Positions 1-64,000 of a stretch of DNA of 64,000 bases are shown piece after piece. The position numbers and the translations under genes are program-made. Origin of the DNA: Malacoraja senta (taxonomy: Eukaryota). The stretch lies in contig CM075995.1 in NCBI GenBank assembly GCA_038087875.1, positions 2,110,001 through 2,174,000 on the forward strand, written 5' to 3'. Position 1 is the first letter of the stretch, and the number at the start of each line of letters is the position of its first letter. The notes below the pieces were generated by a model, which was not told where the DNA came from, did no database searches, and worked only from the letters and a program-made list of their open reading frames with translations.

Positions 1-394
1 CCAGTGAAATAATATTGACAAATCAAGGGGAAAATGTCTTCAAATGGCATTCGCTTTTTACTTATTTGGAGACATGCCCGGAAATTAAATGTTTTATTTT
101 TACCCTGTCCATGGTTAAGATGAAAGTAAAACATAAATATTTTGACAAATATTTAGAAAGCCCTAAAGCAAAATACTGCAGATGCTGGAAATTAGATATT
201 AAAAACATTCAAAAGATCAAACACTAACTATGAACAAAGCATCCAACAATGACCTTTCATCAGAGCTCTTGGACTATCTGGCCATCAATATTTATACCCA
301 CAATATTTGTTAATCTTATTAAGCCATAGTTTACACTAATCATCACAAGAAGTGGGCAATGTAGAACAAGATTCAAACTTCGGAACACAAGGTG

Positions 395-940
395 TGTACG
401 AAAAAACTACAGATGCTGGTTTAACACCGAATATAGACACAAAAAGCAGGAATAACTCAGCGGGTCAGGAAGATATAAGGTATTGGTGACGTTTCGGGTC
501 GAGATCCTTCTTCAGACTGAGAGTCAGCGAAGAGAGAACGAGAGATACGAAAAGGTACATAGAACAAATTAATAAAATATATGCAAAAAAGACAGTTCAA
601 AGCCAGCAACAATGATCAAGGAAAGGTGGAGCCCACAATGGTTCATTGTGGGTGACAAGCTATACATACAGTTGAAACTTAGCAGGACATAAAAACATAG
701 AAGGAGGCCACACGACAGTGGAAACTATTACGACGACTAGGGTGGGAGAGGGACGGAGATGGAGAGGGGTTGCAAGAGTTACTTGAAGCTAGAGAGATCA
801 ATATTCATACTGCTGAGTTGTTTGCTGTCAAATGAAATATGAAGTGCTGTTCCTCCAGTTTACGCTTGACCTCACTTTGACAGTGGAGGAGGCCCAAAAC
901 AGAAGTCAGTGTGGGAATGGGAGTGGGGGGTGGGTTAAAC
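395..940 (-). mobile_element. Penelope-like element 3' fragment (GIY-YIG C-terminus remnant plus hammerhead-bearing 3' UTR)
   Basis: The minus strand near 835-860 encodes a KLEEQHFIF-like motif that is also seen in the 41577-42044 ORF. A hammerhead-like core sits at 488-515 (reverse complement CTGAAGAAGGATCTCGACCCGAAACGTC). Confidence 0.65.
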
Positions 941-1040
941 CTGCAGATATTCATCAATCTTTATTACAGTCACCTTGCTATACTAAATGTAGTCAGCCCA
1001 AGACTTGCCCAAGACATGTTGCCCACTAATCTTACTGTTA

Positions 1041-2103
1041 CATAGAAACATAGAAAATAGGTGCAGGAGTAGGCCAATCGGCCCCTTCGAGCCTGCACCG
1101 CCATTCAATATGATTCATGGATGATAATCCAACTCAGTATCCTGCACCTGCCTTCTCCCATACCCCCTGATCCCTTTAGCCCAAGGGCTACGTCTAACTC
1201 CCTCTTAAAGCATAGCCAATGAACTGGCCTCAACTACCTTCTGTGGCAGAGAATTCCACAGATTCACACTCTCTGTGTGAAAAATGTTTTTCTCATCTCG
1301 GTCCTAAAAGACTTCCCCCTTATCCTTAAACTGTGACCCCGTGTTCTGGACTTCCCAACATCGGGAACAATCTTCCTGCATCTAGCCTGTCCAACCCCTT
1401 AAGAATTTTGTAAGTTTCTATAAGATCCCCCCTCAATCTTCTAAATTCTAGCGAGTACAAGCCGAGTCTATCCAGTCTTTCTTCATATGAAAGTCCTGCC
1501 ATCCCAGGAATCAGTCTGGTGAACCTTCTCTGTACTCCCTCTATGGCAAGAATGTCTTTCCTCAGATTAGGAGACTAAAACTGTACACAATACTCCAGGT
1601 GTGGTCTCACCAAGGCCCTGTACAACTGCAGCAGAATCTCCCTGCTCCTATACTCAAATCCTTTCGCTATGAATGCTAACATACCATTCGCTTTCTTCAC
1701 TGCCTGCTGCACCTGCATGCCTACTTTCATGACTGGTGTACCATGACACCCAGTTCTCTTTGCATCTCCTCTTTTCCTAATCGGCCACCATTCAGATAAT
1801 AGTCTACTTTCCTGTTCTTGCCACCAAAGTGGATAACCTCACATTTATCCACATTATACTGCATCTGCCATGCATTTGCCCACTCACCCAACCTATCCAA
1901 GTCACCTTGCAGCCTCCTAGCATCCTCCTCACAGCTAACACTGCCCCCCAGCTTCGTGTCATCCGCAAACTTGGAGATGTTGCATTCAATTCCCTCGTCC
2001 AAATCATTAATATATATTGTAAATAGCTGGGGTCCCAGTACCGAGCCTTGCGGTACCCACTAGTCACTGCCTGCCATTCTGAAAAGGACCCGTTTACTCC
2101 TAC
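1041..2103 (-). mobile_element. 5'-truncated CR1 LINE (RT C-terminal part plus 3' UTR)
   Basis: ORF 1727-2002 reads SKFADDTKLGGSVSCEEDARRLQGDLDRLGEWANAWQMQYNVDKCEVIHFG. A CATAGAAA microsatellite tail lies at 1041-1060. Confidence 0.92.
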
Positions 2104-2879
2104 TATTTACTCCTACTCCTACTCTACTCGTTACGGTGGATGTACGATCATACCACAGAGCACCTCTTTGATTTTTCTTTCAACTTGAGAGAAACACCTG
2201 GCCACTGCTTTGCATATGAACAATCGAATAGCTGAGTGGGAACTTGTGAGATTATGCTTGTTGGCTAAAGCTTTTTTATGTGCAATAGAGCCAACACCTT
2301 GTGCTATCCGGCTGTAATGCTTTTTCAAGTCTTTTATTCGAATTTTGTTTCCATGTTGCATTACAACATGGAAACAAAATTCGTATAAAAGACTTGAAAA
2401 AGCAGCCCTAGTTCAAAGCTCACAAAGTGAGTAATAATTAGCCAGATAAGTGTCGACCTGTCAGCTCAGAATTCAGTCTGCCTTTTCAAAGACTTCCTTC
2501 GACTTTTGTTCGTTAACAATATTATTACAGTATACCGATCCGAGAAGCTTCATCATTATTTAAACCTTAGACTTATCCTTGACATATCTTTTAAAACATT
2601 TGCAGATCTTCAAGTTTTAGTCTATTATATTTGGAGGCATATGATTTTTTTTTTAAACTGTAGCTACATATATTTTGTGTCCTAAGGGACTGTAACCAAT
2701 AAAGTACTTCTAAATGTGTAGGAAGGAACTGCAGATGCTTGTTTAAACCAAAGATAGACACAAAATGCTGCAATAATTCAGGGGGCAACAGCATCTCTGG
2801 AGAGAAGGAATGGGTGATGTTTCAGGTCGAGACCCTTCTGCAGTACTCCTAAACTATGGTTATGAATATGTCGATAAAG

Positions 2880-3416
2880 ATTAGTTCAGAGATACCACGT
2901 GTAAACAGGCCCTTCGACCCAACGAGTCCATGCCAACCAACGCACACCCATACATTAGTTCTGCGTTATCCCAGTTTTGCATCCTACACACTGAGGACAA
3001 TTTACAAAAGCCAATTAACCTACAAACCTGAAGGTAGACACAAAATGCTGGAGTAACTCTACGGGACAGGCAATATCTCTGGATAGAAGGAATGGGTGAC
3101 GTTTCAGGTCGAGACCATTCTTCAGTCCTGAAACGTCACCCACTCCTTCAGTCCAGAGATGCTGCCTGACCTGCTGAGTTACTCCAGCAATTTGTGTCTA
3201 TCTTCAGTGTACACCAGCATCTGCAGTTCCTTCCTACACAACCGACAAACCTCCACATCTTTGGAATGTAGGAGATGACCAGAGAACAAGGAGAAAACTC
3301 ACATGGTCACAGGGGAGAATGCACAAACTTTGTGTAGACAGCACAAACGCTGGATTGTACCCAGGTCTCTCGCGCTGTAAGGCAGCAACTCTACCGCTGC
3401 ACCACTGTGCCACCGC
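2880..3416 (-). mobile_element. tRNA-derived SINE (HE1/V-SINE-like), interrupted by an inverted pair of Penelope-derived termini (~3030-3240)
   Basis: The reverse complement has a tRNA-like head (GGCACAGTGGTGCAGCGGTAGAGTTGCTGCCTTACAGCG) at ~3375-3413. The SINE body resumes on the other side of the insert. Confidence 0.75.
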
Positions 3417-4661
3417 AAACCAAACACAGCACAGAAAGGTCCAAGCATCACATAGATTGTGAGTTAATTTATGTTGATGGCGTTCATCCAACGATAAATG
3501 TTGCTTGGATTATGGGCAAAAACTCTTCAAAATAATTGTCAGAGCTTCTCTATCCAACTAAACAGATACACGGGTTTCAGATCAACAAGTACTGAGAGGT
3601 AATGCCTCAGTTAATGAAATGAAATATTAGTTCAATCTTTGTCCTCAATACCAAATACTGGGACATAAATCATATTTACTTTGCTTTATAATTCAGTATA
3701 AAGTATGAACTGGGCAGAAAGCGATGGCAATGCTTAGAAGAATAGCATTGATACGGAATTAATGGTGACAGTTTATAACTTCAGTAGTTCTAGGAGCAGA
3801 GTTAGGCCATTCGGCCCATCAAGTCTACTCCACCATTCAAATCGTGGCTGATCTATCTTTCCCTCGCAACCCCATTCTCCTGCCTTCTCTCCATAACCCC
3901 TGACACCTTTATAATGATGATTCTTTAATAATGATTGCAAAGCAGACAGGATTCATTGTCAGTGCTGTTCTTACAGCAACTGATGTTGTCTCCACATGAC
4001 CTGTTGCATGTGGAAATTCAGGACTGCTGTTACCCTGCACCGATGCATTCTAGATAAACACAAAATGCTGGAGTGATTCAGTGGGACAGGCAGCATCTCT
4101 GGGCTCTCTCTGGGCAATACATTCTAATTCTGTCTTCGAAACAGCTGCTTATAAATGCACCTCTCCTCCATTCACAGCAATATTCTGGAAAAATTAGTCT
4201 GCATTCACCAGGAGAAATTACTGGTCCTGTTTCTCTGCTGCCTTGAAAATCCTACTTTCTGGTTAAGTTGCGCCCTTCCCAAAGTTCTTAAACATAACAG
4301 TTTTAACAGTTGATTAATTTTTAAGGCATTGAAAATATACTTTGGTTTACCCGCCATTCCATTATTTCAAGCAAGTCTTGCAGCAGAGAAAAAGGCCCAT
4401 CGGTCGAGCACGTTCCAGATTCCAAACACTCTTGAGATAAAAACGTTATTTCCTCAGATCCCTCTTACCCAAACCCAAGCCTCTCTAGCTTTGGCCATCT
4501 CTGCTCCCTGGGGAAAACCTTCCTGCTATCCAACTTATCTGTTGCCTTCATGAATTAGAATACTTCTAACCGCCCCTCCCCCCTCACATTAGACTCTTCA
4601 ACTCTGAGGAAAACAAGTCTATCCAGCCAACATCCTGATGAATCTTTCCTGCACCCTCTTC

Positions 4662-5370
4662 TGTGTAATCATGTGGCATATAATCAGGATGCATCACAGC
4701 ATGGTTTGGGAACAGCTCCATCCAAGACCAAAGTGCAGCGAATTGTGGACGTAGCCTAGACCATCCCACAAACCAACTTCCATTGACTCTATTTACACCT
4801 CACGCTGCCTCGGCAAGGCCAGCGGCATAATCAAGGACTGAGTCGCACTCTGCCCACTCCCTCTTCTCCCCTCACCCATCGGGCAAAGGTATAGGTGTGA
4901 AAACGCACACCTCCAGATTCAGGGACAGCTTCTTCCCAGCTGTTAACAGGCAACTGAACCATCCTAACACAACTAGAGAGCAGTCCTAAACTACTATCGA
5001 CCTCATTGGTGACCCTTGGACTATCTTTGATTGGACTTTACTGGGCTTTATCTTGCACTAAACGTTATTCACATTATTCTCTTACTGTAGCGGCTTTTCT
5101 GAAGTTTCTTCCCAGCTGTTATCAGGCAACTGAACCATTCTATTAACAACTAGAGAGCGGCCCTGAGCTGCTATCTACCTTGTTAGAGACCCTTGGACTA
5201 CCTTTAATAGGACTTTACTGGACTTTATCTTTCACTAAACATTATCCCCTTTATCATGTACTGTGGATGGCTCAATTGTAATCATGCATTGCCTTGCCGC
5301 TGACTGGTTGGCATACAACAAATGCTTTCACTGTACCTCAGTACACGTGACAATAAACTAAACTCAATAC
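4662..5370 (+). mobile_element. Rex1/Babar-type LINE 3' fragment with a partly duplicated 3' UTR
   Basis: Degraded ITAWFG...RCLGKAS.IIKD.SH...RFRDSFFPAV coding signature. The 3' tail is GTGACAATAAACTAAACT. Confidence 0.7.
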
Positions 5371-5524
5371 TGCAAAGGTGAATTCTGTGGACTTATTGAC
5401 TGCGGACCACCTGAATTCTATGCGTGGTTTAAAATGTCAATAAGTCAAGTAGATATGGGCAGGGAAATGGCAGATAAGTTTAAGGTAAGCAAATTTCAGG
5501 TATTGCACTTAAGGAAGCCAAATG

Positions 5525-5772
5525 TTTGTTTAGTTTAGTTTGAAACAGGCCCTTCGGCCCACAGAGTCCGCATCGACCATCGATCCCTACACATTAACAC
5601 ACTAGGGACAATTTTATATTTATACTATGCCAATTAACCTACGAACCTGTGCGTCTTTCGAGTGTTGGACGAAACGTACAAACTCCGTACAGACAAGCAC
5701 CCGTTGTCAGGATCGAACCCGAGACTCTGACGCAGCAAGGTAACAACTCTACCGCTGCGCTACTGTGCCGTC
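5525..5772 (-). mobile_element. tRNA-derived SINE inserted in a degraded CR1 fragment
   Basis: Same consensus as the SINE at 25972-26277. The flanks are CR1-like RT remnants (5460-5520 and 5780-6070). Confidence 0.7.
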
Positions 5773-6496
5773 CGCAGCGGGAAAGTATGCAGTTCATCGA
5801 AAGACCCTGAACAGCTTTTTTGTACAGTGTGGATCTTGATGTCCAAGTCCATAAGAGTCAGGAATTCATGTTGCAGCTTTATAGATATTCAGTTAGGCTG
5901 CATTTGGAGTATTGTGTGCAGCTCTAGGTTCCCCCATTACAGGAAAGACGTGGAGGGGATGCAGAAATGGTTCACCACAATGCTGCCTGGATTACAGGGT
6001 ATTAGCAATAAGAAGAGTTTGGACAAACTTGGACTGTTTTCTCTGGATCATCGGAGTATGAGGGAAGACCTACAGTTGCACCATTGCAAGCAACTTTTGG
6101 GTTATATCACAGCTTGGTTTGGGAAACAGCTCTGCCCAAGGCCGCGAGGAATTGCGGAGAGTTATAGATGTAGGCCCAGTCCATTCCACAGTTCTGATTT
6201 CTCTGCCATCTACATTTTACGCTGCCTCAAAAAAGCAGCCAACATAATTAAAGACTTGTCCCACTCCCACTCCAGTCATTCCCCCTTCTCTGTTTGCCAG
6301 ACCAAGAGATGACGGCCTTCGAGAGTAGTCGAACAGTACCAGAATGGACCACCTAAACCACCGGGGAGGGGCCAAGATACCGGCTCGCAAAGTCAGCCTC
6401 AGAAGTCAGCTTCGGCAACAGATCTGCCAGCTTTGTCCTGGTGGAGTTCCAGAGCCCCTGCCGCAGAGGGCAAATTTGATTTTCCAATGTTCTATA

Positions 6497-7975
6497 GACT
6501 CAGGATTAGTTCCTGTGGATTAGAGGGTAGCTAATGTTATCCCACTTTTTAAGAAAGGCAGGAGAGAGAAAACAGGGAATTATAGACCAGTTAGCCTGAC
6601 ATCGGTGGTGGGAAAGATGCTGGAGTCAATTATAAAAGATGAGATCGCCGAACATTTGGATAGCAGTAACAGGATCGGTCCGAGTCAGCATGGATATACC
6701 AAGGGGAAATCATGCTTGACTAATCTTCTGGAATTTTTTGAAGATGTAACTAGGAAAATGGACAAGGGAGAGCCAGTGGATGTAGTGTACCTGGACTTTC
6801 AGAAAGCATTTGATAAGGTCCCACATAGGAGATTAGTGGGCAAAATTAGGGCACATGGTAGTGGGGGCAGAGTGCTGACAAAGGATGAGAAGTGGTTGGC
6901 AGACGGGAAACAAAGAGTAGGGATTAACGGGTCCCTTTCAGAATGGTAGGCAGTGTCTAGTGGGGTACCGCAAGGCTCAGTGCTGGGACCGCAGCTATTT
7001 ACAATATACATCAATGATTTAGATGAAGGGATTCAAAGTAACATTAGCAAATTTGCAGATGATACAAAGCTGGGTGGCAGTGTGAACTGTGAGGAGGATG
7101 CTATGAGAATGCAGGGTGACTTGGACAGGTTGGGTGAGTGGGCAGATGCATGGCAGATGAAGTTTAATGCGGATAAATGTGAGGTTATCCACTTTGGTAG
7201 CAAAAACAGGAAGGCAGGTTACTATCTAAATGCCGTCAAGTTGGGAAAAGGGGAAGTACAACGGGATCTGGGGGTCCTTGTTCATCAGTCTATGAAAGTA
7301 AGCATGCAGGTACAGCAGGCAGTGAAGAAAGCAAATGGCATGTTGGCCTTTATAACAAGAGGAATCGAATATAGGAGCAAAGTGGTCCTTCTGCAGTTGT
7401 ACAGAGCCCTAATGAGATCACACCTGGAGTATTGTGTGCAGTTTTGGTCCCCTAATTTGAGGAAGGACATTCTTGCTATTGAGGGAGTGCAGCGTAGGTT
7501 TACAAGTATAATTCGCAGGATGGTGGGACTGTCATATGCTGAGAGAATGGAGCAGCTGGGCTTGTACACTCTGGAGTTGAGAAGGATGAGAGGGAATCTC
7601 ATTGAAACATATAAGATTGTTAAGGGTTTGGACATGCTAGAGGCAGGAAACATGTTCCCGATGTCGGGGGAGTCCAGAACCAGGGGCCACAGTTTAAGAA
7701 TAAAGAGTAAGCCATTTAGAACGGAGACGAGGAAACACTTTTTCTCACAGAGAGTGGTGAGTCTGTGGAATTCTCTGCCTCAGAGGGCAGTGGAGGCAGG
7801 TTCTCTGGATGCGTTCAAGAGAGAGCTAAAAATAGCGGAGTCAGGGGAAATAGGGAGAAGGCAGGAACGGGGTACTGATTGGGGATGATCAGCCATGATC
7901 ACATTGAATGGCGGTGCTCCTACTCCTGCACACATTGAATGGCCTACTCCTGCACCTATTGTCTATTGTCTATTG
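6497..7975 (+). mobile_element. Young 5'-truncated CR1 LINE; RT frame broken only by TAG at 6947-6949
   Basis: Contiguous RT motifs NYRPVSLTSVVGK, KGKSCLTNLLEFF, YLDFQKAFDKVPH, GVPQGSVLGP and FADDTKL in ORFs 6605-6949 and 6953-7888. (CTATTGT)n tail at 7956-7975. No endonuclease domain is present. Confidence 0.95.
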
Positions 7976-9809
7976 ACCCGCCGATTGGCCACAGAAGTCG
8001 GCTATGGGAATGGATCTGCCGGTTCTGGCTGTGCCGGAGTTCATCCCGCTGATCAGCCGTGGAAGAATCGATGAGGTCGAGATCGGCCGCCTCACCCAGC
8101 CTAGGCGCCACATCCACGGGGATTTCATGTGTGCTCTCGCTATTTTATCCAGATTAAAGGAGGAGTCGCACCACCAATTGCCGGAAAACTTGCGGTGGAC
8201 CTGGGCTTGAGTTTGACTTGATTGTATTATGTATCATATTACCTGATGTGATTGGATAGTAGACAAAGCAAAGATTTTCACTGTACCTCCATGACAGTAA
8301 TCAACCTAAACCCGACAGATGTTTACAAAATTATGAGAGACAGTCTGAACCTTTTCCCAGGGTGGAAATGTTAAAAACTAAAGGGCATAGCTTTAAGGTG
8401 AGAGGAGGAAAATATAAAGGAGATGCGTGAGGCAATTTTCTTTTTTCACAAGAGTGGTGGGTGCCTGGATACACAGGGAATGAATCTCATGTAGGATTAG
8501 CTTAATTTGGCACCATGTTCGACACAGGCATCGTGGGCCAAAGGGCCTGGTCCTGTGCTGCACTGTTCTATCTTTCGATGTTTCATAACAAAAGAACAAT
8601 TCGGTTACCAAAATGCCTGGTGGATGAAGAAGGGTCTCGACCCGAAACGTCACCCATTCTTTCTCTCCAGAGATGCTGCCTGTCCCGCTAAGTTACTCCA
8701 ACATTTTGTGTCTAGACTGGTAGATGAAACTAGATCAACTAGAATCAAAATATCCAATATAAAAATGGTGTCATTTTAAAGAGGTGCAGGAACAAAGATT
8801 ATGTCTGCACACAAATGCTTGAAATAGCATGATTTTTTAATAATCTTCACAATATGCGTATAAGATTCTTGGCTTTATTAATAGTACAAAATCAAAGAAG
8901 TTATGCTAAACATTTATGGCTAGACCTCAGCTAGACTACTGCTCAATACTGCATGCCAAACTTTGGGCAGGTTGTCAAGGACACAGAGGGGATGCGGACG
9001 GGGATTTACCAGAGCAAAATTAGGAATTTAATTGCATCAGGAGACAAGCTCATTGTTTTCCTTGAGCGGAAGATCTGATTGAAAAGTTCAAAATTTAAAG
9101 GATTTGTGATAGCATCTGTTTTCGGTAGCGGAAGGGTCGGCAATCTGATGAAACTGATTTAAGGTTTTTAGCAAAAGCTCAAAAGTTCGCAAGTTCATAA
9201 GTTCATAAGTTCTAGGAGTGGAATTAGGCCATTCAGCCCATCAAGTCTGCTCCGCCATTCAATCAGTCTATCTTTCCCTCTCAACCCCATTCTTCTGCCT
9301 TTGCCCCATAACCCCCGACACCCGTACTAATCAAAAGATCCGGAGGAACAGTTGGAAAATGTCTTCCCCCCTATAATTACTGCCATCTGTCATGCACTGC
9401 TGAAAAAGATAATGGGAGCAGATTGAATAATAACATCAAAATGTAAATTGGATTATTGTTTGAAATAAAAGCAATCATATAGCCATGGGAAAAAAAGCAG
9501 GGAACTGGGACTGAATGAACAGATCTACAAAGCAGACAGTAAAGGAAGAGACAGCCAAGTGGTCTCATTCTTTGCTGGATTCATTCATGGATTAGCAAGG
9601 GAAAGTGCAGGAAAATCCAAAATAATGTTAAGCATCAAGGGAAACTACATACAGCAGCCTTTCAGCATAGTGTCTATACACTGTGCAGAGTAGATTTGAT
9701 TTAAATTCAAATATTGGAATAATTGTTTCCTCTCTGACATAATGTCCTTGAAAGAAATGCAACAAGACAGTTTTAAATCAATTCCAAGAAACTGTGCATC
9801 ATCAAGTTA

Positions 9810-10180
9810 TTCCTTGGAGCGCAGGAGGATGAGGGGTGGTCTAAACGAGGTGTACAAAGTCATGAGATGAATAGATCGTGTAAACGCACAGAGTAGGGGA
9901 ATCGAGAACTAGAGGACATAGGTTTAAGGTGAGGGGGGGAAAGATTTAATGGGAACCTAAGGGGTAACTTTGTTACACAAAGGGTGGTGGATGTATGGAA
10001 CAAGCTGCTGGAGGAGGTAGTTGAGGCATGTACTATCGCAACGTTTAGACAGGTACATGGATGGGATAGGATTAGAGGGATATGAGCCAAAAGAATGCAG
10101 GTGGACTGGTGGAACATGTTGGTCAGCATGGGCAAGTTGAGCCGTGGGGCCTGTTTCCACGCTGTATGACTATGACTCTA
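9810..10180 (+). mobile_element. CR1-family 3' fragment (second subfamily)
   Basis: ESRTRGHRFKV...FVTQRVVDVWNKL signature with a (TATGAC)-type tail. Related copies lie at 14595-14947, 23090-23395 and 62530-62900. Confidence 0.75.
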
Positions 10181-10724
10181 AGTTAAGTTTATTGTCATAT
10201 GCACAAGGTGAGGTACAGGTGCAATGAAAAGCTTGTGCAAAAGTGCATAAACTGGTTATTAAACCAAGAGACATCAGTGTAAGTGTGTATCAACCGATGC
10301 TCACATTTACCGAATAGAGAAATAGGCCCTGTTATAATTCAAAAAGCCTCATATTGTGGAAATGATTAAAGGACACTCTAAAATCTGTCCTAAGCTGCTT
10401 TCAAGAACAGATTTACATGCAGTGAGAATGGAAGTACGTTTCACTCTTGAGCAATGGCACCAGTCGCAGAAATACATCAAAAACGACTATCTATCTCATT
10501 GGAGACTCTTGCACTATCTTTGATCGGACTTTACTGGCTTTATCTTGCACTACACGCTATTGACATTAATTCCCCCCCCCTCCCCCTTTATCATGTATCT
10601 GTACTCTCTGGAAGGTGCGATTGTTTTCATGTATTGTCCTTCCGCTGACTGGTTAGCAGACAACAAAACTTTTTTATTGTACCTCGGTACACGTGACAAT
10701 AAACTAAACTCAAACACAAAATGA

Positions 10725-11095
10725 CAAAGAACAGCTTACCCAGTGGTACGAATATTAATTTCTCTAACTTCAAGTAACCCTTGCTTTCCCTCTCTCTCCA
10801 TCCTTCCCCCGCCCTAGTTGCCTGACTAGTTTCACTGTCCTGATTAATTTTACTGTTTGGATGCCTCATTGTCACCTTCCCCATAACCAACAAAATGTCC
10901 ATTTCCTTGTTCATTGTCTGCTTTGATCTGTCCTTTTCACGCCTTACATGCTCTTTGTACCCTTCCATATCTCTAGCTCCCTCCCCTCTCCGACTTTCAG
11001 TCTGAAGATGGGTCTCGACCCAAAACCTCACCTATTCCTCTCCAGAAATGCTGCCTGTCCCGCTGAGTTACTCCGCCATTTTTGTGTCTATCTTC
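10725..11095 (+). mobile_element. Penelope-like 3' UTR fragment with a degenerate hammerhead core
   Basis: Homologous to the reverse complement of 395-830. Contains CTGAAGATGGGTCTCGACCCAAAACCTC near 11002. Confidence 0.6.
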
Positions 11096-12194
11096 AAAGT
11101 AAGAACATACTTGGATCGTTCTTGTGCGAGATATTATAAGACGCAAATGACTTACAATAATTCAATAAAATAGCATAACAAGCTTCTATGCACAATAACA
11201 ACTATACTACAGTGGGCAGCTTTATGAACCAAACAGTTGGATACCTGAATTGAAAGCTGCTTGGCGTCTTTTTATTTGCTTCACCTACTGCAAGTGAACT
11301 GTGGCAAACAGTGGGAGACTGGCCATTAGCCCAGACCAACTATGGCGAGCGCAAACACAGTCTGTGACAGGAAATAACCAAGCCTCCTGGTTATAGCCTG
11401 AAAATCTATTAAAAAAATAGTATTGGAACTTAAAGTTTAAGCATTTCTGCAATATGACTGCATGCCAACATTTATAAATCATGGTTTTATCGTGAAATGT
11501 TTATTTAAATGTAAGGTTGAGAGAGAGAAAAAAATTCTGAAACAAAAATAATGTCAAAAATCTGAACAAGACCAATAGTATAAATTAATGTTGGGCGCAG
11601 AAATTGAAAAGAAACAGCATACTGAATATTTGGGAACTGGACTCTGTAGAAACCGATGAATAGAAATTAAATCAAATTTTACAGTAAAAAGCAAAGTGCT
11701 GGAGAGACTCAGTGGGTCCGGCAGCATCTGTGGAGGGAATGAACAGACAATGATTGAACCGATGACAAGCGCAGGCAGGTGGGACTAGTGAAGATCGGGC
11801 CTGTGCTCGAGTGAGCAAGTTGGGCCGAAGGGCCTGTTTCCATGCTGTATGACTCTAAGACTCGTTCCCATGTCGCCCTTTCTGTCCTGGGCCTTGCAAA
11901 TTGGAAGAACAAAATTGGAAGAACAGCATTTCATATTCCGACCAGGTAGCTTACAGTCCAAGTTTATGAACAGTGAACACACCAATTTCAAGCATTACCC
12001 ACTCCCTACATCATCATACCCACCCCCCCCTCCCCTTCTGCTACAATCCCACCCCGGTGAGCACACTTTCCTCCATCTCACACCACCATAGTCACTCTGC
12101 TCCTTACCTCTCCTCCATATGTTCATCTCCCATCCCCAAGCCCCATACTTCTCTTTTATCCCCCCTCTTTCCCGTCCCCACCATTTTGTCCATA

Positions 12195-12418
12195 TCTGTG
12201 GAATTCTCTGCCTCAGAGGGCGGTGGAGGCAGGTTCTCTGGATGCTTTCAAGAGAAAGCTAGATAGGGCTCTTAAAAATAGCGGAGTCAGGGGATATGGG
12301 GAGAAGGCAGGAACGGGGTACTGATTGGGGATGATCAGCCATGATCACATTGAATGGTGGTGCTGGCTCGAAGGGCCGAATGGCCTACTCCTTCATGCAC
12401 CTATTGTCTATTGTCTAT
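12195..12418 (+). mobile_element. Short CR1 3' end
   Basis: Near-identical to 7762-7975, including the CTATTGT tail. Confidence 0.85.
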
Positions 12419-13714
12419 CCCACCCTCTGGCTTTTTATTTCTCTCCTCCTCTTCCTTCACTTCAATTTAGAGTGATCAATTAATCTAGTGAGGGCAGGTG
12501 AGGGGAAACTGGAGCATCCTGAGGAAATCCATGTAGCTGCCGGGAGATTGTGCAAACTATACACACACAGTACAGAGGTCAGGACTGAACCCAGGATGCT
12601 GGAGCTGTAAGGCTGCAACTTTACCAGCTGCAGTACTGTGTCATTAACTCTGGAAGATCCCTGACATTTATCTGGCCATCGGCCTCACCGAGAAGTTGCC
12701 AAGGTCATCTGTCACATCTTATCATTGTACCAAAATATATGAATAGATGAAAAGACTTCAACGACCAGGTTCAGGAATAGCTACTTCCCCACAGCCATCA
12801 GGCTATTAAACCTGGCTCGGACAAAACACTGAACTTTATTAGCCAATTATTTGCACTTTATCAGTATATTGATTCATGTGTGTATATATTTATAGAATGG
12901 TATATGGACACACTGATCTGTTTTGTAGTCAATGCCTACTATGTTCTGTTGTGCTGAAGCAAAGCAAGAATTTCATTGTCCTATCAGGGACACATGACAA
13001 TAAACTCACTTGAACACTTGAATTTGTGCTTTTATTATGAGGGAGTATTCCCCACTCGATTCCTCCCCTTTATCCACTTTTCGTGAGAGTGAATGAAAGC
13101 TTCTTGCATCTACTCCACCTACATTTACATGGCTCCTTACCTACAACAGGATGCCATGTTCATAAGTTACAGGGGCAGAATTAGGCCATTCGGCCCATCA
13201 ATTCTACTCCACCATGACTGGTCTATCTTTCCCTCTCAACCCCATTCTCCTGCCATTTCCCCCAAACCCCTGACACCTGCACTGATGTTCAAGAGAAAAT
13301 GATGGCAAAACCACGAAATGAGTTGAAAAGAATGAGAATATCACAATCCAGGCATTGCTAAATTGACAACCATTGTAGGTTATCAAAGAGGCATCGGTAG
13401 ATAAGGCGCAATTTTGGACCGCCTCAACTTTAAAGAGAGTAAGACGAGGACAACAGCCAGGAATGCATTGAAATAGTCAGCTCCAGGCCTAATGAAGGTT
13501 TCAACAACAGACTGGCGCAGGGCCAAAGTTGGGTGATTTTATGACTTGGGCATGACAAGGATATGTGAGCGAATACTCAGCTTGAGGTAACACATAATGC
13601 CAAGTTTGTGAAAAGTTCAGCTAATTTTCAGAGAGGGAAAGGAGTGGTTTAGACAAAACTGTTTGTGATAGGGATTTAAGGTTACCACTTCACATATCCC
13701 AGAGTAATCCATCT

Positions 13715-14070
13715 ACACTTCACGCCAACTCAGCAAGGCCACCACCATAATCAAGGACCAATCTCACCCTGGCCATGCCCCCTTCTCCCCTCTCCCTTCA
13801 GGCAAAAGGTATAGAAGTGTGGAAACACACACCTCCAGATTCAGGGACAGTTTCTTCCCAGCTGTTATGAGGCAACTGAACCATCTTATCACCAACTAGA
13901 GAGTGATGTTGCCTCATTGGAGACACTCGGACTATCTTTAAGGGGACTTTATCTTGCACTAAACATTATTCCCTTTGTCCTGTATCTGTACACTGAGATC
14001 ATGTATAGTCTTTCCACTGACTGTATAGCACACAACATACCTCGGTGCACATGACAATCAATTAAACTAA
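13715..14070 (+). mobile_element. Rex1/Babar-type LINE 3' fragment
   Basis: Encodes IIKDQSHPGH..FSPLPSGKRYRSV.T.TSRFRDSFFPAV, followed by the family 3' UTR. Confidence 0.75.
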
Positions 14071-14959
14071 GCTTGAGAGACTCAAAATGTTGGAGTAATT
14101 CAGCGGGACAGGCAGCATCTCTGGAGAGAAGGAATGGGTGACGTTTTGCGACGAGACACTTCTTCAGACTTCAGAGTTTGAAGAAGGATATCGACGCGAA
14201 ACGTCACCCATTCCTGCTCTCCTGAGATGCTGCCTGTCCCGCTGAGTTACTCCAGCATTTTGTGTCTATCTTCCATTTAAACCAGCATCTGCAGTTCCTT
14301 CCTACACAAGTTTGAGAGACTGTTTGGCTTACTCTTGTTTCTACGCCTTGTATTTCTTATAAATACTCGAAAATGAAAAGCATAGAAGTATAGGGAAGCA
14401 ACAAGGAGGATGGAATAATTAGTTCACGTTCACAAGTTATAGGAGTTGAATTAGGCCATTTGGCCCATCGAGTCTACTCCACCATTCAATCATGGCTGAT
14501 CTCTGACTCCTAATCCCATTTTCCTGCCTTCTCCCTGAGGTGGATCATTCAAAGATTTAATGAAATCAGAAAAATAATTGCTATCCATGTTGTATCATGA
14601 GAGGAATAGATCAGGTAGATGCACAGAGTCTCTTGCCCAGAGTAGGGCAATCGAGGACCAAGGACATAGGTTCAAGGTGAAGGGGAAAAGATTTAATAGG
14701 AATCCAAGGGGTAACTTTTTCACACAAAGGGTGGTGGGTGTATGGAACAAGCTGCCAGAGGAGGTAGTTGAGGCTGGGACTACCCCATCATTTAAGAAAC
14801 AGTTAGACAGGTACATGGATGGGACAGGTTTGGAGGGATGTGGACCAAGTGCGGGCAATGTGGGACTAGTGTAGCTGGGACATTGCCGGTGTGGTCAAGT
14901 TGGACCGAAGGGCCTGTTTCTACAATGTAGCACTCTATGACTCTATCATAGTCATGGAG

Positions 14960-15525
14960 TCATAGAAAATAGGTGCAGGAGGAGGCCATTCGGCCCTTCG
15001 AGCCAGCACCGCCATTCATTGTGATCATGGCTGATCGTCCCCAATCAATAACCCGTGCCTGCCTTCTCCCCATATCCCTTGATTCCACTAGCCCCTAGAG
15101 CTCTATCTAACTCTCTCTTAAATCCATCCAGTGATTTGGCCTCCACTGCCCTCTGTGGCAGGGAATTCCACAAATTCACAACTCTCTGGGTGAAAAGTTT
15201 TTTTCTCACCTCAGTTAAATGGCCTCCCCTTTATTCTAAGACTGTGGTCCCTGGTTCTGGACTCGCCCAACATTGGGAACATTTTTCCTGCATCTAGCTT
15301 GTCCAGTCCTTTTATAATTTTATATGTTTCTATAAGATACCCCCTCATCCTTCTAAACTCCAGTGAATACAAGCCTAGCCTTTTCAATCTTTCCTCATAT
15401 GACAGTCCCGCCATCCCAAGGGATCAATCTCGTGAACCTACGCTGCACTGCCTCAATCATAAGGATGTCCTTCCTCAAATTAGAAGACCAAAACTGTACA
15501 CAATACTCCAGCTGTGGTCTTACCA
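14960..15525 (-). mobile_element. CR1 3' fragment
   Basis: ORF 15211-15414 reads [25 protein letters not shown]...GESRTRDHSLRIKG. Confidence 0.88.
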
Positions 15526-16034
15526 CATCTGTGTTGCCTTCTCTTCAAAAATACTTTGTTTACCGTGTTTGAGACATTCCGAGCTTTAAAAAGTGTAATA
15601 TAAATGTAAATGTTTATTCCTTCAACAGCCCATGTGTTTTATTGGTCATTATATTTACTTTTATGATGTAATGTTGACTTTCACACTCAAACATGCACAT
15701 TCAGCATGTTTCTTTTGATCTTTAAAAGTTACTGATCTACTGAAAAGTTACATAGTTGTTTGGTGTGCATGGCATTGTCAATACCTGTTTGGTTGCCTGG
15801 ATTTGAAGGTATTAGCTATCAGGAGTGGTTGGGCTATTTTTAACTGGAACTTCGAAGGCTGAGGGGAGTCCTGACACAAGTAGATACAATTATAAGCACA
15901 GTTAGAATCTTTTCAAAGGCCGGAAATGTCAAAGACTAGAGGTATAGCTTTAAGGGAGAAGGGAGATGTGTGGTGCACATTATTTTTTACAGAGGGAGGT
16001 GGAGGGTGCCTGGACCATGCTGCTAGGGGTAGTT

Positions 16035-16334
16035 TAGTTGAGAGATTCAGCATGGAAACAGGTCCTTTGGCCCACCGAGCCTGCGCTGACCAGCAATCCC
16101 CACACACTAACACTATCCTGCACACCTGGGACAACTTACAATTTTACCGAAGCCAATTAGCCGACAAACCTGTACGTCCTTGGAATGTGGGTAGAAACTG
16201 GAGCACATGGAGAAAACCCAAGCAGGTCACAATTAGAACATACAAATTCTGTATAGACAGCACCCATAGTCAGGATCGAACCCGGGTCTCTGGTGCTGTA
16301 AGGTAGTGACTCTACTGCTGCGCCACCGTGCCAC
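16035..16334 (-). mobile_element. tRNA-derived SINE
   Basis: Reverse complement of the SINE consensus, with a box B-like GGTTCGATCC. Confidence 0.8.
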
Positions 16335-16879
16335 TGGGTGGTGGTGTGGACAGACTGGATAGCACATTAAATAGTGGCATTTAAGAGGCTTTTAGATAAG
16401 ACACATGGATATGCAAGGAATTGAGGGATATTGGTCTCATGCAGCCAGAAAAACCTATCATGTTCAGTCCAGACATTGTGGGCCAAAGGGACTTTTACTC
16501 TGCTCCACTGTTCTTTTTATATTTGCTCAATCAGTTTCTTACATCAGTTTTGGAGAAGTCATATTCTTTCAAATCTTATAGAAATACACTATTCCCAGAT
16601 CTTTCGCCCGAAACGTTGCCTATTTCCTTCGCTCCATAGATGCTGCTGAGTTTCTCCAGCATTTTTGTGTACCTTCGATTTTCCAGCATCTGCAGTTCCT
16701 TCTTAAACAAGTTCAAATATACGTTGGTCCAATTATGTTAATAATGTACCTTCTTCAATCTCTTTGGGAATAGAACATATATAGTTGTCAATGTTAATAG
16801 CACAATATTAGAGGAGGCTTTGATCTCTACATCACTGTAGATATATTCCCGATATTTCGCCAACTTTCTAACTTAGTAG

Positions 16880-17305
16880 GCCCCCATCAGTCATGACTGA
16901 CAGGATGGGTGATGCATCCTGGTCGGATGCAAGCCTGGGCGATGTCATGTGGAGGACAGGCTGTTGCCCATGCAGCACGTCCCCCCCTCTCCACATCACT
17001 GATCAATCCAAAGGAACAGCAGGGTCGTTACAGTTTGGCACCAGCACCGTCGCAGGAGCTGCCAGAGCGAGTTTGTAGACAACGACGAACTGCCTTAGGG
17101 GCTCCGATTCCGGATTTTCTTGAGGTTTACTCCAGGAGCCTTTTCCATGACTGGATATGGCCACAAGGCAGTGGAGGTTTTAAATCAGAGTTTTCACTCT
17201 CCTAGGAGGACCGCCTTCCCAGGCTGACGAGCCCCATCTGCCCGAGACTCGTGGGGGCGGGAGCGTCTACCTTCCCGTGCAGGTCTATAGCACCTGCCCA
17301 CTGCC
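16880..17305 (+). mobile_element. Probable RTE-clade 5'-UTR-derived non-autonomous element
   Basis: Motifs GGATGCAAGCCTGGGC, GGACAGGCTGTTGCCCATGCAGCA, CAAGGCAGTGGAGGTTT and GGCTGACGAGCCCCATCT resemble RTE 5' UTRs as I recall them. No RT sequence follows. Confidence 0.45.
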
Positions 17306-19974
17306 CAGAAACTTACATAGAATAATACAGCACAGGAAGAGGCTCTTCGGCCCACAATGTTTTTGCCGAGCGAGATGCCATGTTAAATTAATCTGCTCTG
17401 CTTGCACGTGATCCATATTCCTCCGGTCCCTGCATATTCATGTCCGTATCCAAAAGCCTCTTTAATGCAACTATCCTATCTGCCTCAACTACCACTCCTG
17501 GCAGTTCGTTCCAGGCACTCATCACCCTCTGAGTAAAAAAAAACGCCTCACATATTCCCTTTAAACTTTGCCGCTTTCACCTTAAAGCCATACCCGCTGC
17601 TTGACATTTCCACTCTGGGAAAAAGATCTGACCGTCTACCTTATCTATGCCTCTCATAACTTGAGATACTTCCATCGGGTCTCCCTTCAGCCTCCGATGC
17701 TCCAGAGAAAACAATCCAAAGTTTGTCCAACCTCTCCTTGTAGCAAATAACCTCTGATCCAGTCTGCATTCTGGTAAATCTGTTCTTACAGAAAAGACGA
17801 TGAAGAAATGTTCATAAATTCTAGGAGCAGAATCAGGCCATTCGGCCCCTCAAGTCTACTCCTCCATTCAATCATGCCTGATGCCCTCTCAACCCCATTT
17901 TCCTGCCTTCTCCCCACAACCCCTGACACCCGTACTAATGCCTTTATTCCTACTATAACTGTAATCAATAATCTATCAATCTACGCCTTAAAAATACCCA
18001 ATTACTTAGCCTCCACAACCATCTATGGCAATGAATTCCATAGATTCACCACCCTTCGACTAAATAAATTCCCCCTCGTCTCCTTTCTAAAGGTATGTCC
18101 TTTTATTCTGAGGCTGTGGCTTCTGGTTGTAGATTAATCACAACCGGGTAAGTACCTTCTTGATTTTGATGCCTTCTTATGTTTGCTAAGACGAGGAAGT
18201 CAATATCAATTAAATGAGTTCTATGCAATGTATTATCCAGGCTCTGAAATATTGACTGCATTGTTGTAAATGTTTCAAATGGCACAACAGTACGTCTTCA
18301 GTACAAGTTGCTGTGTGAGAAATCAATGCCCTGCCAACAGACCAGAAGTGAGTTTGTCCTCACAATCTAAGAGTTAGTCCTCAAGAACAAAGGGGGACCA
18401 CCGTGAGAAGAGGGGGGGGAAGAGAGAACAAAGGACCCGTTGTGGGGGGACCACTGCGAGGGGGAGGGAGAACAAAGGTGGACCTGGTGTAGGGGGTCTG
18501 CTCTGAGCGGCGGGGGGGGGGGGGGGGGAGGCCAAAGGAGCCTGGCATGGGATACTTTGTAACTTTGTCACTGCCCTTTATGTGGTGATCCTTTGCATAC
18601 CTTGCAAAACAAAGAATCTCACTGTGACTTGTCACATGTGACAATACAGTATTCATTCATTCATTAAGTGAAAACCCCGATCCAATAAAAACAATGATCA
18701 TGGCATTTCAGTTCTAATCCAACAGGGGTTGAAGTTAAACACAACTATCAAAAGTGAAATAAATACTTTGAGAAGAATTCACAGGAATTCTAAGGAAAAA
18801 TTTTACCATGTTAATCCAGGTAAAATGATTCTATTAACAAAACAGATCTGATCTGATATGGAAAGGAAATAGTTTAGGAGCACTCCTAAATATTTTCTGC
18901 TCAGCAGTTTTAAGTAAATCAAATTCAACTAAATGATATTTGGATACATCAGTAATCATAGTCACATCCATTTAAAATAAGAAACAAAGGTTTTTTTTTG
19001 TCCTGTTGTAAATCTAGAAATAAAATGCCTCATAACCAAATGATTAAAAATGGCAACCTTTGCAGGGCAACTTAAGAGTAAAGAATAAATGCAATAAGCC
19101 AGATCATATTTAGATCTGTGTTTTCACACCTTACACCATTTATTTTTGTCTCCCTCTCCCCTGACTCTCGGTCTGAAGAAGGGTTTCGACCCGAAATGTC
19201 ACCCATTCCTTCTCCCCAGAGATGCTGCCTGTCCTGCTGAGTTACTCCAGCATTTTGTGTCTATCTTCAGTGTAAATCAGCATCTGCAGTTCCTTCCTAC
19301 ACATTTTGTCTGCTCCACTGCAAAATCTCCTCAAGATATGCCTTCTTTGACAGTTCCCCTCATCTCTCCGACGAGGGTTCTGCAACACCCTCTCTCGCTG
19401 CTCCCCCTGTGATTGCTCCAGCTCTCCAGCTCCACGAACATGTTTTAACCCAGACTTGTTATCACAGCAACGTGCGATTTTCTCTCAACTAACAATGTAC
19501 CATGAAACATTTCCTTGAGCTTCGTCCCCTTTGATCTATCTTCGGTGTAAACCAGCATCTGCAGTTCCTTCCTACAGAAGATCATATTTACCTTCTGTTG
19601 GTGTGTTTTAGGATAGTTAATTATCTAAACAGTTGCAATGTGCTTTCAGAAGATGAGGTGCTGCTCCTAGAGCTTGCACTGAGCTTCTTTGGAACAGCGG
19701 GGACACAAGGAACTGCAGAATGAATTCCCGATCTTCCAATCTACCTTGCACTTTTTTAAATCTGAACTTTCACTGCAGCTGTAAAACTACATTCTGCACT
19801 GTTTATTTACTCTTTTGTACTATCTGATGTACATGCGCCTTGATTGATTTGTCCGGATAGCACACAAAACAAAAGTTTTTCACTCTATCTCGGTGCACAT
19901 GACAATAGTAATTCAATACCAATATTAGGTTTGAAATTTGAATTAAGCGTGCACATGATAAATCCAAAAATTGG

Positions 19975-20022
19975 AAAAGGTGATGGTGAAAAGGTGATGG
20001 TGAAAAGGTGATGGTGAAAAGG
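19975..20022. repeat. 14-bp tandem repeat (GAAAAGGTGATGGT) x~3.5
   Basis: Read directly from the sequence. Confidence 0.9.
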
Positions 20023-21933
20023 TATCAGATTCAGTATACAAAAATCTGAAAAATCAAATTAATATGTAACTTGTCAAATTGGCTTGGTAACCATAGGATA
20101 TATTTGCAGCGACAATTCAATTATAAAATTACATGACTTGTGGGATTCAATATTCATATATTCTGACTTATTCAACTGACAATGTTCTCTGTTTTTCTGA
20201 CACTACAATTAAAGATCATGTTCCTAATCTGACAAGCTTTCAAAAGAACTCTTTCAACAAGTCATTCGCTCCTTTATTCACAAATACTCTGAAAATCTTC
20301 CTTGGGTCTCTCACTAAAACGGTGCAGGTATTATGTAGCATACATCCTGGTGTGGTAATTTTAAAATCAACCTTGATGGGCTGAATGGCCTAATTCTGCT
20401 CCTATCACTTATGTACATCAAAATCCTACATTTATTTCCACAAATCAACCTGTTTTGCTGGATAGACTGACTACCTGTTAAGTCGCTGTTGGGAAGTAAA
20501 AAAACTCAAAGATTTCTAATTTGTGATAAAACCATTAACAATATACATTGAAAAACATTTTGAAACCATCCTACACAACCATTACATAAAAATCAAGTTT
20601 CAACCTGCGACACTTCAGCTTTATATGACATTTAAACAGATGGATTATGATTATTAAGGTTCCCCCAAAAATACCTCAAAGGCTATACATGAAGCAGCTG
20701 TCTGTGCAATGCCTTTGTTTTTAACTGTTGAAGGTAATTTTTAATTAAGTCATTACGCATGGCCGTTGGCAAGGGCCTGTTTCGTGATTTTTCCTGAAGT
20801 CTGTGTGCTTTTGCTGCAGGAGCCCTTATCTCTGCAAACATTGTGGCTACACAGCAGATGGCTTTTTGTCAACACCTTTCGAATGGGGTTCTTGTGCAAA
20901 TAGATGTAAATAAGGGCTCACTGACAGGTTTCTCCTGAATAAAGCTGAAGGAACAAGGCAGAAAAATAGACCCATCTATTCTGAAGAGATAAAACAGAAA
21001 ATAAAGTGCTGATAATCCAAAATAAAATCAGAACATGACAAATACAAATCAGTGATAGATGCAAAATGCTGGAGTAACTCAGCAGGGTCAGGCAGCATCT
21101 CTGAAGAAAAGGAATAGGTGATGTTATTCGCGTCAAACCCCTTCTTTTACTCGTTTCTTGCGTCTATCTTTGGTTTAAACCAGCATCTGCAGTTCTTTCC
21201 CACACAAATACAAATCATTGACGCAAAAAGCCGGAGTAACTCAGCAGGTCAAGCAGCATTCTGGAGAAAAGGAACAGGTAACATATTGGGTCGAGACCCT
21301 TCTTCAGACTGAGTCAGGGGAAAGGGAAATCAGTGTTGCTGAGACCACAATGAAAAACTGGATGGAATACTTTCCCCCCATTTCTTCCCAACCTAGTATC
21401 CAGTTGGCAAACATTCCACACGGCAGCTATTCACACATGATTTTTCCTTCAATATAATACATTTCCTGTTCAATTAAGACACAAGGAACTGCAGAAGCTG
21501 GAATCTTGCTGGAATACAAAGTGCTGGAGGAACTCAGCAAGTCAAGCAGCAACTCTGCAGGATGTGAATAGGTGACATATCAGACTGGAGCAGGGTCCTG
21601 ACCCGAAACGACGCCTATCCATGCCCTCCAGAGATGCTGCCTGGATGGTTGGAAGTTCAAGACGTTGGTCAAAAATTCAACTGTGATATCGAAAAAAAGA
21701 TGTAGATCCCAAAATGTAATTACAACCTAAAAGTTGTCCAAATCCTGGACATCCTTATACATTAAAAGATAAAACTAAAATGAAGACTTGTGCATTTCAA
21801 ATGGCTTTCACCACCCTTTCAAAATATTCCAAAGTTCTTTCCAGACAACATACAACTTCTGACATGCAGTTACTGTTAGAGTGCAGAATCTGCCAATTTT
21901 ATACATAGTCAACCACTGGATATAGGGTCACGA

Positions 21934-22505
21934 TGGCACAGCGGTAGAGTTGTGTTTTACAGCGCCAGAGACCCGGGTTTGATTGTAACCACAGGTGCTG
22001 TCTGTATGGAGTTAGTACGTTCTCTCTATGACTGCGTGGATTTTCTCCAGATTTGTAGGTTAATTGGCATGGGTAAAAACTGTGAATTGTCCCCAGCGTG
22101 TACGGTAGTGCTAGTGTACGGGGTAATCGCTGGTCGGTGCGGACTCGGTGGGCCAAAGGGTCTGTTGTATCTCCAAAGTCTAAAGCTGTTTATAAATGTT
22201 GAAGAATAGACATTGACCAGGATTCCTGGAATCAGGCCCTTCGGCCCACAAAGTCCGGCCGACCAGCGATACCTGCACACTAACGCTATCCTACACACTC
22301 GAGAGACACAGTTTACAATCATCCCAAGCCAATTAACCTACCTGTACATCTTTGGAGTGTGGGAGGAAACCGGAAATATTGGAGAAAACCCGCACAGGTC
22401 ACAGGGAGAATGTACAAACTCTGTACAAACTAGCAGCCGTAGTCAGGATTGAATCCGGGTCCATGGCGCAGTAAGGCAGAAACTTTACCGCTCCACCATC
22501 ATGCA
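21934..22505. mobile_element. Tail-to-tail pair of tRNA-derived SINEs (+ ~21934-22185; - ~22230-22505)
   Basis: Both halves match the SINE consensus, in opposite orientations. Confidence 0.75.
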
Positions 22506-24004
22506 GCCATATATTTGTGAGCCATATACGAACTGCTGGAATTAAATGAACTGCTGGAATTTTAACAGTAATGAAATACATGTGATTAGCAAGGTTAACT
22601 TGACAACAAATTATTAAGATTTTGCTGCAGTAATTAAAAAATCAAATCAACCTGGGAGACGCAGGAACTGCACATGATGGAATTTCGAGTAAAACACAAA
22701 GTTCTGGAGTAACTTGGAGGGTCAGGCAGCATTTGTGGAGGGAATGGACAGATGAGATTTTGGATCGGTCGACCTAAAATGTCACATATCCACATTTTCC
22801 AGAGATGCTGCCTGACATGCTGAGCTACTCCAGCACTTTGCATGTTTAATCAAAGCAAGCTTGTTCTTTGCAGTTTATTGCAGTTGGCTTTAAATATTTT
22901 GGTCATTAACTCTCAAACACAGCAGGTGATCTCACAACAACATGTGACAAATCAACTACTTTAAAAGACAGTTTAGAATTACATACTATGAAACAACACA
23001 TTTAATCGTGCTCCCTTTAACCGGAACCTTTAGAAACTTTAGACTACAGATTGTCAAGTCAGGAACAAAGTGATCTGGAAGGAGAACTTTTACCCAGGGT
23101 AGGGGAATTGAGAACCAGAGGACATAGATTTAAGGAGAGGAAGGAAAGTTTTAATAGGAACCTGAGCAGCAGCTTTTTTACACAAAGGTTGGTAGGTATA
23201 TGGAACGAGCTGCAGGAGGAGGTAGTTGAGTCACAATGTACAATAAATATTTAGACGGGTACGTGGATAGGATAGGTTTAGGGGGATATGGGCCAAACGC
23301 AGGCAGGTGTGACTAGTGTAGATGAGGCATGTTAGTTGGCATGGGTAAGTTGGACTCGAGGGCCTGTTTCAACACTGTATGGCGCTATGACTCCAAGTAT
23401 TTGGATGTCACTTTCCCCAAACTGTGGGCTGATTAGCACAACATCAAAACACCAAGTTAGATTTTCCAGAAGCACTGAAGAATATTTCAGATCTTTTCAG
23501 CAGTTGAAATGTGTGATTCCCATCCACATAGTTTCCTATAACAAAATAAGTAAATAGAAGGCAAGGAAGTGTATTCATCCATAATTTTAACATCACTCTT
23601 ATGTGGGAAAATGTCTGAAACCAGAAGATAAATTCTGAACAAACAAAAACTGGCCAAATAATTATATTGAACAGTCTAAACTATTTTAAAAAAAAATATG
23701 CTTTTGCCTTTGGTAATTACAGATCCAGAATAACTAGCTACAGTTAATCAATATGATTGTGCAAAATAAGATATAAAAAGAATCGAGACATAAATAAAAT
23801 TGCTCGAAAAAGAATAATTCAGAAAGTATTCAAGTGTTGAGAGTAGCACAGTGGAGCAGATTGTAATGCCCTGCATTATAGCATTGGTGACCCGCATTCC
23901 ATCCTGACTTTTTTTTATAAAGAGATACAGCGCGGGACTTCCGGGACCGCAGGGTGCTGAATGTATCCTCAATAAAGATTGTATCATAGTTGTATAGTAG
24001 GTTA

Positions 24005-24571
24005 AGGCCCTTCGGCCCACCATGTCCACACCGGCCAGCGATCCCCGCACATTCATACTATTCTACACTCGCTAGGGACAATTTACACTTATACCAAGCC
24101 AATTAATAAACAATAGACAATAGGTGCAGGAGTAGGCCATTCGGCCCTTCGAGCCAGCACCGCCATTCAATGCTGATCATCCCCAATCAGTACCCCGTTC
24201 CTACCTTCTCCCCATATCCCCTGACTCAGCTATCTTTAAGAACCCTAGCTAGCTCTCTCTTGAAAGTATCCAGAGAACCGGCCTCCACCGCCCTCTGAGG
24301 CAGAGAATTGCACAGACTCACAACTCTGTGTGAAAAAGTGTTTCCTCGTCTCCATTCTAAATGGCTTACTCCTTATTCTTTTTATTAACCTACTTCTTAT
24401 TAACCTACAAACCTGTACGTCTTTGTAGTGTGGAAGGAAACGGAAGATCACGGAGAAAACCCACGCGTTCACGGGGGAACGTACAAACTCCGTACAGACA
24501 GCACCCGTAGTCGGGTTCGGACTACGGGTCTCTGGCGCTGCAAGGCAGCAACTTTACCGCTGCGCCACCGT
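24005..24571 (-). mobile_element. SINE interrupted by a short CR1 3' end (~24107-24380)
   Basis: The SINE sequence ...CCAATTAA|...|TTAACCTACAAACC is split by a CR1 tail starting ACAATAGACAATAGGTGC. Confidence 0.8.
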
Positions 24572-25971
24572 CATATCTGTGTGGAGTTTGTGTGTTCTCC
24601 CTATAACGTTGTGGATTTCCTCTCACATCCGAAAAATGTGCAAGATGGTTGGTTGATTTACACTATAAGCTTCCCCCAGAGTGCAGGTGAGTTAGAGAAT
24701 CGGGGGCAGTTGATAGGAATTGGGGGGGAAACAAAAATGGCATTTGGGAAAATTAGCGCAAATGGGCATTTGATGGTCGTTTGTGGTCTGGGTGGCCGGT
24801 AGGCCCTGTTTCCCGTTATATAGCACTATGATCATCACCTCATTCTCATCTTTATCCCAACCCTATTATTATCTATTTATTTCTGCCATTTTATTAAAAC
24901 CTGTTGCGTTTTAATACATTGACACAGTGAAATGTGATTACTTTATTAAGACACTTCAGATCGGGCTGCAAACATCTCCTTGTTATTACATTCTTACGAC
25001 TTGAGATGACAGACTAACATTTGAACTAAGTTTTGAAAGATTGACGTGTTACAGGAGATGGTGCCTTTCGGATGAGACATTAAAACTAGGTAAAATCTTC
25101 AGTCTCAGATAAACAAAGATTTTTGAGAAATATTTAAAGTGGAACAGAGGAGATCTATTATGAATCCCATCCCTTCTTCAGGACCTGGCAGTAATGAGTC
25201 ATAGAGTGTGGAAACAGGCCCTTCGGCTCAACCTATCCACACCGACCATCAACATGCCCCACCTAAACTAGTCTCACCTGCTTACCTTTGGCCCATATCC
25301 CTCTAAACCTGTCCTATCCATGTACCTGTCTATATGGTTGCAATAGTCATAAATCATAGAACAATACAACACAGGAACAATACAACACAAAGCCATCAGT
25401 TTGTACTGCTGTGTACAAACTGATGGCTTTTCCACATATTAGTGACTGCCTTTTTGAAAGTATCCGAACAGCCGTAAAGCAGTCTGAAAAACAAAAGTAG
25501 ACACAAAATGCTGGAGTAACTCAGCGGGAAAGGCAGCATCTCTGGAGAGAAGGAATGGGTGACGTTTCAGGTCGAGACCCTTCTTCAGAATGATTTAGAA
25601 AAACAATCCGGAATGTACTAGTAGTGATTGATTCACTCCTGTGTTATGCATTCTATGCAAATCTAATAAATCCCAAGGAAAACAATACCATTGTGAGTAC
25701 ACGCCTTCTTTTATATTTAAAACATTGGGAGGATCAAGTCATGATATAGTGCCAACATAGAACGTTCATTGTATAAGACACAATTATTTCAAGTTATTAC
25801 TGAACACCTGGTAATTAAACAATAAAATATATAAAATTTAACTCAGATAACCATTACACAGTTTATCTTTAAATCATTTTAAACAGATATTTCAATTACA
25901 GGCGGCCCACACATTGCGAAGGAACTCCGTTCGTACAAAATCGTCCGCTTCGCTAATTTCTGTAATGTGGG

Positions 25972-26277
25972 TGGCACAGTGGCGCAGTGATAGCATTGAT
26001 GCCTTACAGCGCCAGAGATCCGGGTTCGATCCTGACTTCGGGTACTGACTGTACGGAGTTTGTACATTTTCCCCGTGACCGCGTGGGTTTCCTCCGGGTG
26101 CTTCGGTTTTGTCCCTCACCCCAAAGACGTACAGGTTTGTAGGTTAATTGGCTTTGGTAAATTTGAAAATTGTATGTAGAATAGTGTGTGTAGAATAGTG
26201 CTAGTGCACAGGGTGATGGTAGGCGTGGACTCGGTGGACCGAAGGACCTGTTTCCACGCCGTATCTCTAAACTAAAC
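25972..26277 (+). mobile_element. Near full-length tRNA-derived SINE (HE1/V-SINE-like)
   Basis: Box A-like TGGCGCAGTGATAG and box B GGTTCGATCC, central TTTGTACATTTTCCCCGTGACCGCGTGGGTTTCCTCCGGGTGCT, and a TAAACTAAAC tail. Confidence 0.85.
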
Positions 26278-26449
26278 CTTTTCCCATTGAATCCCAGAGC
26301 ATTGATTTAAGCAGAGTTGCATTCCCACCAGATGTTTTTCTCTCCTATTTAGCCACTTTTGTCGGCAATGACAAAATGACCCACTACCATAATTTCACAG
26401 CTGAGGCTAACATCAGACACAGGAGATGAACAAGGCACATGTTAAGAAG

Positions 26450-26830
26450 AGTGAGGGGGGACCTCATTGAAGCGTAGTGAAAGGCTTGGATAGAGTGGAT
26501 GCAGAGAGGTAGGATGTTTCCACTAGTGGGAGTCTAGGACTAAAGGTCATGCATAGCCTCAGAATTAAAGGATGTTCTTTTAAGGAGGAGATAAGGAGAA
26601 ATTTATTTAGTCAGAGGATGATGAATCTGTGGAATTCTTTGCCACAGAAGGCTGTGGAGGCCGTCAGAGGATATTTTTAAGGCAGAGATAGATAGATTTT
26701 TGGTTAGTACAGGTATTAGAGGTTATGGGGAGAAAACAGGAGAATGGGGTTAGGAGGGAGAAATAGATCAGCCATGATTGAATGGCGGAGTATACTTGGC
26801 GTAATTCTAATCCAGCACTTATGACATGAT
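26450..26830 (+). mobile_element. CR1 3' fragment (third subfamily)
   Basis: Degraded GLDRVDAE..FPLVG.SRT.GH.SLRIKG signature. Related copies lie at 34020-34460 and 61358-62250. Confidence 0.75.
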
Positions 26831-28172
26831 ATTTTCTCGAGCCACTCAGACTGCAGGCTGCAGCAGTTAATGCAATGATTGATGGCAGAACAATTTCCCT
26901 CCTGGGATAAGTAAAGTTTTATCGTATCATATATTAGGTGAGACTAGTGAGGCCAGTGTAGATGGGGCATGTTGGCCAGTGTGGGCAAGTTGGGCCGAAG
27001 GGCTTGTTCACTCTATGACTCTATTACCATGATACTAGCTACTTAATTCATATTCATATTAGAACACAGAACAGCACAGCAATAGGCGCATCGGCCCACA
27101 ATGTCTGTACCGAACATGACGCCAAGACAAACTGCACATGATCAGCCTGCACATGATCCATATCCCTGCACATCCATGTACCTATCTAAAAGCCTCTTAA
27201 ATGCTACTGATGTATCCGCCTCCTCCACCAACACACCTGGCAGCAAGTTCCAAGCACCCACCACTCTCTATATTTAAAAAAATTGCCACGCACTTCTCCT
27301 TTAAACAATGACTTCTTAACACTTCTCACCTTAAACCTATGCCTCTAGCCTTTGACATTTCTACCCGGGGGAAAAGATTCTGACTATATATTCTGTATAT
27401 CCTATATATGCTTCTCGTAACTTTATATAATTCTATTAGGTCTGTAGGATCTACTGAATCCCACGACAGAAAGCAAAGAACAACCGACACTTAGCTGAGC
27501 CAGACACCACGTGTCTCGTTTATTCCTTTTACATACATTCTCACCAATCATAACCAGTGTGTAGATAAGGCCAAATAGTGCGTCTGAAACTTGGAGTTGT
27601 TATTGAGCTCTTGTGGCTGGACCTTCTCGTGAGGAGAAGGTGACAGACAGGCTGTATGCAAAACCAACATGGGCGTGAAGGCCCCACAGGTCTCTTCTCA
27701 ACCGCCAAAGCTCCAGAGAAAACGATCCAAGGCTGTCGAGACTCTCCTTGCAGCTAATATCCCCGAATCCAGGCAGCATTCCGGTAAACTGCTTCTGAAC
27801 GCTCTCCAAAGCCTACACATTCTTCCTGTAATGGGGCAACCATAACTGCATTCAATAATTCAAATGCGGCCTAATCAAAGTCTTATAAAGCTGCATCATG
27901 GCTTTCTGCCTCTTTACTCAATGCTCCAATGAATGAAGGCAAACATATCATAATGTCGTCTTTACCACCCTAATGTGTTGCCGTATTCATGGAGCTATGG
28001 ACTTGGACCCCAAGATCCATCTGTACATCATTGCAGTTGAGGTTCTTGCAATTATCTATATATTTTCCCCCTGTCATTTCTACACCCATTTCTATAGCTG
28101 ATCTATATCCCACTGCATACTTTGACAGCCTTCCTCGCAGTCCTCAACTCCAACAATCTTGGTGACAATTTA

Positions 28173-28475
28173 GGGCAGCACAAGGGCATAGTAGCAGAGT
28201 AGCTTCCTTTCAGCGCCAGAGTCACAGATTTGATCCTAACTATGGGTGCTATTTGTACGGAGTTTGTATATTCTCCCTGTGACTGCGTGGGTTTCCTCCG
28301 GGGTGCTCCGGTTTCCTCCCTTACTCGAAAGACGTACAGGTTTGTAAGTTAATTGGCTTTGGTAAAATTATAAATTGTCCATAGTGTGTAGGATAGTGCG
28401 AGTGTACGGGGTGATCGCTGGTCGGCGCGAACTCGGTGGGCACGAAGAGCCTGTTTCCGCGCTGTATCTCTAAAA
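28173..28475 (+). mobile_element. tRNA-derived SINE inserted in an older minus-strand CR1 (~27060-28750)
   Basis: Matches the SINE consensus. The flanks are reverse-complement CR1 RT remnants (ORF 27600-27809). Confidence 0.75.
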
Positions 28476-30610
28476 TCTACAAACTCACTAACCAATCTAT
28501 CTACATGCACACACATCACAAACAAAGCACAGATCCCTGCGGAACTCCACTGTTCATAAGCCTCCAGCTAGAATAACACTCTTCCACCACAATCCTTTGT
28601 CGTCTATCAGCAGTCCAGTTCTGAATCCAAACGACTAAAGTCACTGTGAATCAAGTGCATCTTAATCTTCTGGATCAGCCAGCCATGGGTGACTTTATCA
28701 AATGCTTTACTAAAATCCATGGATGCATATCCACTGCCTACCCTCATCGATCTTGTCGGTTGTTCTTTGTCATCTCAGGTGAGATCAGATCAGATTGGTT
28801 TATTGTTATATACTGTATACCAGGGTGCAATCAAATTCTTTGTTCACATGAAGCTCACAGATTAAACAGTAAATACACAGCAAAGATCAATGAAATAATA
28901 AAAACAATGTCAAACATCAGATTGGTGCAAGATTACAGTGCAAAAAATTCCATAATGCAAAAGTACAATAATGCAATAACCAAATGAAGTAGGGTTAAAA
29001 GTAAGAGTATATGGCAGCACCTCCAGGAATGGGGTGTGAAAGAAAGAGGTAACTGATTCAAGAGTCCGATAGCTTTAATTGTTTTTTAATTTATTGATGC
29101 AGCATTGAACATCCTTTCAACCCACCGATTCCACACCGACCATCGATTACCCGTTCACACGAGTCATACAGCACGGAAACAGGCCCTTCAGCCCACCTCG
29201 TCCATGCTGACCAAGATACTCCATCTAAGCTAGTCCGCATTCGGTCGTGGGGGCTGTTCTTAAGTCTGGATAACAGGGCTTTCAAGCTCCTGCATCTTTT
29301 CCAAGAAGGTAAAGAAAAGGAAATGGTCGGGGTGACACGTATCCTTAATGATACTTCCAGCCTTCCTGATGCAACGCACAGTTAAGGTGAACTAGATGGA
29401 GGTTTATGACCAGGACTGTGATGGACCATGTATGTGGAATTCATTGCCACAGACGACTGTGAAAGCCAAGTCAATAGATATTTTTAAGGTGGACATTGGC
29501 AGATTCTTGATTAGTCAGCACTCAGGGGTTATGGGGAGAAAGCAGGAGAATGGGGTTGAAAGGGAAAGATGGATTAGCCATGATTGAATGACGGAGTAGA
29601 CTTGATGGGCCGAATGGCCTAATTCTGCTCCTAGAACTTATGGACAGGGCTGGGTTCACCACTCTCTGCTGGTTCTGATGGTCGAGAGCAGAGTAGCTTC
29701 CGTACCAGGCAGAGATGCCTTGCGTCAGTAAACCTTCAAGTTTGAGAGATTCTTCACTGACATGGCAAATCTTCCCGAGTGCCTTAGAACTTTCCCTGTA
29801 GCTGTAACCCTTTGTTCTGCACTCTGTTTATTTTCTATTTTGCACAGCCTAATGTACTTGTGTGATTGGACTAGATAGCATGTAGAAATGGTTTATTGCT
29901 TTAACTCGGTAAATGTGACAGTAATCAACCAGTTTCAACGGAGCACTCAGGATGCAGTTGGGGGGGGCCTGTAGTCCGTTTGTGAAGAACATACTGGTAT
30001 CCAAGGTAAATGGTGGTAGCAACACACCTCCACCAAAACCACCCATCAAACTATCCTGTCAGGATGCGACGGAAAGAACTGAAGATGCTAAAGTTGTCTG
30101 AGGAAGGGTCTCGACCCGAAACTTCACCCATTCCTTCTCTCCAAACTGTCTTCACAGATATTTACTGCCCCATCTGCAGAAGATTGGTCCCCTCAGCCGA
30201 CTCATAACAAAAATGGAAGCAAATCATCTTGGTACCAAGGGACTACCCAAGAAGGAGTTTCAAGTTCAGTGCAGTTTTTATGGTTCCCACCTGTCTACTT
30301 CACACTAAAGCACAAAAGAAAGTTGCTGTTCCATGGATGGATACGCCCGCCAACATTTGCACGGGCAGAATGAATTACGCATGAAATGCAGTCACCATTC
30401 TCTTTAGAATGAACAGCGGCTTCTATGTGCAAAGGAAGACCTCACCCACAGCAAATAAAATAATGATTAAAACAAAAAGACATTTCAGATTCCCAGCATC
30501 TGCAGGAAGGAGGAAAAATGCTGGAAATACTCAGCAGTTCAAGCAGTATTTATAATACAAGAAACTATTAACCATGCTAACCTGGCCAATTCCTCTGATT
30601 AATTAGTATA

Positions 30611-31116
30611 CTAGACCAAGTGGGACCCGTCGGGTCCTGTTCCTCCAACCCAATTTTCCACCACTCACCCGTTCCCCCAACGCAATATTCCACCACTCAC
30701 CCATAGCCCCCAACTGTGCAGGCTCATTTCCCCTCATCCCCCGGCACTCCCTCCCTCTCCTCTTCACCCTCCCTCTTTTTAAACTTAAAAAAAAATCTAA
30801 TTCCCTTGTCCTGCCCCTGCCCGTTAAAATGTTTCAAATGACGGGACTCAGTGTCCTGTCTTTGTAACATTGTAACGGGCAGGGGCAGGGCAAGGGAACT
30901 GGATTTTTTTAAGTAAGAAGTTGAATTTTTGAAGTTTAAAATGTGAATAACATAAAATATACCATCAATCTGAACGAAACGATGAAAACACACCACAGGA
31001 CAATGGTGAGTAAGATGGTCCATAAATTGTAGCGCCACCATGGCGTAGTTCTGGCAGCACCACACAGACAGACTCAAAGACATAGAAACAAACAAGATGA
31101 GAGTTTTAGTAATATA
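30611..31116 (-). mobile_element. Short non-autonomous Helitron
   Basis: Minus-strand 3' end is a GGACCCGACGGGTCC hairpin followed by CACTTGGT-CTAG and then T. The 5' end TATATTACTAAAACTCTCATCTTG resembles the family 5' terminus. Confidence 0.7.
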
Positions 31117-31421
31117 CTAGACTAAGTGGGACCCGTTGGGTCCCATGTTCACACGGGAGGGCTTGTCCCCCAACGCATTATTCCACCTCTCCACCAATTC
31201 CAATATTGGTGGCCAGTGGGGGGGGGGGGGGGCTTTCTATGGCGCTGGTATGGGTGTTGTTGGCTGCAGGGACTACTGGTCTCCAGAGGGCTAGTATGGA
31301 TATTGTGGGCCAAATGGATTCTTGGGGTGATAGCTCAGTCCCTCAAGCCTGATGTGCTGGCAGCTCACTCACGGCTGGTGGGCTGGCAGTTGACTCACGA
31401 CTATTCCTTGAAATTCCATTT

Positions 31422-31862
31422 CAAGCAGAGTGCAAGGCCACCAAATTCAAATCCATTTTCCTACCATTTCAAGTAGGGTGCAAGGCCACCAAATTCAAGT
31501 GCAGTTTCTTACCTCTTCGAGCAGGGTTCAAGGCCACAAAATTCAAGTGCAGTTTCATACCACTTCAAGCAGGGTGCAAGGCCACCAAATTCAAGTTCAG
31601 TTTCCTACCACTTCAAGCAGGGTGCAAGGCCACCGAATTTGTGCATTTTCCAACCACTTCAAGCAGGGTGCAAGGCCACCAAATTCAAGTGCAGTTTCAC
31701 ACCACTTCAAGCAGGGTGCAAGGCCACCAACTTCAAGTGCAGTTTCATACCATTTCAAGGAGGGTGCAAGGCCACCAAATTCAAATGTAGTTTCATACTA
31801 TTTCATGCAGGGTGCAAGGCCAGCACATTCAAATGCAGTTTCATACTATTTCAAGCAGGGTG
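31422..31862. repeat. ~47-bp minisatellite (CAAGCAGGGTGCAAGGCCACCAAATTCAAGTGCAGTTTCATACCATTT), ~9 units
   Basis: Tandem units read directly. The homologous array is at 38159-38458. Confidence 0.9.
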
Positions 31863-32240
31863 AAACCACCATAAAACCACACAAAACACCACACTCACAG
31901 TTCAGTAGACATTCAGTGTGTTCAGTTGATTCACAGCTCAGAGTCGTGACCTCTCCCTCCCCCATCATGCAGAAAATGAGCCACACCCACACTTCCGGGT
32001 TTTATAATCCCTCCCCCTCCCACCGGAAAAGGTGTGACCTTCATGGCGTGATTGACAGGAGAGAGATTCTCAACATTTTTTAAAACATTAATAACACTTT
32101 TATTTTTAATTGATGGGAAGAATCCTCTGCACCTGATGAGCGGAGGGGGGCTGAGTAAGATGCCCAAAATTCACAGCCAAAAGTGGTAGCATTTTATCTA
32201 AAATCAATATAGTGCAAACAGGAAGTTGTCAAGTTTAGAC

Positions 32241-33258
32241 AAACAACCATTTGCAGGCAGTGCCTTTTCACTTCAACCCAAACCCCCCAAACAACCATGT
32301 GTAGGCAGTGCCTTTTCACTTTAACCCAAACCCCCCCAGACAACCATGTGCAGGCAGTGCCTTTTCACTTCAACCCAAACCCCCCAAACAACCATTTGCA
32401 GGCAGTGCCTTTTCACTTCAACCCAAACCCCCCAAACAACCATTTGCAGGCAGTGCCTTTTCACTTCAACCCAAACCCCCCCCCATACAACCATTTACAG
32501 TGCCTTTTCACTTCAACCCAAACCCCCCAAACAACCATTTGCAGGCAGTGCCTTTTTACTTCAACCCAACCCCCCCAAACAACCATTTGCAGCCAGTGCC
32601 TTTTCACTTCAACCCAAACCCCCCCCCCCAAACAACTATTTGCAGGCAGTGTCTTTTCACTTCAACCCAACCCCCCCCAAACAACCATTTGCAGGCAGTG
32701 CCTTTTCACTTCAACCCAAACCCCCCCCCAAACAACCACTTGCAGGCAGTGCATTTTCACTTCAACCCAAATGCCCCCAAACAACCATTTGTAGGCAGTG
32801 CCTTTTCACTTCAACCCAAACCCCCCCAAACAACCATTTGCAGGCAGTGCCTTTTCACTTCAACCCAAACCCCCAAACAACCATTTGTAGGCAGTGCCTT
32901 TTCACTTCAACCCAAACCCCCCAAACAACCATTTGCAGGCAGTGCCTTTTCACTTCAACCCAACCCCCCCCCCCAAGCAACCATTTGCAGGCAGTGCCTT
33001 TTCACTTCAACCCAAACCCCCCCCCCAAACAACCATTTGCAGGCAGTGCCTTTTCACTTCAACCCAAACCCCCCCCAAACAACCATTTGCAGGCAGTGCC
33101 TTTTCACTTCAACCCAAACCCCCCCAAACAACCATTTGCAGGCAGTGCCTTTTCACTTCAACCCAAACCCCCCCCCAAACAACCATTTGCAGGCAGTGCC
33201 TTTTCACTTCAACCCAAACCCTCCAAACAACCATTTGCAGGCAGTGCCTTTTTACTTC
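32241..33258. repeat. ~47-50-bp minisatellite (AAACAACCATTTGCAGGCAGTGCCTTTTCACTTCAACCCAAAC(C)n), ~21 units
   Basis: Units differ mainly in poly-C length. The array accounts for the repetitive ORFs at 32297-33313. Confidence 0.95.
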
Positions 33259-36200
33259 AAACCAACCATATTTTCATTTTCAAACCACATTAAGGGCACT
33301 CACAGTTGAGTAGACATGTGTTCAGTGTTATTCAGAGCTCAGAGAGACGTGACCCTCTGGTTTCCTCCATCTTGCAGAGACTGATTGAGGCACACCACTT
33401 CCGGGTTTTATAGTCCCTCCCCCCTCCCACCAGCAGGGGAAGCAGAGAGAATGGCAATTAAAAAAAAAACATGAATATGTCTCTGATTTTTCATCGATGA
33501 GAATAATCCTCTGGAAACTAAATGCATAAACATCAATGATGAAAGAAAATGTCACAAAAGATATGCAGAGTGGAGATCCTACAGGTAGAATTAAGAACAG
33601 ATTAAGGAGGGGGCCTCTGAGCGAGGTGGCCAAAAATGACGGCCGTAAGTGGCGGCATTCTCTCGGAAATCAAATCACAGTGCGTCAAAAGCGGTCAAGA
33701 TCTTACTTTTGGTAATATAGATGGATACATAGATGTTGATAGTTAGCCAAAACATTGAAAGTATTCCCTGCATTTCTCGAAAGAAATATCATGTGAACTT
33801 TTATGCTCTTCATAACAGGAAAATGAAGCAATCTACATTACACTAGAAAGGTAGCAACTTCACGTCACAAGCTTCCAATTATACAATTTCAATACTAACT
33901 ATGCCTTTTATCTCGGAAAGTAAGTTTGAATTTTCAATCTGTCTTTGCAACTTCCACATACAATGCCTTTTAAGACCCCTTACTCTTCCGCATTTCATGA
34001 GTGCAACAAGACAAGAATAATCCCGGGGATGATTGGGTTCAAATATGATGAGCTTATGACAGCTTTGGGCCTGTACTTGGATGAGGGGAGACCTAATTGA
34101 AACTTACCGAGAGTGAAAGGCCTGGATAGAGTAGATGCGGAGAGGATTGTTCCACTCGTGGGAGAGTCTAGAACCAGAGGGCACAGCCTCAGAATAAAAG
34201 GACATACCTTCAGAAAGGATATGAGGAGAAATTTATTTAGTAAGAGGGTGGTGAATCTGTGGAATCCTTTGCCAGACAGCTGTGATGGCCATCAATGGGT
34301 ATTTGTAATGCAGAGATTGGCAGTTTCTTGATTAGTAAGTGTGTCAAATGTTAAGGGGAGAAGGCAGGAACATGGGGTTGAGAGGGAAAGATTGATCAGC
34401 CATGTTTGAATGGCAGAGTAGACTCGATGGGCCGAATGGCCTAATTCTGCTCCCATGACTTAAGAACTAGATGAAGAAAGATAAAGTAAGAAAGTTGATC
34501 AAAGATTAGCAAAAGGGGTAAATTGTATCAAAAGTTATATACTATGTAGGAAAGAACTGCAGATGCTGGATTAAATCAAGGGTAGACACAAAATGCTGGA
34601 GTAACTCAGCGGGACAGGCAGCATCTCTGGAGAGACCCAAAACGTTACCCATTCCTTCTCGACCCGAACATTTTGGGTCGAGACCCTTCTTCAGACTGAA
34701 GAAGGGTCTCGACACAAAACGTCACCCATTCCTTCTCTCCAGAGATGCTGCCTGTCCGGCTGAGTTACTCCAGCATTTTATGTCTACCAAATGTTATATG
34801 CTACTTTTTTTCCCCAGGATGGAAATATCAAAGACTAGAGGGCATCGCTATAAGTTGAGAAAGACAGAGTTTAATGGGAATGTGCGGAACAAGTTTTTTT
34901 TACACAGAAGAATGGTGGGTGCCTAGAATGCACTACCAGAGATGGTGATAGACGCAGTCGTGATAGAGACAGGTACAATAGTGGCATTTATGAGGCCTTT
35001 AGATTGGCAGAGAAAAGAGGCATATGGATCACATGCAGGCAGAGGAGATTAATAATAAATATGATTCGAAAATGCAGAGGGTGGGTTAGAGAGTATGGAC
35101 CAAATGAAGGCTCTTTATACATACACAATATCAAACAACACACTCAGTCAATAACAGGCACAAATTCAACTTAGAGGAATACATTGCAAACATCATTGCG
35201 AATTGGATGCAAACAGGGCTGGAAACTAAATGCATAAACATCAATGATGAAAGAAAATGTCACAAAAGATATGTAGAGTGGAGATCCTACAGGTAGAATT
35301 AAGAACAGAAAAGGATTGTCAACCAGTTGGAGATGTGTGTGGGCCACTGTTACTAACCTCGATATGGCTTAATGCAAAATGCAGATCTTGAACAAATTAC
35401 ACAGCAAAGACACGGTGATTTTAATAGGGAGTTTTATCTTTCAAATATATTGATAAGTAAACCACGACTATCTGAATAAACAGGTTGGGTTCAATCCTGA
35501 CTGGTGCTGTCTGAACAGAGTTTGTACGTTCTCCCCGTGATCGTGTGGGTTTTTCCTCCCACACTCCAAAGACGTACAGATTTGTAAGTGAATTGGCTTT
35601 GTTGAAATTGTAAATTGTCCTAATGTGTAGGACGGTGCTAATGAACGGGGATTGCTGGTCGGCACAGACGCGGTGGGCCGAAGGGCCCCGTTTCCGTGCT
35701 GTATCTCCAAACTGAACAAATCAACTACTCATTCGGGTTTTAGGAAAGGCTTGCTTCGATGCCATGGGATACAGACCACCCCTCCAACTTACCACTGAGT
35801 AAAAGAAGAGATATGTAGACCTTATTCAAGTGAATTTCATGTGAAAGAAGAACTTTAGCATTGAGCCATGGATAACTAAAGGGACATGGCACACAATCTG
35901 TACATAGATAAAAAATAACTAGTACAGATGCTTGTGACTAGAAGAGATCGATAATAAAGTGACAATGCAGTCAGCAAGCTAGTTTAGTTTAGTTTAGTTT
36001 AGTTTATTGTCATGTGTACTGAGTTAGTGAAAAGCTTTTGTTGCGTGCCAACCAGTCAGCGGAAAGACAATACATGATTACAATCAAGCCATTTACAGTG
36101 TATATTACCAGAATCAAACAGGAAACCTAAGAAATATCAAAACTAAATAACATTATATCAGCTAAAACAGTGATTAAGAGTAATGTGGGCCCTTTGAATA

Positions 36201-37869
36201 ACAACAACTGGTATTAGAAATGAAGGAGAGTTTAAATGATTGCTTTACACCAGAGATGTTAATGTTCGGAGATGGCATCTCAGACATTAAAGAAAACAAA
36301 TATTTAATCAGGGAGACAGATTCCTCAAAATATAAACAAAATGAGGATCATAGTGGCAATAAAAAGTGACAAACCCGAGGAGCCAGTTGGTTCCCATCTC
36401 TTGGTTAAAGGGCATAAATGAAAATATTAAAGATGCTCATGTCATTTTGAAAAGCTGGAATCATTCCTATAAACCAGAAGTTCTCATGCTGCTCTGCTTT
36501 ACGAGAAAGTTGAGAAAGCAGCAAGTGAATTCAAAACTCTTGCCCAGTGTAGTGAAATCGAAAACCAGACGACATAGATTTATGGTGAGGGGTAAAAGAT
36601 TTAATAGGAATCTGAGGGGTAACTTTGTCATGCAAAGGGTGGAAGGTGTATGGAAAGAGCTGCCAGAGGAGGCAGTTGAGGCAGGTACTACAGGGCTCGA
36701 AATTAGCGGTTGCCCGGTTGTCAATGGCAACCCAGTCTCAACCTAAAAGCCATGCCATTTTGCCCGGCTTGGCAAGCACCCGGGACACCTGAGCAGGCCC
36801 CCTCTCTATCTTTCTCTCTCTCTCTATCTTTCTCTCTCTCTCCGTCTCCGCCCGCTGTCCGTGTCTCCGCCCGCTCCTCGTCCGCCGGCACGGCCGGCCG
36901 CCTTACACATGCGCACAACCACGGCCAGCACCAAAGATCCTGTAGCGAGGATCTTTGGCCAGCACATCATCGGCCGTGGTTGTGCGCATGTGCCGCCCTG
37001 CACATGCGCACTGCCACTGCAACTGGTCGGCGTCGGCCACTTCTCCCTCCCTTTGCATGGTGGGAGATCTGGCCGCCATTGCTGTCCACTCGCCGCGACC
37101 GCTGAAAACCAACGCAGAATCACTCATTCGAACTGGAGTAACTCCCTGGAGTAACTCTTGCTTGTTGGTTTCCTGGTCCTCCAAAAATATTCGAAATGGA
37201 ATTTAAATAGAATTTAAACACCACCACCAAACTCTGAAAAATAACAGCCTATTGCATTTTATCTGTTTATTTATTGTGTATATATATATGGTCTATGGTA
37301 TATAGACACAGTCAACTTTTATCTCCTGTTCTGTATTATGTTTACATATTCTGTTGTGCTGCAGCAAGCAAGAATTTCATTGTCCTATCTGGGACACATG
37401 ACAATAAAACTCTCTTGACTCTTGACATGGACTTAAACAAAAAAGGGTTCTTGGGGAAAAAAAGAGCTACCTTAAATTTAATTGCTTCTGGTTGGGTACC
37501 TATAGTAGGGTCACAGTTTACAAATCACCATGGAGCAGTCAACATCTCAGGATAGAATAAATTGGGTGACGTTTCGGGTAGAGACCCTTCTTTAGATTTC
37601 CTCTGGTTTTAGTGTTTTAGTTTAATTTAAAGATACAACGTGGAAACAGGCCCTTCAGCCCACCGAGTCCACGCCGACCACCGATCACCCATACACTAGT
37701 TCTATCCCACACATTAGCGACATAACTCATGAGTCAAGAGTGTTTTATTCTCTCATGTCTCATTGAAATCCTTACTTGCACCAGCAGAATAGGTAAACAA
37801 AGTACTCTGTAAACAATGTTATAAACGAGAAAACAAAAGTGTATATTTATATATGAATATATAACTATA

Positions 37870-40826
37870 CTAGACTAAGTGGGACCCGTTGGGAGGGCTG
37901 GTCTCCCGACGCAATATTACACCTCTCCACAATTCCAATATTGGTGGCCAGGGGGGGGGGGGGGGGGGCTTCCTGGAGCGCTGGTATTGGGTGTTGTTGG
38001 CTGCAGGGACTACTGGTCTCCAGAGGGCTAGTATGGACATTGTGGGCCAAATGAATTCTTAGGGTGGCAGCTCAGTCCCTCACGCCTGATGTGCTGGCAG
38101 CTCACTCACGGCTGGTGGGCTGCCAGTTGACTCACGGCTATTCATTAAAATTCCATTTCAAGCAGAGTGCAAGGCCACCAAATTCAAATCCATTTTCCTA
38201 CCATTTCAAGCAGGGTGCAAGGCCACCAAATTCAAGTGCAGTTTCTTACCTCTTCGAGCAGGGTGCAAGGCCATCAAATTCAGGTTCAGATTCCTACCAC
38301 TTCAAGCAGGGTGCAAGGCCACCGAATTCAAGTGCAGTTTCCAACCACTTCAAGCAGGGTGCAAGGCCACCAAATGTAAGTGCAGTTTCATACCATTTCA
38401 AGGAGGGGGCAAGGCCACCACATTCAAATGCAGTTTCATACTATTTCAAGCAGGGTGAAACCACCATAAAAACCACCATAAAACCACACAAAAACACCAC
38501 ACTCACAGTTCAGTAGACATTCAGTGTGTTCAGTTGATTCACACCTCAGACAGAGTCGTGACCTCTACCTCCCCCATCATGCAGAGATTGAGCCACACCC
38601 ACACTTCCGGGTTTTATAATCCCTCCCCCTCCCACCGGAAAAGGTGTGGCCTTCATGGCTTGATTGACAGGAGAGAGATTCTCAACATTTTTTAACCACT
38701 AATAACACTTTTGTTTTTCATCGATGGGAAGAATCCTCTGCACCTGATGAGCGGAGCGGAACTGAGTAAAACGGCCAAAAATCACAGCCGTAAGTGGTAG
38801 CGTTTTATCAAAAATCAACACAGTGCAAACAGGAAGTTGTCAAGCTTAGACAAACAAACCATTTGCAGGGCAGTGCCTTTTCACTTCAACCCAAACCTCC
38901 CAAACAACCAATTCCAGGCAGTGCCTTTTCACTTCAACCCAAACACCCCAAACAACCATTTGCAGGCAGTGCCTTTTCACTTCAACCCAACCCCCCCCCC
39001 CCCCAAACAACCACTTGCAGGCAGTGCCTTTTCACTTCGACCCAAACCCCCCAAACAAACATTTGCAGGCAGTGCCTTTTCACTTCAACCCAAACCCCCC
39101 AAACAACCATTTGCAGGCAGTGCCTTTTCACTTCAACCCAAACCCCCCCCAAACAACCATTTGCAGGCAGTGCCTATTCACTTCAACCCAAACCCCCCAA
39201 ACAAACATTTGCAGGCAGTGCCTTTTCACTTCAACCCAAACCCCCCAACAACCATTTGCAGGCAGTGCCTTTTCACTTCAACCCAAACCCCCCAAACAAC
39301 CATTTCCAGGCAGTGCCTTTTCACTTCAACCCAAACCCCCCAAACAAACATTTGCAGGCAGTGCCTTTTCACTTCAACCCAAACTACCATTTGCAGGCAG
39401 TGCCTTTTCACTTCAACCCAAACCCCCCAAACAACCATTTGCAGGCAGTGCCTTTTCACTTAGAAACATAGAAACATAGAAAATAGGTGCAGGAGTAGGC
39501 CATTCGGCCCTTCGAGCCTGCACCGCCATTCAATATGATCATGGCTGTTCATCCAACTCAGTATCCTGTACCTGCCTTCTCTCCATACCCCCTGATCCCT
39601 TTAGCCACAAGGGCCAAATCTAACTCCCTCTTAAATATAGCCAATGAACTGGCCTCAACTACATTCTGTGGCAGAGAATTCCACAGATTCACCACTCTCT
39701 ATGTAAAAAATGATTTTCTCATCTCTGTCCTAAAAGACTTCCCCCTTATCCTTAAACTGTGACCCCTTGTTCTGGACTTCCCCAACATCGGGAATAATCT
39801 TCCTGCATCTAGCCTGTCCAACTCCTTAAGAATTTTGTACGTTTCTATAAAATCCCCCCTCAATCTTCTAAATTCTAGCGAGTACAAGCCAAGTCTATCC
39901 AGTCTTTCTTCATATGAAAGTCCAGCAATCACAGGAATCAGTCTGGTGAACCATCTCTGTACTCCCTCTATGGCAAGAATGTCTTTCCTCAGATTAGGAG
40001 ACCAAAACTGTACGCAATACTCCAGGTGTGGTCTCACCAAGACCCTGTACAACTGCAGTAGAACCTCCCTGCTCTTATACTCAAATCCTTTTGCTATGAA
40101 TGCTAACATACCATTCGCTTTCTTCACTGCCTGCTGCACCTGCATGCCTACTTTCAATGACTGGTGTACCATGACACCCAGGTCTCATTTCATCTCCCTT
40201 TTTCCTAATCGGCCACCATTCAGATAATAGTCTACTTTCCTGTTTTTGCCACCAAAGTGGATAACCTCACATTTATCCACATTATACTGCATCTGCCATG
40301 CATTTGCCCACTCACCCAACCTATCCAAGTCACCTTGCAGCCTCCTCACAGCTAACACTGCCCCCCCAGCTTCGTGTCATCCGCAAACTTGGAGATGTTG
40401 CATTCCATTCCCTCAACCATTTGCAGGCAGTGCCTTTTTACTTCAAACCAACCATATTTTCATTTTCAAACCACATTAAGGGCACTCACAGTTGAGTAGA
40501 CATGTGTTCAGTGTTATTCAGAGCTCAGAGAGACGTGACCCTCTGGCTTCCTCCATCTTGCAGAGACTGAGTGAGGCACACCACTTCCTGGTTTTATAGA
40601 CCCTCCCCCTCCCTCCAGCAGGGGCAGCAGAGAGAATGGCAATTAAAAAAAACACATTAATATCTCTCTGATTTTTCATCGATGGGAAGAATCCTCTGGT
40701 CCAGGAAGGCGGAGGGGGGCTCTGAGCGAGGTGGCCAAAAATGACGTCCGTAGGTGGCGGCATTCTCTCGGAAATCACAGCACAGTGAGCCAAAAGCGGT
40801 CAAGATCAGACTTTTAGTAATATAGA
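37870..40826 (-). mobile_element. Non-autonomous Helitron (same family as 31117-33721), interrupted by a CR1
   Basis: 5' end A^TCTATATTACTAAAAGTCTGATCTTGACC at 40826. 3' CTAG at 37870-37873, with the hairpin partly deleted. It carries the same two minisatellites (38159-38458 and 38851-39460). Confidence 0.85.
39461..40413 (-). mobile_element. 5'-truncated CR1 inserted into the Helitron minisatellite
   Basis: ORF 39699-40172 encodes the RT C-terminus. TAGAAACATAGAAACATAGA tail. The minisatellite unit resumes at ~40414. Confidence 0.92.
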
Positions 40827-41536
40827 TATAGATATATATAACTATACACACACACACACAATTTCCCTCCTGGGATTAATAAAGTTCTATCGTATAGTAT
40901 TGTGTGTGTAGGAAAGAACTGCAGATGCTGGTTTAAACACAAAAAGCTGGAGTAACTCAACAGGTTAGACAGAATCTCTGGACAAAAGGAAAATATTCTG
41001 TTTTGGCTTGGGTCTGAAAAACGTTCCTGCACACCTTTGGAATGTGGAAGGAAACAAGAGCACCCGGAGAAAATCCATGCGATCAAAGGGATACATACCC
41101 CATACAGACAGCACCCATATTCAGGATCAATTCCGGGTCTCTGGCAATTTTAGGCAATTCATAGTCTTGAACTGAATTAAAACATACAGTAGCTGTAAAG
41201 GGGGACATAGCATCACTTAGAGATTTAAGAGTGAAATTGGATAGTTTCCTTTTTTTAGTAACCAAAGTTATCAACGTATAATGTTTTGTGTGTTGGAAAA
41301 TAAAATATAGAGGCACAGCTGGTGGACTTGCTGCCTCACACACCAGGGATCTGTGTTCGATCCTGTCCTCGGGCACTGTCTGTGTTGAACTGCACATTCT
41401 CCCTGCAAGCATGTAGGTTTCCTCCCACAACCCAAAGATGCATTGGCTTTGTAGGTTAACTTGTCTCAGTAAAATTGCCCCTAATGTGTAGGGAGTGGGT
41501 GAGGAAAGTGGGATAACCGAACTTGTGTGAAAGGGG

Positions 41537-42702
41537 AGACTAAAATGCTGGAGAAACTCAGCGGGTGAGGCAGCATCTATGGAGCGAAGGAAATAGGCGA
41601 CGTTTTGGGTCGAGACCCTTCTTCAAACTGCTGTGAGGGTGCAGGGGGTGGGAAGAAGAAAGGAAGAGGCGGAGACAGTGGGCTGAGGGAGAGCTGGGAA
41701 GCGGAGGAGAAAGCAGGGACTACCTGAAATTGGAGGTCAATTTTCATACCGCTGGGGTGTAAACTGCCCAAGCAAAATATGAGGTGCTGCTCCTCCAATT
41801 TACGGTGGGCCTCACTCTGGCCATGGAGGAGGCCCAGGACAGAAAAGTCGGATTCGGAATGGGAGGGGGAGTTGAAGTGCTGAGCCACCGGGAGATCAGG
41901 TTGGTTATTGCAAACCGAGCGGAGGTATTGGGCAAAGCGATCACCAAGCCAATGCTTGGTCTCACTGATGTAGAGCAACTGACACCTAGAGCAGCGGATG
42001 CAATAGATGAGGTTGGAGTAGGTGCACGTGAACCTCTGCTGCACCTGGAAAGACGGCTGGGTCCTTGAATGGAGTCAAGGGGGGAGGTAAAGCGACAAGT
42101 GTAGCATTTCTTGCGGTTGCAAGGGAAAGTGCCAGGAGAGGGGGTGGTTTAGGTGGGAAGGGACGAAATGACCAGGGAGTTACGGAAGGAGCGGTCTCTG
42201 CGGAAAGCCGACAGGGGGGAGATGAGAAGATGTGGCCAGTAGTGGGATCCAGTTGGTAGACAAAGCTGGAGAAAATCAGCAGGTGAGGCAGCATCTATGA
42301 AGCGAAGGAATAGGCGACGTTTCGGGTCGAGACCCTTCTTCAGACAGATGTCGGGGGTGGGGGTGGGGGGGTCGGGAAAAAGAAAGGAAGAGGCGGAGAC
42401 AGTAGGCTGTGGGAGAGCTGGGAATGGGAGGGGAAGGAGGGAGAAAGCAAGGACTACCTGATATTGGAGACGTCAATGTTCATACCGCTGGGGTGTAACC
42501 TACCAAGCAAAATATGAGGTGCTGTTCCTCCAATTTGCGGTGGGCCTCACTCTGGCCATGGAGGACGCTCAGGACAGAAAGGTCGGATTCGGAATGGGAA
42601 GGGGAGTTGAAGTGCTGAGCCACCGGGAGATCAGGTTGGTTAATGCGAACTGAGTGTAGGTGTTGTGCAAAGCGATCGCCAAGCGTGCACTTGGTCTCAC
42701 TG
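41537..42702 (-). mobile_element. Penelope-like element 3' end in tandem (pLTR-like): GIY-YIG endonuclease remnant plus hammerhead-bearing 3' UTR
   Basis: ORF 41577-42044 reads RFTCTYSNLIYCIRCSRCQLLYISETK..LGDRFAQYLRSV...PVAQHFNSPSH...RKLEEQHLIF.LGSLHPSGM. A second direct copy spans ~42260-42702. Confidence 0.85.
42316..42343 (-). ncRNA. Minimal type I hammerhead ribozyme core
   Basis: Reverse complement is CTGAAGA-A-GGGTC-TC-GACCC-GAAAC-GTC: CUGANGA box, stem II, GAAA box, palindromic ACGU helix III and a GUC cleavage triplet. It lies downstream of the Penelope GIY-YIG frame on the same strand. Confidence 0.7.
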
Positions 42703-45276
42703 AGGTTGATCATACGCTGAATAATCCAACCAGAATTTTGTTTGGAAGTGGAAAGAAATAATATAAATTGCATTCATTGCAACGTGTAAAAGGAGATGAG
42801 ATACTGTATTGTAATTTTGCTGCATGTCATTGTGGTATATATCATGTCTTGATTGGTGAATATGTTTAGATTGTGACTTTATTTGAAGCAGAAATAATAT
42901 GTGAATGCTTCATTGACCATAATTCTGACTGATAGCTACGCACTTCGTCCGAGCACATTATCGCACGTGTCATGCAAGCCGTCTTAAATGACCACCTAAA
43001 CTGTCATTTGGCAACATAAAAAGCTGCCTAGGGTGCCCGGCTGGCAACAGGGAAAAAAAGTTAAGCGAGAGCCCAGTACTATCACAACGTTTAAGAAACA
43101 TTTAGACAGGTACATGGATGGGACAGGTTTGGAGGGATATGGGCCAAACGCAGGTAGGTGGGACTCGTGTAGATGGGACATGTTGGCCAGTGTGGACAAG
43201 TTGGGTCGAAGGGCCTATTTCCACCTGTAAGACTCTATTTAGCTTAACATCAGGTATCAGAACAATAGTTTGGTTGGGGTAGCTGAATTAAGACGATCAG
43301 ACGATTTGCATGGATTTAGATAATCCATTAATTGAACTGAAACTTTTTGAAGATGTGACCTAGTCAGTGGAATGTCCACTATGGCAGGATTAGCCAGCAA
43401 CTAGTCTCACTCCTGCAAACTGCTGTGTACGCTTGACTATATTCTCCACATTTTAAAAAGTATTTGAGCAGTTGTAGAGCATTTTCAAAAGCAGTCTAAA
43501 TGTGTAGGAAGGAACTACAGATGCTAGTTTAAACCGTAGACACAAAATGCTGGAGTAACTCAGCGGGACAGGCAGCATCTCTGGAGAGAAGGAATGGGTG
43601 ACGTTTCGGGTCGAGACAATGCATTCCTGTGCTGTACATTCTATGCAAACCTACTAATCCCACGGAAAAGAATGACATTGTGAATACACAGCTTTTATTA
43701 TATTTAAAACACTCAAAGGGAGCCAATATCGTCAAATACCCACGGCAGCTTTGCAATGCTGACATTTTACTCCAACCATCAGGAAGAAAGTACTGGAACC
43801 TGAAAACCTGTGACCACCAGGTTCAAGAATAACATCCCTTCATCTGACCTAATTTTTAAGTTGTAACTAGTCAAGAGAAATGTCCATAATGTACTTATTT
43901 AATTTTAAAAATCCAGGTATCCCTCAAACGAGGTCATCACTTATACCATAGAACTGAAAAGAAATTCTTGAGGGCAGTCTCAGCATAAAATAACTTAACT
44001 TTAGAAAGGAGATGAGGAGGAATTTCTATAGCCAGAGCGTGACGAATCTGTGGATTTCATTGCCACAGACGGCTGTGGAGGCCAAGTCATTGGTTATTTT
44101 TAAAGCGGAGAATTACAGGTTCTTGATTATAAGAAGAATGGGGTTGAGAAGGAAAGATAGATCAGCCATGATTGAATGATGGAGTAGACTTGCTGGACCA
44201 AAAAGCCTAATTCTGCTAATGACTTATAAACGTGGAAACAAGGAATTGCAGGTGCTGGTTTACCTGCAAAAGACACAAAATGCTGGAGTTACTCAGCGGG
44301 TCAGCCAGAATCCCGGGAGAACATGAATAGATGACGTTTCGGGTCAGAACACAAACATCTCAGGTCGGAGCACCCGAAACGTCACCTAGCCATGTTCTCC
44401 ATGGATTATGACTGACCTGCTGAGTTCTCCATCGATTATGACTGACCTCAAGAAATCCTTGACCTTGTTGTGACATGAGCTGTTTTGGAGTGTGGGAAGA
44501 GGAAATTATGTCCAAATGGCTATGACGAATGGTGTGGTAAGAACTATTCATTGTATTCAACTTATATACGTGAAGGAAAACAAAATCTTGTATCCAGGTT
44601 CGCCAACAACACAAGAACATGAGTCACTGAACCTCCTGCAAGACAGTGCCTCAGGGCTGGTGATAACTTGCTCCCACCCTACGTCTGTGCATTCTAAAGT
44701 AGTGGGAGGATTCATGGTGGAATTCACACCCACCACAGGTGGAGTAAGTGTTGCTTGACAAGGCCAGTGGGTGAGCAGTGTTGGAGATGGAGCACTCCGC
44801 TGCTATTTGCACTTGGCATCCACTAGTTCCTGAAGTCACTATAACAGCTATCAACAAAAACACATTACAGGGCTACCCAACATTGGGTGAGAGTTGGGAG
44901 TGAGAAATTGCGAGAGATGAAGCCCGAGGGAGCGTAGGGGGAGGGGGGGAGGATCCTCTTTCAGTACCTCTTTCCTGTTTTCCCCCCCATATCCCTTGAT
45001 TTCATTAGCCCCAAGAACTAAATGTAACTGTGGCAGAGAATTCCACAGATTCACAACTCTCTGCGTGAAGAAAGTTTGTCTTCATCTCAGTCCTAACTGG
45101 CCTACCCTTTATTCTTAAACTGTGACCCCTGGTTCTGAACTCCCCCAACATCGGAAACATTTTTCTTGCAGTTACAGTAAGTGAAAAATCTAGCAGACAA
45201 GCAGGATGCTTTATCCAACCACTCCCATTTGAAGTCCACTATCTTCCACCGTGTCTAGCCAGTGCTTGGTACTTAC

Positions 45277-45518
45277 TTCCAGCAGCCACTGGTTGTCCTC
45301 CAGGATGCCCCGAGCCGCAGCCTGATCCATGCCGGTCACCTGGACGAATTTGGCACAGAGACTCTCACGGCAGCGGCGCAACGCTTCCGACGCCTCCGAC
45401 AGCCCTGAGGCTGCTCCATGGCCGGAGCTGCAGTGAGCGACTCGCCAGCCAGGCAAACACTTGCCAGCCCCGCTCCCCGTCCCCGCCGCTGCTTCTGCTT
45501 CCAACTCCCGTGGCCCAT
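45277..45518 (-). pseudogene. TDP2: TDP2-like exon 1 fragment (N-terminal UBA-like domain) with intact GTAAGT donor; both ATGs are out of frame
   Basis: RRCRESLCAKFVQVTGMDQAAARGILEDNQWLLE|gtaagt aligns with human TDP2 KKRRLLCVEFASVASCDAAVAQCFLAENDWEME, and the phase-0 boundary falls where I recall the human exon 1 ending. The ATGs at 45419 and 45518 give spans of 143 and 242 nt to the donor, neither a multiple of 3. Confidence 0.65.
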
Positions 45519-45653
45519 GCAGTTGATATGAGTTTTGAAATTTTCGTTGATCACAGAATTTCTCACGACAGTGTGAGAGAAATTTGTGATCAGCGTGAGA
45601 ATTTGGCGAAATGCGTGATTCTCACGCTCAATGCATGAGAGTTGGTAGCCCTG

Positions 45654-46452
45654 CCTCTCTATCCCCCTATCACCCCCCCCCCTCTCTCCCCCCACTCCCA
45701 CCTCACTCTCCCCCCTCTATTCCACTCTCTCCTCTCACCCCCCCTCTCTCTCCCCCTGTCCCCCTCCCCCTCTGTCTCTCCCTCTCTCCGTCTCCCCCTC
45801 TCTCTCCCCCACTCCCACCTCACTCTCCCCCTCTATTCCACTCTCTCCTCTCACCCCCTCTCTCTCCCCCGTCCCCCTCCTCTCTCTCCCCCTCTCCCAC
45901 CTCACTCTCCCCCTCCTCCTCTCTCCCCCTCTTTTTTCCCCAAACTCTCTCTCCCCCTCTTTCCCCTAACTCTCTCTCCCCCTCCCTCCCCCTCTTTCTC
46001 CTCTATCTCCCCCTCTCCACACACTCTCTGTCCCTCTCTCTCTCTCATCTTTCTCTCTCACCTCTCTATGTCCCCTCTCTCTCTCTCTCTCCTCCTCTCT
46101 CCCGCCAACTCTCCCTCGCACCTCACTCTCCCCCTTTCTCTTTCTCCTGTCTCTATCTCCTCTTTCTCTTTGCCCCCCCTCTCTCTCTCTCTCTCTCTTT
46201 CCCCGTTTCTCTTTCCCCCCTCCCTCTTCCCCCTCTCTTTTACCACCCCTCTCTCCCCCCCTCCCTCTCCCCCTTCTCTCCCACCTCACTCTCCCCCTCT
46301 CACCTCTCTCTATCTCCCCCTCCCCTTCTCTCCTCTCTCTCCCTTACCTCTCTCTCCCTCTCTCCTCTCCCCATTCTCTCCCCCTCTCTCTCCTCTCACC
46401 CCCCTCTCTCTCCCCACCCGTCTCCTTCCCCCCTATCTCTCCCCCTCCCTTT
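45654..46452. repeat. CT-rich polypyrimidine low-complexity tract
   Basis: Almost exclusively C and T. It produces the spurious Pro/Ser/Leu ORF 45611-46663. Confidence 0.95.
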
Positions 46453-46453
46453 G

Positions 46454-46650
46454 AGAGTCTCTGTCCCTTCGGCACAAAGACTCTCACGGCAGCCGGGCAA
46501 TGCTTCCGACGCCTCCGACAGCACTGAAGCTGCTCCATGGCCGGAGCTGCAGCGAGCGACTCGCCAGCCCCGCAAACACTCGCCAGCCCCGCTCCCGGCA
46601 TCTGTCCCCGCCACTGCTTCAGCCCCGGCTCTCCAACACCCGCGGCCCAT
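46454..46650 (-). pseudogene. TDP2: Second, 3'-truncated copy of the TDP2-like exon fragment
   Basis: Reads MGRGCWRAGAEAVAGTDAGSGAGECLRGWRVARCSSGHGAASVLSEASEALPGCRESLCAE, then breaks off. Homologous to 45352-45518. Confidence 0.6.
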
Positions 46651-47084
46651 GCAGTTTATATAAGTTTTGAAATTTTCGTTGATCACATAATTTCTCACGA
46701 GAGCGTGAGAAATTTGTGATCAGCGTGAGAACGTGAGAATTTGTCGAAATGAGTGATTATCACGCTCAAAGCGTGAGAGTTGGCAGTCTGACATTACAAT
46801 TAAATGACAATTCATGACTTGCCATTGGGAATGCTTCAACCTTACAATTTCTTAAGATGACTTGCAGATACAATTTCCAAATCTGCTGATAAATTGCGAA
46901 GAGGGCACTAGGCTACAATAATTTTATGGAGACAAAAGAAACTGCAGATGCAGGGATCTTGCCCAGAAAGCACAGAACGCAAAGCATTGGAGTATCGCAG
47001 CGGGTTGTCTGACTCACTGTGTTATTCCAGTACATTGTGTTCTAGAAAAGAAGTATTTTATACTGTATTTGCTAATCTAACACA

Positions 47085-47604
47085 ATAAACAATAGGTGCA
47101 GTAGGCCATTCCGCCTTTCGAGCCAGCACCGCCATTCACTGAGATATTATGGCTGATCACAATCAGTATCCCGTTCCTGCCTTCTCCACATATCCATTGA
47201 CATATCTTTAAGAGCTCCATCTAACTCTCTCTTGAAAGCATCCAGAGAATTGGCCTCCACTGCCTTCTGAGGCAGAGAATTCCACAGATTCACAACTCTC
47301 TGGATGAAAAAGTTTTTTCTCATCTCCATTCTATATAGCCTACCCCTTATTCTTAAACTGTGGCCCCTGGTTCTGGATTCCCCCACATCGGGAATATGTT
47401 TCCTGCCTCTAGTGTGTCCAATCCCTTAATAATCTTGTGTTTCAATAAGATACCGTCTGATCCTTCTAAATTCCAGTGTATACAAGCCCAGTCGCTCCAT
47501 TTTTTTTCAACATATGACAGTCCCGCCATCCCGGGAATTAACCTTGTGAACCTACGCTGCACTCCCTCAATAGCAAGAATGTCCTTCCTCAAATTTGGAG
47601 ACAA
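47085..47604 (-). mobile_element. CR1 3' fragment
   Basis: Encodes [30 protein letters not shown]...GESRTRGHSLRIRG. Confidence 0.88.
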
Positions 47605-48365
47605 AATTCGTCTGCAGCGGCCTCTGCAGTCCGTCTGTCTTTTTATTATTTTTGTCTTGTTTTTATGTAGTTTTTTATTATTTTTTTTTGTCGGGGTATG
47701 TGTGTGGGGGGGGTGGGGGTGGGGGTAGGGGGGGAAACTTTGAAATCTTTCCGCTGCACGGGAGACCCGACCTTTTCTTTGTCGGGTCTCCGTTGTCGTT
47801 GGGGCTGGGCAACGTGGAGCGGCCTCCAGCAGGAACGACCTGGGGCTCCCGTGGAGCTGCGGACTACTCACCGTCGCGGGGCTGGCCGAGTCCGGAGCGG
47901 GTGGAGCTGTGGTGGAGACAATCGCTGCTGCTACCCGACCGCCGGAGATTCGGAGGCTACAACCGCGGGTCTGGCGGACGGCAACACTGGAAGCCCGCGG
48001 GTCCCCTGGTGGGAGACCGCTTTTCGGGGCTTCCGCAGCGGCGACTTCTCCCGCCCGAGTTGCGGGGTTGAAGCGCACCTGGAGCGGGGCTTTACCCCCC
48101 CTGCGCGGCTTGGAATGGCCACCGGACTTTGCGGGCGCGCGCCGGGGCTCTAACACCAAGACCCGGTGCGCGACCTTGCATTAACTGGCGTGGCTTTAAT
48201 GGCTGCGGGACAATGGCTGCGGGACAATCACCATCGCCCGCCGGGGGCTTTGACTTTGACTCTGACATCGGGGGGGGGGGAGTGCAGTGGAGAGATACGT
48301 TTTTTTGCCTTCCATCACAGCGCTGTGATGGATGTATGTGTAAATTGTGTTGTGTCTCGGGTCTT

Positions 48366-48565
48366 NNNNNNNNNNNNNNNNNNNNNNNNNNNNNNNNNNN
48401 NNNNNNNNNNNNNNNNNNNNNNNNNNNNNNNNNNNNNNNNNNNNNNNNNNNNNNNNNNNNNNNNNNNNNNNNNNNNNNNNNNNNNNNNNNNNNNNNNNNN
48501 NNNNNNNNNNNNNNNNNNNNNNNNNNNNNNNNNNNNNNNNNNNNNNNNNNNNNNNNNNNNNNNNN
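48366..48565. other. Assembly gap (200 N)
   Basis: Run of n characters. Confidence 1.
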
Positions 48566-48679
48566 TGCCCCCCTCGCCTGGTTTCTTGTTGGGTTTTTTA
48601 ATGTGTATATACTTTGGCACAACCTTCCCCCTCTGACCATGCGGGAAGACTGAGTTATATGTTGGAAAAAAAACTTGGG

Positions 48680-48880
48680 TCTGCGGCTTAAACCAGACGC
48701 GAACTCGCGTCGGCTTCTTATCCAGTCCCAGGCTCGGTGACGTCGAGTTAAAGGTGTCCTGGCCGCAGCCAATGGGCGGCCGCCGCTCGCCCAGACCGCG
48801 TCTGTTTCCAGGGGCCCGCACCGCCCCCGCTGCTCCCATTGGCCCATCGCCGCCCGGCGCCTGCAATAAGAGAAAAGCGC
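48680..48880. promoter_or_regulatory. CpG-rich promoter-like patch
   Basis: High CpG density, two CCAAT boxes (AGCCAATGGG ~48767 and CCCATTGGCC ~48835), a CRE-like TGACGTCG at ~48738, and the palindrome GACGCG-AACT-CGCGTC at ~48696. No matching copy elsewhere in the window. Confidence 0.45.
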
Positions 48881-48939
48881 CCAGGCTGACCTCATTCCAG
48901 TTGACACTGGCAACTTAAAGGGGGCAAGGCTGCTCATGC

Positions 48940-49808
48940 ATTCCCCCACCCTCCCCTCCCGTCTCCCCCCTACCATCCCGTCTCCCTCCTACCCTCCCGT
49001 CTCCCTCCTCCCCTCCCGTCTCCCTCCTACCCTCCCGTCTCCCTCCTACCCTCCCGTCTCCCTCCTACCCTCCCCCCTACTCTCTCCCTCCTACTCTTTC
49101 CCTCCTACCCTCTCTCTCCCCTCCCTCCCTCTACCTCTCTCCCTTCCTTCCTACCCCTCCCTCCTACATTCTCTCTCCCACTCTCCCCCTCCCATTCCTC
49201 CCCCTCTCTCCCTCCCCATCCCTCTCTCCCCTGCCTCCCCCTTCCCCCTCTCTCCCTCCCCCCTCTCTCTCCCTCCCCCTTCACCTCTCTCCCTCCCCTC
49301 TCTACCTCTCGCTCGCCCCTTCCTCCCCTACTTCTGCCCCTCTCCCTCTTCAACCCCCTCCTCTCTCTCTCCCTTTCTCCTATCCCTTTCCTCCCCCCCC
49401 TATTTTTGCACCCCTCCCATCCTCCCCTATCCCTCCGATCCACCTCTCTTCTTCCCGTTCCGCCATCCTTTTCTCCTTCCTCCTCCACCCCCTCCCATTC
49501 CTCTACCTCCGCCCCATCCCTCGCCCTCCCTTCCCTCCCCCTATCCCGTCTTTCTTCCGCCTCTCCCCTCCCATCTTTTCCACTTTCCCTCACCTCTCTC
49601 TCTCTCTCCCCTCCCCTCCCCCCATCCCTTCCCTTCCCCAGACGCCCCCCGCCTTTCTCCACCCTCCGGCATTAAATTAACGCTGCATGTTGTGCCTTCC
49701 CTTCTTCACCAAACTGGCATTAGCCCGTCCCACCGACTCAAGACACCAAGCAGCACAACGCTCGGTCTTGGGCGAAACTGGTCTGACTGTCTGTCTGTGT
49801 ATGTGTGT

Positions 49809-49847
<39 letters not shown>

Positions 49848-50062
49848 TGCGTGTCTGTATGTGCCTGTCTGCTTCTCTCTCTCTCTCTCCCTCCCTCCCC
49901 ACTCCTCTCTCCCTCCCTCCCTCCCCACTCCTCTCTCCTCCCCCTCCTCTCTCTCCCCCTCCTCTCTCTCTCCCCCCCCCCCTCCTCTCTCCCCCTCCTC
50001 CTCGCTCCCCCCTCCTCCTCTCTCCCTCCCCCCTCCTCTCTCTCTCTCCCTCCCTCGCTCTC
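48940..50062. repeat. CT-rich low-complexity tracts with a (GA)n microsatellite at ~49813-49845
   Basis: Read directly from the sequence. Confidence 0.9.
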
Positions 50063-51137
50063 ACGCGTACACACTGACAGCTCGTCCACTTATGTTAAGT
50101 TTCGCGAAATTGACACGATATCGTGCGTCCAAAATTGATAGGCTGCAGTTTCACTTAAAGCGAAAACCAGCCCCCTGAAATACTCCGAATGAGTTCTGCC
50201 TTCGCCCACACCGGCAGGTATTATCTACTCCTTGATATCAAAAGGAATTACACAGGAACCCGTTCCTTTGCTCTTTAATAACATTAAGCAGTTCAGTGCA
50301 GCATACATACATGAAACGCACGCTGAACAACACACCGGATTCAGCACTTGTAGTGTTTCCCTCCCCCCTCTGTTTCCAAGAGAATCGTACGAACACTAGC
50401 AGTCGCACAAAAGGGCACATTAGGTGGGTTGAGTAGAGCAAAAATAGAGGCGCGTCAAACGCATTGGTTGGCGACCACCTATTACCGTCTTGACAGATAT
50501 AGGATGAAACGCAAGTGCTCCATTTGCACATAGAGGTTTGTTCAGGCTAAACCGAGAGAGAGGAATAATAATGCAACGTTGGTAGAATTAGGCATGCTTT
50601 TAAAGCAACGTTTGCAGGTAATAAATTCTGAAAGATATCATCTTCGCTCAATGTAGCTTCAAAATTTAGTCCAATGAGTAGATTCGAACTGATATCCGAT
50701 AAAGGAGTCCACATTTAATCGGACTCTGATCCAAGCAAATGCGCGCTGCGCGTTTTAAATGGCAAAGAGGTTATTGATATAGATACAGGGTGTTGGGCTG
50801 CACGAGGTTTCAACTACGTGTAGTTAATCGCATGCAAAAATCCCATTAAAACGGGAAACTGATATTTGTGCCCAATCGTGTTAACTTCACGGGTTGCGAG
50901 ACGGTAGGTGGCGGTACTGCGCCTATATACTCTTCAGCCGGCTGCTGTAATTTGGATCCCGACTTTGAACCCCGGGTGGGTGAAGGAAAATAGAGAGCAC
51001 ACGATTTCTCTCCCCACACACACAAACACAAAATTAGTTGGATAATTGTTTCCAACTTCATATTGTTAACAGGTGACCTGTTAACAATATGAAGTTGGAA
51101 AAAAATTATCCAACTAATCACCTTTCATTGTGATAAT

Positions 51138-51946
51138 AGAGTTATCCACTTTGGTGGCAAGAACGGGAAGGCAGACTATTATCTAAATGGTGGCCGATTA
51201 GGAAATGGGGAGATGCAGCGAGACCTGGGTGTCATGGTACACCAGTCATTGAAAGTAGGCATGCAGGTGCAACAGGCAGTGAAGAAAGCGAATGGTATGT
51301 TGGCCTTCATAGCAAGAGGATTTGAGTATAGGAGCAGGGAGGTTCAACTGCAGTTGTACAGGGTCTTGGTGAGACCACACCTGGAGTATTGCGTACAGTT
51401 TTGGTCTCCAAATCTGAGGAAGGGACATTATAGCCATAGAGGGAGTGCAGAGAAGGTTCACCAGACTGATTCCTGGGATGTCAGGACTTTCATATGAAGA
51501 AAGACTGGATAGACTTGGCTTATACTCGCTAGAATTAGGAGATTGAGAGGGGATCTTATAGAAACATACAAAATTCTTATGGGGTTGGACAGGCTAGATG
51601 CAGGAAGATTGTTCCCGATGTTGGGGGAAGTCCAGGACAAGGGGTCACAGCTTAAGGATAAGGGCAAAATCCTTTAAGACCGAGATGAGGAAAAACTTTT
51701 TTCACACAGAGTGTGAAACTCTGGAACTCTCTGCCACAGAGGGTAGTTGAGGCCAGTTCATTGGCTATATTTAAGAGGGAGTTAGATGTGGCCCTTGTGG
51801 CTAAGGGGATCAGGGGGTATGGAGAGAAGGCCGGTACGGGATACTGAGTTGGATGATCAGCCATGATAATATTGAATGGCGGTGCAGGCTCGAAGGGCCG
51901 AATGGCCTACTCCTGCACCTATTTTCTATGTATCTATGTATCTATG
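51138..51946 (+). mobile_element. 5'-truncated CR1
   Basis: ORF 51213-51497 encodes the RT C-terminus. (TATCTATG)n tail. Confidence 0.9.
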
Positions 51947-52732
51947 TGATAAGAGTCAAATAAACTGGCCCTTTGGTTCTGAAGTAGGGTCTCCACCCAA
52001 ACGTCACCTCATCCCTTTTTCCAGAAATAGTGCCTGGCCTGCTGAATTACTCCAGTTTTTTGTGTCTATCCTTTGGTTCTACTCATCTATGCCGACAAGA
52101 TGCCTCATCTAAGCTAGTCCCATTTGCCCGTGTTTGCCCATATCCTCAAAACATCTGTCTACGAACCTGTCCGAGTGTCATATTAGGGTGTGATGTATTG
52201 TTGCACTTGGAGCTCCTTGAGACCCCTCCTTATTGGGTTTACATCATAGAGTCATACAGCATGGAAAAAGGCCCTTCGGCCCAATGTGCCCACACCGGCC
52301 AGCGACACTATTCCCACCTGCCTGCATGTACCCATATCCCTCCATACCTGTCCTACTCATCTACCTGTCTAACTGTTTTCTTAAATAGTATATGATCTTT
52401 CAAAATGATGAGACGGGGCTTGTGCATGGAGCTTGATGGGTAACTAATGCCAAGGTTAGATATAAAAGGAAAATATTCAAGTACACAGTCGTATGTCCAA
52501 ACATTGTCACTCAGACAAAGTAATGGTTCCTGCTAATACCTGCCTTAAATGTAAAAATGTAGCATCTCAGTGCCAAATTTGATTATAATTCAATGGAGAA
52601 CAATCATTGTTGGTATTATAAACTATGCAATGATCGATACCACCAAACATGATACCACTGTAACTTATCAGTTTCAGTTTCAGTTCAGTTTAGTTTATTG
52701 TCACATGTACCGAGGTACAGTGAAAAGCTTTT

Positions 52733-55143
52733 AGACAATAGGTGCAGGAGTAGGCCATTTGGTCCTTAGAGCCAGCACTGCAATTCAATGTCATCATGGC
52801 TGATCATCCACAATCAGTACCCCATTACTGCCTTCTCCCCATATCCCTTGACTCCGCTATCTTTAAGAGCTCTATCTAACTCTCTCTTGAAAGCATCCAG
52901 AGAACCGGCCTCCACCAACCTCTGAAGCAGAGAATTCCACAGACTCACAACTCTCTGTGTGAAAAAGTATTTCCTCATCTCCGTTCTAAATGGCTTACCC
53001 CTTATTCTTAAACTGTGTTTCCTGCCTCTAGCGTGTCCAAACCCTTAATAATCTTATATGTTTCAAATATATCTCCTCTCATCCTTCTAAATTCCAGAGT
53101 ATACAAGCCCAGCCACTCCATTCTATCAATATATGACAGTTCCCGCCATCCTGGGAATTAACCTTGTGAACCGACGCTGCACTACCTCAATATGTCCTTC
53201 CTCAAATTTGGAGACCAAAACTGCACACAATACTCCAGGTGTGGTCTCACTAGGGCCCTGTACAACTGCAGAAGAACCTCTTTGCTCCTATACTCAATGA
53301 AGGCCAACATGCCATTCGCTTTCTCACTGCCTGCTGTACCTGCATGGTTACTTTCAGTGACTGATGAACAAGGACATCCCAGATCCCATTGTACTTCCCC
53401 TTTTCCCAACGTCACCATTTACTTAATAATCTGCCATCCTGTTTTTGCCACGGTGGATAACCTCACATTTATCCACATAAAACTGCATCTGCCATGCATC
53501 TGCCCACTCACCCAACCTGTCCAAGTCACCCTGCATCCTCATTGCATCCTCCTCACAGTTCACACCCACCCAGCTTTGTGTCATCTGCAAATTTGCTAAT
53601 GTTACTTTTAATCCCTTCATCTAAATCATTAATCTATATTACTAAAAGTCTGATCTTGACACTTCCTGTTGTTCTGTATATTGATTTTAGAAAAAACGCT
53701 GCCACTTACGGCTGTGATTTTTGGCCATCTTACTCAAAGTCCCCCTCTGCTGCGCAGGACAAGAGGATTTTTCCCATTGATGAAAAATAAAAGAGTTATT
53801 AGTGTTTAAAAAATGTTGAGATTCTCTCTCCTGAAGGCCACGCCCCTTCCGGAGGGACTATAAAACCCGGAAGTGTTGAGTGCCTCAGTCAGTCTCTGCA
53901 AGATGGGGGAGCGAGAGGGTCACGTCCCTCAGCCTGAGCTGTGAATAACACTGAAAACATGTCTCCCAAAACTGTGAGTGGTTTTACTGACCTGTCGGTG
54001 CCCTTAATGTGGTTTGAAAATATAGTTTGGAAATGCTAAAGCTGTGTTGCCTTTGGTTTGGAAATGCTAAAGCTGTGTTGCCTTTGGTTTGGAAATGCTA
54101 AAGCTGTGTTGCTTAATTAAAGTTGCATTGCCTAATTAAAGTTGCCTTGCCTAATTAAAGTTGCCTTGCCTTCTATATAATTAAAAGTCTAATCTTGACC
54201 ACTTCCTGTTTGTGCTTTATATTGATTTTAGAAAAATGCTACCACGTGCGGCTGTGATTTTTGGCCATCTTTTTCAGTCCCCCTCCGCTCATCAGGTGCC
54301 GAGGAATTTTCCCATCAATGAAAAATAAAAGATTTATTAGTGTTTTAAAAATGTTGAGATTCTCTCTCCTGTCAATCACGCCATGAAGGCCACGCCCTTT
54401 CTGGTGGGAGGGACTATAAAACCCAGAAGTGTGGGCGTGGCTCAGTCTCTGCAAGATGTAGGAGGGAGAGGTCGCTGTCTTTAGTGGCCTTGCACCCTAC
54501 TTTAAATGGTATGAAACTGCACTTGAATTTGATGGCCTTGCACCCTACTTGAAATGGAATTTCAAGGAATAGCCATGAGTCAACTGCCTGCCCACCAGCT
54601 GTGAGTGAGTGAGCTGCCAGCACAATAGGCTTGAGTGACTGGGCCGCCAGCCCAAGAATCCATTCGGCCCAATGTCCATACTAGCCCTCTGGAAACCAGT
54701 CCCTTCAGCTCACAACACCCATACTAGCGCTCCAGAAAGCCCCCCCCCCTCCCCACTGGCCACCAATATTGGAATTGGTGAGAGGTGGAATATTGCGTTG
54801 GGGACCAGCCCTCCCATGATGCTGGGACCCAACGGGTCCCACTTAGTCTAGTATATATTGTAAATGGCTGCTGTTCCAGCACCGAGCCTTGCGGTACCCC
54901 ACTAGTCACTGCCTGCCATTCTGAAAGGGACCCGTTAATCCCTACTCTTTGTTTCCTGTCTGCCAACCAATTTTCTATCCATGTGTGCACCCCACCCCCA
55001 ATACCGTGTGCTCTAATTTTGCCCACTAATCTCCTATGTGGGACCTTATCAAATGCTTTCTGAAAGTCCAGGTACACTACATCCACCGGCTCTACCTTGT
55101 CCATTTTCCTAGTTACATCCTCAAAAAATTCCAGAAGATTAGT
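52733..55143 (-). mobile_element. CR1 split by a Helitron and itself inserted into a Rex1/Babar 3' UTR
   Basis: ORF 54724-55104 contains VDVVYLDFQKAFDKVPH...GVPQGSVL. The Rex/Babar UTR GTGAAAAGCTTTT|...|GTTGCTTGCTAACCAGTCAGC flanks it. Confidence 0.88.
53633..54851 (+). mobile_element. Non-autonomous Helitron (1219 bp) inserted at an A^T site in CR1
   Basis: CR1 ...AAATCATTAA^TATATATTGTAAAT... is interrupted exactly by TCTATATTACTAAAAG...GGGACCCAACGGGTCCC-ACTTAGT-CTAG, with no TSD. Confidence 0.92.
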
Positions 55144-55907
55144 TGCTTGCTAACCAGTCAGCAGAAAGACAATACATGATTACAATCGAGCCATTTACAG
55201 TTTATAGATATGATAAGGGAATAACGTTTAGTGCAAGGTAAAGCCAGCAAAGTCTGATCAAGGATAGTCCAAGGGTAGAGAGTAGTTCAGCACTGCTCTC
55301 TCTGGTTGTGGTAGGATGATTCAGTTGCCTGATAACATCTGGGCAGATGTTCTCAGTGGAGCTAGGCCCACGTTGGGTGGGACCTCTCTGCAGCAGGAAT
55401 CCATGCGGTTGGTCTTCGGGTGCCGGGAGTCAAAGTTAAGGGAGATCTGAGAGGAGTTTAAGAAGATCCTTTCCTCCAGAGATGCTGTCTGACCCACTGA
55501 GTTACTCCAACTATTCTCAGTTTAACCAGCATCTGCAGTTCCTTCCAACACATCGCTGTAATGTAACAGGTGAAGTAGTCTGGTATCCAGTCTGACTTGG
55601 TGCAAGTATGTGTGAGGAGGTGGGGGGGGGGGGGGGGGTCATGGAGAGGTGAACTGGTGGAGAGACTCGCAATAGGTGTGTGGTATGATCTGTCACATAG
55701 CTAGTATTTGTTAGGACGCGTTGAACCGAAACACAAGATTGTGAGCGCTCAGCAGGCCTGAACACATCTATGAAGCAGGAAACTTTAGGACCAATGTGTT
55801 TTATCCAGTCAGAGACATGCAGGTCAAAAATAGCAGAACTCCACGATTCTCGTTGAGTTATATGTGACTGTGGGAAATGTGATTCATAGCTACTTTGTGC
55901 CACTCAT

Positions 55908-57458
55908 TTTTTGAGGATGTAACTAGGAAAATGGACAAGGGAAAGCCAGTGGATGTAGTGTACCTGGATTTTCAGAAAGCATTTGATAAGGTCCCACATA
56001 GGAGATTAGTGGGAAGAATTAGGGCACATGGTATACATAGATACATAGAAAATAGGTGCAGGAGTAGGCCATTCGGCCCTTCGAGCCTGCACCGCCATTC
56101 AATACGATCATGGCTGATCGTATTGAATGGCGAAGATCCTTTCCTCCAGAGATGCTGTCTGACCCACTGAGTTACTCCAACTATTCTCAGTTTAACCAGC
56201 ATCTGCAGTTCCTTCCAACACATCGCTGTAATGTAACAGGTGAAGTAGTCTGGTATCCAGTTGACTTGGTGCAAGTATGTGTGAGGAGGGGGGGGGGGGG
56301 GTCATGGAGAGGTGAACTGGTGGAGAGACTCGCAATAGGCGTGTGGTATGATCTGTCATGGGGGTAGAGTGCCGACATGGATAGAAAATTGGTTGGCAGA
56401 CAGGAAACAAAGAGTAGGGATTAACGGGTCCATTTCAGAATGGCAGGCAGTGACTAGTGGGGTGCCGCAAGGCTCGGTGCTGGGACCGCAGCTATTTACA
56501 ATGTACATCAAATGATTTGGATGAAGGGATTCAAAGTAATTTGCAGTGGGTGGCAGTGTGAACTGTGAGGAGGATGCAATGAGAATGCAGGGTGACTTGG
56601 ACAGGTTGGGGAGTGGGCAGATGCATGGCAGATGAAGTTTAATGCGGATAAATGTGAGGTTATCCACTTTGGTATCAAAAACAGGAAGGCAGATTACTAA
56701 CTAAATGGCGTCAAGTTGGGAAAAGGGGAAGTACAACGGGATCTGGGGGTCCATGTTCATCAGTCTATGAAAGTAAGCATGCAGGTACAGCAGGTAGTGA
56801 AGAAAGTGATTGGCATGTTGGCCTTTATAACACGAGGAGTCGAGTACAGGAACAAAGAGGTCCTTCTGCAGTTGTAAAGGGCCCTAGTGAGACCACATAT
56901 GGAGTATCGTGTGCAGTTTTGGTCCCCTAATTTGAGGAAGGACATTCTTGCTATTGAGGGAGTGCAGCGTAGGTTACAAGGTTAATTCCCGGGATGGCGG
57001 GACTGTCATATGCTGAGAGAATGGAGCGGCTGGACTTGTACACTCTGGAGTTTAGAAGGATTGAGAGGCGATCTTATTAAAACATAAAAGATTGTCAAGG
57101 GTTTGGACACACTAGAGGCAGGAAACATGCTCCCAATGTTGGGGGAGTCCAGAACCAGGGGCCACAGTTTAAGAATAAGGGGTAAGCCATTTAGAACGGG
57201 AGACGAGGAAACACTTTTTCTCACAGAGAGTGGTGAGTCTGTGGAATTCTCTGCCTCAGAGGGCGGTGGTGGCCTGTTCTCTGGATACTTTCAAGAGAGA
57301 GCTAGATAGGGCTCGTAAAGATAGCGGAGTCAAGGGATATGGGGAGAAGGCAGGAATGGGGTACTGATTGGGGATGATCAGCCATGATCACATTGAATGG
57401 CGGTGCTGGCTCGAAGGGCCAAATGGCCTACTCCTGCACTTATTGTCTATTGTCTATT
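55908..57458 (+). mobile_element. 5'-truncated CR1 with a complex internal insertion (56035-56358)
   Basis: FFEDVTRKMDKGKPVDVVYLDFQKAFDKVPH through to a CTATTGT tail, with frameshifts. Confidence 0.9.
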
Positions 57459-57486
57459 GGCTTTGTGGCTAAATTGGCCTCTATAA

Positions 57487-57808
57487 AAGCCCTGTCCCAG
57501 TTCATTCCAAGTGTTCTCCCGAGTTTTAAAAAAAATCAAACTCGTGGTAAGCACGAGAATGAACGTAGCGGGTACGTCGGAGCACGGGGTCGTCTCTTAG
57601 CGGCTCGTAACGCTAATGGCAGGTACTCGGGAAGACTCGCTAATGGCAGGTAAGCACGGGAAGGCTCGTGAAGATTTTTCAACATGTTGAAAAAAGTCCA
57701 CGAGAGCCCCGAGTATCGACGAGTGGCCATTACCGTAAATCTCCGAGTTCGAATCAGGGCAAGCTCGGGAGAGCTCTTGGAATGAACTCGTACCGTGGGA
57801 CAGGGCTT
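57487..57808. mobile_element. PIF/Harbinger-type MITE in a SINE tail
   Basis: TIR AAGCCCTGTCCCA...TGGGACAGGGCTT. TAA is duplicated at 57484-57486 and 57809-57811. Confidence 0.8.
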
Positions 57809-58010
57809 TAAATAGCCCCCAAATGTGTAGGAAGTGGATGAGAAAGTGGGACAATATAGAACCAGTGTGAACAGATGGTCAATGGTTGGCATGGACTTGG
57901 TGGGCTGAAGGCCTGTTGCCATGCTGTTTCTTTAAAAAAAACATTAACCCTTTCCAATTTGCTGGTGAGGCCAAAGGTGGAGTATTGTACATATGTTTAG
58001 ATACCATACT

Positions 58011-58500
58011 TTCAGTTTAGTTCAGTTTAATTTATTGTCACATGTACCGAGGTACGATGAATAGCTTTTGTTGCGTGCTATCCAGTCAGCGGAAAGACAA
58101 CACATGATTACAGTCGAGCCATTTACAGCGTACAGATACATGATTGGGGAATAACATGTAGTGCAACGTAAAGCCAGTAAAGTCTGATCAAGGATAGTCC
58201 GAGGGTCACCAATGAGGTAGATCGTAGTTCAGGACTGCTCTCTAGATTTGGCAGGATGATTCAGTTGCCTGATAACAGCTGGGAACAGACTGTTCCTGAA
58301 ACTGTGGTGTGCGTTTTCGCACTTCTATACCTTTTGCCCGATGGGAGAGGGGAGAAGAGGGAGTGGCCAGGGTGCGACTCATCCTTGATCATGCTGCTGG
58401 CCTTGCCGAGGCAGCGTGAGGTACAAATGGAGTCGGTACAAGGGAGGTTGGTTTGTGTGATGGTCTGTGCTGCGTCCACAATTTGTTGCAATTTCTTGCG
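58011..58500 (-). mobile_element. Rex1/Babar-type LINE 3' fragment
   Basis: ORF 58261-58548 contains RKKLQQIVDAAQTITQTNLP...RCLGKASSMIKDESHPGHSLFSPLPSGKRYRS. Confidence 0.8.
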
Positions 58501-61075
58501 CAGGCTGTGACATGTTGGCTGGTGTTGGCAAGGTGGGCTGATTTCCATGATGGATCAATCTATGACTCCAAGAATTGAGGTTCCACCTCAATAACAGTTG
58601 ATGGTGGAAAAAAATCTGGAGGCCATGGTAAAAACATCCTTCAATTAGGGAATCCCTCCAATCCTCCAAACCTGTCCTATTCATGTATCTGTCTAACTGT
58701 TTCTCAAATGTTGGGATAGTCCCTGCCTCAACCACCTCCTCTGGCAGCATGTTCTTCATGAAGAACGCTGTTATTTAGTCAGGGAGAAGAAAACACTAAA
58801 AGCAGCCTGAGAGTGGACCGCAAAGTGCTGGAGTAACTCAGCAGCTCAGGGCAGCATTTCTGGGGATGTGTATTGATGGATCATTTTGGCATCGTGACCC
58901 TTCTGCAGCTGACTTGACCGGCATTCTTGGCACCATCTTAAAATTTACACTCAATTTGACCAATGCAGATGTAGTGAGGAACATCTGAGTTGAATTTAGC
59001 TTATTGTCACGTGTACCAGGGTACAGTGAAAAGCTATTTACCAACCAGCCAGTGGAAAGACAATACATGATTACAACCGAGCCATTCTCAGTGTGCAAAT
59101 ACGTGATAAGGGACTATCGTTTCGTGCAAGGTAAAGCCAGTAAAGTCCGATCAAAGGTAGTCAGAGGGTCCCCGATGAGGTAGGTTGTACTTGAGGTTGC
59201 GGTGGGATGGTTCAGTCATCCTATTACCGACATCCTATTCCTTTTCTCCGGAGATGCTGTCTGAGCCCCCCCCCCCCCTCCTCCCTCCCTCCCTAGTTCC
59301 AGCAATCTATCCCACTTTCTGCTGACCAAATTCAAGCAAAGTGTTCCCTTTGTAAAGTCCAGGGCAACAGCACAGCTCTGGACCACACACACTTGTAACT
59401 GGACTCCCAGTGGATTAACCTACAGCCATACTTAGGGGATTTCTACCAACCTGCACATGTGTCTACTAATTGCAATTCACACGCTTTTAAATGCATCGAG
59501 GAGCTGGTTTATTTTGGGGGGGGGGGGGGGGTGGAGGATGAAGGGTGAAAAAGATTCAAGCGTTTCTGTAAAGCCCCGGCAGAGAACGGCTGCGGGTTTG
59601 AACTGCAGAAGCACACCAGAATTTGCCTTACTCAATTCTCGATTCCCAAAAGGCAGGACCTTGACCTGATGAATACTATGAAGGGGTAACCACGGTTTGC
59701 AAATGAAGGACCGGATTATTGGAAGCATATATTCAGTACAACTCTCCCACCGGAGCAAGTAGATTGGGTGGGGGGTAGGCAGATTAGGCCCCCCACCAAT
59801 AATGCAATGAGTTGGCACGGGTTACCTCCGCTCCACCACATCCAACCCAGAGAACAGGAAGAAATTGATTCGCCCTAACATTTCCCAAAGCCTGAAGGAT
59901 CTAAATGCAGAGAATAATAAACCTGAACCTCAACCTAAATTAACCTGCTCCTGAGGCTACGCGGGATGGTTTAAACAAAAAAATACCGCACAGACTCGCA
60001 TTACATGTGTAAATGTAAATTCTAAAGGAACGGAAATCCTCCGGTAGGTCAAAAAAATAATTCCTCTAAAGCTCCGTCTAACCAAAATACAACAGCAGCT
60101 TTTCACCATTACTAAATGTCAAGCATATTAAAACAAATGTCAAACGACCAGAAATGCCAAGCGTTGCAGCGTGGGCTGTAGCTGTGGTTTAGGGTGGGGG
60201 AGGTAAGGCAAGTTCCGGACAGTCAGCAGTTCAATGCAAGAGTTTCTTTGGTGAGTTAGATCGCTGCATTTGTTATTCTGCTGGTAAGATTGTTGTTGAT
60301 TTTTGTTTTGGCCACCAGACAAAGTGCAGGGACGTTGCAGGGTTTGCAAGTAAAAGTACCCTATCGGATTACACTTTGCAACGTTAAATATTTGCAGTTT
60401 GCAGCGTGCTACTAGGGGCGGGCTCGAGTTTAAATCTTAAGAAGCACCAAACTAATAATTTCATGAAATTGCGTGTGTTGAATCTGTGCACTGAGGGAAA
60501 CAGAGGGTTTAAGATTCAGGCAGAACAGGAGGATTTTGTTGTTGTTGTGTATGTAGGAAGGAACTGCAGATGCTGTTTTACACTCAAAATAACCAGCGGG
60601 ACAGGCAGCATCTCTGGAGAGAAGCAATGGGTGGCGTTTCGGGTCGAGACCCTTATTCAGACTGAGAGTCAGAGGGGGTGGGGGAGGGGGGGGAGAGGGA
60701 GTCTAGAGATATGTTGAAGGGTAAGTTGGGAAAACGATAGATCGAAGCAGACGTTGATCAAATAATTGGATGTTTTCCAAGTAGAAGGATGTTTTCTTTT
60801 GTGGAGGAAGGAACTGCAGATGCTGGTTTGCACCGAAGATAGACACATGATGCTGGAGTAACTCAGCGGGACAGGCAGCATCTCTGGAGAGAAGGAATGG
60901 GTGGCGTTTCGGGTCGAGACCCTTCAGACTCTTTTGATTAGTTTTCTTTTGATTTGTGCAACTTCAACTGCTGAACCAGTTTATGGTGCCTTCTTCGAAT
61001 TAGAGGCGGACAAAAGTGCGGCGGAGGGCAGCGGGCGCCCGGCACACACAATGACAGCCCTTTCTCGCTGCTCCA

Positions 61076-61140
61076 TTCATTCATTCATTCATTCATTCAT
61101 TCATTCATTCATTCATTCAGCTGCTGCTGCTGCTGCTGCT
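61076..61140. repeat. Compound microsatellite (ATTC)n(GCT)n
   Basis: Read directly from the sequence. Confidence 0.95.
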
Positions 61141-61357
61141 ATGTGCGGGCGAGAGAAGAGGCAAGGCGCCGCCAGAGGTGGGGGTTGAACGGCAGCTGCC
61201 ACGGCAGACCTGTCCAACAAAAAGGGGGAGGAAAGTGGAGGAGGGAGAGGAGAGGAGGGGGGGGGGAGGAAGAGAGGTGTAGGAGAGGAGAGGGAGGGGC
61301 TGAGAAGGGGAGGAGAGGAGGAGGGAATAGGAAAGGAAAGGGGAGGAGGGGGAGGGT

Positions 61358-62250
61358 CTACTCTGCCAGTCGGCCCATCGAATCTACTCCGCCATTCAAT
61401 CATCGCTGACCTATCTCTCCCTCCTAACCCCATTCTCCCGCCTTCTCCCCATAACCCATGACACCCGTACCGTACTAATCAAGAATCTACCTATCTGACT
61501 TTAAAAATATCCATTGGCTTGGCCTCCACAGCCTTCAGTGGCAATTAGTTCCGCAGATTCACCACCTTATGTGTAAAGAATGTCCTCCTCATCTCCTTTC
61601 TTAAGGTACGTCCTTTTATTCTGAGGCTATGGCTTCTGGTCCTAGACTCCCCCACTAATGGAAACATCCTCTCCACATCCACTCTATCCAGGCCTTTCAC
61701 TATTCGGTAAGCTTCAATGAGGTCCTCGCCCCTTCATCCTTCTAAACTCCAGCGAGTACAGGCCCAGTCCCGTGTAATGCTTATCATATGTTCACCCACT
61801 CATTCCTGGGATCATTCTCATAAACCTCCTCAGGACCCTCTCCAATGCCAGCACATCCTCCCTCAGATCAAGGAGTCAAAACTGCTCACAATACTCCAAA
61901 TGCAGTCTGACCCAGTGCCTTATAAAGCCTCAGTATTAAGGTCCTGTCCCACTAGGTGATTTTTACGGCAACTGCCGGCGTCATATCTGTGTCGCCAAAA
62001 GATTTTGAACTTTTCAAAATCCAGTGGCGACAAAAAAATGTTGCGACACTTGAAAAAACACCGCACGTCATACGTCACCACGCCGTGTCACGCTGCATCG
62101 TCACGCCGCTAATTTTTCGGTGACCTGATATGTCAGTCAATGATGCCGGCAGTCGCCGAAAAAAATCGCCAAGTGGGACAGGCCCTTTACATTCCTGTTT
62201 TTATATTCTAGTCCTGTTGAGATAAATGCTGGCATTGCGTTTGCCTTCCA
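61358..62250 (-). mobile_element. CR1 3' fragment split by a MITE
   Basis: Reverse-complement CR1 RT C-terminus and UTR. The sequence is continuous across the MITE (CAGTATTA|...|TTACATTCC). Confidence 0.8.
61939..62186. mobile_element. PIF/Harbinger-type MITE
   Basis: TIR AGGTCCTGTCCCACT...AGTGGGACAGGCCCT. TTA is duplicated at 61936-61938 and 62187-62189. Confidence 0.82.
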
Positions 62251-64000
62251 AATGCAACATGCACCTTCACTACTAAAAATACAAATTTATTTCCCAAATA
62301 TAAAATTGATTGTAGGAATAATTATAATGCTGTTCAAAATCAGTACTTTGATCAATACTCAGACTAACTGCTTCTGATTTATCTGTACGGTTTTGCTTTG
62401 AACTGAGTATCGTGAAATTTATTAACATGCAAATCCAATATAAATAAATCTAATTAAAGTTAGTTTGTTTCTGATTCAGTCATTGTGATTGTGTCCATAT
62501 TTGCTTTACTCGTAAGGATTGTCCTCATCATAGAGCCACAGAGACATACAGCGTGGATCGGGCACTTTGGCTCAACTTGCCCACACCAGCCAACATGATC
62601 CAGCTACACTGGTCCCACCTGCCTGCACTTGGCCCATATCCTTCTAAACCTGTCCTATGTATGCACCTGCCTCTTTCTTAAAGATTGCTGCCTTTGGTGG
62701 TGGGTATATGGAATTGAAAAAGTTACCCCTCAGATTCCTATTGAATCTTTCCCCCTTCACCTTAAACCTATGTCCTCTGGTCCTCGATTCCCCTACTCTG
62801 GACAAGAGACTCTGTGCATCTACCTGATCTATTCCTCCCATGATTTTATACACCTCTATAAGACCACTCCTCATCCTCTTGTGCTCCAAGGAATAGAGTC
62901 CCAGGCTAAGAAAAGCAGTCTAGAAAAGCCTGTATTTACAAGAACAGAATGAAATGAACATCTTACTGCACCCCACTCCTCCCCCGCATAAAATAGGAAT
63001 TATGGAAATCTGAAATTGAAACAGTAAAAGCTGGTGCTGAAAATGTAGAGAACTAGAAAACTTGAACATCTGATAACCTGAACATTCAGATTTATGTCGT
63101 CACAACAGGTACATAAGAATTCTCAGAACATAATCAATAGCAACTACATGACAAGATATCACCATTACTTGGTTATTAATATTTCATCCTACAGAATTCC
63201 TGGCCTATTTATGTTCATGTTCGAAGAGCAGAATTAGGCTATTCGGCTCATCAAGTGTACTGTACCATTCAATCATGGCTGATCTGTCTTTCTCTCTCAA
63301 CCCCATTCCCCTGCCTTCTCACCATAAACCCTGACACCCGTACTAATTAAGAATTTTGTTAATTTCCGCCTTTAAAAATATCCATTGACTTGGCCTCCAC
63401 AACCGTCTGTGGCAATGAATCCCAGAGATTCCCCACCCTCTGACTAAAGAATACTTCTCATCTCCTTTCTAAAGGTACGTCCTTTTATTCTGAGGCTACG
63501 ATCTTTGGTCCTATACTCTCCCACTAGATCTTAGCTTCATTATTCTAGCTCCAAATAATGCTGGTGGTAAGGTTGTGTTGAGCTGAAAATGAACACAAAT
63601 GTGTGCATGAATTAGGAACAGTTGCAGACCACGGACCCTTGAGCCCGATGCACTTTTCAATAAGATGAAGGCCCACCTGTGGACCATCAGAACCAAGCAT
63701 TCCTGGCTTTATCCAACAACTTTACTTAGCAAGTATCTCTATAGACCTGACATGGAAACATTCACGTTTATTGTTTCCATCACCCTTTGACGGGCTTAGT
63801 TCCAAAGATAGTTCACGATTTGTCCTGCCTCGCACCATTCCCAGTTCTCTTCCCTACCCCCCCCCCTCCCCCCTACAATCAATCTTTAGACTTTACTTCA
63901 GATATTCAGCATGGAACCAGGCCATAGTGCCCTGCGAGTCCGCACCGAATACTATGCTACACACAATAGGGACAATTTACAATTTACAGAAGCCAATTAA

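Follow-up and report, generated by a model that had tools for sequence, protein, structure and literature searches.

The question this locus raises is how a first exon of TDP2, complete with its splice donor, comes to lie between the ends of a transposon in a 64,000-nucleotide window of skate DNA (by the window we mean this whole stretch). The original prediction took it for a mobile, DNA-level copy of TDP2 exon 1 rather than the gene itself, and described a UBA-like exon enclosed by inverted termini with ACATTA duplicated outside them. We located all of these parts. The UBA-like frame RESLCAKFVQVTGMDQAAARGILEDNQWLLE is on the minus strand, ends in WLLE at 45277 and is followed by a GTAAGT donor at 45276-45271; its peptide scores above the cut-off for Pfam UBA_4 (E 2.4e-5). 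One inverted terminus is at 44868-44881, an internal one at 45641-45653, and a decayed one, short by one base, at 46779-46790; ACATTA is present on both sides of the element. The parts are as follows.

44862..44867, no strand: left target-site duplication (TSD), ACATTA, 6 bp (from the sequence; 30 of 41 family copies have a TSD of 6 or 7 bp)
44868..44953, minus strand: 3' end of the outer element, TIR 44868-44881 and a subterminal stretch (86% identity with full copy L010 at its 3' end)
44963..45276, minus strand: start of captured TDP2 intron 1, with the donor GTAAGT at 45276-45271 (contiguous alignment to native TDP2 A and B)
~45028-45170, minus strand: CR1-like piece within the captured intron, also in the native intron (alignment to native TDP2)
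45277..45419, minus strand: captured TDP2 exon 1, MEQPQ start codon to WLLE, 143 nt (alignment, UBA_4 score)
45420..45496, minus strand: captured TDP2 leader, the part of exon 1 that precedes MEQPQ (native alignment)
45497..45653, minus strand: internal copy of the outer element's 5' end, with subterminal repeats and the inverted repeat 45641-45653
45654..46467, no strand: low-complexity tract separating the two 5' ends, CT-rich, or GA-rich when read on the minus strand (also in young-subfamily copies)
46468..46790, minus strand: outermost 5' end; it holds the decayed TIR (46779-46790), subterminal repeats and a second, truncated copy of the start of TDP2 exon 1 with its leader
46791..46796, no strand: right target-site duplication, ACATTA (from the sequence)

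The window copy is broken. It keeps the TDP2 start codon at 45419, but its exon is 143 nt against 180 nt in the native gene, so the ATG and the UBA domain are out of frame. Two deletions cause the frameshift; translation from the ATG runs into a stop at codon 28, and in the UBA-like frame the domain is preceded by no ATG. The leader is an in-frame extension in the native gene, and proteins P0003 and P0008 have longer N-termini. The truncated second 5' end at 46468-46790 is 84% identical to 45349-45648, an arrangement common to the young subfamily, to which this copy belongs. It is without the inner ends that are described below, and about 750 nt of family interior are absent between 44953 and 44961.

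We identified the exon as TDP2 exon 1 from its UBA-like domain, its phase-0 donor at the native position and its DNA identity to the native locus. The peptide matches TDP2 of L. erinacea at 32 of 37 residues (86%). NSFL1C/p47, which had been offered as a less likely identity, was rejected: the protein E is 0.96, against about 89% DNA identity to TDP2 over exon plus intron. Native TDP2 is a tandem pair of seven-exon genes on contig C19, which also holds the window at 2110001-2174000; the pair lies about 2.5 Mb from the window (C19:4.60-4.65 Mb for copy B and 4.67-4.71 Mb for copy A), and a protein search placed it closest to skate proteins. In the window, TBLASTN with full-length TDP2 matches exon 1 only (E 1.5e-14, with all other matches at E >= 0.4). 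As predicted, then, the true locus is elsewhere and exon 1 stands here alone, and we rejected a real TDP2 gene at this site. The family termini nearest to native exon 1 of copy A are more than 20 kb away, and there are none near that of copy B; the source of the capture can thus be identified and is not itself flanked by the element.

The window element aligns to both native genes from 45496 through the exon and donor into the CR1-like piece. The CR1 scrap that had been reported after the intron-like sequence is indeed there, but it is not a separate passenger: it lies within native intron 1 and was therefore carried along as part of that intron. Since the captured sequence runs on through native intron 1, the capture was made from DNA and not from mRNA.

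The family proved to be multi-copy. There are at least 978 matches in the genome to a 20-mer at the exon end within one mismatch, and at least 1565 to a 23-mer at the outer 3' end, with 0 matches to the control pattern in each case; both numbers are lower bounds on family copies. A DNA search of the 1.94-Gb genome gave 2674 candidates. The 40 that were scored are all close to full length; one is the window itself and the other 39 have 90-92% identity. For the TSDs we used 60 of the first 66 exact exon-end matches listed on contig C1 (6 skipped, 5 already in hand). Both outer ends were present in 41 of the 60 copies, with distinct flanks, and 32 of these 41 have an exact TSD of their own: 6 bp in 18, 7 bp in 12 and 5 bp in 2. 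The other 9 have none, and for some of them only the internal terminus was caught. The top DNA matches, with an exact TSD in 12 of 14, had suggested a fixed length of 7 bp; we dropped this for the 6/7 mix of the position-based sample. The 6-bp ACATTA of the window fits the family pattern.

Half or more of the sampled family words are present in 14 sequencing runs from seven organism labels (small run shares, in X18-X20, and blanks, in X21-X23, were not counted as evidence, and summed contig depth on the 3' terminus was not taken as copy number). The original prediction had asked for an empty site at the orthologous position, and the site appears empty in three of the four organisms compared. 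In organism A it is filled, in an identical contig that is possibly the source and hence not independent. In organisms B, C and D, single flank contigs stop matching at 44868/44869 and continue with 323, 301 and 310 unlike letters; that these letters match the right flank is deduced from where the contigs stop matching. An empty site would run on with CA and the match would end at 44869, as seen in C and D. With the native gene elsewhere, the intron carried along, the TSDs and the apparently empty site, the reading as a mobile DNA-level copy held up.

Older and longer copies show that the element is nested. They read outer terminus, about 390 nt, inner 5' end, TDP2 cargo, inner 3' end, about 1.9 kb, and outer terminus. 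A motif for the undeleted exon linker has 13 matches, which are the two native genes and 11 copies. The outer 5' terminus was found in none of these 11 long-linker copies, while 8 have the inner 5' end and 4 have both inner ends. The TSDs of the four two-ended inner elements are 5, 5, 6 and 6 bp, the last two being one duplicated locus. In one free inner copy the cargo measures about 1.16 kb; it starts some 200-235 nt upstream of MEQPQ and reaches into intron 1. The inner TSD can be seen by eye on both sides of the inner element in the nested old-subfamily copy L076. At the joints of the cargo, microhomology of 3 and 2 nt can be seen by eye, which is compatible with template switching and not above chance.

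We also looked for the outer element without its insert. An exact guess at the empty junction had 0 matches in the genome, and a gapped pattern had 229, mostly to another repeat. Among 20 of these that we fetched, 19 were another repeat sharing 35-150 nt and one, L138, was the outer element without the TDP2 insert. L138 also carries an inner-type element with other cargo at a different place.

Mean identity within groups is 0.885 for inner, 0.907 for old, 0.934 for mid and 0.957 for young copies, a rise that is in line with capture by the inner element first; all groups are at 0.88-0.90 identity to the native genes. In a tree of 45 rows chosen by hand (369 columns), support is confined to the young clade (93/86) and the native pair (100/99); the tree does not tell inner, mid and old copies apart. 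The main deletions in the linker, of 18, 24 and 42 nt, all keep the frame. The donor has two alleles, the younger being the consensus GTAAGT (21 of 26 copies) and the older GTAGGT (22 of 28).

As to superfamily, the outer terminus presumably resembles Blackjack-lineage termini. From its short TIRs and TSDs of 5-7 bp, which are of the hAT5/hAT6 type, we file it as a TIR element, likely of the hAT superfamily. The hAT5, hAT6 and hAT7 groups are defined by TSDs of 5, 6 and 7 bp, hAT7 having been described from fungi (PMC12730594). The inner element, at 5-6 bp, and the outer one, at 6-7 bp, resemble these groups but differ from them in mixing TSD lengths within one family (PMC12730594). The zebrafish P-like element Pdre2 has a 13-bp TIR that agrees with the outer terminus at 9 of 13 positions (by eye), but it makes 8-bp TSDs, unlike the skate element (PMC10983969). 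None of the 41 two-ended copies has an exact 8-bp TSD, although one has 8 bp at one mismatch, and among the top DNA matches 1 of 14 has an 8-bp TSD. The P family found in the genome differs in its termini, makes 8-bp TSDs and has no sequence in common with the TDP2-carrying element.

We searched for a transposase with the element's termini and found none at the 45 hAT loci examined (among 150 listed from 1648 candidates; 25 with only 1.5 kb of flank) or at the 20 P-type loci examined (among 150 listed). The 3' halves of seven old copies have no long coding frame. Two more elements with the same termini but unrelated cargo occur in and beside the TDP2 locus, and these have no long coding frame either.

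The copies decay neutrally in bulk. For this count we used 55 of 58 copies (two near-duplicates and three poor alignments having been dropped from the 60), left out the 21 bases used for selection and masked 3 subfamily sites. Outside CpG there are 93 non-synonymous and 47 synonymous changes (pN/pS 0.87, p 0.25). The copies also show 3 stops, and of their 21 exon indels 19 are out of frame. By group, pN/pS is 2.07 in young (29 copies), 1.14 in old (15) and 1.13 in inner copies (8). An earlier sign of purifying selection, pN/pS 0.07 in five copies, was set aside, as we attribute it to their having been chosen by protein similarity; intron indel counts from the subfamily comparison were reference artefacts and are not used. 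CpG transitions are at 12.0% against 2.4%, a fivefold excess, and given the established chemistry of CpG the copies were likely methylated in the germ line after insertion. Native exon 1 is unlike the decaying copies, with a CpG observed/expected ratio of 0.87.

Family sequence is present in four of four RNA-like runs, where it covers the termini, exon and intron; exon and intron depth there is contig depth, which we did not use to rank expression. The original prediction had raised the possibility of chimeric transcripts, and this did not find support: in the contigs of the four RNA-like runs, the loose ends listed include no chimeric splice joint at the donor. The only one at the donor position is the native exon 1-exon 2 joint, in X15 and X16 from one study, and its 30 letters translate to exon 2 of native paralogue B. 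In X17 and X18, contigs cross the donor unspliced. Protein searches, which were word-limited or cluster-limited and thus weak, returned no fused protein, only native TDP2 and short unnamed ORFs; one such ORF that we inspected reads through the donor into the intron. Run X15 was flagged as probably DNA, yet it contains the spliced joint.

We are confident that the window holds a broken copy of a non-autonomous cut-and-paste family that has brought the 5' end of TDP2 (leader, exon 1 and the beginning of intron 1) to about a thousand sites. The cargo was likely taken up through a relay of two steps, and it likely persists as a neutral passenger. A small inner element would have taken up about 1.16 kb of genomic TDP2, presumably through a repair mechanism, and transposed with 5-6 bp TSDs; intermediates of this step are found in the genome. 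One inner copy would then have jumped into an outer element whose inverted termini are 13 bp long, and this element would have amplified the nested cargo with 6-7 bp TSDs; its filled and empty forms both exist. Later, the inner ends would have been lost and the exon linker shortened by deletions, the donor would have changed from GTAGGT to GTAAGT, and the 5' end would have been duplicated to give the young form seen in the window. The subfamilies themselves are observed and their order is our reconstruction. A transposase probably acts in trans, and after insertion copies would likely be methylated in the germ line and lose their frame at the neutral rate.

The rival readings are of unequal standing. 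That this is a real TDP2 first exon, a segmental duplication or a retrocopy, with transposon ends beside it by chance, is extremely improbable. The window shares contig and strand with the native pair, but native exons 2-7 lie upstream, 2.5 Mb off, each gene has its own exon 1, and the window has no further TDP2 exon. Flanks and TSDs differ among about a thousand copies, and the intron that is carried along rules out a retrocopy. It is also unlikely, though less so, that some copies act as mobile first exons that splice the UBA-like module onto downstream host exons, with a few under selection. In favour of this, the frame from ATG to donor is open in 29 of 60 sampled copies and GT is kept in 57 of 60, in a sample that favours intact copies because they were picked by exact exon-end match; younger copies mostly have the consensus donor, family sequence is in all the RNA-like runs, and transcribed Pack-TIRs are often chimeric (PMC8277862). 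Against it stand the neutral bulk decay and fast loss of CpGs, the native splice as the only listed donor loose end, the unspliced contigs and the protein searches. The window copy is frameshifted as well, and none of the 120 unique-sequence ORFs in the window scores above the Pfam cut-off as a host exon, a search that is weak for short exons.

Somewhat more doubtful is that the cargo persists through small RNAs against TDP2 or through ectopic gene conversion with native exon 1. For small RNAs, the CpG ratio of native exon 1 argues that there is no visible germ-line silencing of the source. For conversion, the Leu-to-Gln change of the mid and young subfamilies occurs also in TDP2 of A. radiata and L. 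erinacea, which shares an 18-nt linker deletion with the transposon copy L124/L036, whereas both features are absent from the two native genes here and R. longicauda keeps Leu. Exon 1 of the tandem genes is also 98.3% identical, against 85-90% in exons 2-5, which points to conversion at exon 1. However, exons 6-7 are likewise 94-97% alike between the paralogues, the 18-nt deletion is flanked by short repeats and could arise repeatedly (by eye), and the protein data give no direction; conversion between paralogues explains the pattern equally well. There is a small but real chance that the relay scattered several hundred frame-intact, splice-ready first exons with a ubiquitin-binding module through skate genomes, some of which were recruited as new 5' exons or fed changes into native exon 1 of TDP2, as the Leu-to-Gln change and the 18-nt deletion would suggest; if so, a vertebrate would hold a reservoir for exon shuffling and gene conversion on a mass scale.

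Returning to the relay with a neutral passenger, some Helitrons are high-copy carriers of gene fragments, and Mutator (Pack-MULE) elements have long TIRs and 9-bp TSDs. The skate element differs from plant Pack-MULEs in its 13-bp termini, 5-7 bp TSDs and vertebrate host. It resembles them in DNA-level capture of a GC-rich 5' gene fragment and in amplification by transposition (PMC8277862). The closest comparison is the animal Pack-TIR survey of 100 genomes, which reports four multicopy cases (Tan et al. 2021, PMC8277862). Two frog families there have three and five copies, with a median cargo of 224 bp, and multicopy Pack-TIRs lie far from their parent and favour GC-rich cargo, such as a 291-bp piece of the CAPSL 5' UTR in hAT-N8_XT (PMC8277862). 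The skate family has host non-TE sequence between TIR ends, taken up at the DNA level, with distinct TSDs and flanks at several sites and an element-free parent, as animal Pack-TIRs do (PMC8277862), and it is an unusually high-copy nested Pack-TIR. At no fewer than 978 copies, with about 1.16 kb of cargo, it is more than 100 times the size of the surveyed multicopy Pack-TIRs, which were rare and small, although the supplements of the survey may list larger cases (PMC8277862). Relative to the cases the survey describes, the scale, the whole coding first exon with its donor, the relay through two nested carriers and the cross-species subfamilies are new (PMC8277862). Ssk-FB4 is expressed as a gene (PMC8277862), whereas such expression has not been seen so far in the skate family. 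Titles and abstract openings yielded no published description of a TDP2-carrying skate transposon.

One genome keeps all the birth intermediates of the family, namely the parent gene, the free inner carrier, the nested form, the empty outer carrier and the deletion subfamilies. Skate species can therefore be compared to test directly how the capture took place and what became of about a thousand parallel exon insertions. For annotation, TDP2-like matches in skates should be treated with care, as nearly all of them are transposon copies.

The outer family, the TIR transposons to which the exon 1 carrier in the window belongs, has packed several cargos. Two elements at other loci have the outer termini with different cargo and nested repeats inside, and the first of them sits within an intron of TDP2 copy A, one of the native tandem pair on C19.

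L047:2337-6275, element with outer termini, other cargo and nested repeats
L050:1134-6051, element with outer termini, other cargo and nested repeats
G000:C19:4603402-4646618, tandem TDP2 copy
G000:C19:4674572-4712516, tandem TDP2 copy

Both tandem copies look intact from their aligned exons. Exon 1 is homogenised between them (98.3% identity), and exons 2-5 are 85-90% identical. Runs from organism C, one of the four other organisms compared, contain a spliced joint of the paralogue-B TDP2 type.

A young P-element family is also present, with at least 150 transposase matches in the genome (loci L262-L281, for example G000:C1:237358686-237366579). Its copies are 7.5-8.5 kb long, have open frames that reach about 790 aa and carry a first exon that we judged by eye to be THAP-like. 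The family has its own termini, exact 8-bp TSDs flank seven of the nine two-ended copies, and most copies are 94-99% identical; it was possibly active recently. A limited literature search found no reports of such a family in cartilaginous fish. The genome also holds several multi-copy hAT transposase families (L099-L123, L217-L236), some with frames of 400-710 aa and many on small contigs.

A distinct repeat with more than 200 copies (L139-L156, around 1400-1550) has 35-150 nt in common with the outer element interior, and this stretch is frequently an inverted pair. Roughly 67% of the window is covered by matches to repeats that also occur at the other loci examined. Window positions 48366-48565, either an assembly gap or a stretch that was withheld, are a run of 200 Ns.
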